A DNA stretch of 50,855 nt from Nitrososphaerota archaeon (GTDB taxonomy: Archaea; Thermoproteota; Nitrososphaeria; Nitrososphaerales; UBA57). The translations under genes were made by a program, and so were the position numbers. Under the pieces are notes generated by a model. That model did not search any database. It was not told the origin of the DNA and saw only the letters and a list, made by a program, of their open reading frames with translations. The stretch is from assembly GCA_027295865.1 (NCBI GenBank), contig JAPUKB010000081.1, forward strand, positions 1 to 50,855, read 5' to 3'. Every line of letters begins with the position of its first letter. The stretch's first letter is position 1. This document shows, piece by piece, positions 1-50,855 of this stretch.

Positions 1-55
1 TTAGGATCTGCTTAACCTCGGAGATGCTGATCGTCCTTCGACTTTTCTCTTTCAT
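1..55 (-). CDS. 5' fragment of a gene that runs off the window (N-terminus MKEKSRRTISISEVKQIL); possibly RNA polymerase subunit Rpo4/F
   Basis: The ATG at 55 (minus strand) lies 10 nt downstream of the L21e stop. L21e-rpoF is a common archaeal pairing. Only 18 codons are visible, so the identification is weak. Confidence 0.3.
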   Translation of the reverse strand, partial: MKEKSRRTISISEVKQIL

Positions 56-65
56 TCCAGAATCT

Positions 66-347
66 CTACCCCTTGTGAGGAGTTATGTGTTCGAGCCTCG
101 ATATGATTGTTTTCATCTTCTCACCAAGTGGGACTTCCACCTGGACGACCCTTCTCATTACTACCATGATGGTTCCGGTAAGGCCTTGATACCTTCGATG
201 AGGCATTCCTTTCACTTGGGATGGATCAATATCGATCACTACTTTTTGTCCCACGGCGTAGTTCCTGAGAAAGATTGATAGTCCCCTGTCGCGTTTCTTG
301 GTGAACACAGAGCGAGTTTTTCGTCTGTAACCGTGATGCCGGGCCAT
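66..347 (-). CDS. rpl21e: 50S ribosomal protein L21e
   Basis: The 93-aa product starts MARHHGYRRKTRSVF and contains GQKVVIDIDPS...HRRYQGLTG, a typical L21e signature. Confidence 0.9.
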   Translation of the reverse strand: MARHHGYRRKTRSVFTKKRDRGLSIFLRNYAVGQKVVIDIDPSQVKGMPHRRYQGLTGTIMVVMRRVVQVEVPLGEKMKTIISRLEHITPHKG

Positions 348-512
348 TGATGGCTCATGTCGCTTAGCGGTCGAATTTACGTGTTACGCATTCGCCCCTC
401 CTTTTTCCATGTGTGAATCACGTCTGAAATTAAGAATTATTATTATCTGGAACCTTCTAAAACCGTCGGAATAGCTTTAATCTGACACTATAGACCGAAT
501 GTTGAAGGGCGA

Positions 513-1775
513 ATGGCAGCTGCAGAACTTGATCTAATAGGGACAATTGTCGCCATTAGTGTCCTTATCTTTGTAGCCAGAATCTTCGGAAGTCTATTTG
601 CTAAGATAGGTGTTCCAGAGGTCATTGGGGAGATTACAGCAGGGATACTTTTGGGGCCCACAGCTCTTGGGGGGTTAATTCCCTTCCGTGGAGCTCCGCT
701 CATCCAACTTGGGGACACCTTGTTGATATTTGCCGAAATAGGAGGAATCATAATACTATTTTCGGCGGGTCTTGAATTCACTTTTACACAATTTAGGAAA
801 GCTGGGGCGGCCTCTTTCGTCATCGGAACGCTAGGTGTCATCGTACCATTTTTCTTAGGGTATTTTGGTAGTATTGCCGTTGGATTTGACTTATCCGCCG
901 CTCTCCTCTTTGGGGCGGCTCTCACCGCTACAAGCATAGCTATTACTGTGAGGACCCTCGAGGAGCTTAATCAACTTCACACCAAAGAAGCACAAATAAT
1001 GGTAAACGCGGCGGTCATAGACGATGTACTTGGCCTTACCGTTCTAGGAGTTGTGATATCAGTTGCCGCAGCAGGTATTATCCCAAGCATCCAGAACCTT
1101 GCGCTGACTACTCTTACAACGGTCGGCCTCTGGTTCGCGATGCTTCTGGGAGCGGTCTTCATCGTGCCGAAGCTTCTTCGAGCTATTCATGTGAGCAATC
1201 TCCTAAAGACCGAAGGAACCCTAGAAGCGGGTGCCACTGCAACCGTCTTCGGACTAAGTGCTCTAGCTTCGGCTATAGGCCTATCTCCCATTGTGGGAGC
1301 GTTTGCCGCAGGAATGGCGATTGCCGGTGGTGATCCGGCGGTTAAACATCGAGTCGAGGATTTCGTGAAGAAGCTGAGGTTCGTATTTGCTCCCTTGTTC
1401 TTTGCGGTAATCGGGGCACAGATTAACGTGCTCGATCTACTGAATGTTAGCGTGATCATCTTCTTGTTCATTTCGGCCATAGCAATCATCAGCAAGGTCG
1501 CAGGAACGGGAATCCCTGCATGGATATTCCTCAGAAACAGAACTCAAGCTCTCAGAATCGGCGTGGGAATGACATCGAGGGGGGAGGTAGGGTTGATTAT
1601 CGCCGGCATTGGATTGACAAGTGGTCTGGTATCTAACAGCGCGTATGCGGCTCTAATTGCGGTAATTCTTGCCACCACAGTGGTGAGTCCAATAATGCTT
1701 CGGAGGCTTTCTATCGATGTTCAGAAAGAGAGGAGAAGACGTCAAGACAGGCTCGGCAAATTGGCTGATAATTAA
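513..1775 (+). CDS. Monovalent cation:proton antiporter, CPA2 / Kef-NapA type
   Basis: The 420-aa product is polytopic. The N-terminus FGSLFAKIGVPEVIGEITAGILLGP and the later segment SRGEVGLIIAGIG are typical of the Na_H_Exchanger family. Confidence 0.8.
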   Translation: MAAAELDLIGTIVAISVLIFVARIFGSLFAKIGVPEVIGEITAGILLGPTALGGLIPFRGAPLIQLGDTLLIFAEIGGIIILFSAGLEFTFTQFRKAGAASFVIGTLGVIVPFFLGYFGSIAVGFDLSAALLFGAALTATSIAITVRTLEELNQLHTKEAQIMVNAAVIDDVLGLTVLGVVISVAAAGIIPSIQNLALTTLTTVGLWFAMLLGAVFIVPKLLRAIHVSNLLKTEGTLEAGATATVFGLSALASAIGLSPIVGAFAAGMAIAGGDPAVKHRVEDFVKKLRFVFAPLFFAVIGAQINVLDLLNVSVIIFLFISAIAIISKVAGTGIPAWIFLRNRTQALRIGVGMTSRGEVGLIIAGIGLTSGLVSNSAYAALIAVILATTVVSPIMLRRLSIDVQKERRRRQDRLGKLADN

Positions 1776-1813
1776 CGACTCACAAAGCTAATATAGCTAA
1801 TTCCATAGCCCAT

Positions 1814-2080
1814 TTGCCGATGTTGTTCGTTGTCCTCGCCACGTTGGTGGCCGAGAGGAGTAAAGAGACTCTTGAGGAGATGAGGCGTCTGAAGGCCCGC
1901 CCAGGGATACTCGTTAAGGGCGTCTATGCTCTATATGGGAGGCACGATGTCCTGATGATTTTCGAATCAGAAAGCGAAAATAGCGCACTGGATTTCGTTC
2001 TCGAATTAAGAAATCGCGTTGGGATAATCGATACCGAGACGGCACTCGCAACAGATCTCAAGCATAAGGACGACGCATAA
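1814..2080 (+). CDS. Stand-alone Lrp/AsnC-type ligand-binding (RAM) or GYD-like small protein
   Basis: The 88-aa product has a beta-alpha-beta pattern (VLATLVAERSKETLEEMRRL...YALYGRHDVLMIFESESENSALDFVLELR...IDTETALA) and no HTH. The call rests on motif resemblance only. Confidence 0.45.
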   Translation: MPMLFVVLATLVAERSKETLEEMRRLKARPGILVKGVYALYGRHDVLMIFESESENSALDFVLELRNRVGIIDTETALATDLKHKDDA

Positions 2081-2158
2081 CTCATCATAGACCGGCTAAT
2101 ACACGTCATCTCAAGCTTAAAATAAGCACATCAGCCGACTTCAGTTCCAGTACAATTA

Positions 2159-3283
2159 ATGAAAAGCGAGCCGAACGCTGCCCTAGTATTGGAGGATGGT
2201 ACCGTATTTTCTGGCATTGGTTTCGGTGCCGCAGAAAAGGTTAGCGGGGAGGTAGTATTTAACACTGGGATGGTTGGGTATACAGAGGCTCTAACAGACC
2301 CGTCCTATAGGGGTCAGATACTTACATTCACTTATCCTCTGATTGGTAATTATGGTGTTCCGCCTTATGGCGATCCCGATCAAATACCGCTCTCCTTCGA
2401 ATCCAGAGAGATCCAGACTTTGGGTGCGATAGTACATGACTTGTGTGAAGAGCCAAGCCATTGGTCGTCCTCGCGCAATGTAGCTCGCTGGTTCAGAGAT
2501 GCTGGAATTCCCGGGATTACGTCGATTGACACGAGGACTCTTACGATAAAACTCAGATCCGAGGGAGTTATGATGGGGATATTGGAGGTCTCCGAGAACG
2601 AGATAGATATAGAGGGCTTGCGGAAGGAGAGTAGAACATCGAAACCATATGGGAATGTCGATTTAGTACGGGAGGTGACGCCAAAGTCGCCTCGACGGTA
2701 TGGTTCCGGGGATGAACTGGTCGTACTACTAGATTACGGTGCCAAGTACGGGATAATAAGAAACCTCCTTGAAAGGAATCTCAGCATAGTGGATCTCCCC
2801 TACGATTCTGGCGTAGAAGAAATCCTATCATATCATCCTAGCGGAGTCGTTATCAGTAATGGACCTGGGGATCCAAAAGCTTGTTCAGCAACTTTTCCAG
2901 TAATCAGAGAGATTATTGATAGCAATATGCCGACTTTAGGGATATGCCTGGGAATGCAGCTAATAGCACTGGCTTTGGGTGGTGATACTTTCAAACTGAG
3001 ATTCGGACATAGAGGTCAGAATAAGCCTTGCGTCGAAGCTCCAGATGGTCAGAGTTACGTCACGAGTCAAAATCATGGCTATGCGGTCGATGAGTCATCC
3101 CTCGGGGAGACGGGTCTAAAAACTTGGTTCCTGAATGCAGACGATAAGACACTCGAAGGGGTTCGACACAAGGAAAAGGCTTGTATCGCCGTCCAGTTCC
3201 ATCCTGAGGCATCTCCTGGCCCGTATGATACCGGCTTCGTTTTTGACAGGTTCATCGATATGATCAGGAGGCCGGCGACCTGA
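2159..3283 (+). CDS. carA: Carbamoyl-phosphate synthase small (glutaminase) subunit
   Basis: It contains TDPSYRGQILTFTYPLIGNYG, the class I GATase Cys motif GICLGMQL and FHPEASPGP. Its stop overlaps the carB start (TGATG). Confidence 0.95.
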   Translation: MKSEPNAALVLEDGTVFSGIGFGAAEKVSGEVVFNTGMVGYTEALTDPSYRGQILTFTYPLIGNYGVPPYGDPDQIPLSFESREIQTLGAIVHDLCEEPSHWSSSRNVARWFRDAGIPGITSIDTRTLTIKLRSEGVMMGILEVSENEIDIEGLRKESRTSKPYGNVDLVREVTPKSPRRYGSGDELVVLLDYGAKYGIIRNLLERNLSIVDLPYDSGVEEILSYHPSGVVISNGPGDPKACSATFPVIREIIDSNMPTLGICLGMQLIALALGGDTFKLRFGHRGQNKPCVEAPDGQSYVTSQNHGYAVDESSLGETGLKTWFLNADDKTLEGVRHKEKACIAVQFHPEASPGPYDTGFVFDRFIDMIRRPAT

Positions 3284-6200
3284 TGTCAAAACTAGCTACA
3301 ATCAAGAAAGTACTTGTGCTAGGGAGTGGAGCTATCAAAATAGGGGAGGCTGGAGAATTTGACTATTCCGGAAGTCAGGCCCTCAAGGCGCTCAAGGAGG
3401 AAGAAATTGAATCTGTTCTCCTCAACCCAAATATCGCAACCATACAAACCGATCAACAGATCGCGTCAAAAGTCCACCTCCTGCCGATCACCCCAGAATT
3501 TGCCGAAGAAGTCATTCAGATAGATCGGCCTGATGGAATCCTTCTTGGTTTCGGAGGTCAGACCGCCCTAAATTGTGGAGTTCAGCTTGCCAAGAGAGGA
3601 ATCCTTGACAGGTACGGGGTAAAGGTGTTGGGCACCCCAATTCGTGGCATCGAGATCACCGAAGATCGCGATCTATTCAAACAAACCATGAAGAAGGCAA
3701 GTTTACCAACTGCAAGAAGTCAGGCGGGCTACTCGGTTGAAGAGGCAAGAGAAGTCGCAAGCGAAATAGGATATCCGGTTATGGTTAGGGCTGCATATAC
3801 ACTCGGAGGCAGGGGAGGGGGAGTTGCTCATAATGAGATCGAGCTCGACGAAATTGTTCTCAAGGGACTTGCAAGTAGCATGACCCATCAAGTCTTGATT
3901 GAAGAGTATCTTGGAGGCTGGAAGCAGGTGGAATATGAAGTAATGAGGGATATCGGAGGAAATGGAGTCACCGTCTGCAACATGGAAAATATCTTGGGAA
4001 TGAGGGTTCATACTGGGGATAACATCGTAGTGGCTCCATCACAGACCCTTAACAATAGGGAGTACCATTTGTTGAGAACCGCATCACTAGCCGCAGCCAA
4101 GGCATGTGGAATTGTGGGAGAATGCAACGTCCAATTTGCTCTCAATCCATCATCTGAGTCATACAAAGTAATTGAAATTAACGCAAGGCTATCCAGATCT
4201 TCTGCCTTAGCTTCCAAAGCCACAGGTTACCCGTTGGCATATCTAGCCACTAAGCTCGCTCTGGGATACAGACTTAGTGAACTCACCAACAAAGTTACTG
4301 GCGTAACTACCGCTTGTTTCGAACCATCCCTCGACTATGTTGTTGTTAAGATGCCAAGATGGGACCTAAAGAAATTCGCGCGGGTATCTAGAAGAATAGG
4401 CACGCAGATGAAATCAGTGGGTGAGGTCATGGCAATTGCGAGGAAGTTTGAAGAAGCGATTCAGAAAGCGGCTCGAATGTTAGATATTGGGAGGCCAGGG
4501 GTAAATAACCCATTCGACCAGGAAGCGCATCTGTCCCTCGAAACCCTCGAAGCAAGACTAACTCATCCAGACGATGAGATAATCTTCACAATCGTCAACG
4601 CCCTAAGATTTGGCATGTCTGTGGAGGAGATAGAACGGCTCTCGGAGGTCGATCGATGGTTTATCTTCAAACTAAATAACATAATACAGATCGAGCGTAC
4701 CCTGAAGAAGTTACACGGCGACCCCGATCGTAAACTTTTGCTAGAGGCTAAAAGCCTAGGGTTCTCCGATGCCCAGATAGGTTCCTGCCTTGGAATGTCC
4801 GAGTTAGAAGTTAGAAAGAAGAGAGAAGCGGAAAGAATACTCCCGAGCTTGAAGCAGATTGATACTTTGGGGGCAGAATGGCCGGCGCGGACAAACTATC
4901 TTTACTTGAGCTATGACGGAGATACCGACGATACCGTCCCGACTGAAAAGAAGAAGGCCATTGTGTTGGGGGCCGGACCTTATCACATCGGAAGCTCAGT
5001 TGAATTTGACTGGTCCACCATGAATATGGTCTGGGGATTGAGAGAAAGAGGCATTGAAGAGGTATCTGTCGTCAACTGCAACCCAGAGACAGTATCCACC
5101 GACTACGACATGAGCGATAATCTCTTCTTCGAAGAGATTACACTGGAAAGGATCCTAGACATATACGAGAAACAAAACCCCGTAGGAATAGTCACGTGTG
5201 TTGGAGGTCAAGCTGCCAACAGCCTGCTTCCGAAGTTGGCAAAACAAAATGTAAGGATTCTCGGTACTGATAGCGAAAGCGTTGACACTGCTGAGGATAG
5301 ATCAAAGTTCAGTGCTCTACTAGACAAACTTGAGATTCCACAGCCATCGTGGAGAGCTTTTTCTTCGCTTCAAGAGGCATATGCGTTTGCAAAATCCGAG
5401 GGGTATCCTCTTCTCGTCAGGCCGTCTTACGTTTTGAGTGGTGCCGCAATGAAAACCGTATGGAGTTCGAAACACCTAAGAGAATTCTTGGCAGAAGCAG
5501 CGAAGGTCAGTCCAGAACACCCGGTTGTGATAAGCAAGTTCATTCTCGAGGCGAAAGAAGCAGAAGTCGATGCTGTCTCAGATGGTAACAATGTTTTCAT
5601 TGGAGCGGTAATTGAGCACATAGAGAAAGCAGGGATTCACTCAGGAGATGCGATGATGTGCATTCCGCCGCGTAGCCTTAATCCCAGCGAAGAGGCTCTG
5701 ATTATCGACTATACGAACCGAATCGGGAAGGCTCTTCAAATTAAGGGTCCATTCAACGTCCAATTCCTAGTGAAAAGTGGTAATGTATACGTGATAGAAT
5801 GCAACCTGAGAGCATCCCGATCTATGCCTTTTGTTTCAAAATTCACTGGCATTAACTTGATGAAGATGAGCGCATCCGCGATTTTGGGTGAGACTATTCC
5901 CACGAGTTATCATCACTACAGAAGGGTTCCTTTTGTAGGTGTAAAGGTCCCTCAGTTTTCCTTCATGCAGCTAGATGGAGCAGATCCGATTCTTGGAGTA
6001 GAGATGCAGTCGACAGGGGAAGTCGCATGTTATGGCAAGAATTTCTATGACGCGTTCCTCAAGGCGTTGCTCGCTGCAGGATATGAAATCCCTAGGAAGA
6101 AGGGGAGTGTCCTAATTAGTGTTGGAGGACACCCACCTAAGGCCAAGATCCTCCCCATCGCGAAAAAGTTCAGAAGACTAGGCTTCAAAGTATTCGCTAC

Positions 6201-6552
6201 CGAGCATACTGCAAACTTTCTTTCTGAGAATGGCGTAGAGTCTCTTGCTCTCTATAAGATTAGAGAGTCCAGCAGAAAGCCTAATGTTGAGGACTACCTC
6301 GTCAACAGAGAACTTGACCTAATAATCAACATCCCCGTGACCAGAGAGTCACCTCGAATGAGGGATATAATGGAGGATGAATATCTTATTCGGAGGAAGG
6401 CAGTTGAACTGGGAATCCCAGTTTTGACAACGATCGAGGGAGCCCGTGTCTTTGTCGAGGGGTTGGAGTGGCTCGGTAAAAACAAATTGACGATCGAAGT
6501 GAGCAGAGCCAATTCAGACCAGACCGTACTTTCTAGAAGGAATTCGGTTTAA
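3283..6552 (+). CDS. carB: Carbamoyl-phosphate synthase large subunit
   Basis: The 1089-aa product has duplicated ATP-grasp halves (KKVLVLGSGAIKIGEAGEFDYSGSQA and KKAIVLGAGPYHIGSSVEFDW) and a C-terminal MGS-like domain. Confidence 0.97.
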   Translation: MSKLATIKKVLVLGSGAIKIGEAGEFDYSGSQALKALKEEEIESVLLNPNIATIQTDQQIASKVHLLPITPEFAEEVIQIDRPDGILLGFGGQTALNCGVQLAKRGILDRYGVKVLGTPIRGIEITEDRDLFKQTMKKASLPTARSQAGYSVEEAREVASEIGYPVMVRAAYTLGGRGGGVAHNEIELDEIVLKGLASSMTHQVLIEEYLGGWKQVEYEVMRDIGGNGVTVCNMENILGMRVHTGDNIVVAPSQTLNNREYHLLRTASLAAAKACGIVGECNVQFALNPSSESYKVIEINARLSRSSALASKATGYPLAYLATKLALGYRLSELTNKVTGVTTACFEPSLDYVVVKMPRWDLKKFARVSRRIGTQMKSVGEVMAIARKFEEAIQKAARMLDIGRPGVNNPFDQEAHLSLETLEARLTHPDDEIIFTIVNALRFGMSVEEIERLSEVDRWFIFKLNNIIQIERTLKKLHGDPDRKLLLEAKSLGFSDAQIGSCLGMSELEVRKKREAERILPSLKQIDTLGAEWPARTNYLYLSYDGDTDDTVPTEKKKAIVLGAGPYHIGSSVEFDWSTMNMVWGLRERGIEEVSVVNCNPETVSTDYDMSDNLFFEEITLERILDIYEKQNPVGIVTCVGGQAANSLLPKLAKQNVRILGTDSESVDTAEDRSKFSALLDKLEIPQPSWRAFSSLQEAYAFAKSEGYPLLVRPSYVLSGAAMKTVWSSKHLREFLAEAAKVSPEHPVVISKFILEAKEAEVDAVSDGNNVFIGAVIEHIEKAGIHSGDAMMCIPPRSLNPSEEALIIDYTNRIGKALQIKGPFNVQFLVKSGNVYVIECNLRASRSMPFVSKFTGINLMKMSASAILGETIPTSYHHYRRVPFVGVKVPQFSFMQLDGADPILGVEMQSTGEVACYGKNFYDAFLKALLAAGYEIPRKKGSVLISVGGHPPKAKILPIAKKFRRLGFKVFATEHTANFLSENGVESLALYKIRESSRKPNVEDYLVNRELDLIINIPVTRESPRMRDIMEDEYLIRRKAVELGIPVLTTIEGARVFVEGLEWLGKNKLTIEVSRANSDQTVLSRRNSV

Positions 6553-7199
6553 GTTCTTTTCGACTGTCCATTCTTCGGGAAGAAGTGGTCTCGAACCACC
6601 GGAATAATCTCCATCATGTCCTTCTTGCGAATAATGATGTCAGCCCTCTCCTCCACTATCTCTTGCGCATTGAAGGCTATACTTAATCCGGCTATGTCGA
6701 ATAGAGTTAGGTCATTAGCGCCGTCCACAATCGATACGATACTCTTACGATCTTCCCCCAGCTGGGCAAGGACGGCGCGGAGGACACTAGCTTTGTCGGA
6801 ATTAACTCGCATATTCACGCCTGATATCTTATGATTTGTGAAGAGGAGATCATTGGCGAAAGTGTAGTCTAATCCTAGCTCAACCTTTAATCTTTCGACT
6901 AGGAGGGTCGGACCACCAGAGATCGTGATCGTCTTGAAGCCCATTGCCTTGAGGTTTTGGATTGCTTCAACAGCTCCCGGCATAAGCCGCATCTTCTGAA
7001 CAGTCTGTACGTACACATCATAGGATATACCACGCAAAGTCTCGACCCTTTTTTTCAATCCCTCTTCCCACTTGATCTCACCACGAAGCCCTTTTTGCGT
7101 GAGCAGGTCTATTTCATCCTCTTTTCCTATGAGCTTCGCAACCTCTGGCATGAATTCTCCATCCACAAGAACACCTTCAGTATCAAATATCGCTAGCAA
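6549..7199 (-). CDS. HAD-superfamily hydrolase, phosphoserine phosphatase-like
   Basis: It has the HAD motif I (AIFDTEGVL), motif III/IV (IVDGANDL) and a cap region like SerB. The start is TTG. Its 3' end overlaps the carB stop convergently by 4 nt. Confidence 0.6.
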   Translation of the reverse strand: MLAIFDTEGVLVDGEFMPEVAKLIGKEDEIDLLTQKGLRGEIKWEEGLKKRVETLRGISYDVYVQTVQKMRLMPGAVEAIQNLKAMGFKTITISGGPTLLVERLKVELGLDYTFANDLLFTNHKISGVNMRVNSDKASVLRAVLAQLGEDRKSIVSIVDGANDLTLFDIAGLSIAFNAQEIVEERADIIIRKKDMMEIIPVVRDHFFPKNGQSKRT

Positions 7200-7298
7200 C
7201 TTCAGACTCCCATTCGTGTCTCCAGAACTTGGTTGAATAACCCTGGATTATGAATTCAGTCTTTTTCAAAAAGAGGCGAGTCACACCGATAGTGACGC

Positions 7299-7781
7299 TT
7301 ATCCATATCTGCCTAAAGCCGGGTTCTCTTTTTTCAGCTCTATGAATATCTCAGAACTGAGCTTGTCAAGCAGACTCATACCTTTGCTACTTACCACTCT
7401 GCCTTGTTGACCTTTTTTCTCAACCAGGCCAGCTGCTTCGAGCTGCTGCAGAGGCTTTCTAATCGCGGCTTGTCCCGCATCTCTCTGATGGGATTTCCCG
7501 AACTTGACCCGTTTTCCACCTCCGTATTCTGTCTCAAGGTCTGCTAAGCCCAATGGTCCGTGGAGGTAGAGCTTTCTCAATAAGGAGGCTGATCTAGTAT
7601 ACCACCAGTCCTTATTCTGCGGCGGCCTCTCCCTGTGAGATCCCGTTTTAACGTATTGCGCCCAGGTTTGGGGAGTAATCTGCGACGTTCTTTTCAATTG
7701 CTCTGAGAGTCTCTCTATGAGCATATCTTGAGGAACCATATGTACGTTAGTCAATTCTAGACCTTTCCCGATAGTCATCAA
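7299..7781 (-). CDS. rps19e: 30S ribosomal protein S19e
   Basis: It contains WAQYVKTGSHRERPPQNKDWWYTRSASLLRKLY and GGGK...SHQRD, the S19e signature. The real ATG is probably at 7778. Confidence 0.9.
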   Translation of the reverse strand: MMTIGKGLELTNVHMVPQDMLIERLSEQLKRTSQITPQTWAQYVKTGSHRERPPQNKDWWYTRSASLLRKLYLHGPLGLADLETEYGGGKRVKFGKSHQRDAGQAAIRKPLQQLEAAGLVEKKGQQGRVVSSKGMSLLDKLSSEIFIELKKENPALGRYG

Positions 7782-7793
7782 TGAAAAGGGTAT

Positions 7794-8123
7794 TTAGGTT
7801 TGCTCCTCTTCAGCACCTGATTTCAAGATCTTTCTGTAGATGAAACCACAGTCAAGACAAGTTATGTTGAGGCCTTTGCGCCTCTTTGAAAGTCTGATCC
7901 GTGCATTCAATCCCGGAAGAATTAAATTCTTGCAGCCGTGGCAAAATATCTGTCTCATTACGTAGGGAAGTCTTACGTTGAACCTAAGACAGAGACTGCG
8001 AGCAATCGCTGCTTGACGGCGCGCAACACCCATGTCAAACTTGGCACTGTCGGTGCACTGCTCTATCAGGATTTCCACTCTCTGGAGGGCAATCTCCTTT
8101 TGCCGAGCCCTAGTTCTTCTCAC
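7794..8123 (-). CDS. rnp4: RNase P protein component 4 (Rpp21/Rpr2 family)
   Basis: An N-terminal helical region (IALQRVEILIEQ) is followed by the zinc ribbon CHGCKNLILPG...ITCLDCG. Confidence 0.8.
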   Translation of the reverse strand: MRRTRARQKEIALQRVEILIEQCTDSAKFDMGVARRQAAIARSLCLRFNVRLPYVMRQIFCHGCKNLILPGLNARIRLSKRRKGLNITCLDCGFIYRKILKSGAEEEQT

Positions 8124-8166
8124 GTCAGCTCATTCTGCATAAGGATGTTGATAAACGAACTCAGGA

Positions 8167-8853
8167 GTGAATATGTGCATGATTTCATTAATAATCGCGG
8201 AATCAGCCTTAGAAATGGTTCCTAAAGAAATCCGAACTCACCCGTCCGTTCGGAACCATGCTGAGAGGGCCAGAAGGAACCCCGGAGATCTCCTCCTTGA
8301 TCGCAGCTACCATCACGCGGCGATGAAGGGATTGAGGAATGCAGAAAAAAGGGGCCGGCCAGATCTCGTCCATTTCGCACTGCTTTCTGCTCTAGCGACA
8401 CCTCTCTATTTGCAGGATGGTTTAACAGTTTATCTTCATACAACAGATGATCTGGTAATCACAATCGGGAGAAGCGTTAGGTTGCCAAAGACTTATGCTA
8501 GGTTTGAAACATTGTTAGTTCAGCTCCTCAAAACCAAGGTAATAGAAACCAACGGGCAAGTTCTTCTTTCTATTTCTGAAATGAGCTTCCAAGAGTTATC
8601 TAGAAAAATAAGATCAGATATTACTGTCGGCCTCTCAAGTAGTGGATCAATGAACAGTGTGCGATTGGTCGCGGAAGAGTTGAGAGCGACCGAAAACGCT
8701 ACATTCGTGATCGGAGGCTTCCCCAAAAGTGACTTCTCACAGGAAGTTCTTGAAAGTATCAATTCACTGTATTCGATCAGTCCAACGGCATTGGAGGCCC
8801 ACTTGGTTATCGCAAGGATAATCTATGATCTAGAGGTACTCAGAAATCTGTAA
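8167..8853 (+). CDS. nep1: Ribosomal RNA small-subunit pseudouridine methyltransferase Nep1 (EMG1 family)
   Basis: It contains LIIAESALEMVP, LLDRSYHHAAM and KRGRPDLVHFALL, all typical of the Nep1 SPOUT fold. Confidence 0.8.
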   Translation: MNMCMISLIIAESALEMVPKEIRTHPSVRNHAERARRNPGDLLLDRSYHHAAMKGLRNAEKRGRPDLVHFALLSALATPLYLQDGLTVYLHTTDDLVITIGRSVRLPKTYARFETLLVQLLKTKVIETNGQVLLSISEMSFQELSRKIRSDITVGLSSSGSMNSVRLVAEELRATENATFVIGGFPKSDFSQEVLESINSLYSISPTALEAHLVIARIIYDLEVLRNL

Positions 8854-8856
8854 GGC

Positions 8857-8864
8857 TTTTTATC
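8857..8864 (+). promoter_or_regulatory. Candidate TATA box for tRNA-Gly
   Basis: TTTTTATC lies 27-34 nt upstream of the tRNA 5' end at 8891. Confidence 0.3.
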
Positions 8865-8890
8865 TCTCATGAACGCCTGAAGTGACGATT

Positions 8891-8988
8891 GCGGTCGTCG
8901 TCCAGTCCTCTCCTTGAAGAGGGGATAGTCTGGTCTAGGACATAGGCCCTCCAAGCCTGTAACAGGGGTTCAAATCCCCTCGGCCGCA
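8891..8988 (+). tRNA. tRNA-Gly (anticodon UCC) with a roughly 23-nt insert (candidate intron) in the D-loop
   Basis: The acceptor stem is GCGGTCG/CGGCCGC, the T arm AGGGG-TTCAAAT-CCCCT and the anticodon arm TAGGC-CCTCCAA-GCCTG. The D stem GTCC...GGAC encloses 34 nt. The discriminator is A and no CCA is encoded. Confidence 0.7.
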
Positions 8989-8989
8989 T
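8973..8989 (+). repeat. Direct repeat copy 1 (AATCCCCTCGGCCGCAT), the 3' end of tRNA-Gly; attL-like
   Basis: An identical 17-mer recurs at 10354-10370. Confidence 0.65.
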
Positions 8990-9031
8990 TACACACCAGC
9001 GTTAAATGCTCCCTCCTCGTCCTGATATGGC

Positions 9032-9367
9032 ATGCTTAGAGAGATCACCAAAGAATCTCCAATCATAGACCAATTCATTCATTCTATCGGCCTAATCAGC
9101 AAGGGAAGAACGAACAACGCGCGCGCGCGCTCACCACCAACTAATAGTAGAGCCATATCCGGATCTCTCTTAGATGATCTCATGCTAACTTTGCGAGAAT
9201 GTTCTGGTTGTGGGGCCCCATTCACCCCTAAAGAAAGTGAGACTATCGATCTAGTGGGATTACGCTCTAATCTCAAGTGTCGTTCTTGCGGAATCTCCAG
9301 GAAGTATCGGCATCTCTCCGAACATAATAAAAGTCTCCTATCCAGGGGATTAATTAGGTTCGGCTAG
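9032..9367 (+). CDS. Hypothetical zinc-ribbon protein
   Basis: The 111-aa product has CSGCG...(32 aa)...CRSCG. It lies inside the islet and I recognise no family. Confidence 0.35.
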   Translation: MLREITKESPIIDQFIHSIGLISKGRTNNARARSPPTNSRAISGSLLDDLMLTLRECSGCGAPFTPKESETIDLVGLRSNLKCRSCGISRKYRHLSEHNKSLLSRGLIRFG

Positions 9368-9461
9368 TTTCAACAAGTAGTAGAAATTACTGAGTACGGA
9401 GCTCAATCTCCATTCACAAGAATCAATTCATCTATCTATCAATATTCATCATGTAATCTCA

Positions 9462-9629
9462 ATGATTAAGGATGATGCGTCCATACGCGTAGATCGTTCC
9501 ATTTGGAAGATATTGAAGCGTTACGCCCTGGATAATGATCTCTCTCTAGGGGAAGCTGCTGATACCCTCCTTAAAGGAGGACTAAAATTAGAAGTGAAAT
9601 TAAAATCGAATCCTGAGAGAAAATCCTAA
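9462..9629 (+). CDS. Ribbon-helix-helix (CopG/Arc-like) small DNA-binding protein
   Basis: This 55-aa ORF falls below the track cutoff. The sequence MIKDDASIRVDRSIWKILKRYALDNDLSLGEAADTLLKGG fits the strand-helix-helix pattern, and an AT-rich promoter-like stretch lies upstream. Confidence 0.5.
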   Translation: MIKDDASIRVDRSIWKILKRYALDNDLSLGEAADTLLKGGLKLEVKLKSNPERKS

Positions 9630-9649
9630 TATTGATTTGTAAAATATGC

Positions 9650-10182
9650 CTACACAAGAAGGGGTTACCTACACCTGTAGGATGTACTTGTTCGTGTCAC
9701 CACTAACTAAGGTGTTTTGATATTCCATACAAAAATCCTGAAGATATAGGAAAATATTATCGGGCCCATAGACAGCAAATATTAGAGAGAGTTCATGTCT
9801 ATGGATTAGACCATAAAGAAGAGATACGAGCGTGAACGGACCAGCACGAAAAATGAATACCTAGGTTCATTTGGTAGAATTATCTGTTCTGAGTGTGGTA
9901 AACCTGGACCAAGCGCAAGGTATAGGAGTCATAATGGTAGGGATAACAAATGGATTAGCAACATTATTGTTAGGGTTAGTCATGCCATTGCCAACCACAA
10001 AACAATTTACCACTATCAGAAATCCTAGAGATAAAATGAAGCCTTGGGAAAGAAGAGATTGGAGAATTAGGAGGGAAGAATATATCTCCAAGCATGGAGG
10101 GTATTGCGATGCCTGTCGTCCTATCTCCCTTCAAGCTTTTAGATTGAGTGTTTGTCCAGTTTGTGAGCCCTTAGTTCCTTGA
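9650..10182 (+). pseudogene. Frame-broken remnants of an HNH/zinc-finger-type element gene
   Basis: Protein-like segments sit in different frames and are separated by stops: DIPYKNPEDIGKYYRAHRQQILERVHVYGLDHKEEIRA; GRIICSECGKPGPSARYRSHNGRDNKW; KPWERRDWRIRREEYISKHGGYCDAC (which resembles the W..R..v..RDgg.C..C start of HNH nucleases). Confidence 0.3.
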
Positions 10183-10353
10183 CGGTATTGAAATTAACAG
10201 TAGGATGACATTGGACACATGTCTTCCAGTTAGGATTGCGTTCTCTCCTTCCCCCCTCACCCATCCTTCCCATGGGTTATTCACTCATTTCCTTGTAGAC
10301 CATAAAATGTACTGAACCATGACTATTTTAGGGGCTTTGGACCCTAACGTATG

Positions 10354-10370
10354 AATCCCCTCGGCCGCAT
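10354..10370 (+). repeat. Direct repeat copy 2 (AATCCCCTCGGCCGCAT); attR-like
   Basis: It is identical to 8973-8989. An AGGGG at 10330-10334 also echoes the 5' half of the T stem. Confidence 0.65.
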
Positions 10371-10414
10371 CTCATTTCGTTAGGAAAATAACCCACCCTG
10401 ATGTAGACAAAATC

Positions 10415-10422
10415 TTAAATTG
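10415..10422 (+). promoter_or_regulatory. Candidate TATA box for tRNA-Phe
   Basis: CTTAAATT lies 26-33 nt upstream of the tRNA 5' end at 10448. Confidence 0.3.
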
Positions 10423-10447
10423 TAACCAAGTCTGATTCGTCGATTAG

Positions 10448-10570
10448 GCCGAGGTAGCTCAGCCTGGGAGAGATGGATCAACAATGCTACTCCAACACCC
10501 GGCTGAAGACCGGGCATGGTATATGCGAGATACCACCGGAATGTCGCCGGTTCAAGTCCGGCCCTCGGCA
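10448..10570 (+). tRNA. tRNA-Phe (anticodon GAA) with two candidate non-canonical introns (about 10473-10495 in the D arm and about 10516-10541 in the variable region)
   Basis: The acceptor stem is GCCGAGG/CCTCGGC, the anticodon arm CCCGG-CTGAAGA-CCGGG and the T arm GCCGG-TTCAAGT-CCGGC, with discriminator A. Removing the 23-nt and 26-nt inserts restores GCTC-AGCCTGGGA-GAGC and a CTGTC variable loop. Confidence 0.75.
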
Positions 10571-10608
10571 CCTTCACGTCTACCCCTGTCGCATGTTGGC
10601 GTTTTTAG

Positions 10609-11499
10609 CTAAAGATTGGAAAATTCTCTGAATGAAATGATCTCTCGGTGCACGTCTTGCAGGGCAATCAATTCTAGCTCTATGTATTCAGGCCTGGGGG
10701 AAAATGATCGAGCTTGATCTATTAATAATTCCCCTCGTTCGATCAAGATCTCGGCCTGATCAAGGAGATTTCTCCATCGATCAATCTCAGGGATGGCAGG
10801 GGGCGATTCAAGAGTTTCAAATTCCTCAAGAACAGTGTAGAAGAGCAATAGGGCATCTACTCTCGTAATTGTAGCTTGAACTCCGAGAGAGAAAGCGGAT
10901 GAGTAATTGATTGCCACGGATCCTTCATGAAAAGCGGAAATCTCGGATAGCTCATCCAACTGCTGAATTCGAACTAAGAGACTTTCCTTCACGTATACGA
11001 ATATTTCACGAGCCTCTCCCAATTCTGACAGGGCAGATGAGAATTCGACATTTCTGGCAGATTCTCTGGCATCAAAATACTTCCTCTGTGCTTCGGAGGG
11101 AAGACTGTAGCTCTGAGCTATCTCGTTCAAGATTTTTTCTGATAGAGTGAGTGCACGCTGAGTGGACACAACCAACTGCCTTTGGAGACCAAGCTCCGCA
11201 TTCCCTGCGCTTAATTCCCTCCCAAGGGATCGTATGACGCTGTTTGTTCTATCTAGTTCAATAGATAGAGCAGATACCTTCCCCTTTTCAGATTCAAGAT
11301 CACTGTCAGCCTCACCGAGATCACTATTTAGAGAGTCGATTCTCCTTTCACTTTCCCCCAATAAGAGCTCAAGCTGGTTCACCTCATCCCGTAAGGATGT
11401 CTCAGCAGGAGTGAAAATTGAATTCGCATATGAATAGCCAATACCCGACCCGAGGAGCGATCCAATGAGTACTAGGACTACGGTTCCGGAAGTAGCCAT
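10609..11499 (-). CDS. Membrane-anchored coiled-coil protein, function unknown
   Basis: An N-terminal TM segment (GTVVLVLIGSLLGSGIGY) is followed by a heptad-rich segment (LRDEVNQLELLLGESERRIDSLNSDL...). Confidence 0.55.
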   Translation of the reverse strand: MATSGTVVLVLIGSLLGSGIGYSYANSIFTPAETSLRDEVNQLELLLGESERRIDSLNSDLGEADSDLESEKGKVSALSIELDRTNSVIRSLGRELSAGNAELGLQRQLVVSTQRALTLSEKILNEIAQSYSLPSEAQRKYFDARESARNVEFSSALSELGEAREIFVYVKESLLVRIQQLDELSEISAFHEGSVAINYSSAFSLGVQATITRVDALLLFYTVLEEFETLESPPAIPEIDRWRNLLDQAEILIERGELLIDQARSFSPRPEYIELELIALQDVHREIISFREFSNL

Positions 11500-11537
11500 G
11501 AAGGATTGGCTCTGAACTCCGATAATAAGGTTATGAG

Positions 11538-12305
11538 TTGACCCAAATTGAAGATGTGAGAATGTTAATACAGGATCACGAAAGTGAGTTTAGGATGAAT
11601 GTAAAAGTCCTCGCTCTTGATCTCGATGGAACAGTGTTTGGAAGAGGACCATTGAACCTAGAGGAGGTCGTGCTGTTAAGGAAACTCCAGGCCCGAGGGA
11701 TCGGGATTGTCCTCTGCTCTGGAAGAACGCTTCATTATGTAATGGGTATCGCAAGATGCATCGGAACAACGGGGCCGCTCGTTTGCGAAGAAGGTACAAT
11801 AGTATATGACCAAAATCACCATCGGAAGATCATCAATGGTGACATCACCAAAATTCGAGAACTCAGGGAAAGTATGCACAGACTGCTACCATTGTGCAGA
11901 ATCCCTAGGGAGTCGCACCATGACAAGGAAGTTATCCTCGCACTAGACAGAGAACCCCGGATAGATCTGGACACGTTTGAAACAGAAATCAAACAAGTCC
12001 TAGAGAGGAACCGCCTTGATCTCAACGTCACGAGCTCGGATGAGATGATAAACGTAATTCCTGCCGGGATCGACAAGGGCTTCGGGCTCCAAACAGCTCT
12101 CAGCATGATGGGTTTGAGGGAAGAAGGCATAATTGCAATTGGAGACGCGCCAAATGATATTCCACTTCTGAAGAGGGCGAACTATGCCGCAGCTGTTGCA
12201 AACGCGCACCCGAGAGTTAAAGAAATCGTTGACTTTGTTTCGAGATTTGATGATGGGGAAGGAGTATCTGAGCTTGCACAACATATACTTGATAACAAAA
12301 TATAG
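11538..12305 (+). CDS. HAD-IIB (Cof/SPP-like) sugar-phosphate phosphatase
   Basis: It contains LALDLDGTV, LCSGR, AGIDKG and IGDAPNDIPLL. The true start may be the internal MNVKVL. Confidence 0.75.
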   Translation: MTQIEDVRMLIQDHESEFRMNVKVLALDLDGTVFGRGPLNLEEVVLLRKLQARGIGIVLCSGRTLHYVMGIARCIGTTGPLVCEEGTIVYDQNHHRKIINGDITKIRELRESMHRLLPLCRIPRESHHDKEVILALDREPRIDLDTFETEIKQVLERNRLDLNVTSSDEMINVIPAGIDKGFGLQTALSMMGLREEGIIAIGDAPNDIPLLKRANYAAAVANAHPRVKEIVDFVSRFDDGEGVSELAQHILDNKI

Positions 12306-12350
12306 TTCATTACAGAAAACTTTTCTATAGTCTGATCCTAAGAGACTAAT

Positions 12351-12659
12351 ATGGAAATAGAGAAATGGGATAACTCTTGGGGGGAATTGACTGAAAGTAA
12401 AATGCGGGAGAGACTCACAAAGGAAGGCTATACTGTCTTGAGATATACCTATCAACCAGGGACTGTTTTCGCAGACCATTCTCATCCCGTCGATAAGAAA
12501 GACACTGTGTTAACAGGAACATTTCGAATGAGGGCATTTGGAAAAGAGTTCATGCTAGAGGCTGGTGATATGCTTCTGGTGAGGGCAAACACAATACATA
12601 GTGCTGAGGTTGTGGGCGATCAGCCTGTCGTTAGTTTAGATGCGACTAGGCTTGTCTAA
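12351..12659 (+). CDS. Cupin-domain protein
   Basis: The 102-aa product has FADHSHPVDKKDTVLTG...AGDMLLVRANTIHSAEV, the two cupin motifs. Confidence 0.7.
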   Translation: MEIEKWDNSWGELTESKMRERLTKEGYTVLRYTYQPGTVFADHSHPVDKKDTVLTGTFRMRAFGKEFMLEAGDMLLVRANTIHSAEVVGDQPVVSLDATRLV

Positions 12660-12710
12660 GCCCGCACAAGAATTTCTCGTTGTAAGTTCAAGTAAGATGA
12701 ACGATCTTTC

Positions 12711-13874
12711 CTAGACGCCCCAACTCTTCGGAGTCATCGGCTCCTTCTTGCGGAAGCTGCCGTTAGATTTCTTGGCCCTAAGTTTTTCTACCATTTTTGC
12801 CTTTTCCGTGAGCCTATTGATCACTTCTATCTCGTGCAACCCGGAGAACATGACTACACTTGACAGTGATTTTGACATTGGCATCGGGTAGTCACCACCT
12901 CGGACCTCGGCTCCGGCTGTGACTTGTTCCAACCAAACACGGGCCTTGTCAATCCCCTGTCGGGAGATCTCTGATGGGGTCCCTGATACTATGAACATTG
13001 CTTTAGTGGCTGATGCGTAATTACACTCAGATGAAAGCATACCATTGGCCGCGTCTTGAATCAGAGAGAAACAGCGCGTGGTAGGATCAAGATCTTGAAC
13101 TGAGTGCCTCTTGAGGAATGGGAGGATCTTCTTTCCGACGTCCTTCACGACGGCGACACTTGACTTCTGCCAACCGCTATATCCCATAGTGACATAACCA
13201 GTTGTGGAATAGATAATATCAGATGCGTCAACGACTTTTACTCCGACTCTCGATGAAGAAGTCACCTCTCCCGCGCCTAGGAGAGTTAGGAATGGATCCA
13301 CGATCCTGTTATTCATTTCAATATACGTGTCCTTCATTGATAGGCCAGATGACTGCCAGATCTGGTTGTCCCAGAGGAAAATGGCATCGGCCTCTTCACT
13401 CATATTATGAAGACTCTTCGCGGCATTAAACGCCATAAGCTGGCCTTCGTCTTCTGATGGTAGGAGAGCGAGGGCGTACACTGGCTCACTATAGCTTTCT
13501 TTCAGAGCTCTTGCAATAATCGAAGAACCGCCGGAACCAGTACCTCCACCCATACCGGCAATTACAAGGAAAGCATCTATGTTATGCGTTCCATGCCGAC
13601 TAATCGCTCTCTTGATAAAATGAATGTCTTCTTCTGCCACTCGAGCTCCAAGGTCTGGGTTTCCGCCGGCTCCATGACCCTTAACTCGTGTTTGTCCGAT
13701 TAGGACTCTGCTGTCCATGGGAACATTCTTCAATCCCATTAGATCAGACTTTGCGGTATTGATGGCAATTGTGAATGGTAAAACACTCTTGTGCGAGGAC
13801 CATTCGTTCCTTGCCACAAATCTATCAACTACACTTCCTCCTCCCTGTCCGACTCCGATCAGCCCCAATCGCAA
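12711..13874 (-). CDS. cetZ: Tubulin/FtsZ-superfamily protein, CetZ type
   Basis: It contains LIGVGQGGGSVVDRF, AINTAKSDL, VKGHGAGGNPDLG and the T4 loop GMGGGTGSG. The start is TTG. Confidence 0.85.
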   Translation of the reverse strand: MRLGLIGVGQGGGSVVDRFVARNEWSSHKSVLPFTIAINTAKSDLMGLKNVPMDSRVLIGQTRVKGHGAGGNPDLGARVAEEDIHFIKRAISRHGTHNIDAFLVIAGMGGGTGSGGSSIIARALKESYSEPVYALALLPSEDEGQLMAFNAAKSLHNMSEEADAIFLWDNQIWQSSGLSMKDTYIEMNNRIVDPFLTLLGAGEVTSSSRVGVKVVDASDIIYSTTGYVTMGYSGWQKSSVAVVKDVGKKILPFLKRHSVQDLDPTTRCFSLIQDAANGMLSSECNYASATKAMFIVSGTPSEISRQGIDKARVWLEQVTAGAEVRGGDYPMPMSKSLSSVVMFSGLHEIEVINRLTEKAKMVEKLRAKKSNGSFRKKEPMTPKSWGV

Positions 13875-13999
13875 CTTGGATTCACTGACCAGGTATCTAA
13901 GATGTGATGTAAAGAGCGCTGTTATGTAGCACGTGTAACAGACAGACAGTCACTAGCTAAATTTCTAAAAGAATTGAGTTACAAAAATCAGCTCTGCAG

Positions 14000-14404
14000 T
14001 TACTGGATGAATATTGAGATCTGCTCTTGAAGAAGACCTTTTCCTTGCCTCAAATCAGAAACCTCTCTGTCCAAAGCATCTGCAGCACTCTCTAACTTGA
14101 GGAGCTCGAGCTTTTCTCTTAGCCTGCTGTTTTCCTCCTTAAGGATTGAGCTGCGAGCCAATAATTCTTCATTCATTCTTTTTGCGTTTTCATAATCCTT
14201 CCTAAGTTCGGAAAAATCATCATGCCTCACTATCTCAAGCTTCTGACTGGAAGTAGTGAAAGGAAACTTAACGTAACAATGGCTACATTCATAAATTCCG
14301 ACCTTGTTTCCATCGAAAATTTTCTTCCTATCCATGTCACCGTAGATGGAGAGGGTCTTCAGCGGCGAATGGACCTTAGTTCCGCAAGAAGGACAGATGG
14401 CCAA
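14000..14404 (-). CDS. Zinc-ribbon plus coiled-coil protein, function unknown
   Basis: CPSCG...(40 aa)...CSHC is followed by the heptad segment NEELLARSSILKEENSRLREKLELLKLE. Confidence 0.55.
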   Translation of the reverse strand: MAICPSCGTKVHSPLKTLSIYGDMDRKKIFDGNKVGIYECSHCYVKFPFTTSSQKLEIVRHDDFSELRKDYENAKRMNEELLARSSILKEENSRLREKLELLKLESAADALDREVSDLRQGKGLLQEQISIFIQ

Positions 14405-14421
14405 CTTTAGGATGAGTTGAG

Positions 14422-14799
14422 TCAGGATAGTTGGTCTTCGACCTTGGAGATAACTTCCTCGGGCTGACTCGCATTTCCATTATGCCTAGGCGTGCTAGGA
14501 TTGGCGGTATCTGAGTTGCTAGACGAGGCAGGCTCATTCTCTGGGCTGGAATTTGGATCACCTTCTATCGAGATTCCCGAATCGTATCGAGAGATCTCCT
14601 CCTCAATGAGAGCTTTTTCTGAATGGAGAGCCGCGATTTCGCCCTCGATGGTCCTAGCTTTCTGCTCGAGCCTTAATGCAGTAAGTTTTTCCTTCAATAC
14701 GGGCATCTGTATTGTTAGAGAGTTTCGCTCTAAATCTAGCTTCGAGATTCTGGCTTCCAGATGTGCTTTCGTTTCGGAGAATGATAGGGTCTCTTCCAA
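14422..14799 (-). CDS. Coiled-coil protein with a disordered Ser/Pro/Asn-rich tail, function unknown
   Basis: It has a TTG start and the coiled-coil segment LEARISKLDLERNSL...LTALRLEQKARTIEGEIAALHSEKALIEEEI. Its stop lies 17 nt upstream of the next gene. Confidence 0.45.
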   Translation of the reverse strand: MEETLSFSETKAHLEARISKLDLERNSLTIQMPVLKEKLTALRLEQKARTIEGEIAALHSEKALIEEEISRYDSGISIEGDPNSSPENEPASSSNSDTANPSTPRHNGNASQPEEVISKVEDQLS

Positions 14800-14894
14800 A
14801 CTAATTTCACCTATGTAATTGACTTAGGTGAGGCCAAATTTTACCATATAGGATGAAATTTCTTGATCGGAGTATAAAAGAAAATTAAGTGACG

Positions 14895-15203
14895 CTAACC
14901 CTTCAAGAATCCGAGAGCAAATCCTGCTACGAACGCCCCTGCGAAAGGGATATTTGCGATAAGAAATGAAGGTATGCTGAACTGGCCAGCGCTACCGACC
15001 AAATTCTGAGCATACTCTATAAGCCTGTCATAGTTAATCTGTATTATTCCGATATAAGCCAAGTACTGCAGACCTACAAAAAGCAAACCAAGAAGGATCG
15101 CGGCCAACTTTGCTATTTTCTTAAGGGCGAACCCGACAATGAATCCTCCGATTCCCCCAACCCCCAGCTGTGTCGTTAAAGGACCTAAGAGCTCGGAACT
15201 CAA
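14895..15203 (-). CDS. FUN14-family small membrane protein
   Basis: It has Gly-rich TM segments: GVGGIGGFIVGFALKKIAKLAAILLG and the C-terminal FAGAFVAGFALGFLKG. Confidence 0.55.
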   Translation of the reverse strand: MSSELLGPLTTQLGVGGIGGFIVGFALKKIAKLAAILLGLLFVGLQYLAYIGIIQINYDRLIEYAQNLVGSAGQFSIPSFLIANIPFAGAFVAGFALGFLKG

Positions 15204-15256
15204 GTGTCAGAGGGATCTAAGGCGGGTGGAATTAATCCTTTCGTTCCGTCTCAAGG

Positions 15257-15341
15257 CGCCGGGAGTGGGATTCGAACCCACGATTCCTTTCGGAGACAGG
15301 GTTAGCAACCCTGCGCCCTAACCAGGCTAGGCGACCCCGGC
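15257..15341 (-). tRNA. tRNA-Ser (anticodon GCU), class II with a long variable arm
   Basis: The reverse complement reads GCCGGGG TC GCCT AGCCTGGTTA GGGC G CAGGG TTGCTAA CCCTG TCTCCGAAAGGAATC GTGGG TTCGAAT CCCAC TCCCGGC G. Confidence 0.9.
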
Positions 15342-15406
15342 ACGCGATCAAACAGTTATAGATAATTACTATATCTATAAATGTCCGCCTCAGATATATC
15401 GTTCCA

Positions 15407-15559
15407 GTGGGTAAGCATACTTGCTCAGGTTGTGGAAGCTCGTACCACATCAATCCCGATGTGGATTTTGAATTCGCTTGTCCTAAGTGTGGATTAGTTG
15501 AAGAAACTCGCATGGTAGGCCAAAAGAGTGGTCGGTGGACCAATCTCTCAGATAGTTGA
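15407..15559 (+). CDS. Possible 50-aa zinc-ribbon protein (below the ORF-track cutoff)
   Basis: A GTG start gives GKHTCSGCGSSYHINPDVDFEFACPKCGLVEE... An AT-rich TATA-like stretch lies at 15360-15380, and a perfect 7-bp hairpin (GGAGAGG-AGGTAA-CCTCTCC) lies at 15604-15623 downstream. Confidence 0.35.
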   Translation: MGKHTCSGCGSSYHINPDVDFEFACPKCGLVEETRMVGQKSGRWTNLSDS

Positions 15560-15656
15560 GAGGGAGCTGACCTTGGAAGAATCAAGTGGTCCTCCCCATT
15601 CCAGGAGAGGAGGTAACCTCTCCGAGCATTGAGGACGATTCCTCTAGTACTGGATG

Positions 15657-15660
15657 AAAA
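15657..15660 (-). terminator. Oligo-T run immediately after the SRP RNA 3' end
   Basis: The minus strand reads ...GCCGCCATCC TTTT CATCC. Archaeal terminators are T-runs. Confidence 0.35.
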
Positions 15661-15980
15661 GGATGGCGGCAGCCCCCTTAGGGTTCATGCAGCAGTCAGC
15701 TCCTTCTCCATACCATCTGAATCCTTCACGTAGACGCAATAGCGCAGCTGCCCTACTCTACGGATGCTCCCTCCCGGACCTGTCCGATTTCAGTAGTTGA
15801 AGAGTCACCCTTCCCTTCGAAAGGGCTATCTCTTGCAACCGCCCACTGCGGCGTGAGTTCATACCAGCAGAAATGGGAGGCTCACCACCTGCCACATTTT
15901 AGCTTAGGGTTACTGGCGCCGCGTATAGCCGGTTTCGGCATGGGGGACGGCTATCCCCCCAACCCTACCTACCGCCGAGT
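15661..15980 (-). ncRNA. ffs: Signal recognition particle RNA (7S / SRP RNA)
   Basis: The minus strand starts ACTCGGCGGTAGGTAGGGTTGGGGGGATAGCCGTCCCCCATGCCGAAACCGG, similar to my recollection of archaeal SRP RNA 5' domains. It also contains the helix-8-type motif CAGGTCCGGGAGGGAGCA, and the 3' segment GGCTGCCGCC pairs with the 5' GGCGGTAG. Confidence 0.75.
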
Positions 15981-15997
15981 GATCTTCAGCGAAGAGG

Positions 15998-16006
15998 CTA
16001 TATTTG
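15998..16006 (-). promoter_or_regulatory. Candidate TATA box for the SRP RNA
   Basis: CAAATATAG on the minus strand lies roughly 20-26 nt upstream of the inferred RNA 5' end. Confidence 0.4.
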
Positions 16007-16242
16007 TTTGACTGAGTGACCATTACTCTCTAGATAGCCGATGGTCGCGGATGCTGGAGATGGTCTCTGTGCAGGTGTTGAGAATAATGACATTCAAGGC
16101 ATAAAGGTTCGTGGCAATGTCTGCACGTAGCGACTGCTCTCCGTTCAGGATGAATCGTACAGTTCAATAGGAGATTATTGGCATTCTGCTATTTATCGAT
16201 CCCGTCCTCTTGCCGGGTTTTTCAGCACATCTCTCGGATTCA

Positions 16243-16776
16243 TTACCGTCTCTTTTGAGTTGGAGGAGAAGACTTCCCGGCAATGCGATGCTTCAACCTT
16301 TCCAGAGCCCCGAAAACTGGCCCTATGAAACCTGAAACCTTAATACGCTTTAGGACTGGGACAACCATAAGAATTCCGGCCCTCTCCCTGTTCCCCACCA
16401 CGACCTCCTTGAAAGCCCTAAGGGGAGCATATTTCGAGAGGGTAACTTTATCGGTCTCATTTTCCCAGAAGAAAACGAGAATCAATGCAGCCGCCACAAT
16501 TAGTGGTGGGAGACCTAGCGGAAGTGCCACCTCGGCGATTATAGTCTGCATAATCGGCGCTCCCTTGACTGGATCAAGCAGAGCTACCAGAAACAGATTA
16601 ACTGCCTGAAACGCCCCGGCAGTACCTAAAGTGATTCCGGCTGCCTCGAAGGCTGGGGGGAGCGTGAGAAACAGTAGGGGGAAGACCAAGAATGGAAGAA
16701 AAAGTAGAAGCCAGAATACGAGTTCTACGACAGATCTCAACCATGACTCTAATTCGAAGTGCCCTCCGTAGGTCAA
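16243..16776 (-). CDS. Hypothetical polytopic membrane protein
   Basis: The 177-aa product has about 4 hydrophobic segments. I recognise no family. Confidence 0.45.
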   Translation of the reverse strand: MTYGGHFELESWLRSVVELVFWLLLFLPFLVFPLLFLTLPPAFEAAGITLGTAGAFQAVNLFLVALLDPVKGAPIMQTIIAEVALPLGLPPLIVAAALILVFFWENETDKVTLSKYAPLRAFKEVVVGNRERAGILMVVPVLKRIKVSGFIGPVFGALERLKHRIAGKSSPPTQKRR

Positions 16777-16841
16777 TTCATCAGTCGCGTGTCGTTTAAC
16801 GATTTTAAGTTTTCGCTTACGTTTGGACGCCTGTAGTGGGC

Positions 16842-17843
16842 CTACTCAACCTCTTCTCCAGGCCACATCATCTGCCGAAGCCTCTTTCCCACGACCTCAA
16901 TTGGATGTTGCCTTATCTCATCGAGGTGTCGCTCGAAAGAGCGCTTTCCCTCCTTTTCGTAGGTACTAACCCATTCTTTAGCAAAACCTCCAGAACGGAT
17001 CTCTTCGAGAATATTCTTCATGGCTACTCTTGAATCCCCACCGACGACCCGATCACCCCGAGTTAGGCCTCCATAACGAGCGGTTTCACTAACTCTGGAG
17101 TACATCCCCGATATCCCGTACTTTTGAACTAAATCTACGATAAGTTTGAGCTCATGAAGGCACTCGAAGTACGCGATCTCTGGTTGATATCCATATTCAA
17201 CGAGGGTTTCAAATGAGGTTCGAATCAATGCAACTACTCCTCCGCAGAGGTCCACTTGTTCACCAAACCAATCTGTCTCAACCTCTTCCTTGAAGGTTGT
17301 CTTAAGCACTCCAGCTCTGGTGCACCCTACTCCTTTTGCCATTGCAAGAACTCGGGGCCAAGCTTTCTTTGAGAAATCCTGCTCCACTGCAACCAAAGCC
17401 GGTGTTCCAAAGTCTTCCTTGAAGAGCTCTCTGACTCTTCTCCCCGGTGCTTTGGGAGCTAGCATGATCACATCTACTTTATTTGGTGGTACTATCCATT
17501 TCCAATGGATAGCAGCTCCATGAGAAAAGCTAAGAGCCTTTCCTTCAGAGAGGTGAGTTTCTATTTGATTCCTGTAGAGGTTCGCCTGTTCCATATCCGG
17601 AATCAGGAGATGAATTACATCGCCCTTCTCAACGGCATCTTCTATTTCCATCACTCGATGCCCATCTCCGGCCGCCTCACGCCAGCTCTTCCCATCCTTT
17701 CTCAGGCCGACTATCACATTGAATCCTGAGTCCTTTAGATTGGAGGCTTGCGCGGCTCCCTGTATACCATATCCTATAACAGCAACAGTTTGGCCTGCAA
17801 GTCCTTCGGGACTCACATCTTTATCATACCAAGTTTCCGCCAT
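16842..17843 (-). CDS. ilvC: Ketol-acid reductoisomerase (class I)
   Basis: It contains VAVIGYGIQGAAQASNLKDSG, LIPD and the C-terminal knotted-domain motifs (GEQVDLCGG, ECLHELKLIVDL). Confidence 0.95.
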   Translation of the reverse strand: MAETWYDKDVSPEGLAGQTVAVIGYGIQGAAQASNLKDSGFNVIVGLRKDGKSWREAAGDGHRVMEIEDAVEKGDVIHLLIPDMEQANLYRNQIETHLSEGKALSFSHGAAIHWKWIVPPNKVDVIMLAPKAPGRRVRELFKEDFGTPALVAVEQDFSKKAWPRVLAMAKGVGCTRAGVLKTTFKEEVETDWFGEQVDLCGGVVALIRTSFETLVEYGYQPEIAYFECLHELKLIVDLVQKYGISGMYSRVSETARYGGLTRGDRVVGGDSRVAMKNILEEIRSGGFAKEWVSTYEKEGKRSFERHLDEIRQHPIEVVGKRLRQMMWPGEEVE

Positions 17844-17950
17844 TTAGGGACAACAACGACAGATGCATCTTAAGGCTTGCTCCTTGACATCTGGTTGAGT
17901 AGATGAAAGAAACGGATACTAAATAAGGGGGTTCCCTCCAAATTCCTTAG

Positions 17951-18436
17951 ATGGTCAGATTTAGAGTAGCTCTCTCCTATGGGTTCGGTGAGGTTTCAGT
18001 AGAAGGGGAGAGCACCAAGGAAGTTATTGATTCCATCGACCAACTTAAGACAATTGGCAGAAAGGCGGCGAGGAAGCTAGGTTCCGCCCCTGCGGGCAAG
18101 ATCTCAGTCGAAAAGGGGTTATCAGATGTAATCGACGTGGATGAGAGAGGAAGGGTCAAATTCAAGGTTCCAGAATCTAGTAAGCTATCTGGTAAAGAAG
18201 TTTTAGCACTTCTCCTCCTAGCCCTTGACGAACCAACATCGCCATCTGACCTCTCGGAAAAGCTCTCTAGTTCGTGGAAGAAGGTAAGCTCTAAGAGGGT
18301 AAGCTCTTACCTTACAGCAACGGGAAACACACCCACAATTCGCGGATATGTGGTAAAGGATGGCCACGGTTACAAGTTGAATGCGGCCGGACGCGGTTGG
18401 GTAAAGAAAGAAATCCTTCCTAGGCTTTCTGCGTAG
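17951..18436 (+). CDS. Hypothetical protein with a probable C-terminal winged-helix domain
   Basis: The segment LSGKEVLALLLLALDEPTSPSDLSEKL...GYVVKDGHGYKLNAAG is wHTH-like. Confidence 0.45.
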   Translation: MVRFRVALSYGFGEVSVEGESTKEVIDSIDQLKTIGRKAARKLGSAPAGKISVEKGLSDVIDVDERGRVKFKVPESSKLSGKEVLALLLLALDEPTSPSDLSEKLSSSWKKVSSKRVSSYLTATGNTPTIRGYVVKDGHGYKLNAAGRGWVKKEILPRLSA

Positions 18437-18494
18437 ATAGCTCTTTGGTTACGGGCAAACCAACTTAACCTTCCAACGGGCACGAACTGAGAGA

Positions 18495-18746
18495 ATGAGG
18501 GGAATTCCTGACAGGAGGGTGCAATCAGAGTTGCAGAAACGCGTAGAACGGGCAGAGCTTACTAATTTGAAGGCTCGGATAAGACGCCTTGAACATGAAA
18601 TCAACTCACTCTACTCTTCACTTGAGGAGCTAAAGCTACGACTCCCAGAAAGGAGACTCTCTGAAACTGAAAAGACCGAAATTAAACGGATGATTGCTAG
18701 GATGTCGATTGACGAAATAGCAGACAAGTTTAGCCCAGGAAACTAA
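18495..18746 (+). CDS. Small coiled-coil protein with a C-terminal HTH-like segment
   Basis: The coiled-coil segment LKARIRRLEHEINSLYSSLEELK is followed by EKTEIKRMIARMSIDEIADKF, which resembles resolvase/transposase-type HTH motifs. Confidence 0.4.
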   Translation: MRGIPDRRVQSELQKRVERAELTNLKARIRRLEHEINSLYSSLEELKLRLPERRLSETEKTEIKRMIARMSIDEIADKFSPGN

Positions 18747-18800
18747 AGATTCTCAAAACCAAAGGACACATTTATGGGCTGGGTGGATCTTATGTAGTCG

Positions 18801-19613
18801 ATGCCCCAGTATGATGGTGATAGGCCATTACTAGAGCACATCGATGAGCTTCGGGCCCGAATAATGAAGGTCCTGATCTCAATAATTTTGGTGAGCATGT
18901 TCGTTTTCGTTTTCTCTATCAAGGAGTTTGCCTTCGGGGATATGATTGTTCCACTCCCGTTTCCAGATCTCTTCGACAACATAGCGGCAGGAATAATAGA
19001 AGGGATTAGGGACCTGGTCCTTCCTTCATATGTTCGGGTCATTCTAACTACTCCCGGCCAAGCGATACTCGCCCAATTTTACACATCAATTTTGATAGGA
19101 ATCATAGCTAGTATCCCTCTGATATTCCTAGAGGCCGGGGGGTTCATCTTACCTGGACTTTATGATGAAGAGAAGAGAATGGTTCAAAGGATGGTGTTCC
19201 CGGCCACTGTTCTCTTCATTCTAGGAAGCCTATTGGCATTGTTCTTCGTAATCCCATTCACGATGGGTTTCCTATACCGATATGGTCTGGCTCTAGGTGC
19301 TGAGACATTCATCACGATAGATGAGCTTATCTCCTTTGTCGTTTTCTTTGTGGTAGCCTTTGGAATCTCCTTCCAGCTCCCAGTAATAATGTGGCTCATT
19401 TCGAAGGCCGGAATTGTTGATGCCAACTTTTGGAAGGCAAATTGGAGATACGTCTTCGTAGGACTAGTCATCTTTGGGGCAGTCATAACTCCTGACGGAA
19501 GCGGGATAACGATGTGGTTTGTAGCACTTCCAATGATGGGACTATATGTACTAGGATACCTATCAACCAGATCCATCGTCCGAAAAGAGAGAGAGTTAGC
19601 TAATTCCGTTTAG
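18801..19613 (+). CDS. tatC: Twin-arginine translocase subunit TatC
   Basis: It has the LLEHIDELRARI start motif and six TM segments with the typical TatC pattern. Confidence 0.9.
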   Translation: MPQYDGDRPLLEHIDELRARIMKVLISIILVSMFVFVFSIKEFAFGDMIVPLPFPDLFDNIAAGIIEGIRDLVLPSYVRVILTTPGQAILAQFYTSILIGIIASIPLIFLEAGGFILPGLYDEEKRMVQRMVFPATVLFILGSLLALFFVIPFTMGFLYRYGLALGAETFITIDELISFVVFFVVAFGISFQLPVIMWLISKAGIVDANFWKANWRYVFVGLVIFGAVITPDGSGITMWFVALPMMGLYVLGYLSTRSIVRKERELANSV

Positions 19614-19749
19614 TTCACCGCATCTTTTATGGGAGAGATTGAGATAGAAAAAAGTGGGATGAACGATGACGAGACTAGCCCTCAGAATAGATGAAGACGA
19701 TCTTGAGTTTGTGAGTTCATCCTGCAAATCAGACCGAACGATTAGTGAC

Positions 19750-20061
19750 CTAAGAATTGAGCTTCCTCTTGATCTCTTCCCTTAGTTCGTCCTCTGACTT
19801 TATTGTTGCGTCGATTCCCACCGCTGCGGCAGCCTTTTGGAGTTCGGTTTTAGTAAGGCTCTTCGAGGGTGGAACAGTCTTAAACTCCGCGCTAGTCGAA
19901 GCGCTTATCTCTCTCTCTATCTCGGCTCGCCCCTTCTGAAACTCACCCATAGCTTTTCCCACAGCTCTCGCAACCTCAGGAATCTTCTTCGAACCGAAGA
20001 GTAGGATTCCTGCTAGTAGGATAATCCAAATCCATTCAATGCCTCCTACTACTAGCTCCAT
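19750..20061 (-). CDS. tatA: Twin-arginine translocase subunit TatA/E
   Basis: The internal ATG at 20061 gives MELVVGGIEWIWIILLAGILLFGSKKIPEVARAVGKAMGEFQKG, the canonical TatA TM segment plus amphipathic helix. I reject the longer 175-aa ORF because it overlaps the next gene. Confidence 0.8.
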   Translation of the reverse strand: MELVVGGIEWIWIILLAGILLFGSKKIPEVARAVGKAMGEFQKGRAEIEREISASTSAEFKTVPPSKSLTKTELQKAAAAVGIDATIKSEDELREEIKRKLNS

Positions 20062-20155
20062 GGCCAGGATCAATCCATATACTCGACTGCCTAATATAAT
20101 ATTATGTTCGCCATAACCAAAAGCCTTTTCTTGAGTTAATGGGCAATAAACTACA

Positions 20156-20677
20156 ATGATCACAGGTATCCCCGAGTTAACTCTAGTGATTGCCGGAATT
20201 TCCATTGCTGTTGCGATAGGCTCTGGGGTGAGCAGAAGGTTGTTGACGAATGTGGAGGAGACTAAGAAAATATCCAAAGAGGTCTCTACTTATCAAAAGG
20301 AGCTTAGGCAGGCGATGATGAAGAAGGATAAAACAAAAGAAACGAAACTTAAGAAGAAGCAGGCTCAGATGCGTCGGATGCAGGGTAAGCTAGCGAGAGA
20401 CAATATGAAACCTATGTTCGCGTTTTTTATTCCCCTCATGCTAATTTGGTGGGTAGGCCTCCCCGCACTTGTGGGACCAAACTGGACAAGCTTAGCAGCG
20501 GCGTCATCGCCCGTTTCGTTGAATATTCTTCCTTTCTGGCCACTCAATAGTGTCACAGCAGAAAGCGTCACGGAGTCGGGGACAGTGATTGTTAATTCGG
20601 TATCTGTGTTTGTGTGGTACATGTTGGCCTCATTTTCCTTTCAAGGCGTAGTTTCGAAACTCCTTCGACTAACTTAA
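20156..20677 (+). CDS. DUF106 / EMC3-TMCO1-like membrane protein (archaeal YidC/Oxa1-like insertase family)
   Basis: TM1 is followed by a Lys/Glu-rich coiled hairpin (KKISKEVSTYQKELRQAMMKKDKTKETKLKKKQAQM), the MKPM motif and two more TM segments. Confidence 0.65.
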   Translation: MITGIPELTLVIAGISIAVAIGSGVSRRLLTNVEETKKISKEVSTYQKELRQAMMKKDKTKETKLKKKQAQMRRMQGKLARDNMKPMFAFFIPLMLIWWVGLPALVGPNWTSLAAASSPVSLNILPFWPLNSVTAESVTESGTVIVNSVSVFVWYMLASFSFQGVVSKLLRLT

Positions 20678-20678
20678 C

Positions 20679-20963
20679 TTATTTCAGCGTTGTTCCGAAT
20701 AGTATCGATAGCCCCACAAGCTCAGCAGAACTGAGAGACAACATGAATGGGGCAATCGTTGCATCGAAGTACCCATCCATGAAAACGTAGGAAAAGACCC
20801 CGAGACCGTTGTGAATTAGGAGAAAGACCGCGAACAGGACAAGCCCAATGGTGAAACTAGATTGGATCCTACGGAAGCTTCGGGCGTATATGGCCAAGAG
20901 TCCTAACAGGATGGCGATGTTCACTCCGGAAACTACAGCACTCAATTGCAAAAGTAGGGTCAA
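20679..20963 (-). CDS. Small three-TM membrane protein, function unknown
   Basis: The 94-aa product is hydrophobic throughout. Confidence 0.4.
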   Translation of the reverse strand: MTLLLQLSAVVSGVNIAILLGLLAIYARSFRRIQSSFTIGLVLFAVFLLIHNGLGVFSYVFMDGYFDATIAPFMLSLSSAELVGLSILFGTTLK

Positions 20964-21074
20964 TATCTATGAACGGACGATGAAAATGGCATATTTAGTT
21001 TTCCCCATATTATATTACGGGGGCAGGTCAGTTCATGGCTTTTTTTTAAATACTCGGTACGACGGCCTCCTGTC

Positions 21075-21572
21075 GTGTCTTCATCCGACGGACTGGTAGA
21101 CAGGATGGCAGAACATGTACCTGAGTTCAAAGGGTATGGAAAATCGGAAAACCGTCGTGCCTCGGACAAGATGGCAAGAGAGGCTTGGGGAAAAGAATTA
21201 CGATTCGGTATTGAGGTCTTGAATAAACAATTGAATGCAAATAGTAAACTCGGAGACTCCAAGAAGCAAGTGGCCCAGACGGTTATTGGAAAGCTGAATT
21301 TACTGGTGGAAGATTTTGATCAGTTAGCTGGAGATATATCGTTATTCCGTGCAAAAGATTTGAACGAAGACGACATAGAGGCAATTGTCACTCTGGACCT
21401 GAACCTTCTAACGAGATCTACCGCAATTAAGGAAAAAGCCATCAGAACCTCCAGAGAGATAGCCAGTTCGCCCTCCTGGGATAGAGAGGTAGACGAGCTC
21501 TACAACAAGATAAAGGACCTCGACGAGACTTGGAAGAGAAGGGGAAGACTCATGTCAAGCATTGGAGCCTAA
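21075..21572 (+). CDS. Hypothetical soluble helical protein
   Basis: The 165-aa product matches no family I recognise. The real start is probably the internal MAEHVPEF. Confidence 0.45.
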   Translation: MSSSDGLVDRMAEHVPEFKGYGKSENRRASDKMAREAWGKELRFGIEVLNKQLNANSKLGDSKKQVAQTVIGKLNLLVEDFDQLAGDISLFRAKDLNEDDIEAIVTLDLNLLTRSTAIKEKAIRTSREIASSPSWDREVDELYNKIKDLDETWKRRGRLMSSIGA

Positions 21573-21613
21573 TAGGAAGACATTAAGGACTTCGATGAAT
21601 ACACTGATCGGCT

Positions 21614-21838
21614 TTGGCTATCGAGAAGTCTCTACGGTCTTATTTCTCTGCATATCAAAAGAGATTTCCTGAGAAAGGGGTAGATCAAGCGCTAGCGGCA
21701 TCAAGAAGTTGGATTACTAATTTCATACGCTCCATCCTGGACTCGGAAGTTCCCCCAGATTTGGCCAAGAAAATTGAGGATATTCTGGAAGATCTTGGAA
21801 AAGGAGGAATGTCTGACAGTCAGCAGAAACTAATGTGA
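21614..21838 (+). CDS. Hypothetical small protein
   Basis: This is a 74-aa ORF and I recognise no motif. Confidence 0.3.
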   Translation: MAIEKSLRSYFSAYQKRFPEKGVDQALAASRSWITNFIRSILDSEVPPDLAKKIEDILEDLGKGGMSDSQQKLM

Positions 21839-21877
21839 GGGACCACACTCGTCTAGCACATCTATATTACCAATCAT

Positions 21878-22354
21878 GTGTGCAAACAAGAAATGGATCA
21901 GAAATATCCAGAACCGACTGTAGGGGCCCTAATTGTCAACAAACATGGAAAGATTTTGCTCGTGCGGTCTCACAAGTGGGTCAATGGCAGACTTACTGTT
22001 CCAGGAGGCCACATAGAGCTTGGGGAGTCCGCGGCTGACGCAATAATCAGGGAAGTGAAAGAGGAGACAGGGCTAGAAATTCTTCCTTCTAAGCTCCTTA
22101 TGGTTCAAGAAGCGATCTATTCCGATGACTTCTTCAAGAAAAAGCACTTCATCTTCTTTGACTTTGTATGCCAAGCTCTTTCCGAGGAGGTGAAACTCGA
22201 TCAAGACGAGTTGCAGGAGTACGACTGGTACGATGTAGATGAGGTCGAGGAATCAGTTCTTGAGCCATATACCAGGAACCTTATTGCGACCTACCGGAGG
22301 AATTCTACGTCAGGTCCCGACTCGATTTATCCGTCCTTTGATAACAACCGTTAA
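21878..22354 (+). CDS. Nudix hydrolase
   Basis: It has the Nudix box GGHIELGESAADAIIREVKEETGL. Confidence 0.85.
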   Translation: MCKQEMDQKYPEPTVGALIVNKHGKILLVRSHKWVNGRLTVPGGHIELGESAADAIIREVKEETGLEILPSKLLMVQEAIYSDDFFKKKHFIFFDFVCQALSEEVKLDQDELQEYDWYDVDEVEESVLEPYTRNLIATYRRNSTSGPDSIYPSFDNNR

Positions 22355-22388
22355 ACGTCGCAGCAATAGGTCAGACCCGCAACCTTTC

Positions 22389-23324
22389 TTGAGAATTATC
22401 AGCACTATTGATTTGCAACTAAAGAGGTTCAAAGAAGAGAAGTATATTCTTGTTCCTATTTTGGCCCCGATACTCGTGATCGCCATAACTGACTTCAGAT
22501 CGCTTTTTGCGATATGGAATCAGGGCCGCGGGGGATTCCTCATCGCCCTTTCCTTCCTAGCACTTGAGTTTTTTGACTCGAAAATCCGAATGAAACGCAC
22601 CTTCAGGAGGAACCTGGTTATCGTTCTGATAACTTTAGTGACCTCGGTCTACTTTGGGTCCACCTTATTGTTTGGGGTACATGATTGGCTATCGAGAGTA
22701 GGAGAGGGTTTTGGAGTAACGCTGCTCCCTAGTTGGGTAATCATGTGGGACTATGTCGTCTTCTCAGCTTTCCTTATGATAATCCTTGCCGTTAGGTACG
22801 GAGTTCGAGAACTACGCTCATTATTCTCGGCAAACGTCTATCTAACTGGGATGGCGGTGATCTTATCTTTGGATGCCCTTTTTCCTTTTGACACACTAGG
22901 ACCCCTACAAGCAATAGTACCACTTCTTCTGGGAGGTGTCAGGGAACTAGTCACCCTGTTCCAATTAGGCCAAATAGGTCTTACTGAGAATATATTGACT
23001 CTTTATGGGTCCGAGGGGACATTCTCATTTGCTGTTTTCTGGCCCTCGGCTGGAGTTCATAGCATGATCATCTATTCTCTCATCATGCTCATCTTTCTAG
23101 TCAAACTTGATATTTCGGCATTCAAGAAAATCATCTTCCTCTCGGCGGGGATTATTGGGACCTTCGCTGTAAATGTTTTCAGAATTTTCCTCCTTGCCGC
23201 GTACGTATTGACGGTCTCAACAAACCCCGCAAGGTTCGAAGAGTTCCATAATGTAGCTGGCGAAATAGTTTTTCTACCATGGATAATGGGGTATATCTTC
23301 TTTATCTACAGGCTGGCAAGATGA
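22389..23324 (+). CDS. Exosortase/archaeosortase-family integral membrane protein, with Ser at the expected catalytic Cys position
   Basis: The frame is open from 22239, but that stretch overlaps the Nudix gene; plausible TTG starts are at 22389 and 22413. The product is polytopic. Its C-terminal core FAVFWPSAGVHSMIIYS ... AVNVFRIFLLAAY ... FHNVAGEIVF matches the family pattern C-x-G / N-x-x-R / H-x-x-x-G, except that the first position is Ser (TCG at 23046-23048). Confidence 0.65.
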   Translation: MRIISTIDLQLKRFKEEKYILVPILAPILVIAITDFRSLFAIWNQGRGGFLIALSFLALEFFDSKIRMKRTFRRNLVIVLITLVTSVYFGSTLLFGVHDWLSRVGEGFGVTLLPSWVIMWDYVVFSAFLMIILAVRYGVRELRSLFSANVYLTGMAVILSLDALFPFDTLGPLQAIVPLLLGGVRELVTLFQLGQIGLTENILTLYGSEGTFSFAVFWPSAGVHSMIIYSLIMLIFLVKLDISAFKKIIFLSAGIIGTFAVNVFRIFLLAAYVLTVSTNPARFEEFHNVAGEIVFLPWIMGYIFFIYRLAR

Positions 23325-23361
23325 TGGAAGAGAAGATTGGAACGGTAATCGTGAAAGTCTA

Positions 23362-24807
23362 ATGACGCCGAAGGATCTTCTATTTGTAGTGTATTTGGTT
23401 ATCTCATGGATCCTTGTGCTTTATGGGACAAATCTCTACTATCTATTATTCAAATCTATTAGAAATCACAACCTCCCGTTGCGAAAGGCGTTGAATCCCG
23501 CACCCACCGTAACAATCCAACTGCCGGTATACAACGAGATGTACGTGGTTAGAAGACTTGTAACGTCAATTTGCAAGATCGACTATCCGAAATCAAATAT
23601 GGAGATTCAAGTCCTTGACGACTCTAACGACGATACCGTGACTATATGCAATGATGTTGTCGAAGAATTCAGGAAGCAGGGGTACGATATTGAACATATC
23701 CGACGGGGGACCAGGAGTGGCTTCAAAGCTGGCGCTCTTCAGTACGGACTTTCGCGCGCAAAGGGGGAGTTCGTTGCGATTTTCGATGCGGATTTCGTAC
23801 CGAACCCTGATTTTCTAACCCAGACACTTCCGTACTTCGCTTCAAGGGAAATTGGTTTGGTGCAAGCAAAATGGGGTCATCTCAATGAACAATACTCTTC
23901 TCTTACAAAGGCACAGGCACTCAGCTTGGACGCCCACTTTCTTATCGAGCAGAGAGCCAGGAGCTACTCTGCTCTATTCATGAACTTCAACGGAACTGCG
24001 GGAATCTGGAGGAAAGAGTGTTTAGAAGAGGTGGGGGGATGGAAAGCCTCTTTGGCTGAAGATCTTGACATTAGCCTTAGAGCACAATTGCAGGGCTGGA
24101 AACTAGTGTTCCTACCTGAATTGATCTGCCCCGCTGAACTTCCGGTCCAGATGAACGCTTCAAAGAGACAGCAGTTTAGATGGGCGAAGGGTTCGATTGA
24201 ATGCGCAATGAGACATACTAGGACTATACTTTTTTCTAAATTCCCTTTAGAGACCAAATTCCAAGCTTTCATGCAGCTTACGAGACATGTGATTCATCCC
24301 CTTATCATCGCCCAGTTCATCATACTCCCGATTCTGATGTTGGCAAAATTCGACCTTGCACCAGTAACAGCAATTCTGACGCAAATACTCCTAGGTCCAC
24401 CAATTTACGGCTACGCCTTAACTAGGCTTTATGGTAACCAATGGCTCAAGAAAGTTCCGGCCTACTTCTATCTTCTCCTCTTCGGAGCTGGCATCTCTGT
24501 CAATAACTCTGGGGCGCTAGCCCAGGCTTTGCTGAGGAAGAAAAGCGATTTTCTGCGTACCCCGAAGTTCGCGGTAAGAGGTCGGAAAGACGAGTGGAAG
24601 GGAAAACAATACGCCCTTCCCTTTACAGCGACCGCACTCGGTGAATCATTAATGGTAGGGTGGGGAGTTATCACTATCCTTGTAGCATTGCTTACAGGAA
24701 ACTTCTTCTTGCTCCCTCATATCGTGATCCTGACGCTAGGTTTCGCTTACGTTGCCTCTCTAACCGTGCTCCACTCAGTCGGAACAAGGACGACAGGGGC
24801 GGGCTGA
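23362..24807 (+). CDS. Processive family-2 glycosyltransferase (cellulose-synthase-like / CslA-like beta-glycan synthase)
   Basis: It has an N-terminal TM segment, the motifs VLDDSNDDT, FDADFVP, AEDLDIS and QQFRWAKG (D,D,D,QxxRW), and C-terminal TM helices. Confidence 0.85.
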   Translation: MTPKDLLFVVYLVISWILVLYGTNLYYLLFKSIRNHNLPLRKALNPAPTVTIQLPVYNEMYVVRRLVTSICKIDYPKSNMEIQVLDDSNDDTVTICNDVVEEFRKQGYDIEHIRRGTRSGFKAGALQYGLSRAKGEFVAIFDADFVPNPDFLTQTLPYFASREIGLVQAKWGHLNEQYSSLTKAQALSLDAHFLIEQRARSYSALFMNFNGTAGIWRKECLEEVGGWKASLAEDLDISLRAQLQGWKLVFLPELICPAELPVQMNASKRQQFRWAKGSIECAMRHTRTILFSKFPLETKFQAFMQLTRHVIHPLIIAQFIILPILMLAKFDLAPVTAILTQILLGPPIYGYALTRLYGNQWLKKVPAYFYLLLFGAGISVNNSGALAQALLRKKSDFLRTPKFAVRGRKDEWKGKQYALPFTATALGESLMVGWGVITILVALLTGNFFLLPHIVILTLGFAYVASLTVLHSVGTRTTGAG

Positions 24808-24811
24808 AAGA

Positions 24812-25315
24812 ATGAACCCAAGGACTGCTGCCCTGATGCTGATTGCGCTGATTGCGCTGGGAGGAATTCTCACATATGCCCATTACTTCAATACTTGGTA
24901 CGCAGTAGACAGAGGACGCGCACACCTTAGTAGAGCTGAAACATCGGCCTTTGCTGATGGAATGGCAGCCTCAATAAGTGAGGCAATTGAGCTTATTCCG
25001 CCAACCGGAAACCCGGTATGGTGGTTTCCCACCGCAAGAACGGACTTTGAACTGATCCAACATGATCTTAACGGATTCATTGAGAGGACTACGATACTCG
25101 AGGCGATGCCGAAGGAACGTGATGCGTATCAGCAAGGGATGGACGACCTTCGTGGGAAACTGAAGACCGTCCAAGAACAGCTTGGAGAAGCTTCAGCCTT
25201 CTTCTTCGTTGACCCTTTCAGTCTCCTCATCTCACTCTTCTGGATCATAGCAGTCTCGATAGTTCTTGCCTTAAGGTCTAGGGGGTTTGGGAAGGAAAAG
25301 ACGGCAGAACCCTGA
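24812..25315 (+). CDS. Two-TM protein (N- and C-terminal anchors) of unknown function, co-transcribed with the GT2 gene
   Basis: It lies 4 nt after the GT2 stop. The TM segments are AALMLIALIALGGIL and LLISLFWIIAVSIVLAL, with a helical extracytoplasmic middle. Confidence 0.5.
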   Translation: MNPRTAALMLIALIALGGILTYAHYFNTWYAVDRGRAHLSRAETSAFADGMAASISEAIELIPPTGNPVWWFPTARTDFELIQHDLNGFIERTTILEAMPKERDAYQQGMDDLRGKLKTVQEQLGEASAFFFVDPFSLLISLFWIIAVSIVLALRSRGFGKEKTAEP

Positions 25316-25356
25316 ACAATCGGAGGATCACTACTGGAAATGGTAATAATCAGGGA

Positions 25357-27072
25357 TTATTGTTTGGCAAGGGCCTTCCGCCAGACGAGGATTGCCACCA
25401 CGGCCTCCAGAATCAGGACTGACCCGGACACAGCGATAATAATGCTGGTATTCTGATCGAAGAGACTCTCCAAACTCAACTGTACGGAGGTAGTTTCCGA
25501 ATCAATTGCGAATTGCGTCTGGCTACTGATTCCGTTGACGGATGCTTCGACCTGGTATCTTCCTCCCGGGAGTCGAACGGATACAGTAGCTTCTCTCCAA
25601 TCTAGGCGGATAGGGTCGCTAGACAATGGATCAACACCTCTGATGATTATCTCTCCAGGTGGAGCTGGAAGTCCGAATGTATCCACTACATCGATCAAGA
25701 CTGTCCCCTCAGTTGCAAATATAGTAGTACTCGAGAGGCTTCTTAAACTCAGGGTAGTCGGTCTGGCTGATTTAACTATGATTGAGTCAATCGCAAGATC
25801 GAACTCGGTAATAATCTCTGCCTGAGGAAGAAGGACGAAGGTTGTATCACCCACCTTGGCTGTCTGGAGGTTGGTCGAGGTGAGATTTATGTCATAATTA
25901 AGTATCGATCGCCCTGTAAATTCGTTCTCAACATTGATTGTTGCTAAGAGAGGGGTCACTCGTGTTCGCCATAGGGATTCAAGCCCATCGACCTTTGCGG
26001 CCAAGATTATCTGGTAGCTTTTTGGACTCTCAAGAGGCTGATCAAAGGAATACCTCAAGGGGAAATCGAAGGACGAAAGGCGTACACGGGAGTCGGGATT
26101 AATAATGATCTCATTTGGAAATATCACAACAGGAATCCTTGCGACGTGGATGATCCCCTCAAATTCCAAGAAGACTGAAAGAAGGCTTCTCCCGTACTTC
26201 GGCGGGATTAGCCACGGCTTGTTTAGTTGTCCAATTGTAGGAATATCGATCGCGAGAACTTGACTAGGTTCTTCAGATACTGTTGCCGAGACCCTCGGGG
26301 TATCGGCAATCCCTTCATCTATGAATGTTAAGAAGAGGGATTCTCCAGTCCGCTTGGAGAGAGCAATCTCTGAGGACATTTCAGCCCACACATTCAGCGG
26401 TCCTAGAGCTTCGCCCTCATACTCAATGCCCAAATCCAGTCCAGCGGTCAGAGTTGGGGCGTGCAATGAGACCCAAATACGTCGCAGACCGTTCTCAACT
26501 TCAATTGATTCTAATCTAATGTTTATCGGGTTACCTTCAATTATCACGTTCGAGAAGATATCGACAGGGTCATCTTGCATCTGGCTGGTCAAGATAACCT
26601 CGACGGAGGTTGGAATTCCGTCCAGGTCTAGTGATACTGTCCCATCGATCAGTAAGGACCGTTCAGAAAGTGATAACCGCTCCTGATGAGAGATCGGTTC
26701 GATGAATTGCTCCCCTAGCTCAAGAAAAACGGAAAATGACCCAGCTCTCCCCTCGAAAGATAGAGTGTAAATTCCAAGCGGATCTTCATCTGAGAACGTA
26801 TGGACGCGGAATGGGTTTGTACCGATGGGTAATCGCACAATATCTGAATCATCCGGGCCAAGCAAACTTACAAATGCAGGAAATTGGGGAAATACCCATA
26901 GTGACTCTCCACGTACGAAAACAGGTATTCCGACATCAGAATCGAATAGATTCTCTGGAGAATAACCAATTCGCGCGCTGAGGTCCATTTCGACAATCTG
27001 AGCGCTCCCAGAGGGTACCAAGGGGATAAGAAGTGAAAGAAGTGTCGCTAGAAGGAAGATTCTATTTCTCAT
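25357..27072 (-). CDS. Large secreted, beta-rich protein with a signal peptide and a C-terminal TM anchor plus basic tail; function unknown
   Basis: The N-terminus is MRNRIFLLATLLSLLIPLVPSGSAQ and the C-terminus is IIIAVSGSVLILEAVVAILVWRKALAKQ. This is the last gene of the MoxR operon (ATGA overlap at 27069-27072). Confidence 0.6.
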   Translation of the reverse strand: MRNRIFLLATLLSLLIPLVPSGSAQIVEMDLSARIGYSPENLFDSDVGIPVFVRGESLWVFPQFPAFVSLLGPDDSDIVRLPIGTNPFRVHTFSDEDPLGIYTLSFEGRAGSFSVFLELGEQFIEPISHQERLSLSERSLLIDGTVSLDLDGIPTSVEVILTSQMQDDPVDIFSNVIIEGNPINIRLESIEVENGLRRIWVSLHAPTLTAGLDLGIEYEGEALGPLNVWAEMSSEIALSKRTGESLFLTFIDEGIADTPRVSATVSEEPSQVLAIDIPTIGQLNKPWLIPPKYGRSLLSVFLEFEGIIHVARIPVVIFPNEIIINPDSRVRLSSFDFPLRYSFDQPLESPKSYQIILAAKVDGLESLWRTRVTPLLATINVENEFTGRSILNYDINLTSTNLQTAKVGDTTFVLLPQAEIITEFDLAIDSIIVKSARPTTLSLRSLSSTTIFATEGTVLIDVVDTFGLPAPPGEIIIRGVDPLSSDPIRLDWREATVSVRLPGGRYQVEASVNGISSQTQFAIDSETTSVQLSLESLFDQNTSIIIAVSGSVLILEAVVAILVWRKALAKQ

Positions 27073-28082
27073 CTTTTCTTGCTTTCCCCAAAGAGTCTTG
27101 TTCTCATACTATCTCCGAGACCTATTAAAATAATAAGGGCCATCATGCCGATCAGACCCGACGTTAAGGCCAACTCGGCAGACCCGGTTAACAGTGAAAT
27201 TCCTACAATAAGGCCGATGTCAAGTGCCACTGCGAGGAGAATGGAAAAACCGATTGACGTGAGATTAGAAAAGCGCAATCTTGATGACCTTCTTACGCTT
27301 TGCTCAAGTGAGACGTCGTCCTCTGAATGTCTCCTGAACAGGCGATAGTAGATGAAGAGAGCAGCAGAAAGCGCAAATATTGTTCCCGTGTAAATCCTAC
27401 TTGCCCCCAACTGAAGTGATTGAGTCAAGGCCACCTCTGAGGGCGGGACCGGGATAGTTGTTTCAAGAATGTTCGCGATTACAAATTGAACAATAAAAAG
27501 GGTTTGAAGCAATACTCGTGTCCCTGCCTCTTCCAACACTCTCCCTGTGGATACGATCCCGCTAGGCGAAATCACAGTCGATAGGACAAAAGCAACTAGT
27601 CCATAGATCACCATGGTCATCAATACTGCCCCGGCGGGTGTCCCCTTACCACGTATTATCGAAGACGCGTGGCTCACAATGGCAATAATTGGGATGACAA
27701 TAGCAAGACTTGCGATACCCGCGAGGTACAAATCTGCTGCAGCCCCGAAGTAAAGTGGCAGCCTGTTACCAACTGGTGAAACCAGGAGGCCTACCATCAG
27801 AAGTGAGGGTAGGACGACGGGGATTGTGAGTGTGGCTATTAGGAAGGAATCTTGGGCAGCCCCTGAACCTGCTCTGATCCTGTACACGTAAGCTCCCACT
27901 CCTGCTACCGCCATGAAAGCTGAGATAGAGTTGAGGTTAACCGCGATGATGGAGCGGAGGAGAAGGAATATCGCATTCTGGTATTGGCCAGTTATCAATA
28001 TGAACAGGTATGGGGAAGCCATCCCACCAAAAAGTAGAATTGTAAGAATGAATGATCGTGGAGGGGTATTCTGAATTACCAA
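27069..28082 (-). CDS. Polytopic membrane protein (about 9-10 TM), function unknown
   Basis: The 337-aa product is hydrophobic throughout. It sits between the DUF58 gene and the secreted-protein gene. Confidence 0.55.
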   Translation of the reverse strand: MVIQNTPPRSFILTILLFGGMASPYLFILITGQYQNAIFLLLRSIIAVNLNSISAFMAVAGVGAYVYRIRAGSGAAQDSFLIATLTIPVVLPSLLMVGLLVSPVGNRLPLYFGAAADLYLAGIASLAIVIPIIAIVSHASSIIRGKGTPAGAVLMTMVIYGLVAFVLSTVISPSGIVSTGRVLEEAGTRVLLQTLFIVQFVIANILETTIPVPPSEVALTQSLQLGASRIYTGTIFALSAALFIYYRLFRRHSEDDVSLEQSVRRSSRLRFSNLTSIGFSILLAVALDIGLIVGISLLTGSAELALTSGLIGMMALIILIGLGDSMRTRLFGESKKR

Positions 28083-28083
28083 A

Positions 28084-29382
28084 TCAAGTCTCCAAAACTA
28101 GACTCGAGCGCGAGAATGCGTCGAGAGCTTTGATAACTAGATTACTCTGGGTACAGATCTGAGCTGAGATCCCGCTGGAGGCGAGCTGACTTAGTACCTC
28201 TTCGAGATGGCTCAATTCCCGATTGCCGATTATCCCACTTGCCTGAGTAACTCTGACATCTTCACCACTGTACGAGATGAAGGATGTGGTATCAAGAATA
28301 AGGGCGTGCGGGAATTGGTATTTGATGATGGCTCTCCTCAGGATCATTGGATCAACGGTCCTGGGATATGGAGAGTCCAAAACTAGCAAAATGAGTGATT
28401 TAGGTTTAGAGGCCGTAATCGCCGTGTTCATCACTGAGTCCAAGTCGAGATTGGGATCGGGCAATAAATTGTATATTCTTGATGCTATGTGCAAAGGGCT
28501 GCCATCAGCTCGTTCCCCCCTTCCCGCACGAGAATAGACCACTTGAAATTCTCCTCCGGTCTTCACTGCAAGGTGGGCAAGCACAATGGCAAGTTCAGCG
28601 GCAGCATCGAGTTTCCGTTTTCCGATCTCTCCCTCCCCCGTTGTGTCTGTGTTTAAGACCACTAGGGTAACGTTCAACGACTGCTCGTACTCATGTTCTT
28701 TCGTCTTGGGTAATCGCATCGGGGATTTGGCCATCGCCTTCCAGGCAACCTGCCGATAGTCATCTCCTGGATAATATTCTCTGATACCGCTGAATTCTGA
28801 TCCATGAGAAGTACTCACGGTCGAGCGCTTCAGCGGTTTCATCCCTATGTGTACCCTACCCCGGAGTAACTCCTCCCCGACTCTCATACTGGGGTAAACC
28901 TGGATTTCCGAATGAGATTGAACGTTCCTACTTCTCTTAAACATCCCGAATCTGTCGGTTATTATCAGCTCAATCTCTCCGACCTTCCAGCTACCCATTT
29001 GCAATGCCTTTAGATTATGCTCGACGGTTGTAGTCTTTCCCTTGGGGAGAGACTCGATCCAAAAATCGTTAGGCGCGTGTATCTTGAACGCGTATGGAAT
29101 TTTTTCTATAGCTAGAATAGGGCCTAAACTTGATCCTGAGTTTGTAAATTCGACGGTTAGTGGAATATCATCTCCAACAAAGGCCGTGCGAGCTCCGCTC
29201 TTTACCTCAACTTTGACAAGGTGAAGTCTACGACTTGAGTTAATGTAGAGGATGGATTCTACTCCCAAGATGGAGAGGACGAAGAGCGCGACGGTGGAAA
29301 AAACTCCATCGAATGCGAGAGTCGATGCCGCGACTAGGCCCAGGGTGGAGCTGAGTATAGACACCCCTCTCCTTGTAAGCAA
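28084..29382 (-). CDS. DUF58-family protein (vWA-like), N-terminally membrane anchored
   Basis: Two N-terminal TM segments are followed by the DUF58 signature GSEFSGIREYYPGDDYRQVAWKAMAK. It lies immediately downstream of MoxR, as is usual for this family. Confidence 0.85.
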   Translation of the reverse strand: MLTRRGVSILSSTLGLVAASTLAFDGVFSTVALFVLSILGVESILYINSSRRLHLVKVEVKSGARTAFVGDDIPLTVEFTNSGSSLGPILAIEKIPYAFKIHAPNDFWIESLPKGKTTTVEHNLKALQMGSWKVGEIELIITDRFGMFKRSRNVQSHSEIQVYPSMRVGEELLRGRVHIGMKPLKRSTVSTSHGSEFSGIREYYPGDDYRQVAWKAMAKSPMRLPKTKEHEYEQSLNVTLVVLNTDTTGEGEIGKRKLDAAAELAIVLAHLAVKTGGEFQVVYSRAGRGERADGSPLHIASRIYNLLPDPNLDLDSVMNTAITASKPKSLILLVLDSPYPRTVDPMILRRAIIKYQFPHALILDTTSFISYSGEDVRVTQASGIIGNRELSHLEEVLSQLASSGISAQICTQSNLVIKALDAFSRSSLVLET

Positions 29383-29388
29383 ATGATA

Positions 29389-30363
29389 TCATCTTGGGGG
29401 CTCGGTTGCCGAGATAGCAGTCGTGATGACATTGTTGACAGCATCATAGTTGTAGGGTCTGAGAGATCTGGCACTTCTAAGGACGTATTCCGGACTCAGT
29501 AGGATCCTATGATTCAAAGCGTGAAAGGTGAGGCTTTTTACATCATCAGGGGTAACATAGCTTTTGCCATTTATTGCCGCAAGTGCTCTGCTTGCAGCGA
29601 GAAGGTGGACAGAAGCCCGCGGACTCCCTCCCAACAAGACCTTCTCCTCGTCTAGTCTTGTAGCGCCCACAAGGGAGACAACATAATCCATGACTTCGTG
29701 AGATATTGTGACACTTTCCCTGATTTGATTTCTGGCGCTTGTTACCTCTTTTCCTGAGACAACGGCTTGAACGGTGCTAAGGTCTGTTGCTGCCGTAGCT
29801 CTATTTACTATCTCAATTTCATCTGATTTCTCAGGGACTTCGACAATAAGTCTTAACATGAATCTGTCAAGCTGGGCTTCTGGTAACGGATAGGTTCCCT
29901 GCATCTCGACAGGATTCTGAGTCGCGATCACAATGAAGGGATCAGGAAGTAATCTGGTTACCCCTTCAACGGTCACTTGCTTTTCTTGCATTGCTTCTAG
30001 AAGAGCGGATTGGGTTTTGGGTATGGCCCTGTTTATCTCGTCCGCTAGTACGACATTACCAAAGATCGGCCCCTCTCGGAAAATGAATTGTTGATCTTTT
30101 GCATTGAAAATGAATGTGCCAGTTATATCCGCGGGCAACATGTCTGGCGTCAACTGAATCCTCTTGAAGTCGAGCCCCAACGCCTTCGCGAATGCTTTTG
30201 CTATCAGGGTTTTGGCTACCCCCGGGACGCCTTCTAATAGGACGTGACCATCTGCCAATAACCCCACGGAAAGTAATTTGATAGTCTCACTTTTTCCAAC
30301 AACAATTTTAGAGATCTCGTTCTCCAGCTTGAAGTAAAGATTCTTAGCTTCGATCTGAGTCAT
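29389..30363 (-). CDS. MoxR-family AAA+ ATPase
   Basis: It has Walker A LLEGVPGVAKT, Walker B VVLADEINRAIPKTQSALLEAMQE, ATQNP and the C-terminal lid GGSPRASVHL. Confidence 0.92.
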   Translation of the reverse strand: MTQIEAKNLYFKLENEISKIVVGKSETIKLLSVGLLADGHVLLEGVPGVAKTLIAKAFAKALGLDFKRIQLTPDMLPADITGTFIFNAKDQQFIFREGPIFGNVVLADEINRAIPKTQSALLEAMQEKQVTVEGVTRLLPDPFIVIATQNPVEMQGTYPLPEAQLDRFMLRLIVEVPEKSDEIEIVNRATAATDLSTVQAVVSGKEVTSARNQIRESVTISHEVMDYVVSLVGATRLDEEKVLLGGSPRASVHLLAASRALAAINGKSYVTPDDVKSLTFHALNHRILLSPEYVLRSARSLRPYNYDAVNNVITTAISATEPPR

Positions 30364-30728
30364 CTTCTTCTCGCCCCTCCAAGATTGAGACGTGAATACA
30401 GGCTACCTATTTCTTTGAATGTAGAGGCATTGCCTTTTCTCTTCAATGTAGATTCACTAATTGATATCAAATACTTCAACTCTTCCTTGGAACCGGAGTG
30501 AGGCATCTCTCCGCCCAAAGATCGCTTAGCCTGCTCCAGAACTACCCCTATTGCCGAAGAATAGTCCGGACTTGACTTATAGAGGCTCATAAGTGCCTTG
30601 GAGGTCGGACTAATTCCTACTTTTCCATCATCTTGTATCGGACGCTTCACTCGCCTGCCGTACAGACGTGCGTAGATGGCCGCTGAAAGTGCTACACCCA
30701 TCACGCCCAAAATCAGGTAATTAACCAA
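30360..30728 (-). CDS. Single-pass membrane protein, function unknown
   Basis: The 122-aa product has the N-terminal TM segment YLILGVMGVALSAAIYA. An ATGA overlap links it to the MoxR start. Confidence 0.45.
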   Translation of the reverse strand: MVNYLILGVMGVALSAAIYARLYGRRVKRPIQDDGKVGISPTSKALMSLYKSSPDYSSAIGVVLEQAKRSLGGEMPHSGSKEELKYLISISESTLKRKGNASTFKEIGSLYSRLNLGGARRR

Positions 30729-30741
30729 ACCTTTTACCCCA

Positions 30742-31272
30742 CTAAGACCTTTTCGCTCGACCTCTTATGACCAGATTCAGACGACTTATGTCGTTCACGA
30801 GTCCCGTAATGGACTCATAGCTGGACTCATTTCCCATATTTCCAAAACGTGCAGCCTCGTAATGCAGGTATGCCTTCGTAATTAGGGATGAGACATTGCG
30901 GAGCTCGGGTGAACTGTCTAAGACTTTCCTGACGAGTTCGAGTTCGGTCCAGTCCTTAGACCCTGTTTCGTTTATAGAAGGAATCAAATCTCGGAGAGAT
31001 TTGTAAATGAAACGAATTCCTTCCTCGAACTCACCTTTTGTTTTGAATCCCTCGAGCCGTTTATTCATCTCATCACTTCCGAATGGGACAAATCTCTCAG
31101 TCTGGTCCGATGTTAGTAAGGTCTGGGCTGATCTCTTACGCATAAAGGGATAAGCGAGTCCAACTACAGTGACAACAGCAATAGAGGCCATGGCTACAAA
31201 CATTCCCGTTAGCAAATTGGACGCAAGAATTCCTCCTAAGACCAAAGCGAGTGTGCCTTCCAACCTAAACAT
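30742..31272 (-). CDS. DUF4129-like membrane protein
   Basis: N-terminal TM segments are followed by WTELELVRKVLDSSPEL...AYLHYEAARFGN, which resembles the DUF4129 C-terminal signature (T..E ... Y..ARfG). Confidence 0.55.
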   Translation of the reverse strand: MFRLEGTLALVLGGILASNLLTGMFVAMASIAVVTVVGLAYPFMRKRSAQTLLTSDQTERFVPFGSDEMNKRLEGFKTKGEFEEGIRFIYKSLRDLIPSINETGSKDWTELELVRKVLDSSPELRNVSSLITKAYLHYEAARFGNMGNESSYESITGLVNDISRLNLVIRGRAKRS

Positions 31273-32041
31273 CCACTCGGATGCTGTATACTGCGGCTTC
31301 AGGAGGGTTCTCGGGATTAAAATTGGACACGATGAATGGTTCGACAGGCGTCAATTCAACTATTGAACTTCCTTCAAAATTAATGAAGCCAACTACATCG
31401 AGACTCGAGACCTTGCGCGTGCCACCCTCGGCGATATTTACTCGTAGCTCAACAACTCGCGGATCAGCCACAAGTGTTTCTCTCTCATAAATCATGGTGA
31501 CGGTTTCACCGGCGAGGACTACGCCATCCCCGCGAGTATCACGAAATTCCAGTCTATAAGAGGATAATGTCGTTTTAGAAAGAACCCATTCGATAGCATA
31601 GATCCTCACATCCGCGGGGATAATTACGGTCTCGTTGGCATCAATACCTTGGTAATCAACCCTAATCGTATAATTTCCTGGTGAAAGCCTGAAGAGAGCC
31701 CTTCCTCTGTCATCGGTCCTACCGGAAACAGAGAGGGTTCGCGTTTCTCCAGCCGGGATGTTGAAACTCTCCCAGAAGATCTCGACCAATTGAGAGCTAA
31801 GGGGCGTAAGAGACGGGGGCGAATCCTCTGTTAGCTGGACATCAATTTGGAGGGTGAGTAACCCTTGTCGCCCAAATGCTCCTCCTCCTAAGAAAGGGTT
31901 CTGTTGGTCTGGTCCTTGACCTCCCTCGGAGGGATTGATACCCAAACTCTGAACAACCTGAATGAGATAAAAGATCAATACCGAGGCAACTGCGAGTGCT
32001 AGGATCCCCCTCCCACCACTTCTGATGCTCCCTGGTCTCAA
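31265..32041 (-). CDS. N-terminally anchored extracytoplasmic beta-sandwich protein (CarboxypepD_reg-like segment)
   Basis: It has the TM segment ILALAVASVLIFYLI, a Gly/Gln-rich linker, and GRTDDRGRALFRLSPGNYTIRV. This is the first gene of the operon. Confidence 0.5.
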   Translation of the reverse strand: MRPGSIRSGGRGILALAVASVLIFYLIQVVQSLGINPSEGGQGPDQQNPFLGGGAFGRQGLLTLQIDVQLTEDSPPSLTPLSSQLVEIFWESFNIPAGETRTLSVSGRTDDRGRALFRLSPGNYTIRVDYQGIDANETVIIPADVRIYAIEWVLSKTTLSSYRLEFRDTRGDGVVLAGETVTMIYERETLVADPRVVELRVNIAEGGTRKVSSLDVVGFINFEGSSIVELTPVEPFIVSNFNPENPPEAAVYSIRVDV

Positions 32042-32084
32042 CTAGCACGAGCGAACCTCTGAGCCATTTAAACATGCCCAGAAG

Positions 32085-32684
32085 CTACAATGTAATATTC
32101 TCTTCGTGGATTCCTTTTCCATCGATTATTAGGAGGTCCACACCGTCTCCGCTCGAAGAATCCCGAGCAATTGCCGTCTTGATCGACTTGAGGACGAGAT
32201 CGCTGGCTTCTCTCTCTGTCATGCCTTTCTTGTAGCCTTCCTCTACAATTCCAATAGCTAATTCCGCTCCGCTTCCAACCGTCGCATATTCATCTGGAAT
32301 GACTGACCCTAAGGGATCTAGAACGTAAACAGAGGGTGTTCCGTCAACTCCAGCTACTATTATCTGGGTTAGCAGAGGAAAATACCGGTTCTGGAACATG
32401 ATGACCGACATTAGTTTGGCAACTGAATTTGGCGCTACAGGTCTTTTCAGTTCGAGCTCTAGGATCCTGGTATGCGACTGCACCTGTCTTATGAGAACCT
32501 GCATGTCAGCGATCATTCCCGCGGCGGCTACGCCGACCTGATCTGTTATTTTGAAAACCTTCTTTCCAGATCTACTAGTGATATAAGTACCGTAGGCGAT
32601 CCTTTTCTCAGCGCCGAGAATAGCCCCATCAGCATAAATCATTCCAACGACTGTAGCGCCGGGGATGAAGGCGGGATAAGCCAA
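32085..32684 (-). CDS. psmB: Proteasome beta subunit
   Basis: A short propeptide precedes TVVGMIYADGAILGAEKR; GSG and other Ntn-hydrolase motifs are present. Confidence 0.9.
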   Translation of the reverse strand: MAYPAFIPGATVVGMIYADGAILGAEKRIAYGTYITSRSGKKVFKITDQVGVAAAGMIADMQVLIRQVQSHTRILELELKRPVAPNSVAKLMSVIMFQNRYFPLLTQIIVAGVDGTPSVYVLDPLGSVIPDEYATVGSGAELAIGIVEEGYKKGMTEREASDLVLKSIKTAIARDSSSGDGVDLLIIDGKGIHEENITL

Positions 32685-32719
32685 TTTCTGATCTTCGATC
32701 TCGACGATAGAGCTGACTA

Positions 32720-33805
32720 TTAAGGATTAATTGCGACTTCAAAGAGGCTGTCTGAAACCTTATGAATTTGAGATCTTGCTCCGACAACTTGCTCCGCAAT
32801 TTCGAGATTGGTCTTCAAATGTTGAGTTATGGAGGATGTCGTGAATGTCGAGGGCCCGCTTGCAAGAGAGAGCAGTGGCACTACCATATCTGCCAGGTGG
32901 CGGTCTAAGGATGCTTTGGAGTCGTACTCTCTGAGAAATCTGCTTGCGGTCTCCCGGCCCACTAACTCGGCGGCTTTCCCCCTTTCGCCGAAACCATCGG
33001 CCCCGATGTAGGTATCTGAGTCCTTCAAGGAGTAGATGCAAATAGCAGTACCGGGGGATTGAGCTTCCTCAACCCTAGAATCAAGGCCAAGGACTTTCAC
33101 TCCATCACCCCAAATCAGATTGGAGGCAGATTTAGCTTGCCTTTCTGCTACGGAGAAAGGGAGCCCCGAGCAAAGACTCGAAATCCGGGTTTGACCGTGC
33201 TCTTTGTGCTTTAGATCTATCGACATGATTCGAGTCGGTGGGCGTATTACGCATGCGACTCGGCCTCCACCGTTAGGATAGAACCCCCGCCTTCTTATCT
33301 CAAGGTCGACTCCTATTCCAAGAAGCCCGTAGAAGGGGATGACGACTTGACGAAAATAATCCATTGTCGGACTCCATTTGACATCCGTGCCACCTTGAAT
33401 ATTGAGATGAACAATTTTTTCACTTATGGAAATCGCCTGAATCAGTGCCTGAAGAAGCAGTGTAATACTCCCGGCTGTACCGAGATCTAAGGTTAACTCT
33501 TTTTCCCGAACGGCCTTTGGGGTGAAACGAACTCTCGTTGAGCCTTGCTTCAATCCGTAGACCTCTGCATCGCATAATTCAGATATAGCTTTGATTGCCC
33601 AGAAGTGCTGCGGCCTTAGTCCCGGTTTGGGTCTCCTAGCCCTTATGTCGTATACTTCCACCTCGACTCCTCGGGCGGCTGAGAGTGAAATGGCAGTCCT
33701 CAAGATCTGTCCCCCACCCTCACCTATTGAGCCGTCAATTGAAATCAACGGCACTTGACTGAGATTGCTCCTTAAATAGAAAGATTGTCGCATCTGATTT
33801 CCCAA
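32720..33805 (-). CDS. rtcA: RNA 3'-terminal phosphate cyclase
   Basis: It contains IDGSIGEGGGQILRTAISLSA and RPKPGLRPQH. Confidence 0.9.
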   Translation of the reverse strand: MGNQMRQSFYLRSNLSQVPLISIDGSIGEGGGQILRTAISLSAARGVEVEVYDIRARRPKPGLRPQHFWAIKAISELCDAEVYGLKQGSTRVRFTPKAVREKELTLDLGTAGSITLLLQALIQAISISEKIVHLNIQGGTDVKWSPTMDYFRQVVIPFYGLLGIGVDLEIRRRGFYPNGGGRVACVIRPPTRIMSIDLKHKEHGQTRISSLCSGLPFSVAERQAKSASNLIWGDGVKVLGLDSRVEEAQSPGTAICIYSLKDSDTYIGADGFGERGKAAELVGRETASRFLREYDSKASLDRHLADMVVPLLSLASGPSTFTTSSITQHLKTNLEIAEQVVGARSQIHKVSDSLFEVAINP

Positions 33806-34321
33806 TTGACGTTAAGGGTTGGAGCCCTAGTGGGACGATTTCAACCGTTGCACAACGGTCACATCGAGGCAGTAAATTTTGCACTGACCAAGGTAGATCT
33901 ACTTTACATAGTCGTCGGCAGTGCGGAGAAAAGTCACGAGATCAGGAACCCGTTCACCGCGGGTGAGAGGATGAGGATGATTAAATTGGCTCTCGATGAC
34001 TCTGGCATTGATTGTCACCGGATCATGATCGTCCCGATTCCTGATGCTGAGGCACATTCAGTTTGGGTTTCCTATGTCGATTCGTACACAATGAACTATT
34101 CAGTTGTCTTCACGAACGATCCACTTTCAGCGAGGCTCTTTTCGGAAAAAGGAGTGAAAGTGCTTGAAGTACCCCTACTACGTAGAGGGAGCCTTTCGGG
34201 TACGGAGGTCAGGAATAGGATTTCTAATCGCCGCCAGTGGAGGAGACTTGTGCCGAACGCGGTTGAAGACGTAATTATGGAGATAGATGGTGAAGCGAGA
34301 ATTAGAGGCTTATCGAGCTGA
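33785..34321 (+). CDS. nadM: Nicotinamide-nucleotide adenylyltransferase (archaeal NadM type)
   Basis: It has GRFQPLHNGH (the HxGH motif) and the ISGTEVR-like segment LSGTEVRNRI. The start is uncertain. Confidence 0.85.
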   Translation: MSHLISQLTLRVGALVGRFQPLHNGHIEAVNFALTKVDLLYIVVGSAEKSHEIRNPFTAGERMRMIKLALDDSGIDCHRIMIVPIPDAEAHSVWVSYVDSYTMNYSVVFTNDPLSARLFSEKGVKVLEVPLLRRGSLSGTEVRNRISNRRQWRRLVPNAVEDVIMEIDGEARIRGLSS

Positions 34322-35467
34322 TGTGGAAAGCTTGGATAATATGCTCGAGCTCAATGAAAGGGCATCGTCAAGGTTAGCTTCAAATCCCATTTTCTTCAAC
34401 GTCATTCCAATTGCAGTAAGGGTCACTATCACATGGTAACGTCCAACCGTTCCCATGCTGCCAATTCTGAAAAGCTTCCCGAGGTATCGCCCAAAACCAC
34501 CCGCCAAAATTACCCCGTAGTTAGCGTCCAGTCTAGCTCTGAATTCTTTGTCATCAATCCCCTCAGGATAATTCATAGCTATGACTGTATTCGATCTTAC
34601 CTCAGGCTTTGCAAACATGTTTAGGCCCATTTCCCCAAGGCCTGAATAGAAGGCGTTCGCACAGATTGCGTGCCGCTCGATCACTCTATCAATCCCTTCA
34701 GCGAGTATAATCTCTAGGGATCGATCCAGAGCAAAGTAGAGAGGAAGAGCAGGTGTGAAGGGCGTTTCATTTTTTTCTGCGTACTTGAAGTATCTCTGCA
34801 AGTTAAGGTAATGCCTCTTAGGGGGATTGTCAACAATGAATTTCCTGGCCTTTTCGCTAATAGACAGCATGGACAGGCCAGGAGGGGATGCAAGACACTT
34901 CTGGCTTCCGGCACAACATATGTCTATTTTGTACTCATCAACTGGCATCGAATCCCCACCGAAGTTCGAAATCGCGTCAACAACGAAGAAGGCGCCTGCA
35001 TTGGAAGCCAAGTCCCCCGCTTCTTTGAGCCATCTGATGCTTGCTCCGGTTGAAGTTTCATTCGATACCACGTACAACGCCTTCAAGTTTTCGTTTTGTT
35101 CGAATGCTCGCCTCACATCATCGATGGTAGGAGTGTTCCCATATTCAGATTCGATTCTTATCACCGTTGCTCCAACATCCTGGATCTGTTCAGCGAGACG
35201 TTCGCCAAATTCTCCAAACGCGGTCACGAGGACTGAGTCTCCGTCTCTGAGTATGTTTGTAATGCTCGCCTCTACTGCCCCCGTCCCAGAAGAAGTAAGA
35301 ACCACAACCTCACCATTTGTTTGAAAAATGTTCTTGGCCTTGATCATTAGGCCTTCCATGGCCGCTGCGAACGCAGGGCTACGGTGGTTAATAATCGGGT
35401 GAAGCATGGCGTGCATCACCTCAGATGAGACATTTGTCGGCCCAGGAGTCATTATAAGTTTCTGCAA
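34310..35467 (-). CDS. Class V pyridoxal-phosphate aminotransferase (serine-glyoxylate / alanine-glyoxylate / phosphoserine aminotransferase type)
   Basis: It contains MTPGPT, SSGTGAVEA and the PLP-lysine context GSQKCL. Confidence 0.85.
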   Translation of the reverse strand: MQKLIMTPGPTNVSSEVMHAMLHPIINHRSPAFAAAMEGLMIKAKNIFQTNGEVVVLTSSGTGAVEASITNILRDGDSVLVTAFGEFGERLAEQIQDVGATVIRIESEYGNTPTIDDVRRAFEQNENLKALYVVSNETSTGASIRWLKEAGDLASNAGAFFVVDAISNFGGDSMPVDEYKIDICCAGSQKCLASPPGLSMLSISEKARKFIVDNPPKRHYLNLQRYFKYAEKNETPFTPALPLYFALDRSLEIILAEGIDRVIERHAICANAFYSGLGEMGLNMFAKPEVRSNTVIAMNYPEGIDDKEFRARLDANYGVILAGGFGRYLGKLFRIGSMGTVGRYHVIVTLTAIGMTLKKMGFEANLDDALSLSSSILSKLSTSAR

Positions 35468-35573
35468 AGTTTTTTCTCTGGAGGATGGTTTCGAATCCTT
35501 ACATAACCTTTTGTTTTTGTCTGTAGACCTATCAGATTAACATTATTATATGTGAAAGAGGTCGTGATGGTCA

Positions 35574-36557
35574 ATGCGACAAAGAGACCTCATTCTAGCG
35601 GATTATACCGCTACCGTGAAAGATACTGGAGATCTTGTGGAGACAACCGTCGAGGAGGAGGCGAAGAAGCTAGGGTCTCACGATCCGACGCGAAAATACG
35701 AAGCCCGACTGATAGCCGTCGGTGATGGATGGGTTCTCAAAGGAGTAGATGAAGCACTGGCCACAGCCAACGTAGGGGATAAACTCTCTATTGAAATCGA
35801 TCCCGAAAAAGGGTTTGGATTGAGAGATCCTTCAAAGGTTAGGATGATGCCCATCCGGAGATTTGGGGAAAAGGCTGACAAACTTGCTGCCGGGGACGAA
35901 GTCGAAGTGGACGGAAGGGTTGGCCAGATTAGGTTTGTGGGTTCAGGAAGGACCCAGGTGGACTTCAACCATAGGTACGCGGGAAAGGTGATTAGCTATG
36001 ATTTAACCGTAAGAAAGAAGCTTGAGAGTCAAGAAGATAAGATTAGGGCGATCGCAAGAAGGAGGCTTCCGATTGACGAAGACAAGATCGGGCTTCGGAT
36101 AGAAGACGGAACCGCAATACTTGAGTTCCCTGATGAGTTTTACCTAGTAGAAGGGTTGCAAATAATTAAGCAAGCTGTGGCCAATGACATTTTCAAATAC
36201 TTGGAGACGATTTCTAATGTTAATTTCATAGAAAGTTACTCCTCTCCCAAACCTAAAGAAAAGAAAGAGGATGTAGAGGCTAAGGTAGAGACCTCAGAGG
36301 ATGTAGAGGCTAAGGTAGAGACCTCAGAGGATGTAGAGGCTAAGGTAGAGACCTCAGAGGATGTAGAGGCTAAGGTAGAGACCTCAGAGGATGTAGAGGC
36401 TAAGGTAGAGAACACAGTTATCACAGAGAGTAATTCTCCGGGTCAATCAAGTCAACCCAAGGATGAAACAGATGACAGATCTACGGTACCAAGCGGGGGC
36501 GAAAAGGAAGGAGGGACACAAGGGACCCCCACGGCGGCAGACTCTGAGAAACTCTAA
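35574..36557 (+). CDS. Long-type FKBP peptidyl-prolyl isomerase with an acidic repeat-containing C-terminal extension
   Basis: It has the FKBP core (DYTATVKDTGDLVETT, VGDGWVLKGVDEALATANVGDK, VDFNHRYAGK) and then 5 copies of EDVEAKVETS. Confidence 0.8.
   Translation: MRQRDLILADYTATVKDTGDLVETTVEEEAKKLGSHDPTRKYEARLIAVGDGWVLKGVDEALATANVGDKLSIEIDPEKGFGLRDPSKVRMMPIRRFGEKADKLAAGDEVEVDGRVGQIRFVGSGRTQVDFNHRYAGKVISYDLTVRKKLESQEDKIRAIARRRLPIDEDKIGLRIEDGTAILEFPDEFYLVEGLQIIKQAVANDIFKYLETISNVNFIESYSSPKPKEKKEDVEAKVETSEDVEAKVETSEDVEAKVETSEDVEAKVETSEDVEAKVENTVITESNSPGQSSQPKDETDDRSTVPSGGEKEGGTQGTPTAADSEKL
36267..36416 (+). repeat. Perfect 30-bp tandem repeat, 4.8 copies (unit GAGGATGTAGAGGCTAAGGTAGAGACCTCA), in frame within the FKBP gene
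   Basis: The copies start at 36267, 36297, 36327, 36357 and 36387. They are identical through 36411. Confidence 0.97.
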
Positions 36558-37591
36558 GCAACTTCGGCCTCCGCAATCAGCCGTAGAGCGTCTTCGAAGG
36601 TGAGTTTTTCTCTGGTTAGGATGGTGTACCTTTCCTCCCGAATTGAAGGCGCCAGCAGAACTGCTTTCGCTACTTGTTCTCTGCCAAGTCCTAATTCGGC
36701 GTAAGTGGTGGGACATCTAACAGATTCTAGTGCCTTGGTGATATCCTTCCAATCCAGACCATGGAGTTTTGCCATAAGTATAGTCGAAACACCGCACTTT
36801 TCGCCGTGAAGACCTTTGCCAGGGGCAATTTGATCGAGCGCATGGGTAATGAGATGCTCTGAACCGCTACAAGGTCGGCTGCTCCCTGCAATGCCTGCGG
36901 CTACGCCAGTACTGACTAGTGCCTCAACCAACTCTCGTACCCCTTCTTTACTCCTTATACCATCCGAGTGGAAAGAGCCATCCAACAATATTTCCGCACT
37001 CATTAGCGCCAGATTTGCCGCATATTTTCCGAAATACTCATTCACCTCCTCTCTAGCAATTTCCCAATCTCTAACCGCAGTAATCTTCGCGATTAAGTCT
37101 CCACACCCGCTTGCAAGGAGCCTGTGAGGAGCATCTGCGATGACATCAATATCTGCAAAAATCCCAATGGGCGGTCGCGCCACCAGTGAATATGGCTTTT
37201 CCAAGCCTTTCATGGAAACAAAAGGACTCGATATACCGTCATGAGAAGCACTAGTAGGGACACTAACGAAGGGTTTGCCACCATAAAAGGACCCAAGTTT
37301 GGCAACATCTACCGAGTTCCCACCGCCTAGGCCGACAACTACCGAGACCCCTTTACTAGAAGCAATCTCGGCAACTCGGAGGGCGTCCTGTTTATCAGAT
37401 AATTCAGTAATATACCACTGGATTGCCATCCTCACTGACGCCATGGAATCCTCGACTCGTGCACCTAGTTTTCGCTTCACCTCGGGCCCTGCTACAAAGA
37501 GAGCAGATCCCTCGGATGTCAGATCTAGTATAAACTCCCCCAGTCCATCTAGAATCCGGTCACCCACTAACACCTTCCTCGGAAGCTCCAT
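36554..37591 (-). CDS. egsA: Glycerol-1-phosphate dehydrogenase [NAD(P)+]
   Basis: The internal start MELPRKVLVG gives about 345 aa. It contains GLGGGNSVDVAK, SASHDGISSPF and GSEHLITHALD (Fe-ADH-like G1PDH). The ORF is open up to 37648. Confidence 0.85.
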   Translation of the reverse strand: MELPRKVLVGDRILDGLGEFILDLTSEGSALFVAGPEVKRKLGARVEDSMASVRMAIQWYITELSDKQDALRVAEIASSKGVSVVVGLGGGNSVDVAKLGSFYGGKPFVSVPTSASHDGISSPFVSMKGLEKPYSLVARPPIGIFADIDVIADAPHRLLASGCGDLIAKITAVRDWEIAREEVNEYFGKYAANLALMSAEILLDGSFHSDGIRSKEGVRELVEALVSTGVAAGIAGSSRPCSGSEHLITHALDQIAPGKGLHGEKCGVSTILMAKLHGLDWKDITKALESVRCPTTYAELGLGREQVAKAVLLAPSIREERYTILTREKLTFEDALRLIAEAEVA

Positions 37592-37772
37592 CAGGTGACC
37601 ATTAGAATGCGAGGGCAGGATTGAAACGTGGAGTGATACAGGACACAAGTATTTGAGGACTTTTATCTAGGATATCCAGCGAAGATAAGGAAATAAGATA
37701 ACTTATGAGATCTAGAATTGGTGACTTGCTGTTGGCCGAAAATTATGAAAAAAAGGCTCTTCTAGGGAACTC

Positions 37773-38456
37773 TTGACTCAAGGCGTATCTAAAATGGGTG
37801 TGCACATATTAGACATTTACAGGACGTCAAGCATCGGGATATTTCTCAGATCTAACGATAAACACCTACTCATTCCACCCGGGATTTCTCCGTCCAAAAC
37901 AAAAAAACTAGGGAGCTATATGGATGCCACGACGACAGTGATTTCGATCGCGGGTTCAAGACTCCTCGGGCCATTATCAGCCATGAACGGTAAAGGTGTA
38001 GTGATCTCAAAGCTGGCTGAAGATGGTGAGATAGATGTGATTAAGAGGGCCACTGGGTTGCGGGTAGAGAGATTAAACTCACAGTATACGTCTGTTGGGA
38101 ACCTTGTGGCGGCCAATGATAACGGTGCAGTTGTGTCAAAAATCCTTGGGAAGGAAGCAATCTCAGAAATATCAGAAGTTCTGGATGTTCCTGTCAAGAT
38201 GATGGAAGTTGCATCATACGTCCAGGTTGGGTCAGTCATAACAGCTTCCAACGCCGGCGCAATTGTACATCCAGGAGCGACAGAGGAACAGGTGGGTGAA
38301 ATCGAAGATATTCTAAAGGTTGAAGTGGAGCCTGCTACTGTTAATCGAGGAGTCCCCCTAGTTTCGTCTGGAGCTGTCCTCAATTCCAAGAATATGATGG
38401 TCGGGAGTCTTACCAGCGGACCAGAACTAATGATACTCGGCAGAGCAATGCCTTGA
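37773..38456 (+). CDS. eif6: Translation initiation factor 6 (aIF6)
   Basis: It has the five-fold pseudo-repeat pattern, with SSIGIFLRSNDKHLLIP, GNLVAANDNGAVVS and GSVITASNAGAIVH. The likely ATG is at 37794. Confidence 0.9.
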   Translation: MTQGVSKMGVHILDIYRTSSIGIFLRSNDKHLLIPPGISPSKTKKLGSYMDATTTVISIAGSRLLGPLSAMNGKGVVISKLAEDGEIDVIKRATGLRVERLNSQYTSVGNLVAANDNGAVVSKILGKEAISEISEVLDVPVKMMEVASYVQVGSVITASNAGAIVHPGATEEQVGEIEDILKVEVEPATVNRGVPLVSSGAVLNSKNMMVGSLTSGPELMILGRAMP

Positions 38457-38526
38457 AAGTTTCAAATGGCACACCAAGATCGACTCGTTTAAATGGGTAC
38501 AGCAGGTTTGTAGAGGAAGGGATCCC

Positions 38527-38940
38527 TTGAGCTCGGACGACAGGCTGCAAGCAATGGTCAGTCAGCTCAGAATGATAGAGTCTTATCTTAATGAGATTGG
38601 CAGTAGAGAATCACTATCTGTAAGGGCTGCAGCTGAAGCAAGAGCATCGATAGAAGCCGTGCGGGCTGTGACCTCGTCCGATACCAATGATTTTCTCATC
38701 CCTCTAGGAGGAGGTCTCATGGTGCAGTCTTCCATTGCAAGACCAAAGAAGGTGGTTGTTGGCATAGGAGCTGGCATCACAATGGAAAAGGATCCCGAAG
38801 ACGCGATAGCTTTTGTCGATGAACGTATCAAAGAACTAGAAAAAGGCCTTCAAGAGCTCGGATCTCAACGACTCGGGCTCACCAAGCAATACGAGGCAAC
38901 CAAAGCAGCTATCAATAGCCTTGCAAGCGGCAAGGGCTAG
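38527..38940 (+). CDS. pfdA: Prefoldin alpha subunit
   Basis: It has coiled coil - beta hairpins - coiled coil architecture (LIPLGGGLMVQSSI, VVVGIGAGITMEK). It sits in the conserved position upstream of ftsY. Confidence 0.8.
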   Translation: MSSDDRLQAMVSQLRMIESYLNEIGSRESLSVRAAAEARASIEAVRAVTSSDTNDFLIPLGGGLMVQSSIARPKKVVVGIGAGITMEKDPEDAIAFVDERIKELEKGLQELGSQRLGLTKQYEATKAAINSLASGKG

Positions 38941-38942
38941 GC

Positions 38943-39872
38943 TTGAATGTAATGTTTGAAAAGCTCAAATCAGCTTTCTCCTCAGCTGCTCAAACTCTAA
39001 CAGAGAGATCCCTTTCTGAAAAAGAACTTGCGGAATTGATGGCAAAACTGGAATTGGACCTAATCGAGAATGACGTGGCATTTGATGTGGTGAAAGGAAT
39101 TACCGATCGGTTGAAAGTAGAACTTCAGGAAGAGAAGATCAGACGGAGGTCGGATATGGCACATCTGGTAAAGACCAGATTGAAAGGCTCGATTCAGGCG
39201 GCCTTCTCAAACGTCGAAACTATAGACATCTTCGAGAGAATTGAAGCGACTCGCCGCGAGAGTGATAGGAGACCGTTCGTTGTGTTGTTCCTTGGAGTTA
39301 ATGGAAGTGGGAAAACCACAACTGTTGCAAAATTTGCAAAGCTCCTAGCTAACAAAGGATTCTCAATCGTCATCTCCGCAGGGGATACGCACCGAGCGGG
39401 GGCGATCGAACAACTTTCTGAGCATTCGGGAAGATTAGGGATCAAGTTGGTCTCGCAGAGATACGGTGCGGATCCTGCTGCGGTTGCGAGAGATGGAGTA
39501 AATTATGCAAGGACCCACAAGATCGACGTGGTGATTATTGATACAGCTGGAAGGATGCAGACTAGCACGAATCTCATGGACGAAATGGCGAAAATTGTCA
39601 GGGTAGTCAAGCCCGACCTCAAGATTTTTGTAGTTGACGCCCTGACTGGAAATGATGCCATCTCACAGGCAACTAAGTTTCTAGAATTTACAGGATTCGA
39701 TGGAGTCGTTCTAACGAAAGTTGATGCGGATGCAAAAGGAGGTGCAGCATTATCAATTGTTAGCGAGACAAAGAAACCTATCCTGTATCTCGGAATCGGG
39801 CAGGAGTACGATGATCTAGTACCCTTCATCCCAGAAACCTTCGTTTCAAATCTCTTTGAGAACTCTTCTTAG
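38943..39872 (+). CDS. ftsY: Signal recognition particle receptor FtsY
   Basis: It has GVNGSGKTTT, DTAGR and TKVDADAKGG (SRP GTPase G1/G3/G4). Confidence 0.93.
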   Translation: MNVMFEKLKSAFSSAAQTLTERSLSEKELAELMAKLELDLIENDVAFDVVKGITDRLKVELQEEKIRRRSDMAHLVKTRLKGSIQAAFSNVETIDIFERIEATRRESDRRPFVVLFLGVNGSGKTTTVAKFAKLLANKGFSIVISAGDTHRAGAIEQLSEHSGRLGIKLVSQRYGADPAAVARDGVNYARTHKIDVVIIDTAGRMQTSTNLMDEMAKIVRVVKPDLKIFVVDALTGNDAISQATKFLEFTGFDGVVLTKVDADAKGGAALSIVSETKKPILYLGIGQEYDDLVPFIPETFVSNLFENSS

Positions 39873-39881
39873 AGGCAGATC

Positions 39882-40802
39882 ATGGATACACCTCACCTGC
39901 TTACCCTTATCGGGCTCTCAAAGCGAGACATTCTGAAGTTACTCAACAGGGCAGACCGCTTTAAGCGAGAGAGGAGAATCCATACGAAACTCCTTGCTGG
40001 TAGATCTTTAGCCCTTCTTTTCCAGAAGGTCTCAACTCGGACGAGGGTGAGCTTCGATGTTGCAATCCACGAACTCGGAGGATACTCTATATTCCTGAAC
40101 GAGTCTGACATCCAGCTCTCAAGAGGCGAGAGGATAGAAGATACCGCTAAGACATTATCGAAGTATGTCGACTTTATCGTCGCAAGGGTATACAGTCATG
40201 ATCAGGTTGAGAGACTTGCGACAGCCTCAGACGTGCCCGTCATAAACGCCCTCTCGAATACCCATCATCCCTGTCAAGCGCTTTCAGACCTTCAAACCAT
40301 CAGGGAGGAGAAGGGCGCCTTGGACTCTGTCAAGATCGCGTGGATAGGAGACAGCACCAACGTCTGTAATGAGCTCATGATTGGAGCTGCCAAGGTCGGT
40401 GCGGACTTTGCTTTGGCTTCTCCTGCGGATTTCAGGCCACCTAAGGACATTCTCATGAGCGCACTGGCGGATGCCGAGAAAAGCGGAAGCAGATTGACTA
40501 TAACTACTGACCCGCTCAAGGCAGTCACAGGCGCTGATGTAATAGCTACTGACAGCTTCGTATCCATGGGAACCGAAAAGGGGAGAGCAAGAAGATTGAT
40601 GGCTTTCATCCCTCGGTATCAAGTGACAGCGAATCTGATAGAGAGCGGAAGGGATGCGATTTTCATGCACTGCCTCCCTGCAAAGAGGGGAGAAGAAATA
40701 ACCGATGGAGTATTGGACCATCCTTCTTCAAGAGTATGGCAACAGGTGGAGAACAAGATCCATATGCATAAAGCGATACTACTTGAATTGTCCAAGAAAT
40801 AA
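39882..40802 (+). CDS. argF: Ornithine carbamoyltransferase
   Basis: It has STRTRVSF, HPCQALSD, VSMG and HCLPAKRGEE. The HCLP motif favours OTC over ATCase. Confidence 0.85.
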   Translation: MDTPHLLTLIGLSKRDILKLLNRADRFKRERRIHTKLLAGRSLALLFQKVSTRTRVSFDVAIHELGGYSIFLNESDIQLSRGERIEDTAKTLSKYVDFIVARVYSHDQVERLATASDVPVINALSNTHHPCQALSDLQTIREEKGALDSVKIAWIGDSTNVCNELMIGAAKVGADFALASPADFRPPKDILMSALADAEKSGSRLTITTDPLKAVTGADVIATDSFVSMGTEKGRARRLMAFIPRYQVTANLIESGRDAIFMHCLPAKRGEEITDGVLDHPSSRVWQQVENKIHMHKAILLELSKK

Positions 40803-40804
40803 CC

Positions 40805-41167
40805 TTAGGTGAAATCGACAAAGAGCATTCTCTCGAAGTTCTGAATCCTATCACCCTCCACAGAGACACATTCCTTCCTCAACAGACGAGTTTTCATTTC
40901 AATTCCCTTCGCGTAGCCGCCGACCCGGCCGTCGCGATAAACGACTCGGTGACACGGAATACGAGGGGAATCCGGGTTTAGGTGAAGAGCCTTTCCGACC
41001 GCCCGAGAAGCTCCTTCCTTCCTCAGAGCGGCAGCAATTGCTCCATATGTAGATACCCTCCCTTCTGGTATCTGTAACGTGAGCCTATAAACCTCATCAG
41101 CAAGGCCGTTGCCTTTCCCAATTCTGAAATCTGATTTCAAGCTATATCCTCTGTATCTGAAGGTCAT
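40805..41167 (-). CDS. ogt: Methylated-DNA-protein-cysteine methyltransferase, single (C-terminal) domain form
   Basis: It has IPEGRVSTYGAIAA, the active site IPCHRVV, and GGY. Confidence 0.75.
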   Translation of the reverse strand: MTFRYRGYSLKSDFRIGKGNGLADEVYRLTLQIPEGRVSTYGAIAAALRKEGASRAVGKALHLNPDSPRIPCHRVVYRDGRVGGYAKGIEMKTRLLRKECVSVEGDRIQNFERMLFVDFT

Positions 41168-41951
41168 GTTTCTCTAGCAGCTCGATAATCCTTTGCTTTT
41201 CGCTGCCGAGACCTTTCCAATCGACGAATGCGTATTCAATCTTCTCTACGCTCTTCTCCAGGGCTTGCGCGATGATGCTATCATCGGCATAGACCAAGGA
41301 ATGTTTGGGGATGTACCCCGCCAAAGAGAGTCCGTCACTAAGGACCAAGTCAGTGAATTTTCTCGAGTAATGAGGGCCTCCTATACCTATGCCAACTTTC
41401 TCTACTGGGCTCTGATCTGATATCGCCGCCAGTAAAACCCGAGCCACCAAGTCCGCGGTCTCGTTGTCCTCCCATTCCTGCTCTTTAGACCCGATCTCAA
41501 CGAACAGACAGGGCCTGCGTAGAGAGGTTGGCCCGTGATGAGTAGCTTCGAGGATAATATCATATTTTGAGAGTTTTTCTCGTTGCGACCAAAGTCTCGT
41601 AAAATACGCTTTCAGCAACATTGGGTCTGTCCATGCGATTTCCCTTGGATTTCCTCCATAAAGGACGTCATCGGAAAAATTCCCAGTAAAGTGTGCGGTT
41701 AGAGTCGGCAACCCACTTTCACTTCTATGCTTTGACAAGAAAACATATGACTGAGGTGCAAAAAATTCGTCAAGATCATTCAAGAAAATCCCTTTCATCT
41801 CGGCAAGAACTAAACTCACATTCTGATATACATAGATTGGAGTCCCATGATAGTTATCTCCGGTAGGGGTGAAGTTATCAAGGTCCAAAAGAGCATTGTA
41901 CAACGTCAGGCTCGCGTTGTCACTTTTTGATGCCACTAGAGTGTATTCCAC
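41142..41951 (-). CDS. dtdA: D-aminoacyl-tRNA deacylase, archaeal type (DtdA)
   Basis: The 269-aa product contains FLSKHRSESG, ATHHGPT and GGPHY, typical of the tRNA_deacylase family. Confidence 0.8.
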   Translation of the reverse strand: MEYTLVASKSDNASLTLYNALLDLDNFTPTGDNYHGTPIYVYQNVSLVLAEMKGIFLNDLDEFFAPQSYVFLSKHRSESGLPTLTAHFTGNFSDDVLYGGNPREIAWTDPMLLKAYFTRLWSQREKLSKYDIILEATHHGPTSLRRPCLFVEIGSKEQEWEDNETADLVARVLLAAISDQSPVEKVGIGIGGPHYSRKFTDLVLSDGLSLAGYIPKHSLVYADDSIIAQALEKSVEKIEYAFVDWKGLGSEKQRIIELLEKHDLQIQRI

Positions 41952-42021
41952 TATCGATTTTCAAGACAGCAGTTCATGAAAAGGTTTATTTGAGTTCTCT
42001 CCACATTCCTTCGAGAGTCGA

Positions 42022-42198
42022 ATGTGGGATATAATGGGATTTATGCGGGTAAGCATAAATGTCCTCAAGTTTGCACGAAAATCCGACCGAAAGGAGTTTT
42101 TTCTCTATATGAGACTCACCTTGTTAGGGGTGAGCATACTTGGCTCAATTGGTTACGTGGTTCAGCTCATTGGATCTATATTTAGGCTTCAAGGGTAG
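42022..42198 (+). CDS. secE: Preprotein translocase subunit SecE (Sec61 gamma)
   Basis: This 58-aa ORF falls below the track cutoff: MWDIMGFMRVSINVLKFARKSDRKEFFLYMRLTLLGVSILGSIGYVVQLIG. It sits in the conserved position upstream of spt5. Confidence 0.7.
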   Translation: MWDIMGFMRVSINVLKFARKSDRKEFFLYMRLTLLGVSILGSIGYVVQLIGSIFRLQG

Positions 42199-42203
42199 AA
42201 GAA

Positions 42204-42665
42204 TTGAGTGAGACTGTAACTAGTAGAATCTTCGCTGTCAAGACCACTGGCGGCCAGGAGCGATCCGTTGCAGCCTTCGTAGGGATGAGAGCTCAGCTTC
42301 GTAAAAAGCCAATATATGCAATCCTAGTCATCAGCACAATGAAGGGATATGTTTTTTTCGAAGCGCCAAACGCGCAGGTTGTTGGAGATTCCATTGCAGG
42401 GTTTAAACATGTTAAGAGTCAAGTTCCGGGCATAATCCAATTCGGGGATATCGAGAAGTTTCTGATTACCACATCCATTGTCTCTGAGCTAAATATTGAT
42501 GATGTAGTAGAGGTGTCAGGAGGCCCCTTTAAGGGTATGAGGGCGAAAGTGACCAGGGTAGAACCGAACCGGTCGGAAGCTACTATTATTCTCCTTGATG
42601 CTCCAACCCAATTACCAATAACAATTAATGCCGACTATCTAAGAATAGTCGAAAAGGCTAAGTAA
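42204..42665 (+). CDS. spt5: Transcription elongation factor Spt5 (NusG)
   Basis: It has IFAVKTTGGQERSVA (NGN domain) and the KOW motif GPFKGMRAKV. Confidence 0.9.
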   Translation: MSETVTSRIFAVKTTGGQERSVAAFVGMRAQLRKKPIYAILVISTMKGYVFFEAPNAQVVGDSIAGFKHVKSQVPGIIQFGDIEKFLITTSIVSELNIDDVVEVSGGPFKGMRAKVTRVEPNRSEATIILLDAPTQLPITINADYLRIVEKAK

Positions 42666-42691
42666 CCAGACAGACAGCTGATGGTTCTAGA

Positions 42692-43177
42692 TTGACAGAC
42701 GAGAAAATAGTCCCAGCTCTAGTAACAGGAGGAGAGGCAACCGCGGGTCCTCCACTTGGTCCGACGCTAGCACCTCTTGGACTAAACGTTGTGGCAATAG
42801 TCAAAGAAATCAATGCACAGACGAGCGACTATCCCGGGATGCGAGTGCCAGTTAAGATAATAGTAAATACCGATACAAAGCAATTCAGGGTGGAAGTTGG
42901 CACGCCCACGACCTCCGCCCTCCTAGCCAAGGAAGCAGGAGTCCAGAAAGGGTCAGGCACTCCCAATTCAGATCTAGTCGGCGACCTAAAAATGGAACAG
43001 CTCGTCAAGATAGCCAGATCAAAAATGCCACAGACCTATGCTTCCAACGTGAAGAGTGGCGTACGCGAATTACTTGGGGCCTGCGTGAGCATGGGCATCA
43101 AAGTTGAAGGCCTGAACCCGCGAGATGCATTGCTCGAAGTCGGCAAGGGTACATGGGACTCCCTTCTCGTGGATTAG
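42692..43177 (+). CDS. rpl11: 50S ribosomal protein L11
   Basis: It contains GGEATAGPPLGPTLAPLGLNV. Confidence 0.95.
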   Translation: MTDEKIVPALVTGGEATAGPPLGPTLAPLGLNVVAIVKEINAQTSDYPGMRVPVKIIVNTDTKQFRVEVGTPTTSALLAKEAGVQKGSGTPNSDLVGDLKMEQLVKIARSKMPQTYASNVKSGVRELLGACVSMGIKVEGLNPRDALLEVGKGTWDSLLVD

Positions 43178-43262
43178 AGCGTTGATGAGGCCCTCTTCTT
43201 AACATTTATTAAATCGAGTCTGACTTTGGGAGCCGAATAGTGCAGGTAAGTGAGTGTAGATT

Positions 43263-43922
43263 TTGGTTACGCAGAACGGGCTTGAGGATTTGGTTAAGAA
43301 GGCACGATCCTCGGCGATTGAAAGAAAATACAAACAATCGTTTGAGCTAATTCTCTCACTGAAAGACATCGATACCAAGAAGCATCCGCTGAATATCAAC
43401 GAAGTCGTCTTTCTCCCCACACCGACTACAAAGAGAGCGAAGGTATGTGTAGTCGCCTCGGGAGACCTTGGGCTTAGAGCAGGGAGAGCGGATGCGGACA
43501 GAGTCCTGCCGCCCAACGAGCTCGACACGATCGCGGGGAACAAGAGGGAGGCAAAGAAACTCGCACGCTCTTTTGACTTCTTCCTGGCAGAGACCTCGGC
43601 GATGACAAAGATTGGACGCGGGCTGGGGAGATTTCTGGGCCCTAGGGGCCGAATGCCTACGCCAGTCCCTCTCAACGCCCCTATTGAGAATCTAATTGCA
43701 CGATATAGGACTGGCACGAGAGTTCGAGGACGGAATCAGATGGCTGTTGCCGCCAAGGTTGGAGATGAAGATCAGAGTGACGAAAAGGTCGCTGAAAACG
43801 CGATGGCAGTTCTCACTGCCGTCTTAAACAAGCTACCCAACGGCGAAAAGAACCTGAAGGGAATAGCCTTCAAACTCTCAATGTCCCCTCCAGCCAGAGC
43901 ATTGGCATCTCAGGTGAAATGA
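43263..43922 (+). CDS. rpl1: 50S ribosomal protein L1
   Basis: It contains KQSFELILSLKDID, LGPRGRMPTP and AFKLSMSPP. Confidence 0.93.
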   Translation: MVTQNGLEDLVKKARSSAIERKYKQSFELILSLKDIDTKKHPLNINEVVFLPTPTTKRAKVCVVASGDLGLRAGRADADRVLPPNELDTIAGNKREAKKLARSFDFFLAETSAMTKIGRGLGRFLGPRGRMPTPVPLNAPIENLIARYRTGTRVRGRNQMAVAAKVGDEDQSDEKVAENAMAVLTAVLNKLPNGEKNLKGIAFKLSMSPPARALASQVK

Positions 43923-44789
43923 TTGCAGCGAACCAAGCGAACAGTCAAACCTGAGAAGCTTCAGGCCGTTCAAAGCGTCGAAAAGTTACTCAAGGAAAGC
44001 AAGACCATAGCTATTTCTAACTTGCACAAAGTCCGAGGCGCCCAGCTGATGGGTCTGAGGAAGTCATTGAGGAATCAGCTAAGAGTGAAGGTAGCAAAGA
44101 ATTCCTTTGTCAAACTCGCATTGGCGGGATCTGGGATAAAGAATCACGAGAGATTAATCGAGGAAATAAAGGGACAGAAAGCACTGATGTTCACTGACCT
44201 GAACCCTTTCAAGCTCTACCTTCTTCTTGAAAGGGGAAAAATCAACCTTCCTGCGAGAGCCGGTGATATTGCTACTGATACTATAACCATCCCCGCAGGA
44301 AATACAGGAATACCCCCCGGGCCAGTCTTGAGCGAATTCAAGGCAGTGAAGGTTCCGACGCGGATTGAGACAGGGAGTATTTTTGTTAGCAGGGATACTG
44401 TTGTTGCCACACGAGGCGACGAGATCTCGCTTCAAGTTGGAGCTCTCCTCTCAAAACTCGATATGAAACCAATCAAGGCGGGAGTAGCAATCGATCTTGC
44501 GTATGTTGACGGTCTTGTCTTTAGCGCGGATGATATCGCGATTGATCTTGATCAGTACAGGGCAGAATTAACCGAGGCAGCCAGATCAGGAATAGCTCTG
44601 GGTGTGGAAATGGCATACTTTTCCTTAGAAACGACTCCGCAGCTATTGGGAAGAGGGTTCAGAGATGCTAGAGGGTTATCTGTTTCTTCGGGATTCTTAA
44701 CGACGGAGACTACCAGTGAGGCTCTAATGGTTACACATCAGAAAGCTCTATCGCTCCAAGAAGCCCTATCTAAGAAGGGTTATTCTTAG
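43923..44789 (+). CDS. rpl10: 50S ribosomal stalk protein P0 (L10), ending without the usual Ala-rich hinge and acidic tail
   Basis: The N-terminal L10 domain (AISNLHKVRGAQLMGLRKSLR) is present, and the 288-aa product ends ...HQKALSLQEALSKKGYS. Confidence 0.9.
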   Translation: MQRTKRTVKPEKLQAVQSVEKLLKESKTIAISNLHKVRGAQLMGLRKSLRNQLRVKVAKNSFVKLALAGSGIKNHERLIEEIKGQKALMFTDLNPFKLYLLLERGKINLPARAGDIATDTITIPAGNTGIPPGPVLSEFKAVKVPTRIETGSIFVSRDTVVATRGDEISLQVGALLSKLDMKPIKAGVAIDLAYVDGLVFSADDIAIDLDQYRAELTEAARSGIALGVEMAYFSLETTPQLLGRGFRDARGLSVSSGFLTTETTSEALMVTHQKALSLQEALSKKGYS

Positions 44790-44790
44790 A

Positions 44791-45087
44791 CTAGCCGAAC
44801 AAGCTAGAAAGCCCGTCCAGAGCTTCCTCTTTCTTCTCCTCTTCGGCAGGCTCTGCTTTCTTTTCTTCAGTGGCAGCTGCTGCAGCTGGGGCCGCCGCGA
44901 CTGCTTGTGTTAAGGTAGCATTCTTCAGAGCTTCTTCGATATCAACTTCGTCCAGAGCTGAAACCAGCGCTTTTACCTTCACGTCGTCGGCCTGTACTCC
45001 GGTAGCTGAAATGACCTTCTTAACGCTAACTTCGCTTATTTCCTTTTTTACCTTGTGCAGAAGTAAAGCAGCATAAACGTACTCCAT
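44791..45087 (-). CDS. rpl12: 50S ribosomal stalk protein P1 (L12), encoded on the strand opposite to L11-L1-P0
   Basis: The product starts [17 protein letters not shown] and ends [35 protein letters not shown], a canonical archaeal P1. Confidence 0.93.
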
Positions 45088-45118
45088 TTAGTTAATCGAG
45101 TCATGTTGCATTCATTAA

Positions 45119-45126
45119 TTATATAA
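45119..45126 (-). promoter_or_regulatory. Candidate TATA box for the inverted P1 gene
   Basis: TTATATAA lies about 32 nt upstream of the P1 ATG at 45087, which would imply a very short leader. Confidence 0.35.
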
Positions 45127-45203
45127 GGTTTCAATGTTCGCTATCAAAAAGAGCTGGAAAATCAGAGCACTATTAATACCGGAGCCTGGAAAAAGGCTCA
45201 AGC

Positions 45204-47948
45204 TTGAAATCTGCTAAAGACATCCTACGAGAAAAGTTCTCGGCGGACTCTGACCAATACTATCGGGTGGAGCTCTTCCAGCGTGAGGGATTTACAAGAA
45301 AGAAATGTATCTCCTGCGGGAAATTCTACTGGACAGCAGATGATGATAGAATGGTTTGCCCCGAACAACCATGTCAACAATATGAATTCATAGGAGATCC
45401 GCCGACCTCAAAGCGTTATGATTACATAGAAACTTGGAAGGAAATAGAGAAATTCTTCCAGAAACACGGACATACGAGCGTATCCAGTTATCCGGTAGTT
45501 GCCAGATGGAGACCGGACCTATTCTTTACTGTAGCCTCGATCGTCGACTTTCAGCGAATTGAAGGAGGAAAGGTCGTATTTGATCTACCTTACAATCAGC
45601 TTGTAGTTCCTCAGCTTTGTTTGCGATTCAATGATATCTCGAATGTTGGAGTGAGTGGGAAACACTTTACGTCGTTTGTCATGGTAGGCCAGCACACGTT
45701 GGCTAACGAAAAAGGGTATTGGAAAGATAGATGTATAGATTTGGACTATCAGCTTCTGACAGGCCCATTTGGTATCCCAAAGAAAGAGCTGGTTTTCAAA
45801 GAAGATGTCTGGGTTGGATATGGCGCGTTCGGATATTCACTAGAATTTTACGTAAGAGGTCTTGAGCTCGGTAATGCTGTATTTACTGAATTTGAAGGAA
45901 GTCCATCCGATTACAAGGTCATGAAAGAAAAGGTAATAGACATGGGTGCTGGGCTGGAGAGATTTTGCTGGATTACGCAGGGAACTCCTACGGCGTACGA
46001 TTCCGTCTTCGGGCCTTTGGTGAAGAAAATGATTGATTGGTGTGGCGTCACATACGATAAGGAATTTTTCCACTCATACTCAAAGGTTGCCGGACTTCTG
46101 AATATGGATGAAGTGTCCGACATCGAACGAACTAGGAAGGAGGTCGCCAAAGCCCTAGGAATCAGCAAAGAAGGCCTGGCGGCAAAAGTCGCCCCCTTAG
46201 AGGCGATCTATGCAGTCATTGATCACACAAAGTCGTTGATATTCGCGATCTCCGATGGAGCTTTGCCGAGCAATATTGGGGGAGGGTACAACCTCAGAGT
46301 CATCCTTAGAAGGTCTTTAGCTCTCCTCAATCGGAACAATTGGGATATCAAACTGGAACAAATAGCAGACTGGCATATCGATTACTTAGCACAGATGTAC
46401 CCAGATCTAGAGGAGCATCGGGATGATATAGTTACTATCCTGCGAGTTGAAGAAAGGAGGTACAAAAGCGCGCAGGCAAGGACTTCAAAGATTCTCGGAG
46501 AAATGCTGAAGGCACGTAAGGAAATCCGTGAGGATGATTTAATCACCTTGTATGATTCCGAGGGAATCACTCCCGATCTCGTGAAAGAAAGTGGGTTCAA
46601 AATTGACATCCCCACAGACTTTTACAAAAGGGTGACAGATAGGCATTTGTCTCAGAAGGTCGACATCCAAAAACCAAAGTTCGATATCACTGACCTAACA
46701 AAGACTCGGACGCTCTTCTACGAGAACCAAGAACTTCTTGAATTTGAAGCTAAGGTACTTAGAGTTTTTTCAGGAAAGGACAATTATGTTGTTCTAGATC
46801 AAACCGCTTTTTATGCCCGAGCAGGGGGACAGGAGCCAGATCATGGCACACTCGAAGGAATGAAGGTGGTCGACGTCGAGAAATATGGGGAAATCATTAT
46901 TCACAGACTAGAATCTGGAGTAGGCAAGCTCGCCGAGGGGAAGATTGTACGTGGTCAGGTTGAGGGGAAGCGGAGGCAGATTCTCACTCGGCACCATACG
47001 GCCACTCATGTAATGCTTGGAGCTTCTAGGAGAGCGTTGGGTTCGTGGATTTGGCAAGCCTCTGCATTCAAAGATGTGGACAAGGCACGATTGGACATTA
47101 CTCATTTCGAACACCTCTCAAGGAGTAGGATTAAGGAGATAGAGATCTTGGCAAACGAGGCGATAAGGATGGACCTTCCAGTGCGTAAGTTGATTCTGGA
47201 AAGAAACGAAGCCGAAGCTCGCTATGGCTTCAGCATCTATCAGGGTGGAATCATACCTGGAAGAACACTCAGAATCCAGGATATAGAGGGATGGGATGTT
47301 GAGGCATGTGCAGGCACTCATGTTTCCCATACGGGGGAGCTCGGAATAATCAAGATAGTAAGGAACGAACGGGTGCAAGATGGGGTAGAAAGACTCGAGT
47401 ATGTCGCAGGGGAAACCGCAATTGATTACATTCAGAAACAAGATACCCTGTTAAAAGAGACTGCCGAAATACTTGGTGCACAACAGGAGAAGCTCCTAGA
47501 GTCTGTAACTAATCTCAAGCGAGAAAGTGAAGATACTAGGAGGAGGGTCAAGCAGTTTACAAGGAGAATGGGAGACATGCTCGTCGACGATATGGTGGGT
47601 TCCGCTCGAGATATCGAGGGGTTCAAGATCGTAGTAAACGATTGGGAGGAAGTAGATGAAGAATTCCATATCACGGTAGGCGAGAGTGCTACTCAAAAGG
47701 TCGAGAATCTAATCTATGTCGGGCTAGTGAACACTGATAGTCGCGGTAAGCTTCTAGTATTCAGCGGTAAAGAATCGCAGTCGAGGGGAGTTCTAGCCGG
47801 AGATTTAGTTAAGGTGATTGCAAAGAGCCTCGGAGGCTCAGGAGGCGGGAATGCAAGATTCGGTCAAGGTGGAGGCCGAACATCAGCAACCGTGAGATCT
47901 ACGCTCGATCTGCTCAGTAAATATCTACGAGAGGTACAAGGGGGTTGA
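45204..47948 (+). CDS. alaS: Alanine-tRNA ligase (archaeal type)
   Basis: The 914-aa product has an N-terminal zinc-ribbon-like segment (CISCGKFYW), the editing-domain motifs HHTATH and CAGTH, and a C-terminal DHHA1-like GGGG. Confidence 0.95.
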   Translation: MKSAKDILREKFSADSDQYYRVELFQREGFTRKKCISCGKFYWTADDDRMVCPEQPCQQYEFIGDPPTSKRYDYIETWKEIEKFFQKHGHTSVSSYPVVARWRPDLFFTVASIVDFQRIEGGKVVFDLPYNQLVVPQLCLRFNDISNVGVSGKHFTSFVMVGQHTLANEKGYWKDRCIDLDYQLLTGPFGIPKKELVFKEDVWVGYGAFGYSLEFYVRGLELGNAVFTEFEGSPSDYKVMKEKVIDMGAGLERFCWITQGTPTAYDSVFGPLVKKMIDWCGVTYDKEFFHSYSKVAGLLNMDEVSDIERTRKEVAKALGISKEGLAAKVAPLEAIYAVIDHTKSLIFAISDGALPSNIGGGYNLRVILRRSLALLNRNNWDIKLEQIADWHIDYLAQMYPDLEEHRDDIVTILRVEERRYKSAQARTSKILGEMLKARKEIREDDLITLYDSEGITPDLVKESGFKIDIPTDFYKRVTDRHLSQKVDIQKPKFDITDLTKTRTLFYENQELLEFEAKVLRVFSGKDNYVVLDQTAFYARAGGQEPDHGTLEGMKVVDVEKYGEIIIHRLESGVGKLAEGKIVRGQVEGKRRQILTRHHTATHVMLGASRRALGSWIWQASAFKDVDKARLDITHFEHLSRSRIKEIEILANEAIRMDLPVRKLILERNEAEARYGFSIYQGGIIPGRTLRIQDIEGWDVEACAGTHVSHTGELGIIKIVRNERVQDGVERLEYVAGETAIDYIQKQDTLLKETAEILGAQQEKLLESVTNLKRESEDTRRRVKQFTRRMGDMLVDDMVGSARDIEGFKIVVNDWEEVDEEFHITVGESATQKVENLIYVGLVNTDSRGKLLVFSGKESQSRGVLAGDLVKVIAKSLGGSGGGNARFGQGGGRTSATVRSTLDLLSKYLREVQGG

Positions 47949-50842
47949 AAATCGAATGGGGAGTGATCGAGGAGAAATGGAGGAGGAGGTGGGACGACGC
48001 AGGCACCTTCAAGACTGATCCAGATAATCAGAGGAAGAAATTCTATGTCACGGTAGCGTACCCATACCCAAACTCTCCACAACACATCGGACATGGCAGA
48101 ACGTACACATTGGCAGATGTGCACGCTCGATATAAGAGGATGCGGGGATACAACGTCCTTTTTCCAATGGCGTTCCACTACACTGGTACACCCATTCTCG
48201 CGATGAGCGACAGAATCGAATCGAAGGATGAAGAATTAATTGGAATTTTCAGAAATGTCTACAAAGTTCCTGAAGAGAAGATTAAGGAATTTGTCGAACC
48301 GTTGAAGATTGCTCAATACTTTCATCATGAAATAAGAAATGGCATGAAGGAAATGGGTTTCTCGATAGATTGGAGAAGGGAGTTTACGACCATTGATCCT
48401 CAATACAGCAAATTCATAGAGTGGCAATTCCAGAAGTTGAAGAATCGTGGGTACATCACTCAGGGATCACACCCCGTAGGGTGGTGTCCTCGCGATGGCA
48501 ATCCAGTTGGTCAGCATGACACTCTAGGGGATGTCGAACCAGAAATTGGCGAATATACTTTGGTTAAGTTCGAACTCGATGGCTTTCAAGTACCCACAGC
48601 GACCCTCAGACCCGAGACTATCTTTGGTGTAACCAATCTTTGGATCAACCCGAACGAAAACTACGTCAAGGCTACGGTTAATGGAGAGCAATGGATCGTT
48701 AGCAAGCAGTCCATAAGCAAATTCAAACATCTTGGACTAAAAATCGATATCCTAGAAGAGGAGACAGGTTCATCCCTTGTCGGTAAGGAAGTAAAAAATC
48801 CACTTACAGGAATCAAGATCGTCATACTTCCAGCCAGTTTTGTTGAACCTGGGAATGGAACTGGGGTTGTAATGTCAGTTCCCTCACATGCTCCTTATGA
48901 CTTCCAGGCAATAAATGATCTTGTATCTTTAGGGGATGAAGCAGTTCCTGGATTTGATCCAGACTCGCTTAAGCCAATCACTATCATATCTTCTAAGAAG
49001 TATCATGACGTACCTGCAAAGGAAATAATTGAAAGATTTGGAATAACCTCGCAGACGGATAAGAAATTGGAATCTGCTACTCAAGAGCTCTACTCATACG
49101 AGTTCACCGATGGACGAATGATGAGTAACACTGGGGGGTATTCTGGACTTGGGGTTAGAGAGGCGAGGGACCGGGTTAAGGCAGATCTTCTTGAAACTGG
49201 AAAAGCGTCCACACTACACGAGCTCATGAACAGACCCGTGGTATGCAGATGCGGGACAGAGTGTGTGGTGAAAGTACTCCAGAATCAGTGGTTCATTAAC
49301 TATGGAGATGAAGGATGGAAGGAAAAGGCTAGAGAGGCGCTTTCCCAGGTCAACCTCTTGCCAAAGGAAATCAGACCAGAATTCGATCATACCGTCGGGT
49401 GGCTGAAAGGCAAGGCATGTGCTAGGAAAACTGGGATGGGGACCAAATTACCTTGGGATCATGAATGGATTATCGAGAGCCTTTCGGACTCTGTTATCTA
49501 CATGGCCTACTACACAATTTCTGGACTCATCAAGCAGAAAGCAATAACACCAGACCAAATGTCTCCAGAAATCTTCGATTTCATTTTCTTGGGAATTGGA
49601 GATCCGAAAGAGATCTCCATGAGATCAGCTATGCAGATTGACCTGGTACATGAAATGAGGAACCAATTCCTTTACTTCTATCCTCTTGATAGCAGACACT
49701 CGGGAAGGGACCTTGTCCCTAATCATCTTACATTCTTCATATTCAATCATACAGCGATATTTCCTGAGACGAACTGGCCACGGCAAATAGTCGTTAACGG
49801 ATCCGTCTTGATGGAAGGAAAGAAGATGTCCAAGTCCTATGGGAATATCATTCCTTTGAGAGATGCTGTCGCCAAATACGGTGCCGATCCTTTAAGACTT
49901 GCGATGATGGCGACTGCTGAAATCTTGCAGGATGCCGATTTTAGCATGGAACTTGTTAGGACTTTCACGGAGCGGCTTGGGAAGCTTTACCAGTTGGCGA
50001 AGAAGATCGGAGAAAATAAGGAGGATGCGGATCATAGTTTAACCGAACTATCTATTCTTGAGAGATGGCTAGTGAGCAAATTACAGAGGACCATTCAGAT
50101 TGTGACGAATGCTATGGAATCCCTCAGGGTTCGAGAAGCAATCCATCAGACGGTCTATATCACCGATCAAGAGATTCAGTGGTATCAGAGGAGATCCCAA
50201 TCTCCGAACCCGATAAGAATGAAAGTGTTAAGGGAAGTACTTGAGGTGAGAGCTAAACTTCTAGCGCCTATTGCTCCTTTTAGCGCGGAAGAGATTTGGG
50301 AAACTTTGGGCAAAGGAGATCCGCTGGCAACTTCTCAGTGGCCAGAGTCTGATCCAGCAAAGATAGATACGCGTGCTGAAGAGTCGGAAGAGCTTGTGGT
50401 AAGTGTCCTCGAAGATATCCAAAGTATCATCAAGGTGACCAAGGTAAAGCCAAAGAGAATATTCCTTTATGTCGCGTCCGATTGGAAGTGGAAGGCTATG
50501 CTGGAAATGTTAGAGTTGGATTCTCAAACAGAAGGAGTCAAAACGGGTGATCTCATCAAGTCAGTGATATCTGAAGTCGGAAAGACAAAAGGCAAAGAAG
50601 TCTCGAATTTCATCTTGAAAATGGTGGGAGAACGGAGCAAGCTTCCAAAGGACCTTGCGGCGAAAAGAAAATCACTCGGCAGGCTAGACGAGCTCGAGGT
50701 TCTAAGGGATGCATCAGTGTTCTATGCCGCCGAATTCCATGCAGGGGTGGATGTTTTTTCAGAAGATGACGATACAGCTCATGATCCCAAGGGGAAATCT
50801 AAATTTTCTAAACCGTATCGACCGGGCATTTTCCTCGAATGA
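47945..50842 (+). CDS. leuS: Leucine-tRNA ligase (archaeal/eukaryal type)
   Basis: It has the HIGH motif (SPQHIGHGRTY) and the KMSKS motif. A TTG start overlaps the alaS stop by 4 nt. Confidence 0.95.
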   Translation: MKIEWGVIEEKWRRRWDDAGTFKTDPDNQRKKFYVTVAYPYPNSPQHIGHGRTYTLADVHARYKRMRGYNVLFPMAFHYTGTPILAMSDRIESKDEELIGIFRNVYKVPEEKIKEFVEPLKIAQYFHHEIRNGMKEMGFSIDWRREFTTIDPQYSKFIEWQFQKLKNRGYITQGSHPVGWCPRDGNPVGQHDTLGDVEPEIGEYTLVKFELDGFQVPTATLRPETIFGVTNLWINPNENYVKATVNGEQWIVSKQSISKFKHLGLKIDILEEETGSSLVGKEVKNPLTGIKIVILPASFVEPGNGTGVVMSVPSHAPYDFQAINDLVSLGDEAVPGFDPDSLKPITIISSKKYHDVPAKEIIERFGITSQTDKKLESATQELYSYEFTDGRMMSNTGGYSGLGVREARDRVKADLLETGKASTLHELMNRPVVCRCGTECVVKVLQNQWFINYGDEGWKEKAREALSQVNLLPKEIRPEFDHTVGWLKGKACARKTGMGTKLPWDHEWIIESLSDSVIYMAYYTISGLIKQKAITPDQMSPEIFDFIFLGIGDPKEISMRSAMQIDLVHEMRNQFLYFYPLDSRHSGRDLVPNHLTFFIFNHTAIFPETNWPRQIVVNGSVLMEGKKMSKSYGNIIPLRDAVAKYGADPLRLAMMATAEILQDADFSMELVRTFTERLGKLYQLAKKIGENKEDADHSLTELSILERWLVSKLQRTIQIVTNAMESLRVREAIHQTVYITDQEIQWYQRRSQSPNPIRMKVLREVLEVRAKLLAPIAPFSAEEIWETLGKGDPLATSQWPESDPAKIDTRAEESEELVVSVLEDIQSIIKVTKVKPKRIFLYVASDWKWKAMLEMLELDSQTEGVKTGDLIKSVISEVGKTKGKEVSNFILKMVGERSKLPKDLAAKRKSLGRLDELEVLRDASVFYAAEFHAGVDVFSEDDDTAHDPKGKSKFSKPYRPGIFLE

Positions 50843-50855
50843 GAACTAGCGCGCG

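Follow-up and report, generated by a model that had tools for sequence, protein, structure and literature searches.

Can a membrane protein with the core motifs of an archaeosortase, but with a serine where the superfamily has its nucleophilic cysteine, be a working enzyme, and is it coupled to the glycan synthase encoded directly downstream? The question is raised by a 50,855-nt stretch of contig JAPUKB010000081.1 (assembly GCA_027295865.1, Nitrososphaerota archaeon, forward strand), referred to here as the window, in which a first-pass annotation had described a Ser-type archaeosortase, a family-2 glycosyltransferase (GT2) and a partner with two transmembrane (TM) helices. The features are:

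22389..23324, plus strand: thaumarchaeosortase-like gene, polytopic membrane protein (open reading frame, HMM matches, homologue starts)
23040..23054, plus strand: W-P-S-A-G motif (TGG CCC TCG GCT GGA), with the Ser codon TCG at 23046-23048 in the nucleophile column
23172..23183, plus strand: N-V-F-R motif, with the conserved Asn and Arg (motif location)
23247..23261, plus strand: H-N-V-A-G motif, with the conserved His and Gly (motif location)
23362..24807, plus strand: predicted BcsA-like processive family-2 glycosyltransferase, 481 aa (motifs and BcsA alignment)
24812..25315, plus strand: predicted synthase accessory module, 167 aa (hhalign, AF2, neighbourhoods)

In the ORF list the sortase frame is open from an ATG at 22239 to 23324 on the plus strand. 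Since the first 116 nt of this ORF overlap the NUDIX gene at 21878-22354, translation probably begins at TTG 22389 (311 aa) or TTG 22338 (328 aa); homologues have their start codon at or just past the NUDIX stop. The serine first numbered 270 accordingly becomes Ser220 in the 311-aa form or Ser237 in the 328-aa form. The intergenic gaps are as originally given, 37 nt between sortase and GT2 and 4 nt between GT2 and partner. Genes for an archaeal SRP RNA and for CetZ are present in the window as well.

Family and nucleophile column of the sortase

NCBIfam TIGR04297, thaumarchaeosortase, is the best match of the window sortase: the alignment spans model positions 7-286 of 307 with E 4.3e-70, and its 236.6 bits fall slightly short of the 250 bits set as curated cutoff, with every other specific model far behind. 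The protein clears the cutoff of 23 bits for the TIGR04178 signature domain with 41.0 bits, falls just under the cutoff of Pfam PF09721 (24.9 against 25.7) and matches the archaeosortase C (ArtC) model weakly in a direct comparison (E 1.1e-4). Membership of the exosortase/archaeosortase family, as first proposed, is borne out by the TIGR04178 and TIGR04297 scores. The further claim that the variant is undescribed is contradicted by the curated model and by the use of its name at NCBI and JGI: many of the 2875 homologues found with the window sortase are called thaumarchaeosortase, among them a 47%-identical protein in the same gene block (P0010) already so named by NCBI. The name was not found in any searchable paper, and a literature search for a serine-type exosortase returned nothing relevant. 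The curator's comment on TIGR04297 presumably mentions the Ser. Identity to ammonia-oxidiser members is only 40-49%, and the nearest genome loci all come from Thaumarchaeota or Nitrososphaerales MAGs, one of them (L001) at 90% identity. On these matches the window gene is best classed as a divergent member of a known curated family, set in a lineage-specific GT2 cassette. Lying just under the curated cutoff, it would be under-named in annotation. Thaumarchaeosortase occurs in essentially every ammonia-oxidising archaeon, where it is the presumed anchor of surface proteins, and its curated cognate sorting signal is PEFG-CTERM (TIGR04296). Ammonia-oxidising archaea are among the most abundant microbes of oceans and soils.

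The superfamily is characterised by a Cys nucleophile, in place of which the window protein has Ser, and its ORF contains no Cys anywhere, which leaves no candidate for a real Cys elsewhere in the catalytic column. A profile alignment of 267 homologues upheld the column assignment: 171 sequences have Ser there, 70 have Cys and one has Asn. Ser and Cys forms both align to about position 7 of TIGR04178, and the context W-P-[S/C]-[A/S]-G is common to the window sortase and its close Cys relatives. The motifs that follow stand in the order originally described and are intact in the window sortase. Their residues are near-invariant in Ser and Cys forms alike (Asn of NxxR in 242/244 aligned homologues and Arg in 244/244; His and Gly of HxxxG each in 239/241). 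A Ser clade does exist, as had been predicted: the residue is invariant in 27/27 diverse thaumarchaeosortase members as well as being found in the 171 aligned sequences, and among 153 full-length Ser forms 84 contain no Cys. Ser in the nucleophile column, the single departure from the superfamily pattern, is the hallmark of the thaumarchaeosortase branch, which is found in Nitrososphaeria (Thaumarchaeota), and no ground for exclusion from the superfamily; Ser for Cys is the normal state of this already catalogued family.

All 81 genomic copies encode the Ser with a TCN codon (TCT 37, TCG 20, TCA 14, TCC 10). Because the residue is invariant despite free variation at the third base, we conclude from the codons that Ser in thaumarchaeosortase is most probably selected and not an accident. 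The change from TCG to TGT or TGC takes two substitutions, so that, as first argued, a sequencing error is no explanation.

The synthase, its accessory module and their linkage to the sortase

The description of the downstream gene as a cellulose-synthase-like GT2 was confirmed. Its motifs LDDSND (23614-23631), FDADF (23782-23796), AEDLD (24055-24069) and QQFRW (24169-24183) supply the D, DxD, (T)ED and QxxRW signatures of BcsA-type enzymes, and TM helices lie at both its N-terminal and C-terminal ends. Among solved structures, those of BcsA, the bacterial cellulose synthase, come closest (E 2e-21 to 2e-19), with GT2 residues 19-442 aligning to BcsA 108-541 (4HG6/4P00). We therefore class it, on motifs and alignment, as a probable BcsA-like processive synthase; it scores far under the cutoffs of the cellulose synthase and PNAG synthase equivalog models, and the NCBIfam models for XrtG- and XrtP-associated GT2s match it weakly.

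The partner has TM helices at both ends, as first described, though it is not a separate partner but the C-terminal part of the synthase, split off as its own gene. It aligns to residues 505-671 of P0465 with an hhalign probability of 99.9% (E 2.4e-31), and in ammonia oxidisers the module forms the C-terminal ~170 aa of an orthologous GT2 of ~672 aa. In the AF2 model (pLDDT 88.3) a TM helix is followed by an extracytoplasmic four-helix bundle, a second TM helix and a basic tail; the motifs GNPVWWFPT (25007-25033) and YQQGMDDLRGK (25127-25159) are conserved. A GT2 lies directly upstream of the module in 27 of 33 loci. A fold search returned only generic four-helix-bundle or NarQ-like likeness (all E > 0.1), and no homologues were found in a viral collection. 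The recognition of the partner as a synthase module seems to go beyond what the catalogue holds: the bundle, a separate protein here but part of the GT2 in ammonia oxidisers, would be a conserved uncharacterised subunit of the phylum's main BcsA-like synthase.

Conserved adjacency of sortase and GT2, part of the original proposal, holds only within the window's sub-lineage, with a convergent arrangement elsewhere, and does not extend to the family as a whole. The cassette of sortase, GT2 and partner occurs in three flank contexts, that of the window itself (also L001-L003, L095 and L130-132), that of the UBA141-type loci (L004, L086, L111) and that of L092. In 71 of 80 genome loci, those of the mainstream ammonia oxidisers, no GT2 stands beside the sortase, which is flanked instead by genes for a DinB-like polymerase and an Nre-like protein. 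The link is also missing in L083, L088, L090 and L093. With the GT2 link missing from most loci, the coupling may be incidental or lineage-specific.

A serious contender, to which we give somewhat less than even odds, is that the adjacency is genomic happenstance, the sortase acting on PEFG-CTERM proteins encoded elsewhere while the GT2 and its module form an independent polysaccharide synthase. The 71 loci speak for it, as do the fused GT2s of ammonia oxidisers, which have no sortase beside them, and five of the seven metagenome loci centred on the partner that reach far enough upstream, from which the sortase is absent (L104, L105, L107, L119, L124). Furthermore, most instances of the cassette share a wider synteny, from NUDIX to DUF58, and the GT2 adjoining the L094 sortase is no detectable relative of the window GT2. 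However, the three genes stay together in the UBA141-type loci and in L092, where every flank differs, and their gaps of at most 37 nt or overlaps suggest co-transcription. There is also an independent pairing: in L081 and L082 a related, 35%-identical GT2 is convergent to a 38%-identical, distant Ser-type sortase, and bacterial exosortase-GT2 pairs have been curated (XrtG, XrtP). The cassette gives a concrete opening for asking whether sortases of archaea work together with the export of polysaccharides, as bacterial exosortases are suspected of doing.

Possible catalysis by serine and candidate substrates

A plain Cys-to-Ser change usually inactivates cysteine transpeptidases. The Ser form might lack peptidase activity and act as a scaffold, as a receptor for C-terminal anchors or their chaperone, or as a structural partner of the synthase, a role that the tight cassette would also suit. 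Cys is regarded as the superfamily's essential nucleophile, with Cys173, Arg214 and Arg253 critical for the activity of ArtA from Haloferax volcanii (review PMC9263693), and our literature search found no Ser member with reported activity. However, dead paralogues normally lose their other catalytic residues, whereas Arg and His are near-invariant here across 240 sequences, and the Ser is held constant under synonymous codon drift. No Cys-type paralogue lies beside the Ser gene at any locus examined (~12 kb read per genome). On a rough distance tree (neighbour-joining, 99 representatives), parsimony calls for at least eight changes between Cys and Ser among close relatives, the nearest relatives of Ser forms being Cys forms at 45-51% identity. 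PEF-type tails adjoin a Cys form (L088) as well as a Ser form (L094), and one directly follows the cassette in L092. The first-pass annotation had left the choice between a nucleophile switch and a non-catalytic paralogue; the repeated swaps, the fixed Arg and His and the tails beside both forms favour the switch and make loss of activity improbable, and it is from these that we infer catalysis by Ser.

In the wider family, Cys and Ser seem interchangeable on a fixed background of Arg and His, and this repeated swapping seems to exceed what the catalogue holds. When residues covarying with Ser or Cys were sought, the differences looked phylogenetic; Ser forms are enriched for a Glu three positions ahead of the His, an enrichment that the Ser islands do not share. 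If the Ser form is active, this fold of intramembrane transpeptidases can use either nucleophile, and natural Cys/Ser pairs are available for the study of its mechanism.

Hydropathy gives the window sortase six or more TM segments. In its AF2 model (pLDDT 79.4), which is all-helical apart from one beta-hairpin region, the Ser lies between a strand and helix 223-239, the Arg within helix 244-275 and the His at the opening of helix 280-310. The three residues would lie where three consecutive TM helices end on the extracytoplasmic side, a sidedness inferred by the positive-inside rule only, from the basic KLDISAFKK loop and the YRLAR tail. The family profile, searched against the sequences of solved structures, turned up no relative and a fold search with the model gave no match at E <= 0.001, leaving no exosortase structure for comparison.

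The search for proteins with a C-terminal motif, TM helix and basic tail, advised in the first-pass annotation and run here on the 50.9-kb window, found no encoded PEF/PEFG-type tail. Such tails are present in the related loci L007, L017, L022 and L092, and one from Nitrosopumilaceae reaches the PEFG-CTERM cutoff (25.3 against 25). In the window, only the 2-TM protein and orf571 (25357-27072, minus strand) have both a hydrophobic stretch at the N-terminus and a TM helix with basic tail at the C-terminus. The latter belongs to a MoxR-DUF58 operon on the opposite strand and was rejected as a substrate, having no PEF motif and no match to a sorting model. A role of the 2-TM protein as a substrate reserved for the sortase, with an N-terminal signal anchor and a private C-terminal signal, is suggested by this layout and by the shared cassette, but is very unlikely and was rejected too: its tail matches no curated sorting-signal model, no conserved PEF-like motif precedes the TM helix, an invariant Trp in the last helix fits a structural role, it follows the GT2 and not the sortase in 27 of 33 loci, and its fusion to the GT2 C-terminus in ammonia oxidisers means that the first helix cannot be a cleaved signal.

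Proposed mechanism and comparison with known systems

The explanation that we prefer, with a probability of roughly 0.6, is that of a divergent thaumarchaeosortase with Ser at the nucleophile position, active on PEF/PEFG-type signals and encoded in a cassette with a GT2 and its split subunit. It builds on the observed family and column identity, conservation, fusion and adjacency. The window sortase would be an active intramembrane endopeptidase or transpeptidase, whose Ser would attack the peptide bond beside the PEF/PEFG-type signal that secreted surface proteins carry at their C-terminus, made up of motif, TM helix and basic cluster. The resulting acyl-ester intermediate would be resolved by water or by a lipid or glycan acceptor. 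By analogy, the layout of the cassette suggests that this processing may be coordinated with the secretion of a beta-linked polysaccharide. A bolder version, which we hold only tentatively and regard as rather doubtful, is that the nucleophile has toggled throughout the PEF/PEFG-associated archaeosortase clade (at least eight swaps with Arg and His unchanged), that both forms are active intramembrane (trans)peptidases, and that in the window's lineage the Ser enzyme has been wired to a split BcsA-like synthase, surface proteins being processed at, or attached to, the secreted polysaccharide.

Thaumarchaeosortases of TIGR04297 share with the window sortase the WPSAGVHS / NxxR / HxxxG core with Ser and a thaumarchaeal origin, but those of ammonia oxidisers are without the GT2 cassette. 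Archaeosortase C, with its PEF-CTERM signal (TIGR03762 / TIGR03024), and ArtA have the superfamily signature domain in common with it but are Cys enzymes; related Cys and Ser forms adjoin PEF-type tails. ArtA of Haloferax volcanii, which has been studied experimentally, has PGF-CTERM as its signal and a link to lipid attachment, whereas the window sortase has a glycan synthase for its neighbour. BcsA-BcsB and PgaC-PgaD resemble the downstream pair in combining a membrane processive GT2 (D, DxD, ED, QxxRW) with a small membrane-anchored accessory subunit directly downstream. Unlike BcsA, the window GT2 has no PilZ domain, and its module, whose four-helix bundle is flanked by a TM helix on either side, gave no significant PDB match and is unrelated in fold to BcsB and PgaD. 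Parallels to the adjacency itself are found in bacteria, in XrtG (TIGR03111 GT2), XrtP (NF053846 GT2) and EpsH/XrtA in EPS loci. The window GT2 scores far under the cutoffs of the XrtG- and XrtP-associated models (45 against 364 and 36 against 520), and these systems are therefore analogues and not orthologues, although one Cys relative of the sortase (P0268) matches XrtG weakly. The bacterial XrtG, XrtP and EpsH have Cys, and to their pairing of exosortase and glycosyltransferase the archaeal cassette adds a four-helix-bundle subunit.

Gene order and family identity of the sortase

The window is a housekeeping stretch of archaeal chromosome carrying CarAB, CetZ, IlvC, TatC, a MoxR-DUF58 operon, RtcA, AlaRS, LeuRS and an archaeal SRP RNA, and this RNA together with tRNA-Ser(GCT) confirms its archaeal origin.

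Features of the window referred to in the text
12711-13874, minus: CetZ-type tubulin homologue
15255-15341, minus: tRNA-Ser(GCT)
15667-15974, minus: archaeal SRP RNA
21878-22354, plus: NUDIX hydrolase
22239 (ATG from which the frame is open) to 23324, plus: polytopic sortase ORF
23362-24807, plus: GT2, a BcsA-like processive glycosyltransferase
24812-25315, plus: 167-aa partner protein
25357-27072, minus: 571-aa secreted protein with signal peptide, C-terminal TM helix and basic tail
27069-28082, minus: polytopic 337-aa membrane protein
28084-29382, minus: DUF58 protein
29389-30363, minus: MoxR AAA+ ATPase

The sortase motifs, the serine codon (TCG, 23046-23048) and the spacings of 37 nt and 4 nt given in the first-pass annotation all proved correct on recheck. 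A start at ATG 22239 would give a 116-nt overlap with the NUDIX gene; homologues start at or just past the NUDIX stop, which makes TTG 22389 (311 aa) or TTG 22338 (328 aa) more likely. The MoxR-DUF58 operon (25357-30363, minus strand) is convergent on the sortase-GT2-partner cassette, a synteny kept in loci L001-L003 and L130-132, and its 337-aa and 571-aa products match no family. Another CetZ gene is found close to the divergent sortase of locus L083. At 8926-8980 (plus strand) there is a weak, partial Rfam tRNA match (31 bits, model positions 8-63), not called by ARAGORN, that may represent an atypical archaeal tRNA, for instance one with an intron, or a chance hit.

The single strong full-length NCBIfam match of the sortase is TIGR04297, ‘thaumarchaeosortase’ (E 4.3e-70, 236.6 bits against a curated cutoff of 250). 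For the superfamily signature TIGR04178 the score of 41 exceeds the cutoff of 23, that for Pfam PF09721 falls marginally short (24.9 vs 25.7), and archaeosortase C and cyanoexosortase A match weakly. These scores make the protein a divergent thaumarchaeosortase, just below the naming cutoff. Of 5.8 billion proteins searched, 2875 are relatives, and NCBI or JGI already calls many of them ‘thaumarchaeosortase’. A Thaumarchaeota MAG is the closest public genome (L001, 90% identity), and there is a metagenome contig, L095, with 98-99% identity. The serine clade whose existence had been raised as a question is thus real, and it is this catalogued family. Since serine is the defining feature of that family, the central claim that the variant is novel fails. 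In the literature searched, about 8.3 million papers, the name ‘thaumarchaeosortase’ does not occur, and the cognate signal PEFG-CTERM (TIGR04296) is present in four, solely as an annotation label.

Serine in the nucleophile column

A profile built from 27 diverse members and run against 1.84 billion cluster representatives gave 328 matches, which form a continuum from 1e-142 downwards. In an alignment of 267 homologues to this profile, the position of the window serine is occupied by serine in 171, cysteine in 70 and asparagine in one, in the context W-P-[S/C]-[A/S]-G, and the Asn/Arg (NxxR) and His/Gly (HxxxG) residues were near-invariant in the Ser and Cys groups alike. Against the curated TIGR04178 model this residue aligns near position 7 both in Cys forms (proteins P0268 and P0225) and in Ser forms (the window protein, P0138 and P0287), so that the placement of the serine in the cysteine column, originally made by eye, was right. 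The window sortase contains no cysteine at all, which rules out an alternative cysteine nucleophile, and 84 of the 153 full-length Ser forms are likewise cysteine-free.

The serine codon is TCN in the window and in all 80 genome loci compared (TCT 37, TCG 20, TCA 14, TCC 10), with no AGY or cysteine codon among them; the third base has drifted, yet serine is always retained. For 99 full-length representatives (53 Cys, 46 Ser) placed on a neighbour-joining tree, at least eight Cys/Ser changes are needed under parsimony, an approximate count because this is a rough distance tree. The nearest-neighbour pattern is independent of the tree: the closest relatives of several Ser forms are Cys forms, at 45-51% identity.

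The most likely reading, to which we give a probability of roughly 60%, is that the protein is a catalytically active intramembrane peptidase or transpeptidase of Ser-Arg-His type, which would act at the outer face of the membrane on C-terminal anchors of the PEF/PEFG type. It might instead be a non-catalytic derivative, which we consider less likely: repeated exchange of cysteine and serine with the arginine and histidine kept is expected if both residues act as nucleophile, and is not expected for a decaying paralogue.

Candidate substrates

Scanning every frame of the window revealed no PEF/PEFG-type tail. Related loci do encode such tails. That of a 648-aa solute-binding-like protein of Nitrosopumilaceae, VPEFGEIGMAVLAAGLIAIVVFTVRYR, scores 25.3 with the PEFG-CTERM model, whose cutoff is 25. 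A Cys-type relative (L088) has directly upstream a 160-aa secreted protein ending in PEFPTH...RKKR, a Ser-type relative (L094) has 23 nt upstream a 446-aa CarboxypepD_reg-repeat protein ending in VPEFPSG...RIRNGK, and in L092 the gene after the cassette ends in IPEFPAAT...TKRG. Judging by these tails, and on adjacency rather than proof, the signals served by Cys and Ser enzymes appear to be of the same kind.

The 648-aa protein (L007 10895-12841, minus strand; also L017 and L022) resembles branched-chain amino-acid/urea ABC substrate-binding proteins and lies about 5 kb from a thaumarchaeosortase; it would exemplify the anchoring of a solute-binding protein via thaumarchaeosortase and PEFG-CTERM. 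Divergent sortases of a mixed Cys/Ser clade (L083 5295-7005, L088 1593-8618, L090 4903-13460) share a different neighbourhood, where a KaiC-like ATPase (PF06745/DUF7125) is accompanied by a second ATPase, which carries CarboxypepD_reg and DUF7504, and by a secreted protein of 830-885 aa in convergent orientation with a TM helix near its C-terminus, in one case with an M6 metalloprotease domain.

The synthase and its link to the sortase

The GT2 carries the motifs LDDSND, FDADF, AEDLD and QQFRW, and its closest solved relatives are bacterial BcsA proteins, aligned across the catalytic and membrane regions; its polymer is not assigned because scores fall far below the cellulose and PNAG synthase equivalog cutoffs. 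The partner has just 71 relatives in 5.8 billion sequences, all annotated hypothetical, and a PDB search gave no significant match. AF2 confidently models it (pLDDT 88.3) as two TM helices flanking an extracytoplasmic four-helix bundle. In ammonia oxidisers the orthologous GT2 (50-52% identity, about 672 aa) carries the partner module as its C-terminal 170 residues; hhalign aligns the partner with residues 505-671 of Nitrosotalea sinensis P0465 at 99.9% probability (E 2.4e-31). A GT2 is also directly upstream of, or fused to, the module in 27 of 33 metagenome loci centred on the partner. Hence the partner is a synthase subunit, which in the lineage of the window is split off. We rejected the partner as a sortase target, as it is a synthase module whose tail matches no sorting-signal model.

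Module homologues also occur alone. The most divergent (L084 6001-6486, 38% identity; same contig as L116, JGI Ga0315310_10000207, 39.6 kb) sits amid dozens of small same-strand ORFs, among them HNH and LAGLIDADG endonucleases, a DNA ligase and a protein resembling a clamp loader. This context resembles that of a virus or mobile element; no structural genes were identified there, and no relatives turned up in the viral collection. Others without an adjacent GT2 (L115 5001-5456, L126 5001-5390 and L114) show 31-36% identity, the one in L126 among several small single-pass membrane proteins.

The proposed adjacency of sortase and GT2 holds in the sub-lineage of the window and is absent from most of the 80 genome loci. 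GT2 and partner lie beside the sortase solely in the four closest of these (L001-L004), and in 71 of the 80 the sortase has an Nre-like gene on one side and a DinB-like polymerase on the other. Within the sub-lineage the three genes stay together, overlapping or with small gaps, in three flank contexts: the NUDIX...DUF58 block (window, L001-L003, L095, L130-132), UBA141-type loci (L004, L086, L087, L111) and L092. In L081/L082 a distant Ser-type sortase (38% identity) and a related GT2 (35% identity) are convergently oriented neighbours. No such GT2 lies near four other divergent sortases, five partner-centred loci with sufficient upstream DNA lack the sortase, and the fused GT2 of ammonia oxidisers is surrounded by housekeeping genes. 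Sortase and GT2 are genuinely linked, in a cassette specific to this lineage; functional coupling of sortase and synthase has about even odds.

The recurrent exchange of Cys and Ser in the wider clade, the split or fused four-helix-bundle synthase module and the lineage-specific sortase-synthase cassette seem to go beyond what is catalogued. For the link between sortase and GT2, the nearest precedent is provided by the curated XrtG- and XrtP-associated GT2 families of bacteria.

Follow-up and report, generated by a model that had tools for sequence, protein, structure and literature searches.

The window, i.e. the whole 50.8-kb stretch of DNA that was analysed, contains seven minus-strand open reading frames, g1 to g7, which span positions 32041–25357 and whose coordinates and junction lengths agree with those given in an earlier note made from the letters alone. 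The features of the locus, in the order of transcription, are:

32066..32072, minus strand: TTTAAAT, a TATA-box-like heptamer ~25–31 nt upstream of the g1 TTG start
31265..32041, minus strand: g1, 258 aa, predicted type II anchor and acidic (pI 4.6), β-rich extracellular domain
30742..31272, minus strand: g2, 176 aa, divergent DUF4129 protein with a predicted N-terminal membrane anchor
30360..30728, minus strand: g3, 122 aa, pI 10.1, predicted N-terminal TM, basic cluster and helical cytoplasmic domain
29389..30363, minus strand: g4, 324 aa, MoxR-type AAA+ ATPase (AAA_3, AAA_5, AAA_lid_2), predicted to be soluble and cytoplasmic
28084..29382, minus strand: g5, 432 aa, DUF58 protein (PF01882)
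27069..28082, minus strand: g6, 337 aa, orphan family with ~9–10 predicted TM segments
25357..27072, minus strand: g7, 571 aa, orphan family with a predicted Sec-type signal peptide, β ectodomain and C-terminal TM

The consecutive junctions from g1 to g7 measure -8, +13, -4 (ATGA), +6, +1 and -4 (ATGA) nt, and the seven genes form a tightly coupled unit that is conserved as such. Both g3 and g5 begin with TTG, and these starts are supported because the N-termini are conserved (MVNYL in g3; MLTxRG, with R5 invariant, in g5); the automatic gene caller chose later starts (g3 of 113 aa, g5 of 426 aa), with which two of the gaps would become ~24–40 nt. The heptamer TTTAAAT is a candidate for the operon promoter. 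A second TTTAWAW heptamer is absent from the minus strand between 32120 and 25357, so there is none inside the operon, and TATA-like motifs comparable to that of the window also precede g1 in related loci (L008, L007, L002, L004 and L009).

The Pfam search confidently assigned g4 to the MoxR group of AAA+ ATPases (AAA_3 6.7e-65, 217 bits, with additional matches to AAA_5 and AAA_lid_2), with GVPGVAKT as Walker A and VVLADEINR as Walker B and no predicted TM segment, and g5 to the DUF58 family (PF01882, 3.3e-9, 36.7 bits against a cutoff of 23.4), which bears out both assignments proposed in the earlier note. An N-terminal TM hairpin is predicted to anchor g5, with the body of the protein in the cytoplasm, and no relative of solved structure was found; in the alignment, the first strand of its vWA-like domain carries Asn at the MIDAS position that is occupied by Asp in generic DUF58 proteins, which speaks against direct metal handling by DUF58. 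The DUF4129-like nature ascribed to g2 could not be reproduced for the window protein itself, which yielded no DUF4129 match in the Pfam search at E<=1, but PF13559 (DUF4129) was matched by three of the six g2 orthologues (best 2.4e-9), and the hhalign comparison with bacterial DUF4129 proteins gave probabilities of 84–85% (E 6e-6 to 8e-6). At the level of sequence g2 is thus identified as a divergent DUF4129 protein. Its N-terminal hydrophobic stretch (aa 8–41) precedes a basic cluster and the DUF4129 domain, which is predicted to be cytoplasmic and has the invariant residues T109, E110, Y135, Y138, E139, R142 and F143. The slot just upstream of MoxR is occupied in every lineage by a 111–132-aa protein of the g3 layout. 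Among 46 families compared with g3 by hhalign, the C-terminal part (aa 297–420) of the DUF4350 family scored best (probability 55–56%, E 1e-4; runner-up 1.4%), a suggestive match, according to which g3 may correspond to the module of TM and tail in DUF4350 proteins.

None of the remaining genes, g1, g3, g6 and g7, matched a characterised family, in agreement with the earlier note, which had placed none of them in one and had named matches to well-characterised families of joint function as a ground for rejecting its finding; the topologies that it proposed agree with our predictions (one N-terminal TM in g1 and g3, ~9–10 TM in g6, signal peptide and C-terminal TM in g7). The basic N-terminus and single N-terminal TM of g1 precede an ectodomain with a CarboxypepD_reg-like "SPGNY" hairpin; the match to CarboxypepD_reg is below the cutoff (4.8e-4, 20.9 bits) and recurs in three of six orthologues, while a short collagen-adhesin motif was the sole match in the PDB search. 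A class III signal-like motif also present in g1 is not conserved. The g7 ectodomain (~520 aa, pI 4.4) is predicted to be all-β, and the C-terminal TM carries an invariant Glu (E556) followed by a short W-R/K-R/K-A-L tail. No Pfam, NCBIfam or PDB match was obtained for g7, and a word search returned three homologues. Its AF2 model is poor (pLDDT 34.5), with β-sandwiches only at residues 51–119 and 455–534, and Foldseek with this poor model gave only generic Ig/pilin/FN3 matches (TM <= 0.13). Searches of Pfam, NCBIfam, PADLOC and the PDB with g6 were equally negative, and its AF2 model is likewise poor (pLDDT 45); in a set of 1.84 billion proteins the g6 profile found no more than 14 cluster representatives at E<=1e-3. 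Highly conserved motifs of g6 are GSGAxQD, TLTxPVVLPSLLMVGLL and AADLYLxGIASL.

The order g1-g2-g3-MoxR-DUF58-g6-g7, with junctions of <=13 nt, is found in every complete related locus, and therefore the arrangement is not due to chance. Conservation beyond the MoxR-DUF58 pair, which the earlier note had named as a check, thus extends to the whole order, which at least five divergent lineages of Thaumarchaeota share (87, 58, 44, 31 and 26% identity in DUF58), with g1 orthologues in the same position in all of them and the cassette kept in several deep-branching Thaumarchaeota. The flanks vary by lineage and include PsmB/RtcA, adenylosuccinate synthase, GatDE, A-type ATPase genes, or PQQ dehydrogenase and citrate synthase. 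Next to the cassette in the window lie genes for a thaumarchaeosortase (TIGR04297, 4.3e-70), a PgaC/CelA-like GT2 and a 167-aa protein. No relatives of g1, g6 or g7 were found outside Thaumarchaeota, and by these searches the three are lineage-specific; in all, three or four of the cassette proteins are restricted to these lineages.

The cassette probably helps to mature or assemble proteins outside the cell. We tentatively favour, as a tenable though far from assured reading, that the one operon encodes a membrane-embedded MoxR chaperone machine for the ATP-driven maturation of extracytoplasmic clients. Judging from the predicted topologies, a soluble MoxR hexamer would work on the inner side of the membrane and there meet three anchored domains that face the cytoplasm, namely the g2 DUF4129 domain, the helical g3 tail and the vWA-like DUF58 body. 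The acidic β-rich ectodomains of g1 and g7 would lie outside the cell, and the polytopic g6 between both sides. ATP-driven remodelling inside might then be relayed through the membrane subunits, so that extracytoplasmic clients held by a g1/g7 scaffold would mature, be it by loading with a metal or cofactor or by assembly. Since neither g1 nor g7 has conserved Cys/His or an obvious catalytic set, a role as scaffold or as product is possible for both. The analogy is with the MxaR/MxaS-dependent Ca2+ loading of the periplasmic PQQ methanol dehydrogenase, MxaS being a DUF58-family protein. In that system MxaR (MoxR-class) and MxaS, together with MxaACKL, are needed for Ca2+ incorporation into PQQ-MDH (PMC12276312). 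The likely client in one marine lineage would be a membrane-anchored PQQ dehydrogenase (604 aa; signal peptide, β-propeller PF01011 at 2.1e-56, C-terminal TM) encoded 1 nt upstream of g1 (L096, L097, L099-L102), the only gene resembling a client that was seen in physical linkage with the cassette. Such tight linkage was seen only in this one closely related marine lineage, and no PQQ dehydrogenase is present in the window; many PQQ dehydrogenases with signal peptides or TM segments are encoded by non-ammonia-oxidising Thaumarchaeota (PMC7300363; PMC10640624).

Could the cassette instead serve envelope assembly, the idea of the earlier note, by building or anchoring a glycosylated surface layer together with the thaumarchaeosortase, the processive GT2 and the 167-aa protein, with g7 as sortase substrate or surface subunit? 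The neighbouring genes invite this reading, as does the general sortase-signal layout of the g7 end (a conserved TM followed by a basic tail), and the 167-aa protein-GT2-sortase-NUDIX block adjoins g7 in two lineages despite a changed other flank. Yet the block is convergent with the cassette and hence not co-transcribed with it; it adjoins the cassette only in the window's clade, the sister clade and the next lineage and lies apart in three others (L004/L005, L009 and the marine loci), and the adjacency in the window's clade and sister clade is inherited synteny, because both flanks consist of syntenic housekeeping genes. The g7 C-terminus, moreover, matches no NCBIfam sorting-signal model, and its motif is kept in lineages without an adjacent sortase. 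The ~10-kb envelope block that the earlier note drew around both loci is thus weak, and we regard joint envelope assembly as unlikely. Somewhat more doubtful still is a self-contained surface structure, in which g7 with g1 would be an adhesin- or filament-like product, with MoxR/DUF58 driving it to fold or oligomerise, as in the analogous bifidobacterial PFNA cluster of an FN3 surface protein, MoxR, DUF58 and transglutaminase (PMC12067865). The acidic, β-rich ectodomains of g1 and g7 with their Ig/CarboxypepD_reg-like elements fit such a product, and so do the Big_3_5/CarboxypepD_reg repeats fused to DUF4129 in euryarchaeal counterparts. MoxR-assisted virion tail growth is a further analogue. 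Against it, neither repeats nor pilin-like features were found, the Foldseek matches of g7 are as low as stated above, the class III signal-like motif of g1 is not conserved, and the cassette sits among housekeeping genes without adhesin-like variability. Conservation of g7 between lineages is good, and many of its residues are invariant.

A Bat-like complex, which would keep the envelope intact during oxidative or other stress and have no client of its own, as in the MoxR-DUF58-BatA-E operons of Bacteroides, Leptospira and Rhizobium, has in its favour the common MoxR-DUF58 core of the MRP subfamily (PMC12067865) and partners that are all membrane proteins. Family searches, however, detected no homologues of the BatA/BatB vWA, BatC TPR or BatD/BatE proteins, and the accessory genes are of the DUF4129/DUF4350 type instead, which makes this reading improbable. 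We disfavour, as very improbable indeed, a MoxR-vWA system for conflict or defence. In its favour are weak matches to the Pfam bpMoxR family (7.9e-12) and of IetA to the P-loop region of the ATPase (2e-5); against it, AAA_3 outscores bpMoxR by 217 to 45 bits, no effector, β-propeller or other PADLOC component is present, and the context is one of housekeeping genes with vertical conservation of the cassette.

The maturation machine that we favour can be compared with several known systems. Like the MxaRSACKL system of methylotrophs, where an extracytoplasmic enzyme is the target of the MoxR-class ATPase MxaR and the adjacent vWA-class MxaS (PMC12276312), the marine thaumarchaeal cassette is associated with a PQQ dehydrogenase gene, which it directly follows. 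The accessory proteins differ, being of the DUF4129 type or orphans: family searches found neither relatives of MxaA, MxaC, MxaK and MxaL nor a separate MIDAS-bearing vWA protein in the window. With the Bat-type, mycobacterial MoxR1-DUF58-vWA and bifidobacterial PFNA loci the cassette shares a MoxR-DUF58 pair of the MRP subfamily and membrane or surface partners (PMC12067865), but it lacks the vWA/TPR Bat proteins, transglutaminase and kinase.

Bacterial loci from Anaerolineales (L049), Verrucomicrobium (L053) and Obscuribacteraceae (L075) have the order polytopic-DUF4129-DUF4350-MoxR-DUF58, so that a TM-anchored DUF4129 protein, a g3-like TM with cytoplasmic tail, MoxR and a DUF58 protein with N-terminal TM hairpin follow one another as in the cassette, and a polytopic membrane protein of ~330–360 aa is included; these clusters are annotated, with no functional study found in the literature. 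Unlike them, the cassette has in g3 the TM-plus-tail module only, without the DUF4350 ectodomain, its polytopic protein, which has no detectable homology to theirs, comes after DUF58 rather than before DUF4129, and neither g1 nor g7 has a counterpart there. In Desulfurococcaceae (L033/L035/L058/L068/L081) the order is MoxR-DUF58-polytopic-...TM-DUF4129, and a ~335-aa protein with 8–9 TM overlaps the DUF58 stop codon, a position likened to that of g6 (g5/g6 junction +1), although the two show no profile similarity (hhalign probability 0.1%). A dedicated polytopic protein, part of the composition that the earlier note took to be undescribed, also recurs at ~330 aa in other MoxR-DUF58 loci, but g6 showed no detectable similarity to these proteins. 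Methanoperedens (L051) and Halostella (L080) encode, beside MoxR/DUF58, a protein with signal peptide, Ig/CarboxypepD_reg domain, TM and DUF4129; the euryarchaeal and crenarchaeal loci share with the cassette an architecture in which a TM links an extracellular domain of the Ig/CarboxypepD_reg type and DUF4129 on the cytoplasmic side, next to MoxR and DUF58. What is fused there is split in Thaumarchaeota into the ectodomain protein g1 and the TM-DUF4129 protein g2, and the similarity of g1 to those ectodomains is sub-threshold and at the domain level only. The composition that the earlier note held to be undescribed is accordingly new in its Thaumarchaeota-specific g1, g6 and g7 but not in its g2-g3-MoxR-DUF58 core, which is collinear with the widespread bacterial cluster. 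As far as the sequence comparisons go, the cassette is a Thaumarchaeota-specific elaboration of the already known DUF4129-(DUF4350)-MoxR-DUF58 module, itself functionally unsolved and widespread.

The seven minus-strand ORFs described in the earlier note are present in the window exactly as stated, running from position 32041 down to 25357 as a compact cassette (g1 to g7):

31265-32041, minus strand: g1, 258 aa, membrane-anchored β-rich protein
30742-31272, minus strand: g2, 176 aa, DUF4129-like at the family level
30360-30728, minus strand: g3, 122 aa, single TM segment with a basic tail
29389-30363, minus strand: g4, 324 aa, MoxR ATPase
28084-29382, minus strand: g5, 432 aa, DUF58 protein
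27069-28082, minus strand: g6, 337 aa, polytopic membrane protein
25357-27072, minus strand: g7, 571 aa, signal-peptide protein with a C-terminal TM segment

The coupling of the junctions also held (-8, +13, -4, +6, +1 and -4 nt, two of them ATGA overlaps). The TTG starts of g3 and g5 are backed by N-termini conserved among orthologues; the public gene call on the identical contig uses later starts, with which two of the gaps would widen to a few tens of nucleotides. The heptamer TTTAAAT, which resembles a TATA box, lies ~25–31 nt ahead of the g1 start and is the sole match to TTTAWAW on the minus strand over the whole g1-g7 unit; five other loci have a similar motif before g1. The stop codon of the upstream proteasome beta-subunit gene lies 43 nt from the g1 start, and the gene past the g7 stop is in convergent orientation. 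Taken together, the box, the upstream gap and the convergent 3' neighbor fit transcription of g1-g7 as a single unit. A scan for sigma-70 promoters and terminators, whose models are bacterial and not applicable to archaea, gave counts no higher than those in shuffled controls.

The product of g4 was confirmed as a MoxR ATPase by the AAA_3 (PF07726, 6.7e-65, 217 bits) and AAA_lid_2 (2e-15) domains, and its translation carries Walker A (GVPGVAKT) and Walker B (VVLADEINR) motifs. The DUF58 gene follows directly after a gap of 6 nt; a DUF58 gene immediately downstream of MoxR is the criterion for the MRP subfamily of Snider and Houry, as it is quoted in PMC12067865. The g5 product is likewise a genuine DUF58 member (PF01882, 36.7 bits versus the gathering cutoff of 23.4), with an N-terminal TM hairpin, a predicted cytoplasmic body and the motif GxEFxGxRxYxxGDDxRxIxWK, which is invariant or near-invariant in our DUF58 alignment (A1). 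In the window's clade the vWA-like first strand has Asn in place of Asp at the MIDAS position. A search of the PDB with the DUF58 profile returned nothing meaningful, and none of the seven proteins matched a VWA family in Pfam at E≤1, i.e. no separate vWA-domain (MIDAS) partner was detected among them.

The label "DUF4129-like" proposed for g2 proved valid at the family level, but not for the window sequence taken alone, which gives no match to DUF4129 (PF13559, cutoff 24.8 bits) even at E≤1. The family assignment follows from matches to DUF4129 in three of six positional orthologues (best 2.4e-9) and from the profile-profile comparison of the g2 family with bacterial DUF4129 proteins (84–85% probability). 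The g3 product, a TM segment followed by a basic helical tail, aligns with the TM-plus-cytoplasmic-tail region of DUF4350 proteins (hhalign: 55–56%, E 1e-4, with the second-best of 46 neighbor families at 1.4%). This region is the C-terminal part of these proteins not covered by Pfam, and the alignment is suggestive of a relationship between g3 and the TM-plus-tail module. The extracytoplasmic DUF4350 domain itself (PF14258) found no Pfam match in g1, g3 or g7, and g1 and g7 scored below 1% against the DUF4350 family in hhalign, which was also negative for g1 and g7 against the fused euryarchaeal proteins discussed below and against each other.

The remaining three proteins are orphans. The g1 protein is acidic, β-rich and type II-anchored, with a CarboxypepD_reg-like hairpin below the Pfam threshold; the PDB search with its profile found nothing meaningful. 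A type-IV-pilin-like class III signal (RG|ILAL) was considered for g1 and rejected, as it is absent from the orthologues. The g6 protein has ~9–10 TM segments and very strongly conserved motifs, with no family match in Pfam or NCBIfam and no solved relative in the PDB profile search; its AlphaFold2 model (13-sequence alignment, pLDDT 45) is too poor for use. The g7 protein comprises a signal peptide, an all-β ectodomain of ~520 aa, a C-terminal TM segment and a short basic tail, with no Pfam or NCBIfam family and no meaningful match in the PDB profile search. Its model (3 sequences, pLDDT 34.5) is equally unusable, and the generic Ig, pilin and FN3 matches found with it by Foldseek in the PDB (TM ≤ 0.13) were disregarded. 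No internal repeats were detected in g6 or g7. In all lineages the C-terminal TM segment of g7 (window 25357-25440, residues ~545–571) carries an invariant E556 and an invariant W564, the latter preceding R/K-R/K-A-L; an acidic residue buried in the membrane suggests an intramembrane partner (perhaps g6) or an unrecognized processing signal.

Among the matches listed, searches based on DUF58, g6 and g7 retrieved related loci only from MAGs of Thaumarchaeota/Nitrososphaerota and from metagenomes, and the g6 profile identified 14 cluster representatives among 1.84 billion. The earlier note had made conservation of gene order beyond MoxR-DUF58 a test of its claim, and the full set of seven genes, in the same order and with junctions of ≤13 nt, was found in every sufficiently long locus, in at least five lineages. 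The flanks vary between lineages, hence the conserved unit is the seven genes.

Lineages carrying the cassette, with the numbered comparison loci and their identity to the window
Window clade: L001, L008, L088, L089; 87–99%
Sister clade: L103, L104; DUF58 ~58%, g7 49%
Soil/freshwater clade: L002, L003, L007, L090-L095; 43–44%
Marine clade: L096-L102; g6 37–39%
Lineage of L004 and L005: DUF58 31%
UBA141: L009; DUF58 26%

The marine loci look like those of heterotrophic marine Thaumarchaeota, because of their PQQ dehydrogenase and their dark-ocean/TARA origin. UBA141-like genomes are relatives of the non-ammonia-oxidizing Gagatemarchaeaceae (PMC10640624). In the locus of Thaumarchaeota archaeon UBA141 the cassette lies between A-type ATP synthase genes (L009:3662-6845 and L009:14033-14647), with a catalytic A/B-type ATPase subunit (PF00006, 3e-73) on the upstream side and subunit E on the downstream side, each encoded on the strand opposite to the cassette, which looks as if inserted into, or beside, an ATPase cluster; the MoxR gene of this locus is partly masked by Ns (9046-9347).

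The observation made in the earlier note is confirmed, and its interpretation is partly supported. From the predicted topology and the established biology of MoxR/vWA pairs we infer that MoxR in the cytoplasm would act on DUF58, g2 and g3 through their cytoplasmic domains, which are tethered to the membrane, that the polytopic g6 and the TM segment of g7 with its buried Glu would couple the MoxR side to the extracellular ectodomains of g1 and g7, and that clients outside the cytoplasm may be held or shaped by these ectodomains as they mature or assemble.

The highest-ranked alternative is that the cassette has an envelope role linked to its neighbor, the sortase/GT2 block, which is convergent with g7:

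21878-22354, plus strand: NUDIX protein
22239-23324, plus strand: thaumarchaeosortase (TIGR04297, 4.3e-70, 236.6 bits, just below the cutoff of 250)
23362-24807, plus strand: PgaC/CelA-like GT2
24812-25315, plus strand: 167-aa protein with N- and C-terminal TM segments

The TIGR04297 match begins at sortase residue 74, hence translation of the sortase probably starts further downstream, and its overlap with NUDIX is an artifact of ORF calling. The four genes are kept as a unit in L002, L007, L008, L088, L091, L093, L095 and L103. The block adjoins the cassette in the window, sister and soil/freshwater (44% identity) clades; it does not do so in the marine clade, L004/L005 or L009. Synteny on either side of the cassette extends over many housekeeping genes in the window and sister clades, so that the adjacency seen in these two was inherited with the surrounding gene order. 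A link is hinted at only in the 44% clade, where the block stayed beside the cassette through the rearrangement of one flank. The "10-kb envelope block" proposed in the earlier note is possible but weakly supported: the two units are convergent and lie apart in three lineages. No sorting signal (PGF-CTERM, PEF-CTERM, PEP-CTERM etc.) was identified in g7 (0 NCBIfam families at E≤1), and its C-terminus with the WRKAL tail may be a new type of such signal. The next alternative is that g7 and g1 are themselves the assembled product. A Bat-like stress role ranks after it; a search for the Bat operon partners (BatA/BatB, BatC, BatD, BatE) gave no VWA, TPR or BatD match at E≤1.

A role in conflict or defense, as known for MoxR-vWA systems, is disfavored and was rejected: PADLOC gives only weak P-loop matches, for the ATPase, and no effector, β-propeller or other component, and the gene context is a housekeeping one. 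The other, housekeeping genes of the window (carbamoyl-phosphate synthase, KARI, FtsY, AlaRS, LeuRS, Na+/H+ exchanger) place the cassette in the core chromosome, not in a mobile island. The window also encodes a CetZ-type tubulin homolog (CetZ_C 2.5e-38; 12711-13874, minus strand), a tRNA-Ser(GCT) (15255-15341, minus strand) and a 327-aa ORF (35574-36557, plus strand), whose C-terminal part comprises ~5 tandem 10-residue acidic units (SEDVEAKVET) and a Ser/Thr/Pro/Gly-rich tail.

MxaR/MxaS is the best-characterized pair of the MoxR/DUF58 type, MxaS being, as we presume, a member of the DUF58 family. Together with MxaACKL, this pair is required for incorporation of Ca2+ into the periplasmic PQQ methanol dehydrogenase, and MxaS has been described as a vWA-domain protein (PMC12276312). 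The Mxa system was reconstituted in 2025 by co-expression with the dehydrogenase, with measurement of metal/PQQ loading. The marine lineage has an additional, eighth gene that ends 1 nt short of g1 on its upstream side (L096, L097, L100, L101 and L102, e.g. L097:4271-6085, plus strand; partial in L099), and its 604-aa product possesses a signal peptide, a PQQ-dependent dehydrogenase β-propeller (PF01011, 2.1e-56) and a C-terminal TM segment. Many PQQ dehydrogenases with signal peptides or TM segments, highly expressed, have been reported from non-ammonia-oxidizing Thaumarchaeota (PMC7300363, PMC10640624). Perhaps the cassette could be an archaeal counterpart of Mxa, which would drive, at the expense of ATP, the loading of a metal (Ca or lanthanide) and/or PQQ across the membrane into membrane-anchored quinoprotein dehydrogenases at the outer face, with DUF4129, the DUF4350-tail protein, DUF58 and g1/g6/g7 in place of MxaACKL? 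We regard this as unlikely. Generalization of the PQQ client is counted against by the tight linkage in one lineage only, by the lack of a PQQ dehydrogenase gene within the 50.8-kb window and by the absence of MxaA, MxaC, MxaK and MxaL family matches in Pfam or NCBIfam. A PQQ-like ORF is also found in L095, ~3.5 kb upstream on the opposite strand. If true, the Mxa reading would for the first time assign a function to the widespread DUF4129/DUF4350/MoxR/DUF58 module and explain the maturation of the numerous, highly expressed PQQ dehydrogenases of non-ammonia-oxidizing Thaumarchaeota. In any case, the candidate client hard-wired to the cassette in the marine lineage makes the client hypothesis directly testable.

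To our knowledge, few prokaryotic gene pairs that lack a mechanism are as widespread as the MoxR-DUF58 modules. The thaumarchaeal cassette is compact, conserved as a whole and every partner can be listed, and with g1, g6 and g7 it contributes three orphan membrane or surface families to what little is known of the cell surface of non-ammonia-oxidizing Thaumarchaeota. No homologs of these three were detectable among 78 non-thaumarchaeal MoxR-DUF58 loci, and no functional study of the DUF4129/DUF4350 form or of the thaumarchaeal cassette was found in the searched literature. Type IV pili of Thaumarchaeota have been associated with a MoxR/GvpN-vWA pair (PMC4858521); this pair was considered and set aside as a different system, with no type IV pilus genes in the window.

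The core of the cassette is familiar from elsewhere. Bacterial loci (L049, L053, L075) exhibit the order polytopic protein, DUF4129, DUF4350, MoxR, DUF58, in which DUF4350 holds the slot filled by g3 in the thaumarchaeal cassette. Methanoperedens and Halostella encode, beside MoxR/DUF58, proteins composed of a signal peptide, Big_3_5/CarboxypepD_reg, a TM segment and DUF4129, and by architectural analogy g1 and g2 look like a split form of this fused layout. In five Desulfurococcaceae MAGs (L033, L035, L058, L068, L081; e.g. L035:6119-17506) a conserved cluster comprises a radical-SAM protein (362 aa), a ~455-aa two-TM protein, MoxR, DUF58 (~485 aa), an overlapping ~335-aa protein with 8–9 TM segments and a ~610-aa protein ending in a TM segment and a weak DUF4129; L035 also encodes a 550-aa signal-peptide protein with a C-terminal TM segment. 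This layout parallels that of the thaumarchaeal cassette, although the accessory genes exhibit no detectable sequence homology. Homology of g6 to the polytopic proteins of Desulfurococcaceae or of the bacterial DUF4129/DUF4350 clusters was not supported (hhalign ≤0.2%), which leaves an architectural analogy only. The composition, which to the earlier note's knowledge was not a described system, is partly known as far as the core is concerned. Since that core is shared with bacterial and other archaeal loci, the cassette is a lineage-specific variant of a widespread uncharacterized module rather than a categorically new system.
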